64,000 nucleotides of DNA from Squalus acanthias (taxonomy: Eukaryota): positions 76,014,001 to 76,078,000 of the forward strand of contig CM059432.1 in assembly GCA_030390025.1 (NCBI GenBank). The letters are read 5' to 3'. This document shows, in pieces, positions 1 through 64,000 of the stretch (its first letter is position 1; each line of letters begins with the position of its first letter). The notes beneath the pieces are model-generated. The model saw only the letters and a program-made list of their open reading frames with translations. It made no database searches and had not been told where the DNA came from. A program made the position numbers and the translations under genes.

Positions 1-2262
1 GTTTCGGACTTAGGCAAGTCACTCTCAAACTTAATGTGAAATCCTATCATATTATGATCACTCTGCCCCAGTGGATCCTTTACTATGAGAATTGCTAATT
101 AACCCTGTCTCATTACACAATACAAGATCTAAAATAGCCTGTTCCCTGGTTGGTTCCATGACATATTGTTCGAGGAAACTGTCCCGAATGCATTCCATGA
201 ACTCGTCCACCAGACTACCTTTGCCAATTTGATTTGTCCAGTCTATATGAAGATTAAAGTCCCTCACGATTATTGCATTACCTTTGTTGCAAGCTCCTGC
301 TATTTCTTGATTAATATTATGTCCAACGGTATAGCTACTGTGAGGGGGCCTATATACTACTTCCACCAGTGTTTTCTCCCCCTTGTTATTCCTTATCTCC
401 ACGCTTACTGATTCTACTTCCTGATCTTCCGAGCCGAGATCCTTTTTCTCTACTGTCCTTATTTCATCCTTTATTATCAGGGCTACTCCCCCTCCTTTTC
501 CATTCTGCCTGTCTTTTTAAAATGTCAAGTACCTTGGAACATTTAGTTCCCAAACTTGGTCACCTTGCCACCACGTCTCTGTAATGGCTATTAGATCAAA
601 CCCATTTATCTCTATTTGTGCCACTAGTTTGTCTATCTTGTTACAAATGCTTCGTGCATTCAGATAGAGACTTTAATTTAACTTTTTTGCCATTATTCCC
701 TGCTTTGACCTTATTTTCTGCTGCACTGCTACCGTTAAACTCTCTGTCCCTTCCTGTCACACTCTGCTTATTTTTACCCAAATCGCTACACTGCTCTCTT
801 GCCTTGACCTTTCTCTTTAGATTTTTAAATTTCCCCTCACCTGACCCTTCCCCCCCCTTTTTTAATTTAAAGCCCTATCTACAGCCCTAGTTATTTGATT
901 TGCCAGGACGCTGGTCCCAGCCCGGTTTAAGTGGAGCCCGTCCCAATGGAACAGCTCCCTCTTTCCCCAGTACTGGGGCCAGTGCCCCATGAATTGAAAC
1001 CCCTTCTTCCCACACCAACTCTCTGATCTGCTTGACCGTATGCCAATTTGCGCGTGGCTCAGGTAGTAATCCAGAGATTATTACCCTTGAGATTCTGCTT
1101 ATTAATTTAGACCCTAGCTCCTCAAACTCCCTCAGCAGAACTTCATTCTTAGTTCTACCTATGTTGTTGGTTCCTACACTGACCAAGACAACTGGATCCT
1201 CCCCCTCCCACTCCAAGTTCTTCTCCAGCCGCGAGGAGATATCCTTAACCCTGGCACTGGGCAGGCAACACAGCCTTCGGGACTCTCTTTCGCGGCTGCA
1301 GAGAACAGTATCTATCCCCGTGACTATATTGTCCCCTACTACTACCATATTCCTTCCTTCTCCCCCCACTTGGATGGCTCCCTGTACCACGGTGCCGTGG
1401 TCAGTTTGCCCAACTTCCCTACAGTCCTTTTCCTCATCCATACAGGTAGAAAGTACCTCGTACCTGTTGGATAAGGTCCAGGGCTGAGGCTCCTCCATCA
1501 CTACATCCTGGGTCCCATACCTTCCTGACTCGCGGTCACACCCTCGTGTCCCTGACCACTGACGAACTCTAAAGTACTACTTAACCTAAAGGGTGTGACT
1601 GCCTCCTGGAACAAAGTGTCCAGGTAACTCTCCCCGTCGCTGATGCATCGCAATGTCTGCAGCTCGTACTCCAGCTCAACAATTCTGAGCCGAAGTTCCT
1701 CGAGTTGCAGACACTTACTGCAGATGTGGTTGCTCGGGATCGCGATGCTCTCCACAAACTCCCACATGCTGCAGTTACGACACACCACCTGCCCGGCCAT
1801 CTCTAACCTTGTTTTATTTATTAATTAATTAGTTAAAGCTTTTATTCAATCGATATTTAAGTTTTATTATTTGATTATTTTATCTAGTTTAAGTTATTAA
1901 TTTATTAACTACTAGCAGGTTACAGTTTCTCAACTCTTAATTTAACTCCCTTCCCTAACTTAGAGAGCAATAAAAAGCTATAATACTCACCAACCAACCA
2001 CCTACCTGCTCTCCTGTGACGTCACTCTGATTTTTTTGTTGTTTTTGAATCGGAGCCTCGCCGCTGCTTTAATTCAGGTCTGCTCTCGGGCAGCTCTTTA
2101 TCCTCTCACCGCTGCCACTGCTGCTGTCCTGTGACGTCACTCCTTGTTTTTTCTGAAATCGTCGAAGGTTCCGCCGCCACTGATACCGCCTCCAATTAGG
2201 TCCGCGCTGCCTGGTCTCCTGCTGTTTTAAGTACCACCGCCGCTGATACCGCCTCCAATTAG
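1..2262 (-). mobile_element. CR1 LINE, 5' portion (5'UTR, ORF1, start of ORF2 endonuclease); continues off the left edge
   Basis: APE motifs (VVYRPP, DFNLHIDW, LDLVLCN); close match to 14970-15810; short tandem duplication at ~2170-2262. Confidence 0.88.
887..1800 (-). pseudogene. CR1 ORF1 (zinc finger/leucine zipper plus SGNH esterase-like), frameshifted at ~1501
   Basis: CxxC...CxxC then LEELRLRIVELEYEL zipper; VVVGDN and VGTNN esterase blocks. Confidence 0.8.
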
Positions 2263-2881
2263 GCAGTGATGGCCTCGGTGATGCGGTCCCACATCGTTCT
2301 TTCTGGAGGGTTCCTGGCCCCTGTGGGTAGAGGACCTTTCTTGCAGTGTTGATCCCCTGCACAAAGCTGGATTGCTGCATCCAAGACCCTGGGTGCCCCT
2401 TCCCTGGCTTGCTGCACCATTTGTGTTAGTTCTAAAGCACTTTTCCCATTTTTTGAGGTGCGGAAGGGAATTCAGCTTTAAGAGCTGAAGACTCCCATTT
2501 GGGACTTTAACATTCTTTTTTAAAAGGCAGTAAGGGTTGAAAATCACATTTCTTTACTTCATTTTTATTTTTATTAGTTCAGAAGGCATTGCCCTTTTAA
2601 TACATTGCCCTTTTAATTTCCCACAATGCCTATCAAACTCCACTGCCTCGCTTCCAGAGGCTGTTGGAAGATCGAATGCCGCTTCTGGATGACAACTTCG
2701 CCTCCCATGTCTGCAGTAATGCCACCAAGAGGGCATTACATGGTAAGTTAGCAATGGGCTAAAAGTCTTTAGCCCCCAGCGTGAATTTTTCTCTTGTACC
2801 GCTTTGTCCATTTTCAGTGGCCGTTAACCCAAGGCCACAGTGACACCGGCAACTCTCAGGCCAGCCATGAATTTTTAGCCC
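2263..2881. mobile_element. Truncated Harbinger-type non-autonomous element (right end only)
   Basis: Ends in AATTTTTAGCCC, matching the GGGC..AAATT terminus of the other MITEs; left end not found. Confidence 0.4.
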
Positions 2882-3118
2882 TTAATGTTTTAAATTTAAA
2901 GATGGTGAATTCTGTGTTCATGCATTTGAGAGACGACTATGCTGATAAGTGAAATAATCACTTGGCACTCAGTGCCAGCAACAACTTTCCCAAGTCAGCT
3001 ACAGCTCAGCTTAAATGCATTTCCAACAAAGCTGGTTGATGTGTTTCTGTTGCAATTAAAGTAGAAGCATTATTTTCACTGCAATTGTAATAAAAAGGAA
3101 ATGTAAAGGGTTACTCAC

Positions 3119-3229
3119 ACGTTCTTTGATTTTTTCTGACAGGAATGGTTTAATTAAAGCAAAGACTGAATGGAACAGTACGGGCTCATTGATCATATGG
3201 ATGCCTCGGACCTTCAGTGGAAAGGAGTC
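3119..3229 (-). CDS. TTPA: TTPA coding exon 4 (111 nt)
   Basis: Acceptor ttttcag; [37 protein letters not shown]; donor CGT|GTGAGT; final exon is outside the window. Confidence 0.95.
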
Positions 3230-3468
3230 CTGAAAATGACAGGAAATAGCCTTCATTATATTTCATGTTGGTGCCTATCTACATTTTAATAAAATGCAGC
3301 CTTCTGAAGGTACAATTTTACACAACCGTAACTCAGAGCTTTTTCAACAGGTCCACCCTTGTTTAGAAATGAATAATCAGGTTAAAGCTAATAGGCTCTT
3401 GTATCAAGTTTTCTTGCTTCTAGACCTGAACACTTACCTTTCTCTAGTTTCTCTCCTCTCTCCCTTCA

Positions 3469-4635
3469 TAAGAACATAAGAACATAAGAAATAGGAGCAG
3501 GAGTAGGCCAATCGGCCCCTCGAGCCTGCTCCGCCATTCAATAAGATCATGGCTGATCTGATCCTAACCGCCAATCTACTATCTATCACAGAACCATCTC
3601 CTGCATCTAACAGAATTGCACACACGAAATAGGAGCAGAATCAGGCTACACAGTCCCTGGGCCCGCTCCACTACCCACAGGGCCATGACCGATCCGAACC
3701 TAGACTCATGTCCAAATTCCTGCCCGCTCCCCGTAACCCTTAATGCCCTTTACTTCTAGGAAACTGTCTATTTCTGTTTTAAATTTAATTAATGTTGTAG
3801 CTTCTACAGCTTTTTGTGGCAGCATATTCCATGGACCTACCATCCTCTGAGTGAAGTAGTTCCTCCTCATCTCAGTTTTGAAAGAGCAGCCCCTTATTCT
3901 AAGACTATGTCCCCTAGTTCTCGTCTCACCCGTCATCGGGAACATCCTCCCCACATCCACCCGATCCAACCCCTTCACAATCTTATATGTTTCAATAAGA
4001 TCGCCTCTCATTCTTCTGAACTCCAATGAGTAGAGTCCCAATCTACCCAACCTCTCCTCATATGACCACCCCCTCATCCCCGGGATTAACCGAGTGAACC
4101 TTTTTTGCACTGCCTCGAGAGCAAGGATGTCTTTCCTTAAGTAAGGACACCAAAACTGTATGCAGTATTCCAGGTGCGGTCTCACCAATACCTTGTACAA
4201 CTGAAGCAATACCTCCCTATTTTTATATTCTATCCCCCTAGCAATGAAAGCCAACATTCCATTTGCCTTCTTAATCACTTGCTGCACCTGCATACTAACC
4301 TTTTGAGTTTCGTGCACCAGGACCCCCAGATCCCTTTGCACTTCAGTACTCTCCAGTTTCTTGCCATTAAGATAATAAATTGCTCTAGGATTTTTCCTGC
4401 CAAAGTGCATCACCTCACACTTTCCAGTGTTGTATTCCATCTGCCAAATCTCTGCCCACTTACTTAGCCTGTCTATGTCCCCTTGCAGGTTTTTTATGTC
4501 CTCCTCACTCACTACTTTCCCTCCCATCTTTGTATCATCTGCAAATTTTGATATGTTACACTTGGTCCCTTCCTCCAAATCGTTAATATAGATTGTGAAG
4601 AGTTGGGGACCCAGCACTGACCCCTGTGGAACACC
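3469..4635 (-). mobile_element. CR1 LINE 3' fragment (RT C-terminus, 3'UTR, TTCTTATG tail)
   Basis: ORF 3706-4617 with KFADDTK, LVRPHLEYC, RRMRGDLIE; two tail-like segments. Confidence 0.9.
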
Positions 4636-5558
4636 TCTCCGAGCTCAGTTTATCCATGAGACCCAACTCCAGGCCGGCGCAAAGCAGTTACTAGGCCAGT
4701 GTATTAGTACACTATACACTTATTTCTAGGACCTGGGTCTGAATTCAGTGTGATCTGCCAGGATTGAAGTCTCCTCTATTGCCTGTAAGTATCCTGGGGT
4801 AGAGTTTCCGCTAGCTTGCGCTAGTTTTATCAGCGCAATTCTAGTGTAATTGGTTGAACCAGTGGAAAACATCGCAGAAACCCAAGCATAAGTTACGGCA
4901 AGCGTAAATCGAGTTTCTGTGATCTTTTATGCTGATTTAAAAATAATTTTGCCCAAAGCCGGCTCCGCCACAAAACTGGCCACGCCTCCAGATCGAAATC
5001 ATGAGGATGGCAAGTTTCTGCCAATTACGCCTGTTTAAGGAGGCTTTTCAAATTGTGCTCATTTTCTTAGGCACACAGGCAGTAGTAGGCACGTTTTAAA
5101 AGTTTTTACACATTAAAAAAATATTAATTTACTAAGAAACTGATTAGTGTACACGAATGAAACTAGTTCAGTACAGTTCTTTTTTAAGTCATTTTCAATG
5201 ATTTCAAATCAGGTTACTCATAAGTGGAGGACTAGACACTCTGGGAGCTAAATTGGATAGCTCCCAAAAACGGGTGCGGGGATCTTGATGTGCGATTAAC
5301 CCGCCCTGTTGCTTCCGATGCAGGATTCGTGCTGCCTGATAATTTGCATGATTGCTGTATGCAGCCAGCACTAAACACACTGTTGAGTGGCTGAATATCT
5401 CAGCAGGTGACCCAAGTTTGTGCGAGGCTAGCACCACTTAAGGCTAGCCTGCACTACTTAAAGCCAGCCTGCACCTTTTAATGGGGAGGTGCATTTTGGC
5501 TGGAGCAGGTGCTGGAACTGTTTGTGAAAGAGAGTCTGAGCAGAAAGAAGAGTGAATT

Positions 5559-7209
5559 ATGATGCAACGGGGAGAGAGCGTGCTCCAAGGTGTTCTGACG
5601 CTGCACTGGAGGCCTTGGTGGAGGAGATGGAGAGGAGGAGAGAGGTCCTCTATCAACAGGGGGCCAGGAGGCCCTCCAGACAAACTCTGCAAAGGCAGTG
5701 GGAGCAGATAGCCATGGTAGTCAATGCCAGAATTCAAGCCAAGGACCTGGATGCAGTGCTGCAAAAAGTTCAATGACCTCACACGAGTAGTCAATGTCAA
5801 TGAATTCATCTTAAAATGCCACATCTCACCAACTGCACCACTAGCCTCACACACTGCTCAATGCACCACACCCCCATCACTCACCTACCAATAATCTCTA
5901 TCAATCATGACTCATACCTAACATTCATAGCTTCACTTCACCCTCACACACTTAGCACTGTTGTAAGCCTCACACCCACATCTCAAAGCTTGCACACACT
6001 GCCAGCTATTCAATCATGACAGGCACATCACCCAAACAGATTGCACCACACTCACTGACACATGTCCGTCTCTCTTGCACGACAAAGTTGGCGCATAACC
6101 GGAGGCAGCAGGAACTGAGGTGCATTGAGCAGTGTGAGGGACAGGTATGGCTGCATGTACTTACCCCAATGGAGGAGACGGTGGTCCCCATCAATGGAGC
6201 GGCCATCGCTGAGGCCGTGGCCAGCAGCAGGGCTCACATCTCACTTCCCCCCTCATCCCACAATCTTCGTGGTGAGACACTGAGCATGAGTGGCCTGCAG
6301 CCAGGGCAGGGGGAGAGGGTAGCACAGGTGCCAGAACACCAGAGGGCGAGGTTGCACATGAGTTCTGCTGCAGAGGACTCAGATGAGCACTTTGATGGGG
6401 CGGACTACAGAAGAAGGCTGATGGGTATGCACAATTAAATGCTTGGTGCATTGGCAGGCCTGCCAGAAAGCCTGAGTGCAATGTCAAGGAGCATGGAGGC
6501 GTCCGGCACCAACTTGGCACAGGGCTTTGTGCAGAGCTTAGAGCCCATCCTTTCCAGCATGGAAGTGGTGGCCAACTCCATTAGCACACTTGTGGACCCA
6601 ACCATGATGTAGTGTCTGATGGCCGAGGTCTCAGCTTCCATTGCAGCACAAGCAAAAGCCACCCAACGTCTGGGTGCTGCAGTGGATGCTCAGACTTCTG
6701 CCATGCAAACTTAGACGGCTCTCATGCAAGCTCAACTTGCTGCCATGCAAGCAGAGACTGCTGCCATCATAGCTGCGGGTACCAGTGTTCAAAGGGGCTT
6801 GCAGGGTGTCACAGCAGTCCAGTAATCTGTCCTCCAACAGATTACTAGGACTGCTGAGGCGCCGCCATGGGGCAGTGGCTCCATGGAGCATGAACCTGCT
6901 GTCCTCTCTCAGGATAACAGCATTCATCCTCCCACCACTGCCACTCCGCCAGTGCCCTTGCGATTGCCTGTCAGCCAGCCAGCCCAGACTGCTGCCGCCC
7001 ATAACAAGATGGTGCAGTCCAAAGCCGGGCCTTCTAGACCCAGAGATGCTTGAGGTTGTCCTCCAAGGCCATCTGCAGTCTCCCTCACTGAAAATCAGCA
7101 GTCTTCAACCAGCCATGCTGCAGCCACTGGGGTAGCACTGCGTAGGAGCACTAGGACATGCAAAGGCACACAGAAGACAGGCACTAAGGAACTACTCAAG
7201 AGTGATTAG
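5559..7209 (+). pseudogene. H1 Myb/SANT-like DNA-binding partner, disrupted
   Basis: RERAPRCSDAALEALVEEMERRREVL...W..IA..VNA; KLAHNRRQQ segment; C-terminal LRRSTR; frameshifts and stops. Confidence 0.8.
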
Positions 7210-7378
7210 TTGACGTTTGTATGCAATATGTCATGATTTAATTTATAAATTTGATTTGGAATGTTTATTTTGTGTTGGCTTTTATTTTTGCATTGTGGCC
7301 AAGCAGACACTGTGATGGTCAGTAACAGAGGAAAGATAAGACGTGGGACTGTTAGTGAATAGGGAATTGGGGTTGCGT

Positions 7379-8504
7379 TTATTGGTATCGCAGTCGGATG
7401 AGTCATTCACGACAGCCCGGCCAGAAAGGAGCTGTCTACGTTGCCTCCTCCCTTCCTCCACCTCCTCCTCCTCCTGCTCCTCAGCTGTTCGCCGTATTGC
7501 TGGTAGCAAGAGCAGTGCCCTCATGATGGCGAGGTTGTGCAGCATGCAGCAGACCACCACGAATTTTGACATGCACTTTGATGAGTACTGCAGGGCTCCT
7601 CCAGAGCGGTCCAGGCAGCGGATGCATTGTTTCAGCACGCCAATGGTGTGCTCTATGACATTTCATGTGGCAGCTTGGCTTTTGTTGTAGGCATGCTGCC
7701 CACATGTGATTGGGTTGTACACCAGAGTCATGAGCTATGTTGTCAAAGGTTATCCCTTGTCACCCAGTAGCCACCCTCTGGGTTGTCATGGTGGCTCAAA
7801 TGCAGCATGACTGCTGCCAGGATATCGAGCATTGACCTGCATGATATGCTGTGTATTGTCATACACCAGCTGGACATTGAGGGAGTGCAATCCCTTTCGG
7901 TTGCAGTACATCTCAGAGTTGACATGCAGTGCCCGCAAAGCGACGTACATGCAGTCAATGGTACCCTGTACCATGGAGAAGCCTGCAATCCTTGCAAAGC
8001 CGTGTGCTCACTCTGCCTGCTGCTCTCTGGCAAGAGAACATAAGACATAAGAGAGAATGAAATGTATTCAGCTCTCTTGGAATACAGAGCCTCATTTACC
8101 ACTCTTCTGCAACAGTGGATGGCAAACTGGGAGATGTTGCAAATATCTCCTGCTCCAGCCTGGAAGGAGCCTGACGCATAAATGTTCCTGGCCACGGTCA
8201 CCTTCACAGCCACTGGCAATGCGGTCCTTGCCCTGCTCTGAGGCTGCAGTTGTGGCTGCAGCAGGTGGCAGATTTCAGTGAGGACGTCCTTGGTGAAGTG
8301 CAGACATCTAATACACTGTTCATCGCTGAGGGTCGGGTAGTTGAATTGCTCCCTGAACATCCTGGGCAGATATGGCCTCTTGCTGAGAGCCCTTCTCCCC
8401 CTCCTCCTCTTCCCTCTGCCAGCAGCTTGTCCTGCTCTGTGTCGCTTTTGCTGATTCTCCCTCTCATACTATAGTCCAAGGGGAAAGCTTACTACTGCAT
8501 CCAT
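7379..8504 (-). pseudogene. H1 Harbinger (HARBI1-like) DDE transposase, disrupted
   Basis: GTIDCMYVAL, NRKGLHSLNVQLV, CLDRSGGALQYS, CCMLHNLA spread over several frames. Confidence 0.88.
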
Positions 8505-9336
8505 GTCTGGGAGCAAATGGTTTGTGCAGATTCCTTGAAGTCAGGACAAAGCCCTTCAGGATGTGCCACACCACTCCCTGTAGACTTTAGCAACTTTAAA
8601 GAACTCTAGAAACCACTACACATTTCTACAATCACAGCAAGAGCCAGTAGAAACCAATCATCAACTAACCTGTAAGTAGTTGATGATCCCTTTAAATAGC
8701 GCTGGTGAAGGGTCTTTGTTGCTGCTGAACGCGTGTTCAGCTATGTGTGTTTAAGAGAGGGTGTTAGCTAGCGCTGAGCTCCAAAATGGCAGCGCTGACA
8801 TTAAATCAATGTTACTTGCAGATTGATGTCACAGTCTGCCTACTCTGCATACCTCCGGCAGATGCTCCCTGTGCACGCACCAATGCCCTCCCCAAGTGGG
8901 CGTCTGGTGTGGCTCGCATGAGATGTGTGCATCCACGCTGTGGACAGCCATTTTGGAGCCAAAACGGCACTTATAGCGGCGAAACAAACAGGCGCTACAG
9001 AGCCGAATTTTGCGGACACTTATTAAAAATGCTTATTTTTGTGATAAACCCATTTTCAGCTAAAACTGCACCAGATTACCACTTTTAAATACATCAATGA
9101 ATATTGTTCAATGCAAAGAAAAAATAAATGATGATGTTTATTACGCTGATTGCGCTGGTTCATGGAAGATTTTATGTTTGTGATTATGCAAATGATTTTT
9201 GGCAGAACTTGAACTGTAACCTAATCAGTGCAATTTCAAGCGCAATTTGCACCCAATTTCCCAATTGTGCCCAAAGCGGAAACTCTGACCCACTATCTGA
9301 AATTAATTTGGGCTGTTTCATCACTGCTCCTAGTGG

Positions 9337-10816
9337 ACCTCTCTGGCCACAGGGGAGGTGCCAGAGGACTGGAGAACAGCTAACGTAGTACCATTGTTCA
9401 AGAAGGGTAGCAGGGATAAACCAGGGAATTACAGGCCAGTGAGCCTAACATCAGTGGTAGGGAAATTATTGGAAAAAATTCTGAGGGACAGAATTAGTCT
9501 CCACTTGGAGAGGCAGGGATTAATCAGGGATAGTCAGCATGGCTTTGTCAGGGGGAGATCATGTCTGACCAATTTGATTGAATTTTTCGAGGGGGTGACT
9601 AGGTGTGTGGATGAGGGTAGTGCAGTTGATGTAGTCTACATGGACTTCAGTCAGGCTTTTGACAAAGTCCCACATGGGAGACTGGTCAAGAAGGTAAGAG
9701 CCCATGGGATCCAGGGCAATTTGGCACATGGAATCCAAAATTGGCTTAGTGGCAGGAGGCAGAGGGTGATGGTCGAAGGTTGTTTTTGTGACTGGAAGCC
9801 TGTGTCCAGTGGTGTACCGCAGGGATCGGCGCTGGGTGCTTTGCTGTTTGTAGTGTACATTAATGATTTAGATATGAATGTAGGAGGTATGATCAGTAAG
9901 TTTGCAGATGACATGAAAATTGGTGGAGTGGTAAATAGCGAGGAGGGAAGCCTCAGGCTACAGGACGATGTGGACGGGATGGTCAGATGGGCAGAACAGT
10001 GGCAAATGGAATTTAACCCTGAAAAGTGTGAGGTGATGCATTTTAGGAGGACTAACAAGGCAAGGAATAAACAATGAATGGTAGGATCCTAGGAAGGACA
10101 GAGGATCAGAGGGACTTTGGTGTGCATGTACAAAGATCTCTGAAGGCAGCAGGACAGGTAGATAAGGTGGTTAAAAAGGCATATGGGATACTTGCCTTCA
10201 TTAGCCGAGGCATAGAATATAAGAGCAGGGAGGTTATGATGGAGCTGTACAAAACGCTAGTTAGGCCACAGCTGGAATACTGTGTGCAGTTCTGGTCACC
10301 ACACTATAGGAGGGATGTGATTGCATTGGAGAGGGTGCAGAGGAGATTCACCAGGATGTTACCTGGGCTGGAGCGCTTCAGCTATGAAGAGAGACTGGAC
10401 AGGCTGGGGTTGTTTTCCATAGAGCAGAGAAGGCTGAGGGGGGACCTGATTGAGGTGTACAAAATTATGAGGGGCATAGATAGGGTAGATAGAAAGGAAC
10501 TTTTCCCCTTAGTAGAGGGGTCAATAACCAGGGGCATAGTTTCAAGGTAAGGGGCAGGAGGTTTAGAGGGGATTTGAGGAAAAACTTTTTCACCCAGAGG
10601 GTGGTTGGAATCTGGAACTCACTGCCTGAAAGGGTGGTAGTGGCAGGAACCCTCACAACATTCAAGAAGCATTTAGATGAGCACTTGAAACGCCATAGCA
10701 TACATGGCTACGGACCAAGTGCTGGAAAATGGGATTAGAATAGACAGGGCTTGATGGCCGGCAAGGACACGATGGGCCGAAGGGCCTCTTACTGTGCTGT
10801 ATAACTCTATGACTCT
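9337..10816 (+). mobile_element. CR1 LINE 3' portion (RT domain to tail)
   Basis: NYRPVSLTS, GVPQGS, KFADD, LVRPQLEYC; frameshift near 10070; ends in ACTCTATG-type tail. Confidence 0.9.
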
Positions 10817-11907
10817 GTGGAGGCAGGCATGTTAGTTATCAAGATAGGCTAAAAGAGCTGGGAATCTACACTTTAGAGAAGAGTAGGCATAGTGGTGATT
10901 TGATCAAGGTTAATAAGACGATGAAGGGAATAGATTGTGTTCGAGTAGATAGTTTGTTCCAATTAAATAGGTTAGGGTGGATCAAGGATCACAATTTTAA
11001 GTTGGCTTGAGTAGTCATCACCTCTTACAAAAGGTAGGTGCTGCATAGAATTATCAGAGCCAGAGTGATCTCTTGGACTCGTTTCAATTGCCCAGGGGGA
11101 TTGGAGAGGAATATCCCAGATTTTTTTCCCCAAATTGGCCTGGGTTTTTATCTTTTTTTTGCCTCTGCCAGGAGATCATATGGTTTTGGGTGGGGTGGGG
11201 TGGAGAACGTAAAAATTGTGATGCACAAGGAATTACAAATGTGCAGGGACCTACACATTGTGCTGTATATCACATGATGTAACTGTACATACCATTACAG
11301 GCTGTTTATTGGTGAAGTAATTGAACTGTGTAATGGGTAGACACGCACACATAGGGCAGCTAATGGCATTGTGACACGATACATTCTGGGTGTTATTCAA
11401 CTTCAGCTATTGTGCAAACTGATCAGATAACAAACTGGTAACTATTACTAGGAAATACTGAATGGGACTTTCTCTGAATATAAACTATTGTTTACAACGC
11501 TGTCCTACTGACACCCAGAACAGGAAAAAGCATTCTACACAATTCACATTGGTGAGAAGTCTGCATCATAATTATGATGTGAATCTGCACAGTTCCTGAA
11601 TATGTACTCTCTCTGCCTGAATTTCAATTCCAAATGTTTTAATGGTGCTGAGGTCACCACTGTCAATCTGTGAACTTCTGCCCATTCATAATAAATGGAT
11701 GGAAAATGTGGGTGTGTAAAACTCCATATATGGGCTTTGGTTTTTCTCCCCCTTATTATATGTTTTTGAGTATTCCCAGAAAAGGAAAATGGGGTGAGGA
11801 GGCCTACCATCTATAAAAATGTCAGCAAAATTCTCCCCTGTGGACATCTCATACCGCCCACCACTTGCTCGCTGGCTGCATGCAAATGATTCTGAAAATA
11901 ACTGCTG

Positions 11908-14900
11908 ACATAACATAAGAACATAAGAAATAAGAGCAGGAGTAGGCCATACAGCCCCTCGAGCCTACTCCGCCATTCAATCAGATCATGGCTGATCATT
12001 CACCTCAACTCCACTTTCCCGCCCGATCTCCATATCCCTTGATTCCCCGAGAGTCCAAAAATCTATCTCTCTCAGCCTTGAATATACTCAAAGACTCAGC
12101 ATTCACAGCCCTCTGGGACAGAGAATTCCAAAGAGTCACAACCCTCTGAGTGAAGAAATTCCTCCTCATCTCAGTCTTAAATGGCCTACCCCTAATCCTG
12201 AGACTATGCCCCCTAGTTCTAGACACTCCAGCTAGGGAAAACAACATCTCAGCATCTACCTGTCAATCCCCTTCAGAATCTTGTATGTTTCAATGCGATC
12301 ACCTCTCATTCTTCTAAACTCCAGCGAGTATAGGCCTATTCTACACAATCTCTCATCATAGGACAGCCCTCTCATCCCAGGAATCAATCTAGTGAACCTT
12401 TGTTGCACCGCCTCGAAGGCAAGTAGATCCTTCCTTAGATAAGGAGACCAGAACTGTGCACAGTACTCCAGGTGTTGTCTCACCAAGGCTCTGTACAATT
12501 GTAGCAAGACTTCCTTACTCTTATACTCCAACCCCCTTGCAATAAAGGCCAACATACCATTTGCCTTCCTTATTGCTTGCTGTACCTGCATGCTAGCTTT
12601 CTGTGTTTCTTGCACGAGGATACCCAAATCTCTCTGAACACCAACATTTGAAAGTTTCTCACCATTTAAAAAATATTCTGTTTTTCTATTCTTCCTACCA
12701 AAGTGAATAACCTCACATTTCCTTACATTATACTCCATCTGCCACCTTACTGCCCACTCACTTAGTCTATCTATATCCCTTTGCAGACCCTTTGAGCTCG
12801 ATTTTGTCAATGGGGACGTGATGGAGGCGGGACTCCCACTTTTTGGGTTGTAGTCCCGCCTCCATCGATTTGTGGCCAACCCACGCTACTTGCCCTTGAT
12901 TGACCTTGTTAAGCCCGCCCAGTGGGCTCAGCAAGCCAATTAAGGGACACCTGGATACTGGTGACGTCAGCGATTGACATTTCATCTGTCAAGAGCTTTT
13001 GACAGATGAAATATCAGCGTTTGACAGCTCTGTGAAGCTGTCAAACACTGACAATCTGTCTTCTAACTTGAGTCCTTCTACTCAGACTCAGTTAGAGAGC
13101 TCTCCAGACCAGAAAGCAGAGGCTGCAGCTTTTGACAGCTTAGCGGCCATTCTGCTTTCTGTGCCGGTGAGCTGAGGGACTCCCGAGAACTGAAGGGAGG
13201 AAGCCTGGAGGAGAAAGTAAAGGTAAGTAAAACTTATTAAAACACTTTACACACACCAAATACACTTACCTCTGCACTCATGCACCCATCACTCACCTGT
13301 ACACCGGACATCTCGACCCCTCCAAGCCCTGCAGACCGACGGTCCGCCTCGCTAACTTGGCGTGGTTTGGAGCCGTCGGGCAGCCCACACTTCAGGGCTA
13401 AAAATAGGGATTAGCCAAAAAACTGCCTGTTAACTACCTGTTAACAGGCAGTTAATTGGCACTAATCCCCTTCCCGCCTCGGGGAGGCGGCTCCCAGCAC
13501 AGGTCGGGTACCCGCCTCCTGGGACATTGGCATGGAGGCGGGTTGGGGGCGGGACGGGTACGTGCCCCCCAAATCTGCAATTTTCCCACCACTCCCGCCT
13601 CCAAACCCGCCTCCACGGGGGCTTGGAAATTCGAGCCCTTTGTGTTCTCCTCACAGCTTACTGTCCCACCTAGCTTTGTATCATCAGCAAACTTGGATAC
13701 ATTACACCCAGGTCCCTTCATCTAGGTCATTAATATAGATTGTAAATAGCTGAGGCCCCAACACTGATCCTTGCAGCACCCCACTAGTTACAGTCTGCCA
13801 ACATGAAAAAGATCTGTTTATCCCTACTCTCTGTTTTCTGTCCGTTAACCAATCCTCTATCCATGCTACTATATTACCCCCAACCCATGAGCACTAATCT
13901 TGTGTACTAATCTGTTTTGTGGCACCTTATCGAATGCCTTTTGGAAATCCAAATATACTACATCTACTGGTTCCCCTTTATCTACCCTGCTAGTTACATC
14001 CTCAAAAAACTCTAATAAATTTGTCAAACACGATTTCCCTTTCATAAAACCATGTTGACTCTGCCTAATCATGTTATGATTTTCTAAGTGACTTGATACC
14101 ACTTCCTTAACAATGGATTCTAGCAATTTCCTGATGACTGATGTCAGGCTAACTGGCCTGTAGTTCCCTGATTTTTCTCTCGCTTCTTTCTTGAATAGCG
14201 GTGTTACATTTGTGACCTTCCAATCCGCTGGGACCATTCCAGAATCTAGGGAATTTTGGAAGATCAAAACCAATGCATCCACTATCTCTTCAGCCACCTC
14301 TTTTAGAACCCTGGGATGTAGGCCGTCAGGTCCAGAGGATTGGTCAGCTTTTAGTCCCATTAGTTTCTCTAGTACTTTTTCTCTACTTATATTAATTACG
14401 TTAAGTTCCTCACCCTCATTAGACCCTTGGTTCCCCACCTTTTTTGGTATGCTTTTTGTGTATTCTACTGTGAAGACAGATACAAAATATTTGTTTAACG
14501 TTTCTGCCATGTCCTTATTCCCCATAACAATTTCTCCTGTCTCAGCCTCTAAGGGACCAACGTTTACTTTTGCTACTCTTTTCCTTTTTACATACTTGTA
14601 GACACTCTTACTATCTGCTTTTATATTTCTTGCTAGTTTTCTCTCATATTCTATTTTTTCCCTTTTTATCAATTTTTTGGTCAACCTATGCTGGTTTCTG
14701 ATACTCTCCCAATCCTTAGGCTTACTATTATTCTTTCAATCTAATGCAATCCTTAACTTCTTTAGTTAGCTCCGGTTGGATCACTTTTCCCATGGAGTTT
14801 TTGTTTCTCAATGGAATGTATTTTCGTTGAGAATTATGAAATATTTCTTTAAATGCTAGCCACTGCTTATCTACCGCCATACCTTTTAATATATTTTTCC

Positions 14901-15808
14901 AATCTACCTTAGCCAACTCACCCCTCATACCTATGTAATTGGCTTTATTATTGAAGTTTAAGACTCTAGTTTCGAACTTAGGCAAGTCACTCTCAAAATT
15001 AATGTAAAATTCTATCATATTATGACCACTCTGCTCCAGAGGTTCCTTTACTATGAGATTGCTAATTAACCCTGTCTCATTACACAATACAAGATCTAAA
15101 ATAGCCTGTTCCCTGGTTGGTTCCATGACTTATTGTTCTAGGAAACTGTCCCAAATGCATTCCATGAACTCGTCCTCCAGACTACCTTTGCCAATTTGAT
15201 TTGTCCAGTCTATATGAAGATTAAAGTCCCCCAAGATTATTGCATTACCTTTGTTGCAAGCTCCTACTATTTCTTGATTAATATTCTGTCCAATAATATA
15301 ACTACTATTAGGGGGCCTATATACTACTCCTACCAGTGTTTTCTGACCCTTGTTATTGCTTATCTCCACCCATACAGATTCTACTTCCTGATCTTCTGAG
15401 CTGAGATCCCTTCTCTCTACTGTCCTTATGTCATCCTTTATTATCAGGGCTACTCCCCCTCCTTTTCCATTCTGCCTGTCTTTTCGAAACGTCAAGTACC
15501 CTGGAACATTTAGTTCCCAACCTTGGCCACCTTGCAACCAAGTCTTTGTAATGGCTATTAGATCAAGCCCATTTATTTCTATTTGTGCCACTAGTTCATC
15601 TATCTTGTTACGAATGCTTCGTGCATTCAGATAAAGAGCCTTTAATTTAAATTTTTTACCATTATTCCCTGCTTTGACTTTATTCTCTGCTGCACTGCTA
15701 CCGTTAAACTTTCTGTCCGTTCCTGTCACACTCTGCTTATTTTTACCCAAATCGCTACACTGCTCTCTTGTCTTGACCTTTCTCTTTAGATTTCTAAATT
15801 TCCCCTCA
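11908..15808 (-). mobile_element. CR1 LINE with near-complete but disrupted ORF2 (APE + RT), interrupted by a MITE
   Basis: Consecutive minus-strand ORFs from LYLNARSI through RT to the TTCTTATG tail. Confidence 0.92.
12794..13638. mobile_element. Harbinger-type MITE (845 bp), family shared with 38412-39233
   Basis: TIRs GAGCTCGATTTT / AAATTCGAGCCC; TTT duplicated on both sides; removing it restores the CR1 reading EENTKGLQRDID. Confidence 0.88.
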
Positions 15809-15914
15809 TACATTTTATTTTAAAATAATGCCAGTATAAAAGTGCTGCTGGTTGTATGGTAGCATCAGGAATGTGGAAGAAAAGTTAAAAGCCAATTATC
15901 CTACTCGCACCTTC

Positions 15915-16838
15915 CTCCATCCCTTGCAACCTCTACCACTAAGAACAATAACAGTAGTGTTGTGGGAACACCAGTACGTCCAACTTCCCTTCCAACAATG
16001 ACCATCCTGACTTAAATGAGAAGTCGCACAACACCAGGTTATAGTCCAACAGATTTATTTAAAATTACAAGCCTGGCTTAGACATATAAGAACATGAGAA
16101 ATAAGAGCAGGAGTAGGAGCCCCTCGAGCCTGCACCACCATTCAATAAGATCATGGCTGATCATCATCCTCAACTCCACTTTCCCACCTGATCTCCATAT
16201 TCCTTGATTCCCCTTGAGTCCAAAAATCTATCTATCTCAGCCTTGAATATACTCAAAGACTCAGCATTCACAGCCCTCCTCATCTCAGTCTTAAATGGCC
16301 TACCCCTTATCCTGAGACTATGCCCCTAGTTCTAGACACTCCAGCCAGGGGAAACAACCTCTCAGCATGTACCCTGTCAATCCCCTTCAGAATCTTGTAT
16401 GTTTCAATGAGATCACCTCTCATTCTTTTAAACTCCAGAGAGTATAGGCCCATTCTACACAATCTCTCATCATAGAACAGCCCTCTCATCCCAGGAATCA
16501 ATCTAGTGAACCTTCGTTGCACCGCCTCCAAGGCAAGTATATCGTTCCTTAGATAAGGAGACCAAAACTGTGCACAGTACTCCAGGTGTGGTCTCACCAA
16601 GGCCCTGTACAATTGTAGCAAGACTTCCTTACTCTTATACCACCATATATCACCATTCCTTCATCATCGCTTGGTCAATCTTCTGGAATTCCTTACTTAA
16701 CATGAATGTGGAAGCACCACCACCACAAGGACTTCACTGGTTCAAGGAGAAGGCCCATTGCCACCTTCTCAGGGTAACGAGGGATGGGCAATAAATGCCG
16801 CCTTGCCAGCATTGCCCACGTACCAAGAACAATTTTTT
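15915..16838. mobile_element. Nested fragments: 3' end of a LINE (+) interrupted by a Penelope end fragment (~16017-16075, -) and a CR1 3' fragment (~16086-16640, -)
   Basis: Similarity to 54665-54960, 20090-20133 and 11915-12520 within this window. Confidence 0.7.
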
Positions 16839-17439
16839 TTAAATCTGGGAAGCACTGCAGTACAGATTAGCCAAGGTCTCACGTAAAATTGTCCTTTGCC
16901 GCATACTACACAATTTCACACTTGGCAAAGGACTCCACGTTGATGTTTCAGAGGAGGAAGAGGAAGATAAGGAAGGGCAGATGTGTGAGCAGGCTGTTGA
17001 AGCCCTACTCCAGAAGCAGATCACCCAGGATAACCCATTGCCATCTGTCAGACATCTGCCTATACAGCTATTGAGGAAGAGTTTCACCTATAAAAGCTCC
17101 TTGCCCACTGTAGAATCAATTCTGCTATCATGATTCCCCTTTGGTTACATCAACTCAAGAATTTGCTGACATGTAGCTCTCTTCCACAATTACAAATGCT
17201 CTCATTTGAAAACACTCTGCTAATGTTTATCATAGACATTCCCTCACACTGGCTCAATTTGTTCTGCACATTGGAGTCAATGGAAATAAAAATCGGCAGA
17301 GATGTAAAATGGGTTGCCGATTCCCTATTACCCGTTTTACACTATTGCACAAAGTCAAAATGACCCCCATCCTCAGTGATAAACAAATTTTATGACAACA
17401 TTTCTGTGCGCCTTTCAACTATTTTATCCCACTGCCTCT

Positions 17440-18306
17440 ATTTGGGGCCTATATTGATGTGCCCCTTCAATCATAACCTCCTTGCCACAGTGGAATGTTG
17501 GAGGTGTTCAATGCGTCAGTCACCTGCTTTATGTTACTGTGGTAACCTGTGGTAACCTGAAAGGAGTCGGGGTGAAAAAAAAGTTCAAAGCTGCAGTGAT
17601 TTCCCAGGAGGTTGGACGCAGGTCAACTTTCAGCATGTGGCACAACTCTGTCACTGGCTCCCTGGTGAAGCGTGGTCTCTGCATGCTCTTCCAACAATCT
17701 CAGGAATGTTCACCTTGGCATGCATTTTAGTTAGTGGATAAGTGCAGTCCTCCTACTATCTGGTGTTCCTTTAACAGCATCCTCACACTATTCCTCCTCC
17801 TCTTCCTCCAAGTAAAGCCAAATAAAGAAGGATTCCCGTACGGTCACGCATAGGCTGGGAAGCTTTCAAAAGTGGCTACACTAAAATTGCTCCTGTAAAC
17901 TTCCCTTCACACCGAGTGCAAAAAAGTTGCAAAAAGTTATTGACAACACCAAAACAAAATGCTGTAAACATACCTGGTGATAACAGCATAGCCCTTTAAA
18001 TGCTTAGCACTTCAAGCAATTGCTTTATATCCATATACCCCAAGGTTTTTGGGTGTGATCAGGAGCTAGTGTAATACCAGTAGAAATACCACAAAATCAC
18101 ATTGACATCTACATGACATACCTTCCAGCTATTTCCATATCTTCATGTAGCTTCTGCCTATTTTGAATGGGAGTTTCTGCCACTCACCCCAAACACCAAT
18201 GAAAAATCTGATAGCATGCGGGCTGGATTTATCTCCATCCAATTTCCAGTACTGTGGCAGCTGTCTGCGGTGGTTTCTGGAGTGTAACGGAGAATAAAAT
18301 TGGCCC
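17440..18306 (-). mobile_element. Internally deleted, old Harbinger remnant
   Basis: Minus strand ~17570-17690 reads RFTREPVTELCHMLKVDL (transposase N-terminus); terminus AAAATTGGCCC at ~18306. Confidence 0.5.
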
Positions 18307-19692
18307 AGGTGTTTGTGCTTTGCATCTCTACGCTTGCGCTGCTCTCCTAAAGATAAGCACACAGCTGCTACATGCTCCGTGGTAGACTGCAGCATTTCCA
18401 GTCCCTCTCCCTCTCTCATTACTGCAGAGATATTGAGGCAGCATTTCTACAGAGCCTCCAACATTCCAAGCAGGGTGTTCTAAATATTATCAAAGGATTG
18501 CATGAAGCGCTTCTGCTTATTATTGAGTTTCCCTCTATAGGCAGCCCCCATAAAGTAAGAATCTGTGAACATTACAGGAGAAGAAAATTCTGGGCCTCAC
18601 CCTCCATTCAGATTGTTCTTATTCTTCTGCTGCCCCCTTCTCTTGCTCCTGCTCACTTGTGTTTTGTGCCTCTTAAGGTGCTTGCTCTTACTTGTGTATG
18701 ACTGATGCTTATGAAATGTTCAGCTTCTGGCTTATCTCTGGTGGCCGGTGTATCACCTTGGGAGGACATACATAAAACAAAAAGATAGTTCTCATGGTGT
18801 TTGCATGAAATGGTTGAGCATGCAGTACCAATGCCAATACATTAAAGAAGCCATCCCCTATGGACAAGCCCTGCGAATACACAGGATCTGCTCAGACGAG
18901 GAGGAACGCGATGGACACCTACGGACGCTGAAAGACGCCCTCGTAAGAACGGGATATAACGCTCGACTCGTCGATCGACAGTTCCGACGGGCCACAGCGA
19001 AAAATCGCATAGACCTCCTCAGAATACGAACACGGGACACAACCAACAGAGTACCCTACGTCGTCCAGTACTTCCCCGGAGCGGAGAAACTACGCCATGT
19101 TCTTCGCAGCCTTCAACATGTCATCGATGACGACGAACACCTCGCTAAGGCCATCCCCACGCCTCCACTATTCGCCTTCAAACAGCCGCCTAACCTCAAA
19201 AGTACCATCGTTCGCAGCAAATTACCCAGCTTTCAGGAGAACAGCGACCACGACACCACACAACCCTGCCATGGCAACCTCTGCAAGACATGCCAGATCA
19301 TCAACACAGATACCATCATCACACGAGAGGACACTACCCACCAGGTACATGGTACATACTCATGTGACTTGGCCAACGTTGTCTACCTCATACGTTGCAG
19401 GAAAGGATGCACCGGAGCATGGTACATCGGCGAGACCATGCAGACACTGCGACAACGTATGAACGGACACCACGCAACAATCGCCAGGCAGGAGTGTTAC
19501 CTCCCAGTCGGGGAACACTTCAGCAGTCAAGGACATTCAGCCTCCGATCTTCGGGTAAGCGTTCTCCAAGGTGGCCTTCAAGACACACGACAACGCAAAA
19601 TCATCGAGCAGAAACTGATAGCCAAGTTCCGCACCCATGAGGATGGCCTCAACCGGGATCTTGGGTTCATGTCACGCTACATGTAACCCCAC

Positions 19693-19723
19693 CTGACGTA
19701 GAGTCATCCAGACTCGAGTCGTC
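19693..19723 (+). ncRNA. Degenerate hammerhead-like motif just after the Penelope stop codon
   Basis: CTGACGT-A-GAGTC-ATCCA-GACTC-GAG-TCGT-C: stem II intact, core substituted. Confidence 0.4.
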
Positions 19724-20046
19724 GCTGGCTTGTTCTCTCTACACAGATGCGGCCTGCTGTAATTTCCAGCAAAAAAAGTTTTTAAAAAAGTTTTTGTTTT
19801 CCATACAGACTCCAGCAGCTGCTACATTTGACCCATTGTGACCCCACCTCATTGTCTTTGTTGTATTTTGCTATTGTCTTTGATGTAATGTCTTCCTGAC
19901 TGACCTGGTCGGACACCATCCACACCTTTGATTGCCGTGATTGTCTCTCTGCCGAGGTGTGATAAAGGGCAGTTGGAAAGATTAACTGTAATCATCTGGC
20001 AGTGTTCTCTGACTATTTATGCTGTGCCCATATGTATTTCTTCACT

Positions 20047-20084
20047 TCACCTGACGAAGGAGCAGCGCTCCAAAAGCTTGGTGA
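20047..20084 (+). ncRNA. Minimal type I hammerhead motif, core G-to-A mutated
   Basis: TCAC-CTGACGA-A-GGAGC-AGC-GCTCC-AAA-AGCT-T-(G)GTGA. Confidence 0.6.
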
Positions 20085-20934
20085 TTTCAAATAAAGCTGT
20101 TGGACTATAACCTGGTGTTGTGCAACTTCTCACTTTAATACATTGAATGACACACTGCTGCTGGTAGATGTGTTGTCATAGTGAGTGAATTTAAAGGAGG
20201 AGCAGGAAGTTAACGAAGACACTTGCCTTGTGGAGCTGCCAGCAAGCCATCAAATTCTTTCTGATCCATAACCTTTATTGCTTTGATTTGATTTTCATGC
20301 CAATTTGTTGATTGGTCAAGCTGCCATCAATTTGGTTTGTCTCTCTGTGGTTATATGAAACCTTCTTCTTTAAAAACAGACAAAGCATATGCTTTTAGCA
20401 TTTGAAGAACATCAAGTGGCATCCAAGTGCCCAGCCCAAATAGCACTTTATGTGCATGGATGACTAAACAGCATGCAAGTAGTTTCAGGTGGCATTTGAT
20501 TTGGTGGCACAAGATGCAATAGTTATACGTGATAATTGAAGCATTTTTAACTGCCAGCCACAAAGTTTAACCTGAAGCATTATGCACACTGAAGTGCAGA
20601 TATTAAAGATGAGAGAGGTTATGCCAATGCTCCCCATGCTCTGTCGCTGATATTGCACCACATTCAGGGCGCATTGCTTGTGTACTATGGATATAAACTT
20701 AACATAAATTGTCAAACTGTGGGCAGGCTTATCTTGGCAATCTTTTTCAGACCTAAGAATTTCTTCCTATTCTGTTTCCATGATCCGTTCACTTGATCAG
20801 CCATCTCCTGCCTTTCTTGCTTTATGCTGAGGCACACAGGAGGGTTAAATATAGTTGCCCTCTTCTGTTGCACCTCCTTGGTAGAACATCCAAACTGTTA
20901 TCGGGGACAGTTCAGTCCTGAGGCTTATATCCTC

Positions 20935-21407
20935 ATGCTCAGTAAACTTCAGCTCAAAACTGTGTTGCCCTTATACTGTCCTTGCTGACCTACATTGGCT
21001 CCCAGTCCTCAACCACCTCCAACTTAAAATTCTCATCCTCATGTTTAAATTCCTTCATGGCCTTACCCCTCCCCATCTCTGTAATCTTCTCCAGCCCTAC
21101 AACACTCCCAGAACTCTGACTCTCACCTCTTGTGCATCCCTCCCTTCACCCCACCATTGGCAACTGTGCCTTCAGCTGCCTAGGCCCCATGCTTTGGAAG
21201 TCCCTCCCTAAACCCCTCTCCCTCTCTCCTCCCTCTCTTTCTTTAAGACCCTCCTTAAAACCCACCTCTTTTACCAAGCTTTTGGTCACCCTTCCTAATA
21301 TCTCCTTCTTTGACTTGACATCCATTTTTGACTGATTATGCCTCTATGAAGTGCTTTGGGACATTTTCCTGTGTTAAAGGCGCTATACAAATTCAAGTTA
21401 TTGTTGA
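20935..21407 (+). mobile_element. L2 LINE 3' fragment
   Basis: Similar to 34250-34765 (LHWLP region and GGCGCTATA..AAGTT tail). Confidence 0.8.
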
Positions 21408-22439
21408 TGCTGTACTTAAATGCAGTCAAAGCAACCCGTTACACAAAAAAGGAGTAGCAGCCCATTAGGAGCACCTTGCCCCTGCCATTGATTGCACTCC
21501 ATGTGCCTGTGGAAATGTGCAAGGATCACACTCAAAATATTATAATGAGCTAACATCACTGAATCCAATAAGATCAACTCCCCTCTCTACGTTCATGTGA
21601 GTTTGTAGAAGTGAGGCGATTCTGGCTGCATTTTTACCAGGATCCCTGAATTGGCCCTGCTGTCTCACCAGCGAATAAATCCTGGGAGAAGTGAGGAAGA
21701 AGTTTGCTGGTGTCTGAAAAGTAGCCAAGGTAAGTGTACTCACACTTTATTTAATTTACAACGTTGCCTTACAATGTATCTTAACAGCATTCCGCTGTTT
21801 TTTGATTACGGAGGGGAAATGCACGGTAGTCTGGTGACTGCTTACCTGCTTCCCAAATGCATGCCGATATGTTAGCAGTACACTCTGTATCACTGCAATG
21901 TCAATGCACCTGCCATGGCCCATGAAATGTGACAAGAAATATACATGAAGAAAACATCCTATACAAGGTACCTGAATGTTTGCAGACTCTCATAAGGTGG
22001 CTAATAGCTGGAGTCCTCTTCTACCACTAATTGAGGTGGGATCTCTTCTTCTCCCTCTATTCCATGGTTATGGCCCTTTGTAGGACAAAAGTGTGTAAGA
22101 TGCATCACCATATTGCAATGGTCCTAGTTTCCTAAGCCAGCTTGTCCCACATGTTTCTGATCCTGGCCTCCCTCTTCCAGAAGCAGCAGATAGAGGAGGA
22201 TAACCAGCAGGATAACCATAGGCACCACCGCACCACATTATGCTGCATTACTTGCAACAGATGCACAGCTGAATTCAGGACTCAACCCCTGATAATACAG
22301 GTCGCCAGAGTCCATCACGCATCAGTGCTTTGGGTGCTAACCATCATATTATTGGCCCAGTAAGTTTGGCAAATCAGTGAAACCAATGTAGATAAATGTG
22401 CATTCATTGAGGACATAGTGAAGATTTAGGGGGAACTGT

Positions 22440-23981
22440 TCAAGGATGGATGAGATAGTTGGAGAAGGTCTCCTCAATGTGAAGCTGGAGAACTGTTCTT
22501 GTAGTTAGCAAAGGTTGTCCGTCAACCGCATCCAAACCTTGTTGATGTTCACTGCTGTCCTCTGGGTGGTTCATGTTGATTGTTCCTTGTACTGTGAAGT
22601 TGTGGAGCATGACAATGATGCATAAGACTTCAGCCAGGCTATATTGTACAACATCCCCAGATCTATTTAGACATCTGCATCTTTTCTTCACTATGCCTAA
22701 GGGCAGCTCAATAATGGCCCTCATAGAGGCATATACTTCATTATACCTGTGCTTGCCATAAAAATGCCATGCGATGTCAGGGCTGCAAATGTTAACCTTT
22801 GTTCCCAGGAATCAACTTTGCATTTTCCTTTCTGAGTCAATTAATGGGGGCATGGTGGATTGCCTTAAAATAATGACATGATGAGAGCTGCCTGAAAAAC
22901 AGGCATTGATGTACATGATCCTGTGCAGATGGTCAGAGACAAGCTGGATGTTGGAGTGGTAGCTCTTGCAGATCATGAGTAGACCATTATTTTATGCAGG
23001 AGCACATAGAGCAATCAATGATGTCCTAGTCTTTGGGAAATGCTGCCATTTGAAAAAAGCCCAAAGCACTCTCCTGTTGTTGCCAGAAGTCCATGGGTAA
23101 AGTAATGAAGTTGCTAGCTCTGCAAACAATGCCTAAGTCACCTGTATATGCAGACTGCAGGTCGAGTGATGATGCTGATGTCCCCAGTAGCAGTCTGAAA
23201 TGAGCCTGAGGCAAAAATATTTGCAGCTGATTTGGCCTTGACTGCCATTACAGTGCTGTGCCTGTCCTGAAGTTTGACTGCAGGTCAGTTTGCAGTACGC
23301 GACTCAACTCTGTTGTACGTCCCCTGGTGAATTATAGCCTCCACATACATTATTCCTCACACATGCCATTCGTAGTCTATATATATATGCGATTGGGAGG
23401 GTAATGGTGAGTGGGTGCAGTCACACTGTAATGTAATCTGATTGACCTGACAGCCCTTGATCCTCCTCTTTGTCTTCTTTCAAATAGCATAAATAAAGAG
23501 GAATTATCATAGAGATACACAATTCCCCAACGACTAGTTCATTAGAAGAAACAGGTACATTAAATTTGTGCTATAATCCCCTTGGCCACAAAATGGTACA
23601 GAACAGAAAACAACAGAAGTACAAAAAAGCAGTTTGAAAGCACACTTGAAACTTACGGGCAGTTCTTTAAACAACTTTGCATTGAAAGGTCCAGCCTAGA
23701 AATCCTGGCCACCCAATTTACCTTGGTGAAATGAAGAAGCAGTGTACTTCCAACATAAAGGTCAGAAAATGATTAATGTCTCAATAATGTCTCTGCATTA
23801 TCATATAAAAGTGAAACCACCACCTGTTTCTGGTGAAAGTTTTGTGCACTGTTCATTTTCACCGTTGGAAATTTGCATCATTTGAATTGTGGCCATCATG
23901 CATTATGATTTCCACCCACATTTCAGCTCTAATGCCACTATTCTGCACATTTATGGACTATCAGAGATGAAAATTGGGGCC
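22440..23981 (-). mobile_element. Old Harbinger H4: decayed transposase and right terminus
   Basis: RAIIE..GIVKKRCRCLNRSG..QYS..MLHN; FITLPMD..QQESALGF; terminus AAAATTGGGGCC; left end not resolved. Confidence 0.7.
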
Positions 23982-24458
23982 TTTCTCTATAGTAAACAAA
24001 ATAAGCAGTTAACTGTAGTTTTTCAATGAAACTTTTACTCAGAAAGGCTTCTTCAATAACATCTTCCAGCTTGTTTTCAAATCATTTGGAAAGACAAACT
24101 TCTATACTGTTGTGCATTGAACCAAAACATGCTTATAAATTTACACTGAGAAAAATAAATACATTGGCCGGAATTTTCTGTACCTGGGCGGGCTGGGTGC
24201 GGGCGGTCAGCGTGGCGGGTCGCGACCCCGTTGTTGCTTCCATCTCGCTGCAGAAATCAACTTTGTGCTAATGGGGCCTATTAAGCCCACCCTTCGTGTT
24301 ACTCGGCCCTTTTAAATGGTGTGGGTCTGATGACGTCATCCATGACATGCTTTCAGCCGGGATATTTAAAGGAGCCATGGCCACACTGCATTGAAGGTTC
24401 ATCTAGGAGTGTGCAGGTAGCACACTAGAGGTTTTCATTGCTCCAAACAGTTGGAGAG

Positions 24459-26314
24459 ATGGCTGCACAGAGGCAGAGGGCTGCACCCAGGTTCTTCGAT
24501 GACTCCCTCCATATGCTTGTGGAGGGAGTCAGAGCATGCCTCTTCAGAGCATGTCAGAGGTCCTCTTCCCTTCTAATGGGCGGAAGAAACCTCCCCAGGA
24601 GACAAAAAGAGCTTGGCTCCAAATTGCAGAGGAGGTCAACAGCAGGGATGTTGTGAGGAGGACCTGGGTGCAGTGCCGGAAATGTTTCAATGATCTCATT
24701 AGATCTGGAAAGGTGAGTACAAAGCCACACTCAACTTCATCCTGCTGTGCCTCTCATCACATCCCCATCACTCTGCCTTCCCAACCTTTCTCCTGCACAT
24801 CCTTACTCACACCAACATACCTTGCACGTCCACCCATCCCTCTCTATCTACATTATCACATCCCCATCTTACTAGCCACCCCTCACACTCAGCCTCACCC
24901 TAGTGCAATCATACCAACTAACAACACACAAGGAGGCCACTTGGCTTTGCCACCCCAATCCATCATAGTCTCCCTCTAAAGATGTAGTCCCATAGTCTCA
25001 CTCAACCTCTTCTTTCCCTCCTTGCAGAAGAAAGTGCACAATAAGAGGGAGAAGGAGAGAACCGGAGGTGGGCCTCCATCATTTGCCACCCTCACAACAG
25101 CAGAGGAGGCTGTGTTGGAAGTATCGGGAGTGGCCGAGCAGCTGGAGGTGGGAGACGGAGAGAGGGGGTCATCTCAGGAACCTGGTGACAGAATTAAACA
25201 TCATACAGCTACATGGCATACAGCAGTCACTCATATGGGGACTGATGTCATCAGCCACTGAATGGTCATCGTGTGCATAATGGTATCTGTACCCATTCTT
25301 CATATGGCATATCTAACTCATCTCTTTACTCTCCCACAGGTCCATCAAGAGCCACCCCTCCCCCCCCTACTGTCCAGGAGGAAGAGCAAGACGACTCCTC
25401 AGATGAGCCTCCAGCCTCTGAGGGCGCAGGTCACTAGACATGAGCGCACCCAGCACCAGTGCAGAGACACACACCTCGGTGGGTCCCATGCGAGATAGAG
25501 TAATGTTGTCACCGGGTCCATCACAAGTCACAGGTGAGCAAGAGCAGATGGTGGAGACAGGGACAGCAGTGGAGAATCCTCGCCAGAGGGCGCAGGGCGC
25601 TCCCAGCTCTGCTCAGCTGCATGCAGACGCTGAGTCTCAGGGGCCATCCAGAAAGAGGGCATTACTGGAGGTGCAGGAAGAAGTGCAGGAGGCTCTGACA
25701 AGTTTTGTGAGCGCGATGTCTGCAAATGTTCAGAGAATGGAGGAGTCCATCTCCAACATGAGCACCACCGTGTCGCAGGCGATGATGACTGTAGGCTCTT
25801 CCATGGATAGGATGGCCACCTGCATGGAGCAGCTAATGCAGCACTCAAAGGAGCACATGGTCTCTATGGAGAATAGATGGCTATCTATGGAGCATAGATG
25901 GCAGAGGCTCATAGACCTCCTCTCTAGGAGGGATGTCAGCGTAGATGTGGGTCCTCATGGCCCCACTGATGTGCAGCAAGGTGCTCTCCAGCTCCTTGCT
26001 AGCAGGGAAGTGTGGGTGGCCCATGAGAGGGATGACGATGAGAGGGGAGAGACAAGTTTTGGATCCTCTCAAAGCACTTACACTTCTCCCCCGTTGCCAC
26101 CCCTCGGACAGCGATGGCCGAGTCTACCCCTGCACAGTCTCAGGAGGGACAGACTTTGGCGGGGCCATCACAGACTCCAAAACCCAGAGGACGTCCGCCA
26201 AGAGTGTCTAAGCAGTCGCAGCAGGGAAGTGAGCAGGCTGCCTCTACCTCTGCTGAAGCCACAGGAGTAGCACCTCATAGAAGCACGCGGAAGAGAAAGA
26301 TGACACATAAGTAG
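24459..26314 (+). pseudogene. H2 Myb/SANT partner, three exons (~24459-24712, 25028-25184, 25340-26314), frameshifted
   Basis: RAAPRFFDDSL..W.QIAEEVNS..RTWVQCRKCFNDL; KKVHNKREKERTGGGP; C-terminal PRGRPP and RSTRKRK. Confidence 0.85.
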
Positions 26315-26612
26315 ATTCACAAGGGTAGCCACTTGAGTGTTTTAGTCAATGTTAATGGCAAGTTTCCGTTCATGTATTGTCAATCATTAAAATCTTTATT
26401 TTCACCACTTTCTGGTCTTGGATACATTTATGTGCATCTTTGGAAGTGGCTTAGTGAGTTGCAGTGACTGGTGAGACATAACAGAACCTCCAGCAATGGT
26501 GGTCAGTGTGAAAGGAATGGCTTGGTCATTGTAGGGATCCTTTATGGTGTTGCTGTGGGCTGGTGCCAACCTGGCGCAGCATGTGGCAGTCATATGGGTG
26601 TAATGCGTAAAG

Positions 26613-27844
26613 TTAAGTAAATCTGGCCATGATGAGGCCATCCCTGGCCTCCCGGGCAGCAATGTGCTCGGGTGCTGATGGGATCTGGCCCGCAGGTTCC
26701 TCCAGCTCTTGCTTCTCCTTGTCTTCCAGCTGATGCTCCTCCTCCTGTTCCTCCTCCTCTGAAGAGACTGTGCGTTCTGTGCCTTGCTCCTCATGCAGCA
26801 CTAATCCTCGCTGCTGCGCTATGTTGTCCAGGGCGCAGCAGAGCACAATGATTCTGAGACCCTGGCTGGTACATACTGAAGGGCTCCTCCAGATGTGTCA
26901 AGGCATCTGAAGCGCATTTTGAGCATGCCTATTGTCTGCTCTATGACACATCTAGTGGAAAGGTGGCTTTCATTGTATCTCTCCTGGGCCTCAGTACTTA
27001 GCCTCCTCAAGGGTGTCATGAGCCACGTCTTCAGTGGATAGCCCTTGTCTCCAAGCAGCTAGCCAGAAGTCTGTTTGGAGGAGCAAAGAGCTGAGGGAGG
27101 TTGGACTGGTGAAGGACGAAAGAGTCATGGCAGCTACCAGGGAAATTGGCACACACATGCTTGATGATCTTCCTATGGTTGCAGACCAGCTGCACAGTGA
27201 GGGAATGGAAGCCCTTGCGGCTGACAAACACTCCTGGGTGATGATGGGGTGCCCTGATGACCACATGTGTGCAGTCGATGCGGCCTGCACTCGTAGGAAG
27301 CCAGCCAGAGTGGCAAAGCTGATCGCCCGCTCAGTAACACTGGCTTCATCAGTGGCAAAGTTGATATAATTGTCTGACTTGTCAAAGACAGCATCGGTGA
27401 CCTGTGTGATGCATCTGTGGGCGGCCGACAGCGAGATGCTGCAAATGTCCGCTGCAGATCCCTGGAAGGAGCCTGAGGTGAAGAAGTTGAGGGTGCTGGT
27501 AACTTTGACAGTCACTGGTGAGGCGTGTCCACCCACTCCTCTGGGCTGCAGGTCTTGCTCGAGCAATGTGCAAATGTCTACGTCTACCTGGCGCGATAGC
27601 CTGAGCCTCCTTTGGCACTGCTGCTCAGTCATGTTGAGGTAACCATCCTCTGCCTGTATACCCTGTGTTGGGGGTATTGCCTTCAGCGCGGTGCAGCCCT
27701 GCGCTGATGCCCTCTGTCCTGTGCAGCATCAAGTGGTTGAGGAGAAGGTTGGTGGTGCTGATGGTGTGCCTGGTGCTGCTGGTGTTGGGGCTCATCGTGG
27801 TCCGATTCTGAGGACCAAGGTGACACAGTATAAACGGCACCCAT
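26613..27844 (-). pseudogene. H2 Harbinger DDE transposase, frameshifted
   Basis: [41 protein letters not shown], acidic tail. Confidence 0.9.
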
Positions 27845-29258
27845 GCTGATGAAATAGATGGATGGTCAAGTAGAGATCAGAGCAGCAAGCTGTCAGTTGA
27901 GTGATAGGTTCTACCAATGAGGTGAGACTGGATGGCGACTTTGCTGGAAGCACTTGCAGCCTGTAGAAAGCTAAATGTGTGTTGGGAATTCAGCCAACAA
28001 CAGCTTCTGCCTGAGGAAAGTGACCAGCTGTGAGGTGGGAGGTTTTATAGTACATTTGATGCTGTCAACTAATCAGCTGGAGCAATGGCCACTCTACTCC
28101 CGCCTCAGGCTGACAGGCGTGGTTCCCGAGCTGTGTGAATCCTGTGGGCAGCCAGGGAAATTCGAAAGGTAGGCTGAAAAAGGCTCTTAAGGGTCTGACA
28201 ACTACCTGTTAATGATTTGAATTAGGTCGCCTGCCTCTGCCGGTCAGGTCGCTGCCGGACCGGCAAACACGCCCAAGGGAACGGCGTGTGGAGGCGGGAT
28301 GATGGCGGGTACCCGACCCGCTGCAGCTTTTTTCAAATTTCCCACGCGACCCGCACGGACCCCAGAAAATTATGGCCATTTTCTTTAAATGATCATATAT
28401 ACTATTAAAATTGTACGTCCTGTCAGCTTTCCATTCAAAAGTTCCATCTCAACAATGCCTATGAGTTTTTCAATGTTAATTGTATGCACATCAGGTGACG
28501 TCTTTAATGTGGTAGCTGTGAGATCTAGCTCACAGCTTCCACATTAAGATCTAGCTCTACTTTAAGATCTATCTCTACTTTAAGATCTAGCTCTGCCTGC
28601 ACTTTCACACTGGCCCTGGCCACTCAGGGAGCATCATCCAGGAGCAAATTTCAGAAATGGTTCTGCCAGCTGGATGCCATATTTTTTTAAGTGGTTTTTG
28701 TTCTCAGGTAAGTTGGTTTTTATCTTAATTTTCAACTTTAAAAACATGCTGCTTTCATTTTATGTTTAAAGTATGTTTTGTAACTTTCTTACACTATGTC
28801 CCCTCCCGTCCTTTCCTTTTTTTAGATGAGTAACAGGACTCCCAGTTGGGGCCCTGCTCTGCCTGTTCTAATTCTTGCTCCTGACGGTCTTACTGTCCTC
28901 CCATCCTCAAAACAACCCTCTCCATTCATTTCATCAACTGCCAGGCCTTGGTGTTTAACGCCCATCGATCTCAGGCCAGTTCTCCGGCTCTGATGTGCCG
29001 CCATCTGCCCTCATTCACCTCCAGCCGGTTCTCTTCCACTGCTTTTCCCACCACTTTCTGTCGCCTGCTCAATGCCCCTGTTTTTAGTCTCAATGGGCAC
29101 CTTTCAGCCATCTGGGCCATCATTTCTCTCCCGCCTCTTGTCATGCATTTCTGCCTCCCACCTTGGCCAGCCGACTTTGGGCCTCTGGCATCGTTGCGAC
29201 TCCCCTTAGGCTTCCAGCTCCCATCACTGCTCCCTGCTGTTGTGCCTGGTAATTCTTA

Positions 29259-30006
29259 GGGGGAGAAATTCACTATCGCCCGTTTGGGGGCACTAGTTTT
29301 AAAAAAGTTTGAAAAGTTAGCGCCAGGCGCAAACGATTTCAAACTTTTGAAAAATTTGTCATTTGCGCTCCAAGAAGGAAGTGGAGCACTAAACCAAGCA
29401 CTCCACTTCCTTCTTGGAGCACAATTGGCAGCAGGCGGGGCGGAGACTTCAGCAGCGCTGCACACTGGGCCGTGCAGCGCTGCCGCGTTCAAAGGCTCTT
29501 TCCCTCCCTTAAAGGGAAGGGCCATCGCTGCAGGCTCTGCAATATAAAGAGTACCTACCTGGACCACGAAGGCAGCCGCGATCCCGCGTGATCAAGCAGA
29601 GTGCTGGGCTGATCGATCGCGGGCAGGTACCCACGAAAAAACTGGAACAAGAAAGGTAATTTTTTTTTACTTACCTCGGCCACCTCGCCTTTAATCATCA
29701 CCCCCGAAGTGGTCAGCCGCCCGATGCACGCCTCCTGCAGCTGTCGGTGTTTTCGACCAGCGCTGCTGTAGGGGGCGGAAGTCAATTTCGGGTCTGGGGC
29801 GCTACCGGGACGATGCGCACGACGATGACGTCACGATCTCCAGGTGAATGAGATCAAGGCACAACGCCGTAGCGCTGCCGCAAAACTGCCGCCGAATATG
29901 GCGGGAGTTGATGTCAGCGCCGCACCCGCTCGCAAAGCCATTTGCGCCCCGTTAGCGCCACCCGGGGATGCTAATGGGAGGCGTAAAGGCACCCAATTTC
30001 ACCCCC
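29259..30006. mobile_element. GC-rich Harbinger-type MITE related to H3 termini (748 bp)
   Basis: TIRs GGGGGAGAAATT / AATTTCACCCCC; flanks TTA/ATA; AGCGCC/GGCGCT repeats. Confidence 0.82.
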
Positions 30007-30365
30007 ATAGAATCACAGAATGATACAGCACAGATGGAGGCCATTTGGCCCATCGTGCCTGTGCTGGCTCTTTGAAAGAGCTACCCAATTAGTCCCACTC
30101 CCCTGCTCTTTCCCAATAGCCCAGCAAAATTTTCCTTTTCCAGTATTTATCCAATTCCCTTTAGAAAGTTAATATTGAATCTGCTACCACCATTTCAGGC
30201 AGGGCATTCCAGATAATAACAACACGCTGCATAAAAAAAAAAATTCCGCATTTCTGGTTCTTTTGCTAATTACCTTCTGCCACTGGAAACAGTTTCTCCT
30301 TATTTACTCTTTCAACACCCTCCAAGATTTTGAACGCCTCTAACAAATCTTCCTTGCTCTAAGGA
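30007..30365 (-). mobile_element. CR1 3' tail fragment
   Basis: ATAGAATCACAGAA...GGCCATTTGGCCC tail, as in other CR1 ends here. Confidence 0.65.
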
Positions 30366-31449
30366 TTCTTAATAGCATCTTTAGGGTCGGCCCTCCAACA
30401 CCATTGCTGCTCCCCACAAGGTCACCCAATACTCCCTTCTTTTCCAGTCGGGCTTAGAAAATGGATTCAAACAGAAGACTCATAATGTTAGAGTGGTCAG
30501 ACCAAGACTGGCACACTCCATCCCAATTGAACATACCCGCTGACATACTTTATCATTCCATAAGTGTACACATTTGACAGATAGGCTGATCGATCTCTTT
30601 ACTCGCCATATTACATTTAAATTCTTTTCAGGTTTTCCAAGTGGATCATGCACTTTAATTAAAACATCTTCCATAGTTTTATGCCGAGGGACTCCTCGAT
30701 ACAAGTTATCAAAGCTTCTCATTTCAATTTTTCTTTAATTAAAGTTTATACTTTTAATGAAGGCTTTTATTTTTTATACATTCTATATATTAAGTATGAT
30801 ACGTTTAATATATTGTACATTATTTTATATTTCATATGTTATGGTTTTATTATATTGTGGATATTATAGTTAATATATTCTTTTAATGTATATTATATCA
30901 TCTATCTTATGTTTAATATATTGTATTTTCTTATTATTACTACAGTTTCAGAGAATTTACTTTGTTTTCATCCTCCATTGAGAATGCCACAGGAGATCAT
31001 ATTGTTGGTTTGAATTCTCAGTATAAACAGAAGAAAACACAGGTCTTGTAATCAGCTCTCTCTCTCTCAGATGTAAAAATTAAGCACTTGATGATAGATT
31101 AAATATGAAACTTTACCAAAGAAGCTTTTAATATTCTCCAGCTTTTTGAAATTAATTGGAAATGATGTTATAACATGAGGAATTCTGCAAGCTGCTGCAT
31201 GGAATGGGGGTATCAGGTTACTGCAGTACTAGGGACATCCCTGGGTGTGGTTGGATTGAGAAAGGGGTCCAGGAGTGTAGACATACTGTAAGGGGGTGCA
31301 GCATGTGGCAGAGGTGGAACAGTTGACTTGGGTATGGCAACACTGGGTAAGCAGTGGTGGAGAGTGAGATTATTGCCGATAAGGGTTGCAAATTTACACT
31401 TTTTAAAGCAGATTAGTAATTCTAAGTGAATTAAAGATGAAAAACTTAC

Positions 31450-31643
31450 TACAACCACTGCAGCAATTTTTTTGGCAATTGTTGGATTGATCTGCAAAGC
31501 GTGAGCAAATCGCCAGCCACAAAGATCAAAGATAACCTTCACACCATTTTGCTGGGTTTTCACCTCCTTCACAATTAGTTCTGATGTAATGAGACTGACA
31601 CGGAACACTTCATAGGCTGAAAAAAGCTTGGGGTCCCAATGTC
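31450..31643 (-). CDS. TTPA: TTPA coding exon 3 (194 nt)
   Basis: Acceptor tttccag; [25 protein letters not shown]...[15 protein letters not shown]; donor GTA|GTAAGT; phase 1 entry matches exon 2. Confidence 0.95.
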
Positions 31644-32102
31644 CTGGAAAAAGAAACACTCAAGTCAGTGATAAAATAGCAGTCAATTACCCTTATTCCA
31701 GCCTCCCTTAGGATAGTTAAATTCACCCAATATTATTGCCCTGATGTTCTTACATAACTCTCTGAACTGTTTGCAGATTTCTCCATCTATTTTATCACCA
31801 CTGTTAGGTAATCTGTAACATACACCGAGAATTACAGCATTTCCCCTCCCATTTCTTAACTCTATCCATACGCATTCTGTTTTGACGTAACCCCAGGACA
31901 TCCTTACATTCCAGCACTGTGATAGAATTCTTCATAAACACTGCTCCCTCAACCTCTTTTTTTCCCTCAGTCTCTCCAGAAGATGTTGTAACTAGGAATA
32001 TTAAGTTCCCAGTTCTGTCCAAATCTAAGCCATGTCTTTGTTATAGTTCAAATGTAAAAAGTCGCACAACACTAGGTTATAGTCCAACAGCTTTATTTGA
32101 AA

Positions 32103-32139
32103 TCACAAGCTTTCGGAGCGTTGCTCCTTCGTCAGGTGA
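32103..32139 (-). ncRNA. Minimal type I hammerhead ribozyme motif (sense in TTPA pre-mRNA)
   Basis: TCAC-CTGACGA-A-GGAGC-AAC-GCTCC-GAA-AGCT-T-GTGA. Confidence 0.72.
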
Positions 32140-32152
32140 AGTCAGGTTGACT

Positions 32153-32189
32153 TCACCTGACGAAGGAGCAGCGCTCCGAAAGCTTGTGA
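32153..32189 (+). ncRNA. Minimal type I hammerhead ribozyme motif
   Basis: TCAC-CTGACGA-A-GGAGC-AGC-GCTCC-GAA-AGCT-T-GTGA: stem I TCAC/GTGA, stem II GGAGC/GCTCC, palindromic helix III AGCT. Confidence 0.75.
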
Positions 32190-33019
32190 TTCCAACTAAA
32201 GCTGTTGGAGTATAACCTGGTGTTGTGCGACTTCTCACATTTGTCCACCCCAGTCCAACACCGGCATCTCCACATCTTTGTTATAGTTCCTGTATCATAT
32301 CTATCCATAGTTATTAATTCTTCTAACACTCCGATTTTGTTTTGAATGCTTTGTGCATTCACACACATGCTACTAGGTCCAGAGTCCAATTTTTTGGAAC
32401 AGGGCCTTATTCCTTTTCGTGATGGTCTCATTTAATTTTTTGATATCCCTTGCCCCTTTTACACAGTGTTTTTAATCTCTCACTAGCGTTTTCTTTCCAT
32501 TTCTCCTCTGATAATATGTTATCACTATTTACTTCAGCTAAGCCTTCTGTTTAATTAATAATGTTCTCCCTTTCTAGTCGGAAATGCAGACTATCCCCAC
32601 CCCTTGCCATATTAGTTTAAATCCTATCCCACTGCTCTATTTACTCTTACTGCAAGGACATTGGTATTGTTTTGGTTGAAGTGAAGGCCCTTGTTTCGGT
32701 ATTAGCTTTCCCCTGTTCTACAACTTGTTCCAATACGCCAATAATGTGAACCCTTCTGTTCTGCACCAGACCAACAGCCACACATTGACCTTCCTAATCT
32801 TCCTCTCATTAACCTGCCTAGTGCATAGTACAGGAAGCAAACCAGATATTACCACCCCTAGGGTCCTGCTTTTCAATCTAGTACCTAATTTCATAAACCC
32901 CCTCTGCTGCCCCTGCAGATGGCAACTTACTTAGTTCATTCCACACTATCCTGAACTGTCTAGCACTCACTCTTAAGTGACAGCATTCCAGAGAGTGCAA
33001 TCTGATGCTGCACTAGCCC

Positions 33020-34765
33020 CTAGTCTCTAGCCCACTGGCCCAAACTTCCTCTAAGGTTCCCCCCTGCCCTAGCCCTGAACTCACATCTTTCTCCAGTTTC
33101 TCTACGATGTCCCCTCATGACCTCTCCGCGCTCATCTTGCCCATGAGACCCACCTCCTGCTTCCTCAACCCTATTCCCACCAAACTGCTGACCACCCAAC
33201 TTCCTTTTCTGGCTCCCATGTTAGCTGACATTGTTAACGGTTCTCTCTCCTCAGGTACTGTCCCCCTCTCCCTCAAATCTGCCGTCATCACTCCTCTCCT
33301 CAAAAAACCAACCCTTGACCCCTCCGTCCTTGCAAACTACCGCCCCATCTCCGACCTCCCTTTCCTCTCAAAAGTCCTTGAACGTGTTGTCACCTCCCAA
33401 ATCCGTGCCCATCTTTCCCGCAATTCCATGTCTGAATCCCTCCAATCAGGTTTCTGCCCTTGCCACAGTACCGAAACGGCTCTCATCAAAGTCACAAATG
33501 ACATCCTTTGTGACTGTGACAAAGGTAAACTATCTCTCCTCGTCCTTCTTGACTTGTCTGCAGCCTTTGACATGGTTGACCACTCCATCCTTCTCCAACG
33601 CCTCTCCACCATCGTCCAGCTGGGTGGGACTGCACTCGCCTGGTAATCGTAGCCAGAGAATCACCTGCAACGGCTTCTCTTCCCGCTCCTGCATCGTTAC
33701 CTCTGGTGTCCCCCAAGGATCTATCCTTGGCCCCCTCCTATTTCTCATCTACATGTTGCCCCTTGGGGACATCATCCGAAAGCACAGGGTCAGTTTCCAC
33801 ATGTACGCTGACGACACCCAGCTCTACCTCACTACCTTTTCCCTCGACCCCTCCACAGTCTCTAAATTGTCAAACTGTTTGTCCGACATACAGTTCTGGA
33901 TGAGCAAAAATTTTCTCAAATTAAATATTGGGAAGACCGAAGCCATTGTTTTCGGTCCCCGCCACAAACTCTGTTCCCTAGCCACTGACTCCATCCCTCT
34001 CCCTAACATCTGTCTGAGGCTGAACCACACTGTTCGCAACCTTGGTGTCATATTTGACCCTGAAATGAGCTTCCGACCACATACCTGCAGCATAACAAAG
34101 ACCGCCCATTTCCACCTCCGTAACATTGCCCGTCTCCGCCCTTGCCTCTGCTCATCCGCTGCTGAAACCCTCATCCATGCCTTTATTACTTCTAGACTTG
34201 ACTATTCCAATGCACTCCTGGCTGGCCTCCCACATTCTACCCTATGTAAACTTGAGATCATCCAAAACTCGGCTGCCCGTATCCTAACTCGCACCAAGTC
34301 CCGTTCTTCCATCATCCCTGTGCTCGCTGACCTACATTGGCTCCCGGTTAAGCAGTGCCTCGATTTCAAGATTCTCATCCTTGTTTTCAAATCCCTCCAT
34401 GGCCTCGCCCCTCCCTATCTCTGTAATCTCCTTCAGCCCCACAACCTCCCGAGATATCTGCGCTCCTCTAATTCTGCCCTCTTGAGCATCCCTGATTATA
34501 ATCGCTCAATCATTGGTGGCCATGCCTTCTGTTACCTAGACCCTAAGCTCTGGAATTCCCTGCCTAAACCTCTCCGCCTCGCTACCTCTCTTCCTCCTTT
34601 AAGGCTCCTTAAAACCTACCTCTTTGACCAAGCTTTTGGTCACCTGCCCTAATTTCTCCTTATGTGGGTCAGTGTCAAATTTTTTTTGTCTTATAATACT
34701 CCTGTGCAGCGCCTTAGGATGTTTTACTATGTTAAAGGCGCTATATAAATACAAGTTGTTGTTGT
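33020..34765 (+). mobile_element. L2 LINE 3' portion (RT domain)
   Basis: LLDLSAAFD, GVPQGSILGPLLF, YADDTQLY, SRLDYSNALL, LHWLPV; tail GGCGCTATATAAATACAAGTTG. Confidence 0.92.
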
Positions 34766-35394
34766 AGCATGTGACCTATTGCTCCCTGAACACAGAGATC
34801 CCCTGCTCCAGAGACTCAAATTCTTGACAAAATGCAAATGTGCCATCCGTGGCTGCAATGAGGATCCATGATAGCCTATGTATTGCACTCCATTTCTATT
34901 ATGTGGGTTCCGTGCTCTGTCATCCTTATGTCTAACTTAAAAATGTAAATATGTAAGTCTGAACTTCCACTAGCACCAAACTCTCACAAGAATCAAACTT
35001 CACTTACTTCACAAATATTACACAAATATTAGTTACTGGGGAACAAAATCCTGTCTAGCTGTAACTTGATGTGCACCTTCCTCTGAAGCTAATCTCCAAA
35101 ATCTCCTCGCCTTTCACAGTCCCCTGGCCTCTCACAACTGTCGGTATTTGCAAAGTGTGATTTCTAGAGTTTGTTGTTATTTTTCTTTGAAAACTATCAC
35201 ATGCCGTCTTAGAGGGACTTTCAAGGAGAAAGTAACTTCCTTCCTTATTTTAATTCAATCATCTTCTAATATAATTTCTTTGGTACATTAGTCAATGTGT
35301 TGTAATCATACAAAACTTGTCAATCTTAAGTGAATGATGCAGAGTGGCTGCAGTAACCAGCAGTAATATATTGTAATACATTGCTCCAAATACA

Positions 35395-35470
35395 GGTATG
35401 GTAGCATAGTGGTTATGTCACCGGACTAGTAAATCCAGAGGCCTGTGAATTCAAATCCCACCCTGGCACC
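35395..35470 (+). mobile_element. tRNA-derived retroposon head fragment
   Basis: A-box GGTAGCATAGTGG and B-box-like GAATTCAAATCC; matches 57360-57466 on the other strand. Confidence 0.6.
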
Positions 35471-35477
35471 TAGAAAG

Positions 35478-35853
35478 AAAAGAAAGACTTGCATTTATAT
35501 AGCGCCTTTCACGACCACCAGACATCTCAAAGCACTTTACAGCCAATGAAGTACTTTTGAAGTGGAGTCACTGCTGTAATGTGGGAAACACGGCAGCCAA
35601 TTTGCACACAGCAAGCTCCCACAAACAGCAATGTGATAATGACCAGATAATGTTTTTTTATTATGTTGGTTGAGGGATAAATATTGGGCAGGACACCAGG
35701 GATAACTCCCCTGCTCTTTTTTGAAATAGGGCCATGGGATCTTTTACATCCACCTAAGAGACCAGACGGGGCCTTGGTTTAATGTCTCATCCAAAAGACA
35801 GTACTTCCGACAGTGCAGCACTCCCTCAGCACTGCACTGGAGCGTCAGCCTAG
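35478..35853 (-). mobile_element. DeuSINE (SacSINE1/AmnSINE1-like) with L2-type tail
   Basis: Deu-domain-like core GTAAAAGATCCCATGGC...GTGTCCTG; near copy at 45046-45441. Confidence 0.75.
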
Positions 35854-36439
35854 CTGCTGGTGTTGGGGCTCATTGTGGTCCGATTCTGAGGACCAAGGTG
35901 AGGCAGTATAAACAGAACCCATGTTGATGGAATAGATGGCAGGTGGAGTACAGATGACAGAAGCATTCTGTCAATGGTGAGAGAGTTCTTCCAATGAGGT
36001 GACACTGGATGGAGACTTTGCTGGAAACACTTGCAGCCTGTAGAATCTATGCTGGAAATGGACTGAGCAACAGCTTCTGCCTGAGGAAAGTGATCATCTG
36101 TCAGGTGGGAGCTTTCATTGAACATTTCATGCTGTCAAGTAATCAGCTGGAGCAATGGCCACGGAACTCCCGCCTCAGGTTGACAGACGTGGTTCCCGAG
36201 CTGCGTGGCCATGCAGGGAAATTTAGAAAGTAAGTGAAAAAAGGCTCTTAAATGCCTGTAAACTACCTGATAATCATCTCACTTGGGTCCCCCGTCGCTG
36301 TGGGTCGGGTCAGCTCTGCTGGGGGAAAGGTGCGTGGGAACGAGATGACAGCGGGTTCCTGACCCGCTGTCAAAAATAACAACTTTCCCACCCGACCCAC
36401 CACCGATCGCGCCCGCTACCACTCCGGAAAATTCCGGCC
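35854..36439. mobile_element. Right-end fragment of the H2 Harbinger family
   Basis: Aligns with 27775-28377; ends in GAAAATTCCGGCC. Confidence 0.85.
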
Positions 36440-36817
36440 ATACTTTCCAACAGGGGTCACTGAAAAGCGATCAAGAGCAGAAAGTGCCTCCCTTTCCAGG
36501 GTTGAGATCAACTAATTCAGCACAAACTTGGCATCGAACGGGAGCTTCTCTATCTGTACACAGCGTGTGGTACCTTTACCCACTAAACCAGAGCGTCTGC
36601 TCACACTTCAGTATGGAATGCTCTTTCTGCATTCTGTAGCACTTAAGAACTACATTTAGATGTGTGCAACAAATATCCCAGGTGTATATGAAGGTATACA
36701 TTATAACTAATCATTATGCTCCCATTTTTCAGGGCTTCGTGGTTTGACATGGATTATAGCATGAAGCAGAATCAGCTGATAATAGATTTTGCAGCTTCCA
36801 AGGATATGCATTACATT

Positions 36818-38148
36818 GGCCCGGATTTTCCGTGGTCTATAACCGCGTACGTCAAGAATCTGCCTGACAGATCATCCGCATCCCCGGGAAATGGACATCC
36901 GCTGGCGGAGAGTTGGGCTATTTGCCCAACTACTGCCCAGCAAATGCCCATGAAACTCTTACGCCTGGTAAAAGCAGGCGTAAGGCCTTCTTTTACCAGT
37001 GTAAGGATTTAAATAAATATTAAAATATAATTTTTATAATCATTTAAACATTCAAAAACCTGTAAAATAAGTTTAGGTTATTTTTGGCCCCTTGAAAAAT
37101 GTTAACATTTATTTTTCAAAAAATTAGGGGGAAAAATTTGGTTGCTTTGTGCCTCCTGTTAGTGCCCAAACAGGCAAAGCAACTAGCGGTGGCGGTAACC
37201 GTCAGCGCCCCATGGCGCTGATGTCATCGCCGTGCGCAGTGTCCCGCTCGCGCCCCGGCCGTGATCTTCGGTATCGCCCCCTGACTTACCACCGGACAAT
37301 ATGTCCGACGGGGTCAGGGGGGCCTACCTGCGGCCAGGGCAGCGCTAACTAAAGGTGAGGTGCCGGGCGGCCATTTTTGTTGCTGGTCGCCAGCCAGCAC
37401 CTGCCCCCGTTGCCGTCCCCGGCCTCCTCGGCAGCCCCCCTGTGGAGTACCGGCTGCACTACGTTAGCCCAGCACTCCTCTCGAGTGCCGGGCTCTTTTG
37501 CCCGCACTCCGATCCCTGGTGGCCCAGCTGAGCCCCGAGTCGCGCTGCGCTAGGCCCCTCCCCTTTAAGAAGGGGAGGAAGGCCTGCAGTACCGCGGCGC
37601 GATGTGCCGCAGCGCCTGCCGTGATATTTACTTGCAGCACCCCAAGAGAGAGGCGGGGTGCTTCCAGTAGCGCCCCGCTTCCCTCTTGGGCCGCTACCGA
37701 TGAATTTCGGCAGCGGGGGCGCTAATTTTTACGGGGTGTTAAAAGTAGCGCCCCGGCAAAGTTAGCGCCCCAAAGGGGGCGCGTCTCAATTTTTCCCCCT
37801 TAAAAGTTTTGTTTTAAATGTTTAATTAAATTGTATTTTAGTTAATTTTAAACATGTAATTTTTTTTATTTCAGTGTTGTGTTTAAGTGTTTTTTGGGTG
37901 ATTTCTATTATGCTCATGGGGATTCCGTACGTAAATGGAATCGCCATGAGCATAATGGGAATCCCTTTCTGATTGATTGGGGTGGTCCACGTGATCCCAG
38001 GGGCACTTGCGAACCGCCTGCGCTCCTGGGATAGGTGGGCCTACGCATAGAGGCCCAGGAGCGCGAGTCTCTGTGGATCCAGAACCATCAGGTAGATTCA
38101 TAGTTTTATTGCCGCCTGCGGAAAGCCTCCGACCACAAGTTCAAGCCC
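36818..38148. mobile_element. Harbinger-type MITE with AT-rich core, carrying a nested MITE
   Basis: Imperfect TIRs, ATT duplication; related to 63260-63971. Confidence 0.7.
37127..37799. mobile_element. Nested GC-rich MITE related to 29259-30006 and H3 ends (inverted, 673 bp)
   Basis: Perfect 12-bp TIR GGGGGAAAAATT; TTA duplication. Confidence 0.88.
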
Positions 38149-38411
38149 ATTATTTGAAGCTTTCTTACAGTGGATTACTGTTTTCCTTTTTTCATCTATT
38201 TAAGTTAATATTTATAGAAAGGGCTCATTTACAAGTGATAGTCACATCAAGTACATATTTGTCTCATAAAAAATTCCATTGGCATCAGATATTAAATTTG
38301 TAACATTTCCAAACATCTTAGAGCTATATTACTAACTTGACTTGGAGCTGGCATAGGAGAAGGGTTATGTGTGAGAATGCTTATCCTACCATTCTGCAAC
38401 ACTGTCTCCAT

Positions 38412-39233
38412 GGGCTGGATTTTGCCAATGGGGAGCTTTTGGAGATGGGACTCCCACTTGTTGGATTTTAGTCCCGCCTCCATCGACTTCTGGCCAACCC
38501 ACGCTATTTTCCCTTGATTGACCATGTTAAGCCCGCCCAGCGGGCTTAGCAGGCCAATTAAGGGGAAGCCAGTTACAGAGCATGTCAGCGTATGACGTTT
38601 CATCTGTCAAAAATTTTTGACAGATGAATTGTCATCGTTTGACAGCTCTGTGAAGCTGTCAAACACTGACATTCTCTGTTGTTTGATGAGTCCTTGTATT
38701 CAAGGCTCATCAAACCTCTTTTGTGAGCAGAAATTAGATGGTTGTTGCATCGGAGAATGCAGCAGCCATCTGTCATCTCTGCCGGTGAGATGCGAGAGTC
38801 TCCGCATCCCCAACTGTTGAAGCCTGCAGGAAGAAACAAATGTAAGTAAACATTTTCTATCATTTTCCACTCACCTCACATACTTGCACCCATCACTTAC
38901 CTCCACAGCACACTTTTGCACCCCTCCGACCCCCGTAGACCCACTGCTTGCCTCGCTGACCCTGGCGGGGTTTCCCGACGTCGGGAAGCCAGTGCCTCTG
39001 GTGGAAAAATGGGGATAATCCTCTTAACTGCCTGTTAACTACCTGTTAACAGGCAGTTAAGTGGCTGTAATCCCCTTCCCGCCTCCAGGAGACGGGACCC
39101 GGCTACCCGCCTCCTGGGAAGATGGCACGGAGGAGGGTTGGGGGGCGGGATGGGCGCCCGCCCCCAGATTCTGCCATTTTTCCGGCAGTCCCGCCTCCAA
39201 ACCCGCCTCCCCAGGGCTGGCAAAATCCAGCCC
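38412..39233. mobile_element. Harbinger-type MITE (822 bp)
   Basis: Perfect 16-bp TIR GGGCTGGATTTTGCCA; CAT duplication. Confidence 0.9.
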
Positions 39234-39555
39234 CATGACTTCACCCAACAAACTTTTCAAAGTACTCTAAATGTTGCAACATTAGCTCCACCTTAACCAG
39301 GAAAGTTCAAAGTGGTTTGTTCAGTTACGCTTTTGCCTCAATTATGAGATGTCTCTCTACACCCAGTGGACGTGTTTATGCATTCCTCACATATAAATGC
39401 ATTGTATCTCACAACCATAACATTTCAAACAATTCAGTAAACTACTGATGTTCAGGGAATTATATTTTTTATGCTACTCATCTGTAGGTTCTGTACACCA
39501 GTGCCAAAATTAAAGAATCAAGGAGAGTGCATGACTTAGAAGATGCAGTACTCAC

Positions 39556-39709
39556 CAATTTTATATATCAAAACCCTGCTTCCACTGGAATCACGAGACC
39601 TCAATATCCCATGGTAACCAGCCTTTAGGAGACCCACGACTGATAGAGGCCTCAGATCTGCACTTATCTCAGGGCATTCAGCTCTCCATTTATGGTAATT
39701 TGACAGTAA
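39556..39709 (-). CDS. TTPA: TTPA coding exon 2 (154 nt; not in the ORF track)
   Basis: Acceptor tcttcacag, then [51 protein letters not shown], donor G|GTGAGT; peptide and 154-nt size match vertebrate TTPA exon 2 as I recall it. Confidence 0.95.
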
Positions 39710-40790
39710 CTGTGAAGAGAATGTGAAAAGTTCTTAATTGGGTAACTGATCAAATGGATAAGAATCCTCTCTTCCTTAATCAGGTAATGCCAAACATTTG
39801 TGTTTATTTTTAAAATCCCAGTTTTATCCTTTGCTCCACTGAAGGTGCTAATGCACAAGTGGCCACTCCTCAGGTACGAGCCTTGACAATATTTCCAAAT
39901 GTTCAAATGGGAGCTTCAAAAGAAAAGAAAGATAGGACCTCAGTTTAGTGTCTCATTTGATGGTTGAAATGCCCCAACAGTGCAGCATTCCCTCTTACCT
40001 GCACTGGAGTGTCAGCCTAGATTATGCAGTCACTTCTCGGTGTGACACTCGAACCCATAAACATCTGACCAAGACACAAAACTGCCAACAAGCTGATACA
40101 GGATCCCTCTATGGTTGCACAGCCTGCCAACACATTTTTTAAGCTCACGCATGAATAGTCACTTTGACTAAGTAGTGATGGGCTGTCAGCGGCAATGGAA
40201 CTGCATCACAGCATGAGCCGGTGCCTCGAGAAGGGGGAAGAAAAATTTGAGCAATGACATGACCACGAATACTACTACTAACTAGTCTAGTATGTTTAAA
40301 AATGTTGTACAAAACTGAATTCTTTATGGAACTGGAGTGATACTGGATTTGGTTCTGAATTATGAGGCCAGTCTCACTCCCACAATGAACACAGCATGCC
40401 ACCTGTACCTGTCAAGGCCAGGGAGACACTCAATTATTGGATGTAGATGCCTAGAAATTGCGACGCATAGCCACCATTTTTTAAGGCACTACGTAGCCTC
40501 TAAAGTCTACAAAATGGCAGGCAGGAAGCACGTGCGCAATTTCGACTGCCATACTGGGTAAGAACAAAGAGTAAAACAGCGGCAACAGGAGCAGTTTAAA
40601 AGGAGAACTGTGGCAGCCCAGCCCAGCAGTGAAACAAACCCAGAGAAAAATTACAAAATGACGTCATAGTCGGTAGCGAATCCGGAGGAAATTGAGCTAA
40701 GTATTTAATTTACTATATACACTTTTTTTTAACTTAACTATAAATAAATAGTTAAATAAATATTCAGAAGAGTTAATAACTAATATAAAA

Positions 40791-41474
40791 TGTGGAAATG
40801 GAAGCTAAGTAAGAAAACTGAAATAAAATGAAGGAGTCACCATGTGTAAGGGATAGTGGATAAATAATGCAGAGGTTCAGTAATGTTCTAAACAGAGGGC
40901 TCATAGGTAACCTCGTCAGACACGGGTGAGGTCACTACAGACGCCAGTTAACAAACAATGGGTCAATTGAAGAAAATGGATGAAGTAAGACGTAAACTAA
41001 TCAAGAAGATGGGACAGGTTGTAGAATAGGATAAACTAATCATCAGGGCACAGGAAAGAGGGAACAAATGTGTAACCAAAGAGATGGGACAGATTATAGT
41101 ATAGTATAAACCAGGAGGGAAAACCCCAGATAGAGAGCGAGAACCTAGCAGCGAGAACCTGGCAGCAAGAAACCTAGGAGCAACACTCGACAGCAGGGAC
41201 CTGGGGACAGAAACCCTACGTACAGGTTTGGACAGAGATTGATCACCTCGGACCAAAATCGGGTAATATCGATATAAGTTGTGAGTCTTATATTTTGGAA
41301 TTGTACTTTAAACTACGAACGGTGTTTGTTAAGCATTTATTAAAGATAAATCTTTGTACGCGAAATCTGTTGCCTGTGTGTTTGTTCAGACCAAACTTAC
41401 ATTTGAACCCTAAAAGGAAAAATTGCGAACCTATTTGTTCGATCTTTCGAACATCTAGCGAAATCGGAGCAACA
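40791..41474 (+). mobile_element. Probable solo LTR (684 bp)
   Basis: TGT...ACA ends, AAAA on both flanks, TATAAA ~41105, ATTAAA ~41339. Confidence 0.5.
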
Positions 41475-41776
41475 AAAACTTAGTGTAAGAAGAGCGGGCA
41501 GTGAATCTAACAAAAGGGAAAATCTGAATAAATTACGCCAGGGTGAGCACAGAGGAGCAGCTCTGAGTAAATCGGGTGAGTAAAAAGTAAGCTTTTTTTA
41601 ATCAAAAGTTGTCTACCTAATTTTAATTTAATTTTAACTAAATAATTTAATAAATAAAACAAGGTTATATAGGGTTGGCAGTGCAGCTAATCTGCCTCAA
41701 CTGCAGCATGTTGGAGTTTGTGGAGTGAATCCCGGACGACCACGTCTGTGGTAAGTGCCTGCATCTCGAGGAACTT

Positions 41777-42520
41777 AGGCGATTTAGACAAGTTGAGTGA
41801 GTGGACAAATACATGGCAGATGCAGTATAACGTGGATAAATGTGAAGTTATCCACTTCGGTAGGAAAAACAGAAAGGTAGAGTATTATTTAAATAGTGAT
41901 ATATTGGGAAATGTTGATGTACAAAGGTACCTGGGTGTCCTTGTACACGAGTCACTGAAGGCAAACATGCAGGTGCAGCAAGCAGTTCGGAAGGCAAATG
42001 GTATGTTGGCCTTCATTGCAAGAGGATTTGAGTACAGGAGCAAGGATGTCTTACTACAATTATACAGGGCCTTGGCGAGACCACACCTGGAGTACTGTGT
42101 GCAGTTTTGGTCTCCTTACCTAAGAAAGGATATACATTTCTGACAGGGCTAGACAGACTGGATGCAGGGAGGATGTTTCCCCTGGCTGGGGGGTCTAGAA
42201 TGAGGAGTCACAGCCTCAGGATACGGGGTAGGACATTTAGGACTGAGATGAGGAGAAATTTCTTCACTCAGAGGGTGGTGAACCTATGGAATTCTCCACC
42301 ACAGAAGGCTGTGGAAGCCAAGTCACTGAATATATTTAAGAAGGAGATAGATAGATTTCTATACACAAAAGACATCAAGGGGTATGGGGAGAGCGCGGGA
42401 ATATGGTATTGAGATAGAGGATCAGCCATGATCATATTGAATGGTGGAGCAGGCTCGAAGGGCCGAATGGCCTACTCCTGCTCCTATTTTTCTATGTTTC
42501 TATGTTCTATGTTTTTCTAT
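41777..42520 (+). mobile_element. CR1 3' fragment inserted into CR1 ORF1
   Basis: GAACTT duplicated at 41771-41776 and 42521-42526; TTCTATG tail. Confidence 0.85.
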
Positions 42521-43895
42521 GAACTTCAGCCAGAGTTGTTGAGCTGGAGTCCGAGGTGCAGACATCGGGAGGTGGAGAGTTACCTGGACACTTTGATCCA
42601 GCAGGTAGTCGCACCCCTTGGGTTAGGTAGTGGTAAAGCTTTGGTGTTTGGTTAGTGGTCAGGGACAGGAGCATATGACTGCAAGGTATAAGGGCCAGTT
42701 GGCTAAGGTAGGTTGGGAAACTAGATTAAAAGATATGATGGTAGATAAGCAATGGCAAACATTTAAAGAATTAATTCATAATTCACAATGGATCAACATT
42801 CCCTTAAGGAATAAAAACCCCATGGGAAAAGTGGTCCAACAGTGGCTAACAAGAGAAGTTAAAGATAGTATTATAGAATAGAATCATTACAGCACAGAAG
42901 GAGTCCATTCGGCCTGTCAAGCCCATGCCGGCTCTCTGCAAGAGCAATTCAGCTAGTCCCACTCCCCCGCCCATAGATTAAAGGAAGAGGCTTATAATGT
43001 TGCCAAAAAAAATAGTAAGCCTGAGGATTGGGAAGATTTTAGAATTCAGCAAAAGATGACCAAGAAATTGATAAAGAAAGAGAAAAGAGAATATGAGAAT
43101 AAACTAGCGAAAGTAAACATGAGTCCCTTAGAGGCAGAGACAGGAGAAATTATAATGGGGAATACAGAAATGGCAGAGACATTAAATGAATACTTTGTAT
43201 CTGGCTTCACAGTAGAAGACACAAAAAAAATTCCGGAAATAGCGGGGAACCAAAGGTCTAGCGAGAATGAGAAACTTAAATAAATCAGTAATAATAAAGA
43301 AATAGTACTGGAGAAATTAATGGAACTAAAAATCGACAAATCTCCTGGACCTGATGGCTTACATGCTAGGGTTTTAAAAGAGGTGGCTACAGAGATAGTA
43401 GATGCATTATTTTTGATCTTCCAGAATTCCCTAGATTCTAGAACGGTCCCCGTAGATTGGAAAGTAGCAAACGTAACCCCGCTATTGAAGAAAGGAGGGA
43501 GAAAGAAAACAGGGATCTATAGGCCAGTTAGCCTTTCATCAGTAGTAAGGAAAATGCTAGAATCTATTATTCGGGATGTCGTAGCAGGGTACTTACAAAA
43601 TCATAATATGATTGGGCAGAGTTAACACGGATTTACAAAAGGGAAATTGTGTTTGACAAACCTGTTTTTGAGGTTATAACTAGTAGAATAGATAAAGGGA
43701 AACCAGTGGATGTCGTGTATTTGGATTTTCAAAAAGAATTCGGTAATGTGCCACACAAGAGGCTATTACACAAAATTAGGACTCATGGGATTGGGAGTAA
43801 TATATTAGCATGGATTGAGGATTGATTAATGGATGGAAAACAGAGAGTAGGAATAAATGGGACATTTTCGGGTTGGCAGGCCCTAACTAATGGGG

Positions 43896-44640
43896 TCTTC
43901 TTCTTAGGCAGTCCCTCGGGACCGAGGATGACTTGCTTCCTCACTAAAAATGAGTTCTCAGGTGACTGATGAGTCCAATGTGGGACCTACAGTCTCTGTC
44001 ACAGGTGGGGCAGACAGTGGTTGAAGGGGCGGGTGGGTGGGGTGCTTGGGTTGGCGTGCGCTCCTTCCGTTGTTTGTGCTTGGCTTCCGCTTGCTCCCGG
44101 CGAAGAGACTCGAGGTGTTCAGTGCATTCCCGGATGCTTCTCCTCCACTTTGTGCGGTCTTGGGCCAGGGATTCCCAGGTGTCGGTGGGGATGTTGCACT
44201 TTTTCCAAGGAGGCTTTGAGGGTGTCCTTGAAGCGTTTTCTCTGCCCACCTGGGGCTCTCTTGCCGTGTCGGAGTTCCGAGTAGAGCGCTCGTTTTGGGA
44301 GTCTCGTATCAGGCATACAGACGATGTGGCCCGTCCATCGGAGCTGATCGAGCGTGGTCAAAGCTTCGATGCTGGGGATGTTGGCCTGAGCAAGAACACT
44401 GACGTTGGTGCGCCTATCCTGCCAATGGATTTGTAGGATCTTGCGGAGGCAGCGTTGGTGGTACCTCTCCAGTGTTTTGAGGTGCCTGCTGTACATGGTC
44501 CATGTCTCTGAAGCATACAGGAGTGCAGGTATCACTACTGCTCTGTAGACCATGAGCTCGGTGCTGGGTTTGAGGTCCTGGTCTTCAAACACTCTCTTCC
44601 TCAGGCGACCGATGGCTGCACTGGCACACTGAAGGCGGTG
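43896..44640 (-). mobile_element. RTE-clade LINE 3' fragment
   Basis: VYRAVVIPALLYASETW, QLRWTGH, RLPK..LYSEL, CPTC...H zinc finger, GAA tail. Confidence 0.88.
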
Positions 44641-45045
44641 GGGTACTCAGCTATTTACAATCTATATCAATGACTTAGATGAGGGGACCAAGTGTAATGT
44701 ATCCAAGTTTGTTGATGATACAAAGTTAGGTGGGAAAGTAAGCTGTGAGGAGGACACAAAGAGGCTGCACAGGGATATAGACAGGTTAAGTGAGTGGGCA
44801 AGAACATGGCAGATGGAATATAACATGAAAAAGTGTGAAGTTATCCTATTTGTTAGGAAAAATGGAAAAGCAGAATTTTTTTTAAATGTTGAGAGACTGG
44901 GAAATGTTGGTATTCAAAGGGACCTAGGTGTCCTTGTACACGAATCACAGAAAGTTAACAGGCAGGTACAGCAAGCAATTAGGAAAGCAAATGGTATATT
45001 AGCCTTTATTACAAAGGGATTGGAGTATAAGAGCAAAGAAAGATA

Positions 45046-45441
45046 AAAAGAAAGACTTGCATTTATATAGCGCTTTTCACGACCACCAGACGTTCCAAAG
45101 CGCTTTACAGCCAATGCAGTACTTTTGAAGTGTAGTCACTGTTGCATTGTAAGAAATGCGGCAGCCAATTTGCGCACAGCAACCTCCCACAAACAGCAAT
45201 ATGATAATGACCAGATAATCTGTTTTTATTGATGTTGATTGAGTGATAAATATTGGCCAGGACACTGGGGATAACGCCCCTGCTCTTCTTCAAAATAGTG
45301 CCGTAGGATCTTTTACACGCACCTGAGAGAGCAGATGGGGTCTCGGTTTAACGTCTCATCCAAAAGACGCCACCTCCAACAGTGCAGCACTCCCTCAGTA
45401 CTGCCCTGGAGTGTCAGCCTAGATTCTTGTGCTCAAGTCTC
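45046..45441 (-). mobile_element. DeuSINE copy
   Basis: Near copy of 35478-35853, inserted into CR1 ORF2. Confidence 0.78.
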
Positions 45442-46782
45442 TTACTACAATTATCTAGGGCCTTGTTGAGACCACACCTGGAGTACTGTGTACAGTTTTG
45501 CTCTCCTTACCTATACTTGCCTTAGAAGGAGTGTAATGAAGGTTCACTAGACTGATTCCTGGGATGAGGGGATTGTCCTATGACTAGGATTGAGATGAGG
45601 AGAAATTTCTTCACTCAAAGGGTTATGAATCTTTGGAATTCTCTACCCCAGAGAGCTGTGGATGCTGAGTAGTTGAGTATATTCAAGACAGAGCTCGATA
45701 GATTTTTGGATACTAAGGGAATCAAGGCATATGGGGATAGTGCAGGAAGGTGGGGTTGAGGTAGAAGATCAGCCATGATCTTATTGAATGGCGGAGCAGA
45801 CTTGAAGGGCCTACTCCTGCTCCCATTTCTTATGTTCTGAACAAACAAGAGGCGTCCTTTACCCACGACTGAAACAGGCGTTAGGTGCCTTATTTGCATA
45901 TGCAAAGAGCCTAACACCTGTTTGAGGTCCCCGCTGGACAATTGGTTTGTCCGGAGGCTGGCTGCACTCCAGGAAACCAACTTACAGATCAACTGCAGAA
46001 ACAAGGTAAGTTATTTAACTGTAACGCATCTTCCCTATTGCCGCCGCTCCCCCCCGTCCCCCTCCCCCCGCTGACCCCGCCACGGCCCCGAGATCCCTGA
46101 TCTCCAGGACCTGGCTAACCTCTTGTCTCCCCGCTGGCCCCAACCTCCAGGCTCCCTAGATTTATCAACTTGCCACAATCGCTCCCCGAGGCCTCCCAAG
46201 CCCCGCGATTCCCCACCCCCGAGCCCCACTATCCCCCCGGCCAACAATCACTTACCCGCATGGCCTCCTCCTGCCTCGCCATTGATATGGGAATGAGAAC
46301 CGAGGCCCAATATCCGGGCTCCTCGGACTCAACCATCCGTGCACAGGGTAATTCGGTCATGCTGTTTAATCACGGTGCCCTGTGTTAATATCACATCATG
46401 GACACATTCAATTATGAAATACTATGGGGTAGAAATTAGGTCGCGCCCCATTTGGGGCGCAAATATCGTCCGCGCGCAAATATTAGCGCCTGGCGCTAAT
46501 TATCGGCACTGACAGGAAACTTCACTTTTACCACCCCGGGAGGTGAGTGGAGCGCTAAATTAGGCGCTGCACACCTCTCTTAAGGCGCAAAGGCCTAGGA
46601 GTGAGGCGCTACCTCAGCGCACGAGCGCAGCGCAGCTGCTGCCAGTTAGCGAGGGAACACAGACACACTGGCGCCGGACACTTCTTAAAGCGGGGGGGGC
46701 CACTTGCTCCCCAGCCACACCCTGCTCATTGCAGCCTTGAATCTCAGCCTGGAGAGACCTGTAATCCATTTTGCTGCCAAGC

Positions 46783-47019
46783 ATGGAGAGGGTGAGAGAA
46801 CGCGCTCATCGCTTCACCGAGCGGGCCTTGGATGCTCTGGTTGACGTAGTGGAGCGCAGACGATGCATGCTGTTCCCGGAGAGTGGCAGGAGGCCTTTGC
46901 CACGCGAGTTCAGAAGAGTGTGGAGGGAGGTGGCTCAGAGCGTCTCCTCCAGGAGCATGGTGCCCAGGACCCATGTCCAGTGCCGCAAAAAGTTCAACGA
47001 CCTCACTCGGGTCGTCAGG
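46783..47019 (+). CDS. H3 Myb/SANT-like protein exon 1
   Basis: MERVRERAHRFTERALDALV...W.EVAQSV...RTHVQCRKKFNDL; donor AGG|GTGAGT, phase 0. Confidence 0.88.
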
Positions 47020-47160
47020 GTGAGTGGCTTTTTCTCAATACCTCTCCATCCCTCCATCTCAACCTCACTCTATGGCCAGAGGGTCTTAAAACCCCAATGC
47101 ACAACACTCATGCAACACCTATGGCCCTTTCATCAAACACACACACACATTCCACACTTT

Positions 47161-47384
47161 GCATACAGTAAGGGCTATTCACCTATGGGAGGCACATCAG
47201 GCAAGACCATGGCTGCATACAGTAAGGGCTATTCACCTATGGGAGGCACATCAGGCAAGACCATGGCTGCATACAGTAAGGGCTATTCACCTATGGGAGG
47301 CACATCAGGCAAGACCATGGCTGCATATTGTAAGGGCTATTCACCTATGGGAGGCACATCAGGCAAGACCATGGCTGTATATTG
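47161..47384. repeat. 54-bp minisatellite, about 4.1 copies, in intron 1 of the H3 Myb gene
   Basis: Unit GCATACAGTAAGGGCTATTCACCTATGGGAGGCACATCAGGCAAGACCATGGCT. Confidence 0.95.
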
Positions 47385-47411
47385 ACTCAGATGCTGTCCT
47401 TTTTCTTGCAG

Positions 47412-47574
47412 GCTAAGCTGGCTCATAATCGGAGACAGCAGCAACGGACGGGTGGAGGGCGGCTTCAGCTGCAACCCCTCAGCGATCTGGAGGAGCGCGT
47501 CCACAGGATTGTGGCAAGCCGGGTGATCGGTCCCGTCGCCACTGGAGACGCCGACCCCGTTCTGGACAGCAATG
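47412..47574 (+). CDS. H3 Myb/SANT-like protein exon 2
   Basis: Acceptor ttcttgcag; AKLAHNRRQQQRTGGG...LSDLEERV; donor G|GTAAGG, phase 1. Confidence 0.85.
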
Positions 47575-47733
47575 GTAAGGTCATCACCTTTTTGTCCTCT
47601 GTCCTTCCACTTGTCCCTCACAATACCAGCCTTTGACACTTTCAATCCAACTTGCTAACTCGCTGCACTTATTCCTCCCTTACTGCCACCCTGTCCTCAC
47701 GCTAAAGCCACTCTTGTACCTCCCTGCTTTCAG

Positions 47734-48713
47734 ATGGTGATTCACCAGCTGAGGAGATGGTCCCTGAAGCTGCCACTGGGAGTGATGCTGCAGCTGAGGA
47801 GGAAGAGGAAGCCGGAGCATCAGTGCCACCCTCTCCCGAGGAAGCCCATGGCCACACTGGGAACACGCCTTCCCCGGAGGGGAGCAGGGGGGAAGGGGCT
47901 GATGATGGTGAAGTTCCAGGACCCAGCGGGCTGCAGCCACGCCATGGGGGGGGGAGGGAAGAACGGGAGCCTTCTCCCCAGAGGGAGAGTATGCCAGACA
48001 CTCCTAATGCAATGGACGCAGAGGAGGAGCGGCTGATTGCAGAAATGAACAGCCAGGCGGTGGGCATGCACACTGAGCTCATGGGTGCAGTGGGAAGGGT
48101 GCCCGAATGCATTGAGGCATTGGCAAGGAGTGTGGAGCACTTCGCTGTAGCACAGGCGGATGCCACACTAAAGCTTAGTGCTGCAATTCAGTCACTGGCT
48201 GCCAGGAACCCATCTGAGACTGCTCTCATGCAGACTCAGATTGAGGCCACGCGAGCACTGACTGCTGCCATCCTCGATGGTTCGTGCACATGTCCCCGGG
48301 GCTGTCACCGCGCCGCAGCAGGCCAGCAATCTGTTCTCCGGCAAATTGCTCCGGATGCTGAAGTGCTGCCCCGTGGGAGTGCCAGTGTGTCGGGCGAGCA
48401 GGGAGTTGCTGTCCTCTCTCACGATGACAGCATTCCTGCTGCCAACACTGTCACTTCTCCACTGCACTTGCCACCGCCTGTAGGACAGACTGCTGCCGCC
48501 CATGCAGAGTTGGTGCAGTCTGCAGCCGGGCCCTCCAGGCCCAGAAGTGGTCGAGGCCGTCCTTCAGGGGCATCTGCAGTGTCAGGGTCTGACAAGCAGC
48601 AGCCTTCCACCAGCCTTGCTGCAGCCACTGAGGTCCCATTACGGAGGAGCAGTAGGGTTAGAAGGGGGGAAGTGCGCAAGGGAAGGAGATCACCCTCGAA
48701 GGGCAAAAAGTAG
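47734..48713 (+). CDS. H3 Myb/SANT-like protein exon 3 (spliced total 1380 nt, 459 aa)
   Basis: Acceptor ctttcag; in frame with ORF 47757-48713; acidic region, heptad-like region, basic tail. Confidence 0.83.
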
Positions 48714-49007
48714 GAGGTGTGCCAAAATGCTGGTCATTTTTTTATTAAAGGCCGAGGTTCATGGCCCAACTTTTGTTTAGTGTTTTGGACATTATCTCCA
48801 GGTTGTGAGAACCAGTTATGTTATTGACTGTTTTTTTGTGTTTATTTCTATGAGTTTGTCATGAGGAATTGACACACACAGAGTTTGTACAATAAATAAG
48901 TTTCTGTATTCAAAATATACATGGCTGGTGGTTGGAATTATTGGTGCCTTGGCCGGCTTAGGGGTTGCGTGCTGGGTTGATTCGTGTTTGTAGCACTGGC
49001 AGGGGCC

Positions 49008-50168
49008 CTAGAAGCGGCTTGCTATTAGTCGTTGACGGACGGCCCTTGCAGTTTGACCATTGTGGGCCGCCCTCCTGCCTTGGTGCTGCTGCTGATCATC
49101 GTCCTCGGCCTGTTCCTCCTCTTCCTCCTCCTCCTCTTGTGGTGCTGCAAGGCCTGGTGGCATTGGCTGCGTCCTGAGGATTGCCATGTTGTGCAACATG
49201 CAGCACACCACTACGAATTTGGAAACTTGCTCAGGCGAGTACTGCAGGGCTCCTCCGGAATGGTCCAGACAGCGGAATCGTTGTTTGAGCACGCCGATTG
49301 TGCGCTCAATAATGTTCCTGGTTGCTTGTTGGCTTTCCTGGTACCGCAGCTCAGCAGGGGTGTTTGGCGCACGGAGCGGTGTCATCAGCCAGGTGCTCAA
49401 TGCGTACCCCTTGTCCCCCAGAAGCCAACCAACTGGCTGATGCGGTGCCTTGAAAATTTCTGCCACAGTACTCTGGCGCAGGATGAAAGCATCGTGGCAG
49501 CTGCCCGGATAGTGGGCATTGACAGCGAGAATCACCTGTCTGTGGTCACAGACCAACTGCACATTCAAGGAATGGAACCCCTTTCTGTTCCGGAACTCCT
49601 CTGCATTCTCTCGCGGAGCACGCAAAGCCACATGCGTGCAGTCAATGGCGCCCTGCACCATGGGGAAGCCCGCTACCCTCGCAAAGCCCATAGCACGGTC
49701 ATGCTGCTTGTCTGGGGTCATAGGGAAGGAGATGAAGTCTCGTCTCCTTGTGAAGAGGGCATTGGTGACCTGCCGGATGCAGCGATGCACCGCAAACTGG
49801 GAGATATTGGCGAGGTCCCCAACAGCAGCTTGGAATGAGCCAGTGGCGTAGAAGTTCAAAGCCACTGTGACCTTCACTGCCACCGACAGAGACGTCCTGG
49901 ACCTCAGCTGAGGCTGCAGATCTGGCTGCAGCAGGTGGCAGAGCTCAGTGACCACCTCCTTGCTGAATCGCAGCCTTCGCAAACACAGCTCCTCGGACAT
50001 GTGGATGTAGGAGAGCTGTTCACGATATACCCTGGGAGGGTAAGCTCTCCTGTACATGCGCCTGATGGCCCTCCTCCGTCTGGCCATCATTGCCACTCTC
50101 TGTCTGCGTCTCACTCTCCTCCGATTGAGCTGGAGCAGGACGACGCCCCCAATCATTGCAGCCCCCAT
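49008..50168 (-). CDS. H3 Harbinger (HARBI1-like, DDE_Tnp_4) transposase, 386 aa
   Basis: Uninterrupted ORF; GAIDCTHV, LLGDKGY, RNIIERTIG catalytic motifs; YPGSCHDAFI; CCMLHN. Confidence 0.95.
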   Translation of the reverse strand: MGAAMIGGVVLLQLNRRRVRRRQRVAMMARRRRAIRRMYRRAYPPRVYREQLSYIHMSEELCLRRLRFSKEVVTELCHLLQPDLQPQLRSRTSLSVAVKVTVALNFYATGSFQAAVGDLANISQFAVHRCIRQVTNALFTRRRDFISFPMTPDKQHDRAMGFARVAGFPMVQGAIDCTHVALRAPRENAEEFRNRKGFHSLNVQLVCDHRQVILAVNAHYPGSCHDAFILRQSTVAEIFKAPHQPVGWLLGDKGYALSTWLMTPLRAPNTPAELRYQESQQATRNIIERTIGVLKQRFRCLDHSGGALQYSPEQVSKFVVVCCMLHNMAILRTQPMPPGLAAPQEEEEEEEEQAEDDDQQQHQGRRAAHNGQTARAVRQRLIASRF

Positions 50169-51464
50169 ATTCTCTTTGCCAGAAAAGTAATGAGGTACAG
50201 CAACGAAAGTAGCAGCAAAGTTAGGATGAACTAGGCAAAACTACCTCACAAAGCGTTGAGTCAATGTAGAAGTCTCTCTCTCTCTCTCTCCGAATCTCTC
50301 TCTCTCTCTCAGAACGAGTGGTGCATAAATGTTGACCACAGAAAAAGACAGGAAGAGGCCCCCTTTAAATAGCGCCCCCCCCAGCCCCACACCGATTGAT
50401 AACGTTCCAGTCTTCCGGTCGTTGGAAGCGCCAGGCGGTAAGGCAGGGGGCGCCACTCAATTTCCGCTCCGGGGCGCCCCAAGGGCGTTGCACCACGGAA
50501 TGACGTCACAATCTGCGCGCGCAGGTGGTCACAGCGGTAAGTTTTAGCGCCGCCGCACAATCTCAAGTTAAGTTCTCGAGCGGCGCAAACAGCGCTGCGC
50601 CCGGGCGTTAGCGCCTTAACGCCCCATTAGTGCCCATTTAAGGCGCTAACGGGAGGCACAACCAACTGAATTTTTACCCCTATTAGTCAGAACATACTTT
50701 CTGAAAACAATCACACCACTTCTTGATGTAAGATTTACCGCAACACTGTGAATGATCAATCCTCTTTAACCAGTTTTGCAATGTTAAATAATAGTCATCA
50801 CAATGACTCAACTAAAGCAGTCTATATTACATAGGATTTGCATATCAAATTGCTTTGTCATCAGGAGTATATTCAGATGCTTCTGGTTTCTATGGCTACC
50901 TTATATAATCACTGACTTGATACCACAATAATTGGCTCTATTTTCAGAACAAAATAAGAGACCACATAATGACAGGAAATGGAGCTCTGTTTCAATGAGG
51001 ATTCTGGTTAAACTAGTATTTCAAGTTTTATTTTGGAGTGCACTATCCCAGCACAGTGTGAACCCCACAGTGTATAACCAATTACACAGGTCATACAGCA
51101 CAAAACCTCTCACCTCACAAAAGTTTTCATACTGCACAGTATCAATCACAGCTCAAAATGACTTTCAGTGTCCTGGTCCCGATTTCAAAACTGCTGGCCT
51201 ACAAAAGTACCGATTTATTTAGTCTATCCAGACTACTGTATTTTTTTATACATAAGCTAAACTTTGTTTCCTTTTCTTTTGGTTTTAATTGTCCTATTTC
51301 AACTTCTTTATTTTACATAGAATTTACAGCACATAAACAGGCCATTCGGCCCACTGCTCCACACAAACCTCCTCCCACTCTATTTACTTCATCTAACCCT
51401 ATCAACATATCCTTCTATTCCTTTCTCTCTGATGTAGTTATCTAGCTTCCCCTTAAATTCATCT

Positions 51465-52748
51465 CTTCTCTTCTTAGGCAGTCCCTCGGAACCGAGGATG
51501 ACTTGCTTCCACACTAAAAATGAGTTCTCTGGTGACTGATGAGTCCAATGCGGGACCTACAGTCTCTGTCACAGGTGGGGCAGACAGTGGTTGAAGGGAC
51601 GGGTGGGTGGGGTGCTTGGGTTGACGTGCGCTCCTTCCACTGTTTGCGCTTGGCTTCCGCTTGCTCTCAGCGAAGAGACTCGAGGTGTTCGACGCCTTCC
51701 CGGATGCTTCTCCTCCACTTTGTGCGGTCTTGGGCCAGGGATTCCCAGGTGTCGGTGGGGATGTTGCACTTTTTCAAGGAGGCTTTGAGGGTGTCCTTGA
51801 AGCGTTTCCTCTGCCCACCTGGGGCTCTCTTGCCGTGTCGGAGGTCCGAGTAGAGTGCTTGTTTTGGGAGTCTCGTATCGGGCATGCGGACAATGTGACC
51901 CGTCCATCGGAGCTGATCGAGCGTGGTCAAAGCTTCGATGCTGGGGATGTTGGCCTGAGCGAGAACACTGACATTGGTGCACCTATCCTGCCAATGGATT
52001 TGCAGGATCTTGAGGAGGCAGCGTTGGTGGTACCTCTCCAGTGCTTTGAGGTGCCTGCTGTACATGGTCCATGTCTCTGAAGCATACAGGAGGGCGGGTA
52101 TCACTACTGCTCTGTAGACCATCAGCTTGGTGCTGGGTTTGAGGTCCTGGTCTTCAAACACTCTCTTCCTCAGGTGATTGAAGGCTGCACTAGCACACTG
52201 AAGGCGGTGTTGGACTTAGTCATCGACATCTGCCCTTGTTGACACTAGGCTCCAGAGGTATGGAAAGTGGTCCACGTTGTCCAAGGCCTCGTCATGGATT
52301 TTGATAATCGGGGAGCAGTACTGTGTGGCGGGGGCAGGTTGGTAGAGGACCTTTGTCTTACGGATGTTTCATGTAAGGCCCATTCTTTCGTACGCTTCGG
52401 TGAAGGTGTTGACGATGGTTTGGAGTTCGACCTCAGAGTGTGCGCAGACGCAAGCGTCATCTGCGTACTGTAATTCGATGACAGAGGATGGGACGACCTT
52501 GGATCCGGACTGGAGGCGACGGAGGTTGAATAGTTTCCCGTTTGTTCTGTAGATTAGCTCCACTCCAGCGAGGAGCTTACTGAGGGTGAGATGGAGCATT
52601 GCAGCTAGGAAGATCGAGAAGAGCGTTGGTGCGATGACACAGCCTTGCTTGACATCGGTCCGTACGTGAATTGGATCTGTGGTGGATCCGTTGGTCAGGA
52701 TCACAGCTTGCATGTCGTCGTGAAGCAGGCGGAGGATGGTGACAAACT
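51465..52748 (-). mobile_element. RTE-clade LINE 3' portion, inserted in a CR1 tail fragment
   Basis: VKQGCVIAPTLF, LQYADD; near copy of 43896-44640. Confidence 0.9.
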
Positions 52749-53223
52749 GTGCTATTTGCCTCAACCATGTGGTAGTGAATTCCACATTCTCACCACTCTC
52801 TCAGTAAAGAAGTTTCTCCTTAATTCCCTACTGGATTTATTAGTGACTATCTTATATTTCTGGCCCCTAGTTTTGACTCCCCACAAGTGGAAACATCTTC
52901 TCTATGTCTACCCTATCGAAACCCTTCATAATTTTAAAGACCTCTTTTAAAACAAAATCCACACTTAAGTCTCTAAATTTGCAGTACTGGCACAGGACTG
53001 TACATGCCAGGAGAGTATACTGGGGATTTGAGCATGGTGGTAAGTGTGCCCTGTCCCATCCATACGTGTTAATGCCTTTGTTAAAATAATGGACATAGAA
53101 ATTTCATAGCAACACATTAATGCATTTGTTTCTAATAACTGCAGTGTGATTTCAACCACTTCGGCAGATTATTTCTTTTGGTTATTGAAAAGCTGCTAAT
53201 AACACATCTTTTATGGTTATATA

Positions 53224-53392
53224 GGGGGTGACTTTCCGTGGGGGTTCGTCTGCTGTAACTGCAACGGAAGAGCCACGGAAGCCCCAGGAGAACAGCGTAA
53301 ACACCGTTTGTGCCAGTTTTCCGGGGTTTCCACAGCTCATCTGCAGAAGTTACAGAAGACAAGTGGGAGAACCCCAGCAGAAATTCACCCCC
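53224..53392. mobile_element. Small MITE (169 bp)
   Basis: TIRs GGGGGTGACTTTC / GAAATTCACCCCC. Confidence 0.65.
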
Positions 53393-53886
53393 TAAGTAAC
53401 CCAGTCAAGATGGTGGATTTGTAGCTTTCTCATGTGGGAGATTTCTTACTTAGTGAATTTGTACCTGTGGACAACGGAAAACCAATCAATCGCATCATAC
53501 CTGTTACAATGAACATTTTATACTCTGGAACAACAAACAAGCCTCTTAAATGGCGATAAAGGGTAAAAGATGACTGATGCAGCGGTTTCCTGTGGGAAAA
53601 CTCATACCTTGGGAGGCTGTACTTTGATATAAAATGTAATTGCTCCATGAAACTTTGCAGGTGCCTATTTTCTTCTGCCAATGTCACAGAGCAAGTCCCA
53701 CAGTGCAACAGAAGCATAGAATTAGCTAGGACGGTGCATATACAGGAGAATACATGTTGAACTCACTGATCACAAAACCAGAACCCAAGCCTTCATATTT
53801 TTACAGTACAATGTTAGTGTGTACTGATTCTTATTTTAACAGTTGTTCTGTTAAATATTTAATACAACAATAAATAGCGAATACGA

Positions 53887-54474
53887 GGGCTAAAATTCCA
53901 GTAGTCCTGCTCCATTGGTGGAAGTGCAGAGGAGCAAGACTGCTGTCCACCTTCATCAATCATTGTAGACCCTGCCCCAAATTCCAGGGACAGGGCCATT
54001 TAAATATTCAGGAGGGTGGCCTGCACCTGTATGAGTGTAACAGACATAGCTGCCCCGAAACACACCAGGGCCATGCCACTCCAATGGCAGAATTGAAGCC
54101 CGGAAAAGGCAGAGGAGAAAATAGGGATAAAGTTTTAAATTGTTCCTAAGACAGCAATTGGCCACTTTTGTAAAGGTAATCAGCTTCCCCACTGGATCTA
54201 TTACCTTTGCATATTACATTTGAAGCTGGGCCTGATGAGGGCAATATTGACAGAATATCAAGGGTAGCCCAGTAAGTTCTTCAGACGCACCCCCAAAGTG
54301 TGGTAGGGAAGGGGGGAATGGGTGGAACACTCGTCCACTCCTCCCACATCAGAATTTGAGTTGGAATTTAAAGGGGGCGGAAACCTAGCACAACCAGGAT
54401 CTGCTCCAAATTCTGGTATTCCAGTGGGCGATTTGTCTACCTTTTGCCCTCCCTGGTCACTGGAATTTTAGTCC
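53887..54474. mobile_element. Old Harbinger-type MITE
   Basis: TIRs GGGCTAAAATTCCAGT / ACTGGAATTTTAGTCC; no clean target duplication. Confidence 0.65.
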
Positions 54475-54664
54475 ATAGATATTTATTAGAGTTGCCTGGT
54501 TCTTGTATCCACAGCTGAAGTTATAGTAAAGCATTTACTTCTTTACACAAATTCCTATTTCCTCTACGTACCTATAAGAATATTTGCTTGAACTTTGTGC
54601 ATTATCACTTCTCAAAAGCACAGGATTACTTGCTAATTTCTTTCCTGTACTTTTTTTCAAATTA

Positions 54665-57466
54665 TTTTCCGGATATGGGCATTGTTGCTAAGGCCAGTAA
54701 TTATTGCCCATCCCTCGTTGCCTTTGAGAAGATAATGGTCGGTCTTTTCTTGAACTGTTGCAGTCCATGTAGTGAAAGTACTCCCACAATGCTGTTAGGT
54801 AGGGAGTTCCAAGAATTTGACTCAATGATGATGAAGGAACAGCCAAATATTTCCAAGTCAGGATGGTGTGTGACTTGGAGGGGAACTTGGAGGTGATGTG
54901 TTCCCAGGTACCTTTTGCCCTTGTCATTCAGATGGTGGCAGTTGTGGATTCGGGATGTACTGCCGAAGAAGACTTGGTGAGTTGCTGCAATGCATCCTGT
55001 AGATAATACATACTGAAGCCATGGTGCAGCAGTGGTGCAGGAGTTGACAATCAAGCAGACTGTTTTGTTCTGGAGAGTATTGAGCTGTTCTGTGGGAGGT
55101 GGTTAGGCTCTCTCTTGTTGGAGATGGTCACTACCTGCCACTTGTGTGGTGCGAATGTTATTTGCCACTAATTCCAAGCCTAGATGTTGTCCGGGTCTTG
55201 ATGCATATGAGCATGAACTATTTCATTGTCTGAGGAATTGAAAATGGAGCTGAACACTGTGCACTCATCAGCGAACAGCCCCACTTCTGACCTTATGATG
55301 GATGGAAAGTCATTGATAAAGCAGCTGAAGATAGTTGTGCCTAGGACGTTGTCCTGAGGAACTCCTGCAGCAATATTCTGGAGCTGAGATGATTGGCCTC
55401 CAATAACCACCACTATCTTCATTTGTGCCAGGAATGACTCCAGCCACTGGAGAGTTTTCCACCTAACCCCCATTGACTTCAGTTTTACTAGGGCTCCTTG
55501 GTGCCACACTTGGTTGAATGCTGCCTTGATATCAATGGCAGTCACTCTCACCTCACCTCTGGAATTCAGGTCTTGTGTCCATGTTTGGACCAGACTGTAA
55601 TGAGGTCTGGAGCTGAGTGGTCCTGGCAGAACCCAAATTGAGGAGTGGTGAGCAGGTTATTGGTGAGGAAGTGCTGCTTGATAGCACTGTTGACAACTCC
55701 TTCTTTCACTTTTTTGGTGATTGGAATAGGCTGTTAGGGCGGTAACTGACCAGTTTGGATTTGTCCTGCTTTTTTTTGTGAAAAGCACATATCTGGGCAG
55801 TTCTCCACACTGTCAGGTAGATGCCAGTGTTGTAGGCATACTGGAACAGCTTAGCTAGGGCCATGGCTAGTACTGAAGTACAGATCTTCAGCACCACAGC
55901 CGGGAGGTTGTCGGGGCCTGTAGCCTTTGCTATGTCCAGTGCACTCGGCTGTTTCTTTATATCATGCGAAGTAAATCAACTTGGCTGAAGACTGACATCT
56001 GTGAAGATGGGGACCTCAAAAGGAGATTGAGAAATATCATCCACTCGACACTTCCAGCTGAAGATGGCTGCAAATGCTTTAGCTTTGTCTTTTGCACTCA
56101 TGTGCTAAGCTCTGCCATCATTAAGGATGGGTTGCTCATGCAGCCTCCTCCTCCCGTTAGTTGCTTAATTGTCCACCACCATTCACGACTGGATGTGTCA
56201 TGGTTATAGAGCTTTGACCTGATACGTTGGTAGTAGAATTGTTCTACTCTGCATGCTGCTTTTGTTGTTTAACATGCATGTAGTCCTCTGTTGTAGCTTT
56301 CCCAAGTTGACACCTCATTTTCAGGTGTGCCTGATGATGCTCCTGGCATACTCTTCTACACTCCTCATAGAACCAGGGTTGGTCATCTGGCTTGATGGTG
56401 ATGGTGGAGTGAAGGATAATGGTGGTATACAATTCTGCTGCTGCGGATGATTCACAGTGCCTCATGGATGCCGTGATTTGAGCTTCTAAATCTGTTCTTA
56501 ATCTATTTCACTTAGCACAGTGCCAAACGACATGAAGGGATGTCCAGGGAGTGTGCAGTGGTCACTCCTACTAATGCTGTCATGGACAGACAGATCTGCA
56601 ACAGGTAGACTGGTGAGGATGAGGTCAAGTAGGTGATTCCCTCGTGTTTGTTTTCTCACCACTTGCCGCAAGCCCAGTCTGGCAGTTATGTCCTTCAGGA
56701 CTTGGTCAGTGGTGGTACTAACGAGCCACTCTTGGTGAGAGAGATTGAGGACCCCACCCAGAGCACACTGTGTGTTCTTCTATCCCAATGCTTCCTCCAA
56801 TTGGTTTTCAACATGGAGGTGTACTGATTCATTTGCTGAGGGAGGACGGTAGGTGGTAATCGTAAAAAGGTTTCCTTGACCATGCTTAACCTGAAGCAAT
56901 GAGACTTTATGGGATCCAGAGTCAATGTTGAGCTAGGACACAACATACCCAGGGATGTTGATGAAGGAGTCTGGTACGCTACGCTGATAGATATGATTAT
57001 GTGAATATGACTATGTCAGGCTGTTGCTTGACCAGTCTGTGGGACTTTGGCACCAAGAAGAGTACTTTGCAGGATCATCTCGGGTGGGCGTGCCTTTGTT
57101 CTCTGTTCTGTTTTATTCTTGATTTTCTTTCTAGCAGTTTGATACAACTGAGTGGCTTGCTAGGCCATTTCAGAGGGAAATTAAGATCCAACCACGTTGG
57201 AGTGGGCCTGGAGTCATGCATAGGCCAGACTGGATAAGGATGGCACGTTTCCTTCTCTATAGCTTATTAGTGAACCAGTTAGGTTTATAACGACAATCCA
57301 ACAGCTTCATGGTCACTTTTACTAATACCATCTTCTTATTTCCAGATTTTGTTTTAAACTGAATTCAAATTCTCAAATTGCCGTGGTGGGATTTGAATTG
57401 TGTTCTCTGGATTATTAATCTAGGCCTCTGGATTACTCGTCCAGTAATAACCATTGTGCTACCGTA
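54665..57466 (-). mobile_element. Decayed CR1-group LINE (APE + RT) with a tRNA-like 5' head
   Basis: DIKAAFNQVWH, AGVPQDNVLG, LFADE; endonuclease remnants ~56600-57050; A/B-box head at 57466-57380. Confidence 0.75.
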
Positions 57467-57799
57467 TGAGCTTCTGGCCTATCTTTATTTTCTCGTACTT
57501 TCCCATTTCAGAGAACATACTCTGAACCAATAAAGAAAAAAAGCTCGGACTTTGTGTTCCACACTGCAGTTATTCCAAAGAGATCTAATATTTATTTAGT
57601 TGTAAATATTGCACTATTTGTAAACAAAAAGAACGGTAACAAGATTGTGAACGTGAGAGGTCAGTGGCTGCTGGGGACGTTGACAACATTTTGCAACCTT
57701 TTTGTGAGAAGTATAAATAACAAAATGTCTGAAAAGGGTTTTCAGAGAAAGAAAGAAGCCAGAATGCAACAGAGGGGTACTGCGCCTACCTACCATTAT

Positions 57800-58200
57800 C
57801 CTGTTCACTGCATATAAAGCAAAAGACTGACTTACCTAGACTTGCCTGAGGAACAGTATATATGTTAGCTAGGTCTCATCGAGAAAGCTGTGATATCGAG
57901 TTATGCTGAATGCTGCAATCTGACTTGCAGCCAAACTCTAGGACAGACACGATACTGCCAGTAGTTGTCAAGGTCACTTCAGCCTGAACTCTTTTGCCTC
58001 TAGCTAGCATTACTGTATTTGCCAATGTGCTAGCGACACATGTATCAAACAGGTGACTGATGCGTAGCTAGAACTTTCATCTTGTTTCCTACTGAAGAGC
58101 AACAGAAGCATGATATGTCTGTCCAATTTCACCATACTGCACAAAGCATAAAGTACATGGGGTCATTGATGGCAGCAAAATAGCCAACTGGCCAGCAGAG
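57800..58200 (+). pseudogene. Very old Harbinger transposase remnant
   Basis: YLDLPEEQ...LQSDLQP...LPVVVKVTSA...CIKQVTDA...GVIDG. Confidence 0.6.
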
Positions 58201-58345
58201 TCCTGCTCCTCCTGCTATCAATGCTTGCTCCTACTGACCTGTGCACTGTCATTGCCCAGTGTTTTCTCTTCAAACTCATTAACTGCATCCTCTGGGATGT
58301 ACATAGCTGTGCTGGTGCTTACAAATGTTGTTGAGAAGGACACGA

Positions 58346-59490
58346 CAACTTGCATTTATGTAGCACCTTTAACATAGAAAAATGTCCCAAGGTGCTTCAC
58401 AAAAGTGTAATCAGACAAAAATGAACGCTGAGCCAAAGGAGATATTAGGAGGGTTGACTAAAAGCTTGGTCAAAGAGGTGGGTTTTAAGGAGGTTCTTAA
58501 AAGAAGAGACAAAGGTGGAGAGATTTACAGCATACAGCTTGGCTTGCAACAGTGGGCCGAAGGGAGTGGAGGATTCACCAGAAGCCATAGTTGGAGGAAT
58601 GCAGAATGCTCAGAGGTTTCTATGGCTGGAGGCGTTTACAGAGATAGGAAGGAGCAAGGACATGAAGGGATTTAAACAAACGGATCAAAATGTTTAATTT
58701 GAGGCATTGGGGGTGACCAGGAGCCAATCCAGATCAGCAAGCACAGGGGTGTTTTGTGAGCAGGACTTGGTGCAGGATAGGATATGAGCGGCAGAGTTTT
58801 GGATGAGTTGGAGTTTATGGAGGGTGGAGGCTGGGACGCTGAGCATTAGAACAGTTGAGTCTGGAAGTGACAAAGGCGTGGATGAGAGTTTCAGTTGCAG
58901 ATGGTCTGAGGCAGTGGTGGAGGTGGGAGAGAGTGGCTGGACAGTATAAGGGGTCGAATCCTCAGCTCGAGGTCAAAAATAAGACTGGTGGTTCAACTTG
59001 AGACAGAGTGGGATGGATTGGTGGCGAGCATACAAAGCTTGTGGCAGGGACCGAAGACAATAGCATTGGCCTTTCCAATGTTTAACTGGAGGCTCGTGGA
59101 TGTTGGATATGCACTCTGACAACACAGAGGCAGTGGAGGGGTAAGGCCATGGAGGGATTTGAAGATTTGAACACAAGGAAGAGAATTTTAAATTTGAGTC
59201 ATTGGTGGACCGGGAGCCAATGTAGGTCAGTGAGCACAGCAGGATGGGTGAACAGGACTTGGTGTGAGTTAGGATACGTGCAGCAGAGTTTTGGATGAGC
59301 TGAAATTTATTTTGGGTGGGAGAAGGGAGGCTGGCCAGGAGAGCAATGGAATAGTCGAATCTTGAGGCAAGAAAGGCATTGATGAGAGTTTCAGCAGCAG
59401 ATGAGCTGAGGCAGCGGCCGAGAGGGGCAATATTACATGGTGGAAGTGGGCGGCTTTGGTGATGGAGAGGATATGGGGTCAGAAGCTACG
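58346..59490 (-). mobile_element. L2 LINE fragments
   Basis: Reverse-complement similarity to 33900-34765. Confidence 0.72.
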
Positions 59491-59896
59491 GGCAAGCAGC
59501 TCACAGAGCACCTATCCCATCTCGTTAACCACCCTTGGGTGGATGTCATCTAGACCTGAAGCCTTATATATTTTGAGATTTCCTCTTCTATTCAAGATGA
59601 AATTTCTATCTATTTTAATATTTATAATCTTATTTACTACAGTACATCCCACAGCTGGAATATGAAGAGAACTGCAGCATAGTCTTCTGGCTCAACTCCA
59701 AAGAATGCCAACAGGGAAAGTATTAAAAAATCTGCCTGTTCCTCAGATGTTTGGCTGTAGCAGAAACAGCCGCAGACAGGATGTCTTTTCCTGCTCGCAA
59801 CAGAAACCGTGCATGATTGGAATGATCAGGTAAGTGTACCCTCATGTACAGAATATTCTCATTTACTATATAATTAGCAAGTAGAATCCAAAATAA

Positions 59897-60500
59897 AAAT
59901 GCTGAATTCTACTATGAGAATTATCACTGGTATGCTTTTATCAACACCAACACCTTGGCTGCCCATGCTTGCGAACATTGCACCACCACACCTATGCCGT
60001 GAATATGTAGTCTCCAGAGAATACAACCGCTACACCAGCAAAGACATGTCGATCCAGGCCGACTTGAACAACCTACCACCAACCCGTCTCAAATCTAGAA
60101 GGCCATTTTGGACCGTTGCCGAAGCTCTTCAGCGATCTCCCCTCAGCCTTGATGACCGATGGTAAAATGCTTGGAAGAACTGCGACATATGGAATGGATT
60201 CCTTATTGAGGACCCCACAGTACAACCTGAAGGATCAAACCTTCCTCGCAAACAGTGGACAACCATCAACCACCTCAGAACTGGTCATGGTAGATGCTGC
60301 CACCTTCTCCATAGATGGAAGATTAAAGCATCCCCATCATGCGACTGTGGAGCTCCTAATCAGACCCTGGAGCACATCAGAGGAAATTTGCAGGCAACCT
60401 ACAAAATATTCATGCTGTTACACCGGAAGCTTTGAACTGGATATCCAACTTAGATATTGACATTTGGTTTGCTTTGCTACCACCATACAAAAGAAGAAGA
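59897..60500 (+). mobile_element. Ingi/Vingi-like LINE 3' fragment
   Basis: MRIITG.L.STP..WLP.LANIAPP; SCDCG..QTLEH knuckle; GAA tail. Confidence 0.6.
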
Positions 60501-60779
60501 AGCAGCAGCTTTTAATTGTGTACAATCCTCAATCATTCAATCTGATTGGTTAATGAGATACACTGTTGCTTGTCCTGTTCACAGGTCCCAGATGCTCTGT
60601 AGAGGGCGCTGCGCCATTTCAATCTCCCACTTACAGCAATTTGTAGTGCAAAGTTTCATAGAAATTAAACAGGCAACTGCAAGTCTAAGAAATGGTCCTG
60701 GGTTGCAGTAAATTCCATCCCATTATATTGAAAATGTGAGAAAAGCAGAGAGACAATTACAGGAAGATAGAAACCCATT

Positions 60780-62285
60780 GGCTTGGAATTTGCAGTCAGC
60801 GGCGAAATGACACCACTCGCCGCTGACCCCGAAGAAAGCTGCCCATAAAGATCTAGCGATCTCTGTGGCGTGAATTCCAGCTCTCCCGATATTAATTTGA
60901 ATCTGGCACCAAATCAAGCAAATCTCCAGCGTCCAGCAACAGTGATATCATCAAGCAGGCTGAGCAGCCAATCACATTGAAGAATGCTCACAGACAGCAA
61001 ACCAGGAAGTAAAATGCACAGAGTCTAATTTATTTGTTATTAAATTTTACAGAGAGAGAAATAAAGATTGGGTCAGACACATAGGACTACGGTAGAAGCT
61101 GAAATATCATAAACAAACTTTAAAAAATATATATTTTAAAAACCATGTAATTCTTAATTCATATTAATGAAAATATTTGACATTCCACAAATATAAAATT
61201 CATTTTTCAGGGCCAGAACAGTTGTTCAGCAGTCAATTCACCGTTAAAAACCCAGTTACAAGTCTTAACTTTTTGGTGGGGGGTGGGGAGAGGTTTAACA
61301 GCAATGGGCCAAAAATTGATCCCGCTGCGCGAGAGTACGCACTGCGTACTCTCACGTATTCTCTCTCCAATTGCTGGTTTTCTGCATGCCCTGCGCATGC
61401 GCTGAAAACCGGCACTTGGTCTTTGGAAAAGGGGGCGGTTCCTCGGTGCATCGCGTGCGCGCTACAGGCTGCGCGCACGCTGTGCACTTCGTGCTTTGGA
61501 CGCGCAGGTAAGGACGGAAGATTTTAGAAATGGAAAAAGGAGGAGTAAGACCCACTTTTAACAAGGTAAGTAGTGAATTAAGTATTTTTTTGAATTTTTT
61601 TTAACAGGTATATCTTTTTTAGAGACTTTAAAGACAGGTAAGTTTATTTTTATAACTTTTTAAAAGATTTTAAATTTTTTCAAAAATTAAATTTTTTATT
61701 TAAAATGGTTAATTTATTTAACTATACTTATTTTATTAATGTGATGGGTTTTTTTTTTAATTTAATTGAGGTTTAGCTGTTATTTTGGGGGGGTGTAAGA
61801 TTCATAGCTTTGACAGCAGGTATGTGAAACTTATGAATGGAAGATGGTGTGCTGCCATTGGCTCTAACTGAGTCACGTGATCCCACAGCTCGCACGAATT
61901 CACTACGCCTGTGGGATACGCAAGCACTGCCCGGCTGATGTCTAGAACATCAAGTTCGTGCGAGCTGGATCTGAAAAAGCCAACGCGGAGTGAGAGATCG
62001 TGCCTGCTCCTTACCCCCGCGGGAACAGAGCGAGATCAATTTCTGGGCCAATATTCCAGCCTAATAGGGGATGTTTTTGCCAGTTCAAGTGATTTGAATT
62101 GATTGCTGGCTCTGGGGAGTTCCACAGCGCAACCTGTGGCGGAGCAGGAAATGACTGACCGCAACTTCTGGATTTCCAGGTTTATGTGCGCATGCTCTAA
62201 ATCCTGAAGTTACCGTCAGTTTCAGAGGGGTAATGGTGGCTAACGCTGACAGTTTCGCTGTCATTACCACCGCAAAATCTTAGCC
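60780..62285. mobile_element. Harbinger-type MITE carrying a nested MITE
   Basis: Imperfect TIRs GGCTTGGAATTTGCAGT / ACCGCAAAATCTTAGCC; flanks ATT/TTT. Confidence 0.65.
61306..62049. mobile_element. Nested Harbinger-type MITE (744 bp)
   Basis: TIRs GGGCCAAAAATTGATCCCGC / GCGAGATCAATTTCTGGGCC; AAT duplication. Confidence 0.85.
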
Positions 62286-62627
62286 TTTAATCTCCCTAAA
62301 TGTTTTGCCCATGAGCAGTTTAACTCCAGTTTTAAGTTATTTAAAGCTCCTGAAAGTTATCCTCAGCTGGAGCCTGCTGCACCCGAGGCAGGTGTCAAGA
62401 ACTGGAAACATCTGAGAGTTTAGATGTCGAAACATCACACTTTCTGCTCGCTGCCCTGGTCCAAAGAACCCCTGAGCCACGGAAAGATCAGATTGCGTGA
62501 CGTGCATCCCCCATCCCTCAACCCCCCTCACCCTTACCTTTACCCTCAACCCATTCTTTCTCTCCCTCCCCCATGTTATTGCTAGCTTCTTACCCTCCTC
62601 TTAGCCTGTCCGTTTCTGTCGCCTCAC

Positions 62628-62843
62628 CTTCAGCGCCAGCTCGATGTCGAAATCCCGGGCTCTCAGAAACTTGAGAAGGAACTCATTCTCCAAGCCCAAC
62701 GGCCAGTGCAGGCTCTGCTTCAGCGCTCGGAGTCTGAGCTCAGAAATGGAGCGGAGCATGGAGTCGGGGTAAAGTTCGTCATCCGACAGATCCTCGCTGC
62801 TGTGCCCTGGGTTCCTTTCCTTCGGATTACACTCTGTCGACAT
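62628..62843 (-). CDS. TTPA: Alpha-tocopherol transfer protein, coding exon 1 (72 codons)
   Basis: ATG at 62843; translation ends FLLKFLRARDFDIELALK (CRAL-TRIO N-terminal motif); donor AAG|GTGAGG, phase 0; joins exon 2 in frame. Confidence 0.93.
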
Positions 62844-63259
62844 GTTCTCCTATTTTAAATGACTGCGGTTGGCAGCAGGTGCTCTGAAGCCGCGCGATCC
62901 ACTCGGCGTTATCTGGTTATGATACTTTCATCACCATAAGCACCGAAAGTTACGCCTGTATTTATCTTTTGGGCGGGACCAAGGCGGCATCCAATCCCAT
63001 ATTGTACTTTTGTTTCCCCTGTTTTGATATTTTACTATACGGTAAGTATAACTGGGGGAGGCTTATTACAAGATGTTGCATAGCGTGGAACCTGCAGCTC
63101 TATATTATCAACAATCATTGCTGCTTTTTCTACTATCTGTGGAATTGTCACACTCTTAAATACTGTCAATAGGAAAGGTAATATGCGTCATCACAGCATG
63201 ACATGCATTGGTCAATCAAATATGTAAATAGGAGAGTGTTGCTAATAGCAATAAACATT
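62844..63259 (-). promoter_or_regulatory. Probable TTPA 5'UTR and proximal promoter
   Basis: Non-repetitive sequence directly upstream of the ATG; TATA-like GATAAATA (minus, ~62959-62966), GC box GGGCGGG ~62971, CCAAT ~62991. Confidence 0.45.
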
Positions 63260-63971
63260 GGACCGTAATTTCCGATAGGAGGCTTCCTGCGTGCGGATGC
63301 CTCCTAGCGGAAAAAAATCTACGCCCTTACCTGAGGGCCCCTGAGGTCCGGACACTTCCGATGCTGGGCCTCTCCACAGTCGAATGCGCAGGGCCCACTT
63401 TACCTGACGAAGGAGCAGCGCTCCGAAAACTCGTGATTTCAAATAAAACTGTTGGACTATAACCTGGTGTTGTGCGACTTCTCATTTTGACAGATAGACC
63501 TGTCAAAAGTATGAATGGAGATCACCCCAAAAAGACACTAAAACATTAAATACATTTTTAAATGAGTTAAAATTACATTAAATTAAATATTTTAATCAAA
63601 AATTTAATTTTTTGAAAAAAATAATTAAAGTTTTTTACGGGGCTAAAAATAAACTTACCTTTTTTAAAGGTATTTTTAAATTATAAATGAGTGAAAAAAA
63701 TATATTTTTTAACTTTTTTAAACTCTTATGCTGGTAAAAGCAAGTCTTATGCCTGCTTTTACCAGGCGTAGATTTCTAAGGGTTTTCAGCGGGCGGAGGT
63801 TCTGCAGAAAGTGGAACTCTCCCCCCGCAGAGGCCCTTCTCTAGGGCAGGCGTGCAATCTATCAAGAGCATTCTTGACAGATCGGAAATGCCGGTGAAAC
63901 CGGCATTTCCGATGTCCCTACGGGTGTGTAGACAGCGCGTACACACCCGTAGGCATCGGAAAATACCGGCC
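63260..63971. mobile_element. Harbinger-type MITE upstream of TTPA, containing a Penelope end fragment (~63396-63486)
   Basis: TIRs GGACCGTAATTTCCGAT / ATCGGAAAATACCGGCC; ATT duplication. Confidence 0.8.
63400..63436 (+). ncRNA. Minimal hammerhead motif variant
   Basis: TTAC-CTGACGA-A-GGAGC-AGC-GCTCC-GAA-AACT-C-GTGA; helix III palindrome broken. Confidence 0.6.
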
Positions 63972-64000
63972 ATTGCTTCCCATTTTGTTTCCATGCCTGT

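Follow-up and report, generated by a model that had tools for sequence, protein, structure and literature searches.

Organization of the element in the TTPA intron

The window, i.e., the whole 64,000-nucleotide stretch of Squalus acanthias DNA that was analysed, includes a Harbinger element of 4255 bp (positions 46426–50680) which carries a transposase gene and a Myb/SANT gene (Table 1). The coding exons 1 (62843–~62628) and 2 (~39709–39555) of TTPA, on the minus strand, bracket the element, which therefore lies in the first coding intron; the intron 1 named in the preliminary description is correct when introns are numbered by coding exons. Additional evidence was drawn from contigs of public sequencing runs aligned to the window, which also served to estimate copy number and divergence. 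The run data are those of four of the 20 matching runs (X1, X2, X6 and X17), while the other 16 carry organism labels A–F or are unlabelled, with shares of 0.33–0.84.

Table 1. Features of the Harbinger element and its host intron (positions in the window)
Feature	Position	Strand	Remarks
First coding intron of the host gene TTPA (alpha-tocopherol transfer protein)	39710–62627	-	approximate boundaries
Left TSD copy, TAT	46423–46425		empty allele retains one TAT
Left TIR, 12 bp	46426–46437	+	11/12 to right end; read-depth edge
Left subterminal region, CpG-rich	46438–46685		9 GCGCC/GGCGC motifs in first 260 bp
Myb/SANT exon 1	46783–47019	+	Myb/SANT-like DNA-binding domain, 79 aa; PF13873, E value 7e-10
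Myb gene intron 1	47020–47411	+	392 nt, GT..AG, phase 0; spliced-frame analysis; homologs cross junction
Myb gene exon 2	47412–47574	+	spliced-frame analysis; homolog comparison
Myb gene intron 2	47575–47733	+	159 nt, GT..AG, phase 1; seen spliced in X17 only
Myb gene exon 3 to stop codon	47734–48713	+	acidic stretch, middle region, basic C-terminal tail
Convergent 3' region	48714–49007		poly(A)-signal-like hexamers: + 48744, 48891; - 48846, 48746
DDE transposase, single frame, 386 aa	49008–50168	-	PF13359; D176/D252/E288
Right subterminal region, CpG-rich	50361–50668		11 GCGCC/GGCGC motifs in last 320 bp
Right TIR	50669–50680	-	read-depth edge
Right TSD copy, TAT	50681–50683		versus empty allele

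The terminal inverted repeats (TIRs), GGGGTAGAAATT and GGGGTAAAAATT, are short but real, matching at 11 of 12 positions and, when extended, at 14 of 17. With the ends taken as fixed and no correction for their choice, the probability of such a match plus a 3-bp duplication by chance is ~3e-8, and the read depth of the public-run contigs changes ~10^4-fold at each end. The inverted repeats and the TAT target site duplication (TSD), first noticed in the letters alone, are borne out by the 11/12 match and by TAT on both sides where an empty allele has only one; no other TSD register was compatible with that allele.

The GCGCC/GGCGC motifs of the subterminal regions are sparse in the interior (6 per 3675 bp), and those on the left are likely candidate binding sites for the Myb protein. 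The CpG observed/expected ratio reaches 0.77 in one terminal non-coding region and 0.97 in the other; it is 0.56 across the transposase gene and 0.42 across the Myb gene, compared with 0.41–0.45 in the remainder of the window. The earlier statement that CpGs are well retained is thus only partly right. Since the ratio is high only in the terminal regions and that of the Myb gene equals the window level, CpG content was dropped as proof of youth and counts as weak evidence of it.

The transposase frame (50168–49008) was described as unbroken and bearing the D-D-E motifs, and this is confirmed by the lack of an internal stop, a match to PF13359 (E value 5e-38) and the presence of D176, D252 and E288, the last two separated by 35 residues. 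In an AlphaFold model (pLDDT 78.7), D176 is within a strand, D252 follows a strand and E288 is in a helix, the same secondary-structure layout that has been described for the DDE residues (PMC4482050). When the model was searched against the PDB by fold, nothing passed E≤0.001; DDE transposases and integrases ranked highest (piggyBac, E value 3e-3), a result that is given no weight here. The triad is retained in 53 of the 109 homologs that cover all three positions. The conserved motif YNxxH, in turn, reads YQxxQ in the shark protein (Q277 and Q280): the first position is Asn in 105 of 120 homologs and Gln in none, and the second is His in 96 and Gln in four of the 120. Both Gln residues are also found in the copy assembled from run X6, and therefore represent a lineage trait. 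Among the approximately ten listed differences that are private to the TTPA copy, a single one changes the transposase, at K240, a variable site.

The three exons of the Myb/SANT gene join into an open frame of 459 aa through canonical GT-AG junctions in phases 0 and 1, as had been predicted, while both of the alternative splice registers tried contain stops. Homologs P0009 and P0243 align across the junction of intron 1, within which a 54-bp unit is repeated 4.1 times in tandem (47160–47381). When the spliced protein was compared with six proteins, two matched, both along the N-terminal part, and a query with exon 1 against longer proteins returned one match. The GT..AG joint of intron 2 occurs in run X17 (three contigs, depth 336) and in no contig of X1, X2 or X6. 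No run is recorded as RNA; X17 was counted as such, a guess, because it alone has this joint. Of the two junctions proposed for verification in RNA, 47574/47734 is thus spliced in X17, while 47019/47412 is absent among the 15 of 98 joints listed, and one X17 contig continues unspliced past the donor of intron 1. The spliced RNA may derive from any copy of the family. A further joint seen solely in X17 (48634 to 49229) was rejected as an intron, its termini being CC..TT.

Assignment to the Harbinger class

A DDE transposase, a Myb/SANT second gene and a 3-bp TSD place the element in Harbinger, the two-gene type of the PHIS superfamily. Harbinger TIRs start with A or G, are mostly shorter than 60 bp (range 5–1042 bp) and delimit elements near 4.1 kb (PMC4482050), and the shark element has 12-bp TIRs beginning GGGG and a length of 4255 bp; these TIRs are shorter than the 25–50 bp quoted in the accessible text of PMC9179366. 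The TSD agrees at two of three positions with the TWA of narrow-sense PIF/Harbinger (Han et al. 2015), a departure that speaks against the main reading, although a single site is insufficient to set a consensus. In other copies, one joint from 50680 to 51313 (one contig in X1, two in X2) is followed by TTA, with the letters in between unread. By published definitions, the site C|TAT|T has neither the CWG duplication nor the C|TNA|G context of NuwaI/NuwaII, and the 3-bp TSD and Myb/SANT gene differ from the 2-bp AT TSD and YqaJ exonuclease of ISL2EU. The domesticated HARBI1, NAIF1 and MSANTD genes are single-copy, fixed and devoid of TIR or TSD, none of which applies here.

Family size and divergence

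Flank depth overall is 8–13 and depth in the element interior is 10^5–10^6, which confirms a multi-copy family. Bins wholly within the element have depths of 1.6e5–1.5e6, compared with 13 (X1) and 8.5–9 (X2) in the right flank. Division by the maximum 31-fold contig overlap leaves ~1,300–2,300 flank-equivalents for the median bin and 390–640 for the lowest, which represent a rough floor, as summed contig depth is no copy number. From the depth of element versus flank, we infer a large family, its copies numbering in the high hundreds, the thousands or beyond.

Contigs at least 99% alike to the element, which are short, make up 16% of those aligned (5663/36215 and 8976/54428), and 54–56% are less than 95% alike, so that most of the family is old. 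The proposal of a young family therefore stands for a sub-lineage and fails for the bulk: within a family of long history, the element belongs to a sub-lineage that is both minor and younger. The longest copy-to-copy comparison is with X6 (organism label B), in which seven pieces, together spanning 88% of the element but none of the flanks, differ at 28 of 3838 bp (0.73%). At about ten of the 38 element positions listed, the TTPA copy differs from the bulk and from X6 alike. The element ends are 2.3–2.5 times deeper than the middle and several joints skip the interior (46560 to 50343, 46560 to 50659), the pattern expected of non-autonomous derivatives. One DNA run contains an end-to-end joint of the element, from 50680 to 46426, of the kind that circles or head-to-tail dimers would give. 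A point against recent activity is that a direct sign of new insertion was not among the run data.

Empty site and age of the insertion

In two contigs the left flank runs directly into the right with a single TAT, in place of the two in the filled allele: record 1 of X1 (1098 bp, two differences) and record 17 of X2 (786 bp, none). The suggestion that individuals might be polymorphic at the site is supported to the extent that the same position is empty in two samples under one species label. These contigs show the presence of an allele and not the absence of another; S1 and S2 may also have the filled allele, and the view that they are homozygous empty was dropped. Among the aligned contigs listed, none crosses a flank-element junction. 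The label shared by the two samples, organism A, is coded and might denote a very close sister species; its runs hold 82–88% of the window's words, the top values among all matching runs.

Excision of PIF/Harbinger elements is usually precise (PMC2836001, accessible text), so the empty allele is either a never-filled state, which is more likely, or a clean excision. At the 7e-10 mutations per generation measured in another shark (PMC10587355), an insertion 10^4–10^6 generations ago could still leave both frames intact and the site polymorphic. The insertion is likely recent in evolutionary terms, with filled and empty alleles coexisting.

Interpretation

The element is a full-length two-gene Harbinger, with very many copies in the shark, that likely reached the TTPA intron recently by cut-and-paste, an account that is very probable as a whole. 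By analogy with Harbinger3_DR and Ping/Pong (accessible text of PMC2836001), binding of the Myb protein to the element ends and to their subterminal repeats, rich in GCGCC, would bring in the transposase. The latter would then excise the element and reinsert it at cuts staggered by 3 bp, so that the target triplet is duplicated. Shorter derivatives sharing the ends would be mobilised by the same two proteins. That the family transposes in the germ line today falls a little short of an even chance. That the two proteins of this particular copy are functional is more doubtful. The strongest form, a natural, unreconstructed vertebrate Harbinger still transposing in the shark germ line and working as is in cultured cells despite YQxxQ, is doubtful to the point of being rather unlikely; under it, the end-to-end joint would stem from excised circles.

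Nearly evenly balanced is the prospect that the family stopped long ago and that the copy has stayed intact and polymorphic through very slow shark mutation and the persistence of old alleles. At 7e-10 per generation, one substitution per 4255 bp needs ~3e5 generations, and the divergence of 0.73% from the X6 copy corresponds to ~5e6 generations per lineage (range 2.6e6–2.6e7). The flank differences (7/2296 bp) give a coalescent scale of ~4e6 generations, and a neutral allele at 1–20% frequency is expected to be 2e5–2e6 generations old. If lesions are modelled on rough assumptions, the probability that both frames stay open at 0.36% divergence is ~0.36. CpG-rich repeats mutate faster, and because of this and of a rate taken from another shark the ages are possibly overestimated. 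The altered YNxxH motif also fits a dormant family, while the cohort of 99% and above, the spliced Myb RNA (X17) and the intact DDE residues, ends and frames speak against it.

It is unlikely that the empty allele comes from a sister species, or from precise excision, and that the site is no within-species polymorphism. Species names are coded, the contigs show presence only, so that S1 and S2 may carry the filled allele or lack it, and sharks diverge so slowly that flank differences of 0–1.2% do not separate species; precise excision, for its part, is usual in PIF/Harbinger (PMC2836001, accessible text). However, the flanks differ at only 0/786 and 2/1098 bp, the organism A runs match best of all, and both variants still require a recent transposase event.

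It is very improbable that the copy looks intact only through the assembly consensus, by collapse or misplacement of a repeat. The extreme repetitiveness of the family, and the lack among the listed contigs of one that bridges flank and element, would fit this, but the 3-bp duplication is exact relative to the empty allele, and the letters at 48120 and 50531, carried by almost no other contig, are unlike a majority consensus. A domesticated HARBI1/NAIF1-like gene pair fixed in the intron, to which the open frames and the label "putative nuclease HARBI1" on every top protein match might point, has a negligible chance, being ruled out by the many copies and the empty allele, together with the TIRs, the TSD and a best protein identity of 65% to other sharks, versus 95–98% for the neighbouring TTPA exon.

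Comparison with known systems

Zebrafish Harbinger3_DR/Harbinger3N_DR (Sinzelle et al. 2008, as related in the accessible text of PMC2836001 and PMC3016246) is alike in its described features: two genes, DDE and Myb/SANT, a 3-bp TSD and non-autonomous derivatives sharing the ends. Harbinger3_DR was reconstructed from a consensus and targets AAACACCWGGTCTTT, whereas the shark element is a natural open copy with putative activity, and its TAT site does not match. In the openly searchable literature, to the extent that its text is accessible, the sole vertebrate Harbinger moving in cells is this reconstructed one; most subscription papers, including a 130-transposon screen, lie outside that scope. 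Rice Ping/Pong with mPing has in common a 3-bp TSD, MITE derivatives and a two-protein requirement, which is presumed by analogy in the shark, but is a plant system of proven activity with TAA/TTA targets (PMC2836001, accessible text).

The assertion that intact natural vertebrate copies are uncommon is overstated, given 269 in Laticauda colubrina (PMC8437027, accessible text) and, among eukaryotes at large, 88 PIF/Harbinger families that are potentially active (PMC4482050). In the accessible text of PMC8437027, Harbinger-Snek occupies 8–12% of sea krait genomes (one intact copy in L. laticaudata), has solo-gene and short derivatives and RNA across both genes, and is possibly still transposing. 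Both it and the shark element are very abundant, with intact copies and short derivatives. An empty allele is found for the shark element and none is reported for Harbinger-Snek in that text, which argues for horizontal transfer of the latter; the top relatives of the shark transposase are all sharks and rays, which would fit a long vertical history. The closest proteins are shark and ray "putative nuclease HARBI1" models (P0003, P0004), of the same fold family and at most 65–66% identical, which are often partial or lack the triad, while the shark element has the full triad in a full element. Two-gene Harbingers of coelacanth and newt (Smith et al. 2012), likened by description, show recent expansion and expression (accessible text of PMC5381603, PMC5741667 and PMC9179366); the vertebrate genomes concerned are likewise large or slow to evolve, but belong to other host lineages.

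Significance

According to the accessible text of PMC9179366, no Harbinger was detected in the elephant shark, and a check of other cartilaginous fish was called for. In genome papers on sharks they figure only as a minor class of repeats (in the grey reef shark, DNA transposons amount to 1.58%; PMC12498223), they are present in the whale shark (PMC8455134), the word Harbinger is absent from PMC4255032, and PMC9392472 gives the distribution of domesticated genes. The shark family described here occurs in very many copies, yields spliced RNA and includes a site at which filled and empty alleles segregate. The element is a usable candidate for assaying two-protein transposition and needs no reconstruction to serve as the template; should the assay show no activity, it would be a well-preserved transposon of the ordinary kind. 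With such an abundant and segregating family, transposons likely contribute standing variation in a lineage very poor in point mutations.

Empty allele and anatomy of the element

Twenty public runs, from 10 studies and under six organism labels, share sequence with the window, and four were aligned: X1 and X2 (organism label A), X6 (label B) and X17, counted as RNA by guess. Record 1 of X1 (1098 bp, depth 13) passes from 45987–46421 directly to 50680–51342 with 2 differences, and record 17 of X2 (786 bp, depth 8.5) follows the same flank-to-flank path with 0 differences. A single TAT remains in the joined reading. These contigs fix the ends and target-site duplication of the Harbinger element (46426–50680), and the empty-site check proposed in the preliminary description came out in its favour, an empty allele existing in two samples from two studies. 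Contigs reveal the alleles present, not the absence of the filled one, and either sample could itself be the window source, which would then be heterozygous. Because excision in the superfamily is usually precise (PMC2836001), the empty allele may be either ancestral or an excision product. The empty site also carries an odd palindrome, ACTA-T-TAGT (46417–46425/50681–50687), whose midpoint is offset rightward by one base from that of the duplicated TAT.

The anatomy given in the preliminary description (ends, TAT, 386-aa transposase and 459-aa spliced Myb frame) was correct. TAT flanks the element on both sides, and the terminal inverted repeat is short, matching at 11/12 positions, or 14/17 when extended. 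The transposase matches DDE_Tnp_4 (E value 5e-38) and has D176, D252 and E288, the last two spaced by 35 residues, while Myb exon 1 matches Myb_DNA-bind_5 (E value 7e-10); the two genes are convergent. Two alternative Myb splice registers were tried and both led to stops. A 54-bp tandem repeat (4.1 copies, 47160–47381) lies inside Myb intron 1, and the exon 1 frame continues through it up to 47385, so that retention of this intron would yield a Myb protein of 200 aa ending in repeats. GCGCC-type motifs number 20 in 580 terminal bp versus 6 in 3675 interior bp. The earlier statement that CpGs are well retained holds for the element ends (observed/expected 0.77 and 0.97) and fails over the Myb gene (0.42, against a window background of 0.41–0.45).

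Coordinates of the element and of the host gene in the window
Feature	Position	Strand	Basis or remark
Left end, GGGGTAGAAATT	46426		TIR start; near-inverse copy terminates at 50680
Myb/SANT gene exons	46783-47019, 47412-47574, 47734-48713	+	GT..AG introns, open 459-aa frame
Transposase frame	50168-49008	-	386 aa, no stop
TTPA exon 1	62843-~62628	-	shark TTPA alignment
TTPA exon 2	~39709-39555	-	shark TTPA alignment
TTPA exon 3	31644-~31450	-	shark TTPA alignment
TTPA exon 4	near 3230-3116	-	shark TTPA alignment

The window peptide at 31644–31450 has 95–98% identity to shark TTPA, and the exons were mapped by aligning the full-length shark protein; the four splice sites checked are canonical. 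For exon 1, the sawshark protein was the closest of five tried (90% versus 56–78%), which makes a squalomorph shark the likely host. The element lies within the first coding intron, its transposase in the TTPA sense. The TTPA introns are very long (approximately 23, 8 and 28 kb; window 3116–62843) and packed with LINE-like reverse-transcriptase fragments. Two minus-strand AATAAA signals (48746, 48846), in TTPA sense within the first intron, could shorten transcripts of the filled allele.

Family size and related copies

In X1 and X2, summed contig depth changes sharply at both element ends, reaching 1.6e5–1.5e6 within the element versus 13 (X1) and 8.5–9 (X2) in the right flank. Summed depth is not copy number, and a worst-case overcount of 31-fold was taken; the corrected values, in flank-equivalents, come to about 1,300 and 2,300 for the median bin and 390 and 640 for the lowest, which bears out a large family of hundreds to thousands of such units. 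The ends are 2.3–2.5 times deeper than the middle and joints bypass the interior, a pattern that makes abundant short derivatives likely. Identity of the aligned contigs to the window copy is at least 99% in 16%, 95–99% in 28–29% and below 95% in 54–56%, classes affected by a skew of short contigs toward variant sites; the family spans many ages. One X1 joint (50680 to 46426; depth 45 versus flank 13) connects the right end to the left across one intervening A, and represents either genomic head-to-tail dimers or excised circles. Another, 50680 to 51313 in X1 and X2, is followed by TTA and appears to derive from other copies attached to a repeat tail resembling that at 51313.

The X6 run (184 contigs, 0.14 Mb in all) spans 88% of the element in seven pieces, which show 28 differences over 3838 bp, and leaves the unique flanks uncovered. 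It agrees with the window copy at about 12 positions where most organism A depth differs, placing both in one minor sub-lineage. Among the positions listed, its coding substitutions create no stop, and at about 10, chiefly non-coding, the window copy departs from X6 and from the bulk alike.

Other Harbinger traces lie nearby. A decayed full-length element of a related family (4796–9291; ends beginning GGGGTAGAG) has a like gene layout, 65–80% DNA identity to ours in four blocks and frameshifts in both genes. A decayed two-gene copy at 24166–28377 has 14-bp TIR-like ends, ATT on each side and a frameshifted transposase. With three transposase relics (22530–23526, 17565–17684 and 57898–58064), this makes six Harbinger traces in 64 kb.

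Expression and the transposase protein

Of the two Myb junctions predicted earlier, 47574/47734 was recovered exactly: a GT..AG joint excising 47575–47733 occurs in X17 only (3 contigs, depth 336) and is absent from X1, X2 and X6. The intron 1 junction (47019/47412) was not among the 15 joints listed, and one X17 contig runs unspliced across the intron 1 donor; gapless alignment of two homologous proteins (P0009 and P0243) supports this junction by homology. X17 is almost without flank cover, so the RNA evidence concerns the family and not the window copy. An X17-only skip from 48634 to 49229 (594 nt, depth 203, non-canonical ends) is perhaps a transcribed deletion copy.

The AlphaFold model of the transposase (pLDDT 78.7, pTM 0.75) predicts a D-D-E placement that fits the layout given for the superfamily in PMC4482050. 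The triad is kept in 53 of the 109 annotated homologs covering it. Q277 and Q280 stand in place of N (105/120 homologs) and H (96/120); the X6 piece across this region has two differences only, both at other positions, so these residues are common to the sub-lineage rather than a private lesion. The transposase finds its best matches among gene models from sharks and rays, with identities reaching 65–66%. The sawshark model P0009 places Myb exons 1–2 and a Harbinger transposase in a single frame, either an annotation artefact or a genuine fusion.

Age, mechanism and significance

Ages were scaled with the epaulette shark mutation rate, 7e-10 per site per generation (PMC10587355), and, coming from another species' rate, may be overstated: one change per 4255 bp takes about 3e5 generations, the gap between the window and X6 copies about 5e6 generations per lineage, the flank differences (7/2296 bp) give a coalescent scale near 4e6 generations, and a segregating neutral insertion has an expected age of 3e4–3e6 generations, by frequency.

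By analogy with Harbinger3_DR and Ping/Pong (PMC2836001), the Myb protein would bind the element ends, likely at the GCGCC-rich subterminal repeats as candidate sites, and would then recruit the transposase for cut-and-paste with a 3-bp stagger. The anatomy, family size, empty allele and intron 2 splicing are the observed parts of this model.

The element has the features of two-gene Harbingers; a domesticated HARBI1/NAIF1 pair was rejected. Its duplication, compared at one site, is TAT, where the narrow PIF/Harbinger rule is TWA. Intact vertebrate copies had been called uncommon, an overstatement given the 269 reported for L. colubrina (PMC8437027), and expansions are published for newt and coelacanth (PMC5381603, PMC5741667). 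Shark repeat tables include Harbingers (PMC12498223, PMC8455134), which were missed in elephant shark (PMC9179366). The literature searched, for the most part papers available without subscription, yielded no account of a shark Harbinger that is intact or polymorphic; repeat tables in the supplements of shark genome papers may name the family. New from the window are two uninterrupted genes within one copy, an empty allele of its site and evidence of splicing at one junction.

Very probably, the element belongs to a large family and was inserted recently by a transposase. Whether both predicted proteins of the window copy are active is doubtful; that the family is putatively still mobile is a better prospect, though one we lean slightly against. 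What the unbroken frames and the polymorphism demonstrate is activity that is recent by the species' time scale, not present-day activity.

Follow-up and report, generated by a model that had tools for sequence, protein, structure and literature searches.

A conserved motif block at the C-terminus of the Myb partner of Squalus acanthias Harbinger transposons, with candidate nucleosome- and USP7-binding motifs

The window, a 64-kb stretch of Squalus acanthias DNA, contains three Harbinger elements with readable Myb genes, designated H1, H2 and H3. Heavily decayed Harbinger transposase remnants are also present in it at 22530-23526, 17565-17684 and 57898-58064. The features considered below are as follows.

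46426..50680, no strand: H3 Harbinger DNA transposon, intact; ends taken from the sequence, the right end being the end of conservation in 30 copies
46783..47019, plus strand: H3 Myb partner exon 1 with Myb/SANT domain (Pfam PF13873, E 7e-10) and GT donor
47412..47574, plus strand: H3 Myb partner exon 2, with AG/GT sites and open frame
47734..48713, plus strand: H3 Myb partner exon 3, coding for an acidic linker with an internal PGPS, a helical region and a predicted disordered tail; stop at 48713
49008..50168, minus strand: H3 DDE transposase, open frame from the ORF list (Pfam PF13359, E 6e-38); first Met at 50168
48525..48536, plus strand: AGPS, candidate motif of the USP7 TRAF-pocket type P/A/ExxS, from the translation; A[GE]PS in 6/6 families
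48552..48563, plus strand: RGRP, AT-hook core, from the translation; in 4/6 families
48603..48614, plus strand: PSTS, second candidate P/AxxS site; PSTS or ASTS in 6/6 families, with a one-residue shift between clades
48642..48656, plus strand: RRSSR, core of the HMGN/Dsup/Dot5 acidic-patch motif; RRSxR in 6/6 families at offsets 39-43 from AGPS
7024..7155, plus strand: H1 tail block, decayed, with a stop codon in the AT-hook (six-frame translation, family codon table)
24166..28377, no strand: H2 Harbinger element, decayed; inverted repeats GGCC(G/A)(G/T)AATTTTC, ATT duplication
26159..26299, plus strand: H2 tail block, decayed, with a frameshift upstream in the exon and RRSTR reading HRSTR (translation, family codon table)

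The elements were assigned to the PIF/Harbinger group by a DDE_Tnp_4 transposase (PF13359) and a second gene with a Myb/SANT domain (PF13873), both over the Pfam cut-off, and by short terminal inverted repeats together with a 3-bp target duplication (TAT for H3, ATT for H2). The inverted repeats of H3 read GGGGTA(G/A)AAATT and its duplication lies at 46423-46425 and 50681-50683. H3 is a young, intact element: all 150 genome matches listed for its transposase were 99-100% identical, and 30 copies showed a mean identity of 98.7% to their own consensus. Near-identical H3 sequence (46700-48800) was present in sequencing runs of at least six organisms with a word share of 0.43-0.80, which may reflect close relatives or recent horizontal spread.

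The transposase and Myb genes of H3 are arranged tail to tail. The three Myb exons give a spliced protein of 459 amino acids, and the joined frame has one stop only. The joint of intron 2 (47573>47733, GT..AG) was found in contigs of two of four sequencing runs, from two studies, which we presume, as a guess, to be RNA; the joint of intron 1 was absent from the listing for the same four runs, and no RNA run is on record among the sequencing runs with H3 sequence. In intron 1, a 54-bp unit is present in about four copies, arranged head to tail (47166-47380). In the majority alignment of the H3 copies (L001-L030), a tandem duplication of about 27 codons doubles the internal PGPS, of which the window copy (47880-47965) has one unit. 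Pfam reported no family on exon 3, and a comparison of this exon with a protein set clustered at 90% gave no match among 7995 candidates scored. Exon 1 compared with longer proteins gave one match among 118 candidates, and the best score of an atlas search was 0.89 with low recognition, a lead only. The structure model of a relative (P0015) shows two long helices at residues 228-353 and a pLDDT below 50 from residue 352 to the end.

A preliminary description of the window had stated that the Myb partners of the three elements end alike, and six-frame translation recovered all three tails as written. In H1, AGPS starts at 7024, the codons TGA-GGT-TGT occupy 7051-7059 and RRSTR starts at 7141; in H2, the corresponding positions are 26159 for AGPS, 26186 for RGRPP, 26240 for ASTS and 26276 for HRSTRKRK. 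The TGA and TGT of H1 had been taken for CpG-decayed arginine codons, which the codon counts of the H1 family (29 loci aligned) confirmed: the first broken codon is most often CGA (10/26 copies; TAA 5, TGA 3, CAA 2) and the second most often CGT (8/26; CAT 5). Similarly, the histidine codon of HRSTR in H2 is a decayed CGT in the family (CGT 18/46, CAT 14, TGT 6). The three tails are one homologous block rather than three separate matches, because H1 and H3 are sister families with transposases 68% identical; the two are 55% identical upstream of the block too.

The distribution of the block was analyzed in family consensus sequences built from 30 loci each, collected by transposase, for H3, H1, H2, F5, F6 and F4. 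F5 and F6 were met in 80 evenly spaced 10-kb genome samples and F4 comprises the best Pfam matches; one H1 locus and two F6 loci without clustering were dropped before the consensus was formed. A query with L158:6627-6878 returned 30 mixed loci, of which 21 joined H2 and nine were unused, and gave no new family. F9, a third clade, was obtained from two decayed tail queries, with 56/60 loci kept after removal of three duplicates and one F5-like locus, so that five of the six block-bearing families were collected by transposase alone. An antisense transposase remnant is present in 27/40 F9 loci examined; the consensus of this remnant shows 52-66% identity to the transposase consensus sequences of the other five families that have the block. 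The transposases of the six block-bearing families are 53-76% identical; in a tree of the transposases, H3 falls together with H1, a second group consists of H2, F5 and F6, and F4 has a long branch.

A block of 44 residues is present in register and ungapped in the consensus tails of all six of these families in this genome. With the A of AGPS as position 0, A[GE]PS occupies 0-3, an R stands at 9, P/ASTS occupies 26-29 or 27-30 and RRSxR occupies 39-43. As to the shared module of AT-hook, STS motif and RRS-x-R proposed in the preliminary description, A[GE]PS, xSTS and RRSxR each occur in 6/6 consensus sequences, with selection at the protein level (see below), so that conservation of these motifs across families held; RGRP is found in H3, H1, H2 and F5 only, with RGRR in F6 and RSHR in F9. 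AGPS, for which the preliminary description offered no interpretation, is among the best-kept parts of the block and the AT-hook is the least kept. Positions without a motif label are also well kept, namely S16, Q25, A31, A33, T34 and G35. F9 is old and was queried with decayed tails lacking intact motifs, and its consensus again contains AGPS, PSTS and RRSSR. The seventh family, F4, has no block; its protein ends in SRKRKRR and has one internal PGPS. The F4 copies are 95% identical to their consensus, indicating a recent spread, so Harbinger elements do not require the block to spread in this genome.

A profile of the block gave 25 matches of at least 15 bits in 800 kb of evenly spaced samples, two of which are one frameshifted copy, and none in a reversed-sequence control. 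Scaling this density of about one per 33 kb to the genome of 3.71 Gb would give about a hundred thousand copies of the tail block, mostly decayed. Four sampled copies (L129:6896, L130:4149, L159:9905 and L161:1384) start at the same point just before RGRP, which suggests that an H1-like family has given rise to a non-autonomous derivative by deletion.

Codon comparisons showed purifying selection on the motif codons. For AGPS, RGRP and RRSxR (12 codons), a comparison of the two main clades gave a pS of 0.69 and a pN of 0.07 (pN/pS 0.10), as against a pS of 0.62 and a pN of 0.56 in the linker codons (pN/pS 0.90); there is some circularity in this test, since H1-H3 had served for the choice of the motifs. 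The 14 codons upstream of the block showed a pS of 0.59 and a pN of 0.41. Within the motifs, arginine codons switched between CGA and AGA and between AGG and CGT; a constraint at the DNA level was ruled out, since the motif codons vary at synonymous sites. In four distant shark proteins, which lay outside the motif choice, the motif columns matched at a rate of 0.63 versus 0.31 elsewhere (p 0.0004, column permutation). In F9, AGPS was kept in 19/20 residue comparisons, RRSxR was kept and RGRP was kept in 6/20; the codon of the first arginine (n=53) was CAT in 18, CGT in 12 and TGT in 11 copies, a split typical of a decayed CGT. For the STS stretch, pN/pS was 0.28 within clade B and 1.27 when the clades were compared in the ungapped register, where the low ratio is lost because the site shifts by one residue.

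These data also bear on the explanation that the tails are alike by common descent only, without special constraint. All block carriers form one clade, and the similarity of H1 and H3 extends upstream of the block, as this explanation would have it. However, the synonymous sites of the motifs have diverged as far as those of the linkers and the amino acids have not, and the column test on independent proteins gave the p of 0.0004 mentioned above. Descent without constraint is thus largely refuted already and we consider it very improbable.

A search with the Myb domain alone as query yielded 71 proteins, and the block was recognisable in six of these: P0012 and P0015 of Heptranchias, P0004 of Pristiophorus, P0013 of Mustelus (cut short) and P0014 and P0049 of Scyliorhinus. 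A profile search added four further block carriers from Heptranchias; related tails are thus present in four other shark genera. Among the Myb-domain matches, the block was absent from the named teleost, axolotl and ray relatives, many of which have other arginine-rich tails. RRSxR is exact in only 2/10 proteins of other sharks and RRG[ST]R occurs in three more, these being single predicted proteins that may be decayed. Five proteins from rays, whale shark, zebra shark and Heptranchias (P0001, P0008, P0010, P0011, P0022) resemble F9 and P0012 and have no tail block; this group may represent a domesticated gene from which the block has disappeared. In two Heptranchias gene models (P0099, P0100), pieces of a Harbinger Myb gene are joined to host genes, with a CDK2-like isoform ending in the whole tail block and an ODF2-like isoform ending in exon 2; they may represent exonisation or annotation errors. 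Distant Myb relatives (P0029, P0052, P0055, P0059, P0060) have other arginine motifs at their ends, e.g., RGRP in two goby proteins and LRSGRS in a sawfish protein, which we take to resemble the chromatin motif of LANA. Judging by these motifs, different families may use different chromatin anchors.

The proposed resemblance of RRS-x-R to arginine anchors of nucleosome-binding proteins was borne out by a match to a solved acidic-patch motif, PPRRSSRLT of Dsup (PMC12487698). HMGN (RRSARLSA), Dsup (RRSSRLTS) and Dot5 (RRSARIAT) have the core R-R-S-x-R in common, and its arginines 1, 2 and 5 matter for nucleosome binding (PMC12487698; PMC6773438; 10.64898/2026.01.14.699602). The structure of Dsup shows arginines 1 and 5 of the core buried in the acidic patch and a hydrogen bond between the serine and H2A (PMC12487698). 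The shark tail retains all three arginines and this serine (PLRRSSRV in H3 versus PPRRSSRL in Dsup), but not the L/I-S/T-A/S/T residues that follow the core in the three known proteins; the shark tails continue with VRR (H3), TGK (H1), KRK (H2, F5, F6) or VRK (F9). A further difference is that the carrier of the shark tail is a transposon factor whose nucleosome binding is putative. The acidic-patch residues are present in the H2A of this genome, and we slightly favour that the tail binds this patch. Co-folding of shark H2A-H2B and the C-terminal 41 residues of H3 gave a score of 0.02 and a mark of 0.34 (controls not folded), which we count neither for nor against binding; AlphaFold 3 is noted to fail on the HMGN2-nucleosome complex too (PMC12487698). 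A comparison of the tail with PDB sequences returned one chance match only (E 1).

An AT-hook has an R-G-R-P core with basic or proline flanks. Such a core is present in H3, H1, H2 and F5 and is lacking in F6 and F9, and in the families having RGRP the hook probably works. A comparable layout is found in the C-terminal part of ELYS, where an AT-hook is combined with an RRK acidic-patch stretch and the arginine stretch counts more than the hook (PMC6499780). As in ELYS, the AT-hook of the shark tail is followed by a terminal arginine stretch, and the relative importance of the two parts fits their relative conservation. Unlike in ELYS, the spacing is shorter and P/AxxS sites are added, so that the likeness is one of layout and no sequence kinship is claimed.

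The two serine-containing motifs of the block are identical to known ligands of the USP7 TRAF pocket. In USP11, the USP7 site has been mapped to AGPS, which has also been reported for TPP1 (PMC6203733); PSTS is the USP7 site of HDM2, MCM-BP and vIRF-2, ASTS is that of vIRF-4, and EBNA1 and DDX24 are EGPS ligands (PMC6203733, PMC6955280). DDX24 has 15 P/A/ExxS sites, and its PSTS did not matter (PMC6203733). The P/A/ExxS pattern, which carries little information and thereby speaks against this reading, was found at site 1 in 12/15 tails and at site 2 in 13/15, with both sites in F9. Ten Myb proteins contained 13 exact USP7-type tetrapeptides compared to 1.4 in shuffles (0/5000 reached 13) and six transposases contained none, the pattern having been chosen after the fact and the proteins being related. 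The motif set was likewise chosen after seeing the sequences in both the shuffle test and the main codon test. As in the known ligands, the tetrapeptides are paired and lie in a region predicted to be disordered, as in the P0015 model; unlike them, the tail is only a candidate ligand, and no transposon protein was found among USP7 ligands in the literature searched. Docking of the tail to USP7 is a possibility that we rate a little below even.

The preliminary description had instead compared PSTS with a SPOP-binding degron and suggested that the partner is turned over by ubiquitination. The SPOP degron consensus is nonpolar-polar-S-S/T-S/T (PMC4361392). None of the 15 tails contains it, H3, H1 and F9 reading QPSTS, and the degron reading was rejected. 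A looser SPOP pattern, [AVP]x[ST][ST][ST], occurs in 7/15 tails, H3 and H1 not among them. The idea of turnover was not supported either: AGPS, PSTS and ASTS equal USP7-binding motifs, which would point to stabilisation of the partner.

The AT-hook had further been linked, tentatively, to AT-rich insertion targets. Right flanks were found for 28/30 loci of H3, 18/30 of F5, 19/30 of F4, 19/30 of H2, 12/30 of H1 and 12/30 of F6. Near-flank GC was 0.359 in F4 (19 ends) versus 0.387 in H3 and F5 combined (46 ends; p 0.47). At 21-150 bp, flanks of the five block-bearing families tested were 2-5 GC points below background and those of F4 about one point (H3 and F5 versus F4, p 0.30). F4, which has no block, thus has equally AT-rich near flanks, and RGRP is replaced in 2/6 families; the tail is apparently not needed for AT-rich targets because F4 shares them, and on this comparison the AT-hook was rejected as target selector. 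The first three flank bases are A/T only in 22/28 H3 ends. A purine at +4 was present in 26/28 and T at +7 in 25/28 H3 ends, compared to 19/19 and 13/19 in F4. Beyond the 3-bp duplication, insertion sites of H3 and F5 favour T at +7 and a purine, in most cases G, at +4, the G being weaker in F4 (L001-L030, L231-L260, L091-L120). This preference recalls the target of zebrafish Harbinger3_DR, a long palindrome.

Known tasks of the Myb partner are binding to the element ends and nuclear delivery of the transposase (summarised in PMC9392472). The last 65 or so residues of the partner form a selected motif tail, predicted to be disordered, to which we give an even chance of being a nucleosome tether with USP7 docking. 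In such a mechanism, the arginines at either end of RRSxR would enter the acidic patch of H2A-H2B, as in Dsup and HMGN2, and RGRP, where present, would additionally contact DNA in the minor groove, like the tail of ELYS. The Myb partner, and the transposase with it, would thereby be tethered to nucleosomes. AGPS and P/ASTS would bind the USP7 TRAF pocket, so that the partner or the transpososome is protected from degradation. The effect of the tail would be a long-lived complex that stays on chromatin, and the tail would have no role in choosing the target sequence. We infer all of these binding steps from motifs of four to five residues.

Other functions of the tail have to be weighed against this tether. 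The combination originally proposed, an S/T-rich SPOP degron that limits the protein and an AT-hook that steers insertion to AT-rich DNA, could draw on the loose pattern in 7/15 tails and on the lower GC of the 21-150 bp flanks in block-bearing families than in F4. It appears improbable, given the missing strict consensus, the flank comparisons with F4, which were not significant at either distance, and the defined sequence beside the duplication, which is common to H3 and F4. The main competing explanation is that the tail serves mainly nuclear or nucleolar import and general nucleic-acid binding, with the serines as phosphorylation switches and the likeness to HMGN and USP7 ligands incidental. 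Classical nuclear localisation signals read K-K/R-x-K/R or are bipartite with a spacing of 10-12. The monopartite pattern was found in one of 15 tails (F5) and the bipartite one also in one (H3); this rarity speaks against the import explanation but leaves room for non-classical import. RRSxR runs into KRK in H2, F5 and F6, F4 ends in the plain SRKRKRR, 28/53 Myb relatives have at least six K/R in their last 25 residues, and import of the transposase is a reported task of the Myb partner (PMC9392472). Import, however, needs neither arginine invariably in place of lysine, nor the serine, a fixed 39-residue offset or AGPS, and we regard a mere import tail as a serious but rather unlikely explanation.

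The well-kept Q25, A33, T34 and G35 imply that the true partner of the tail may read a longer surface. The whole block might then be one extended surface for another partner, e.g., the transposase itself, a second Myb protein in a dimer or another chromatin factor. The exactly kept spacing, which independent short motifs need not show, and the conservation of S16 and A31 along with the four residues above argue for such a surface. It is less easily reconciled with linker codons that change almost freely (pN/pS 0.90) and with the predicted disorder of the tail, and contact between Myb protein and transposase is reported via the N-terminus of the latter, no region of the tail being mentioned in the part of the source available (PMC9392472). 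We therefore judge it unlikely, more so than import.

If the tail acts as the proposed nucleosome tether, the HMGN-like motif of HMGN, Dsup and Dot5 would extend to mobile elements. A selected tail with motifs of the acidic-patch and USP7 types gives the Myb partner a testable chromatin role, and H3, being young and intact in many copies, allows a direct transposition assay with point mutants. The tail may also bear on the repeated recruitment of Harbinger Myb genes into chromatin complexes. Harbinger elements stand out by their need for a second protein, which the sections of the literature consulted credit only with end binding and nuclear import (PMC9392472, PMC9921582, PMC13668399).

The shark elements share with known PIF/Harbinger systems, i.e., the Myb-like partner of Harbinger3_DR, ORF1 of rice Ping/Pong and the domesticated NAIF1 and MSANTD1-4, the two genes for a DDE transposase and a Myb/SANT protein, the short inverted repeats and the 3-bp duplication. 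In contrast, a C-terminal motif block is not mentioned for these partners in the available portions of three papers (PMC9392472, PMC13668399, PMC9921582), and 'C-terminal' and 'AT-hook' have 0 occurrences in the available text of PMC9392472. The preliminary description knew of no such report, and in agreement with this we found none in the literature searched, mostly at abstract level; an earlier mapping could stand in Sinzelle 2008 or Repbase. The tail is thus apparently an undescribed, selected motif block on a known kind of protein.

The herpesvirus proteins EBNA1 and LANA hold episomes on chromatin by AT-hook or acidic-patch tethers. As proposed for the Harbinger partner, they combine a domain for the element's own repeats with USP7 docking (PMC6955280), but their folds and life cycle are unrelated to it. 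By this analogy, a cut-and-paste DNA transposon might have independently evolved a tether of the herpesvirus style, with Myb on the element ends, an HMGN-like anchor and AT-hook on nucleosomes and USP7 for protection, which we consider possible but doubtful. If true, it would explain what purpose Harbinger partners have for their sequence outside the Myb domain, and host genes would find ready chromatin-docking modules in the tail copies of shark genomes, about a hundred thousand in number.
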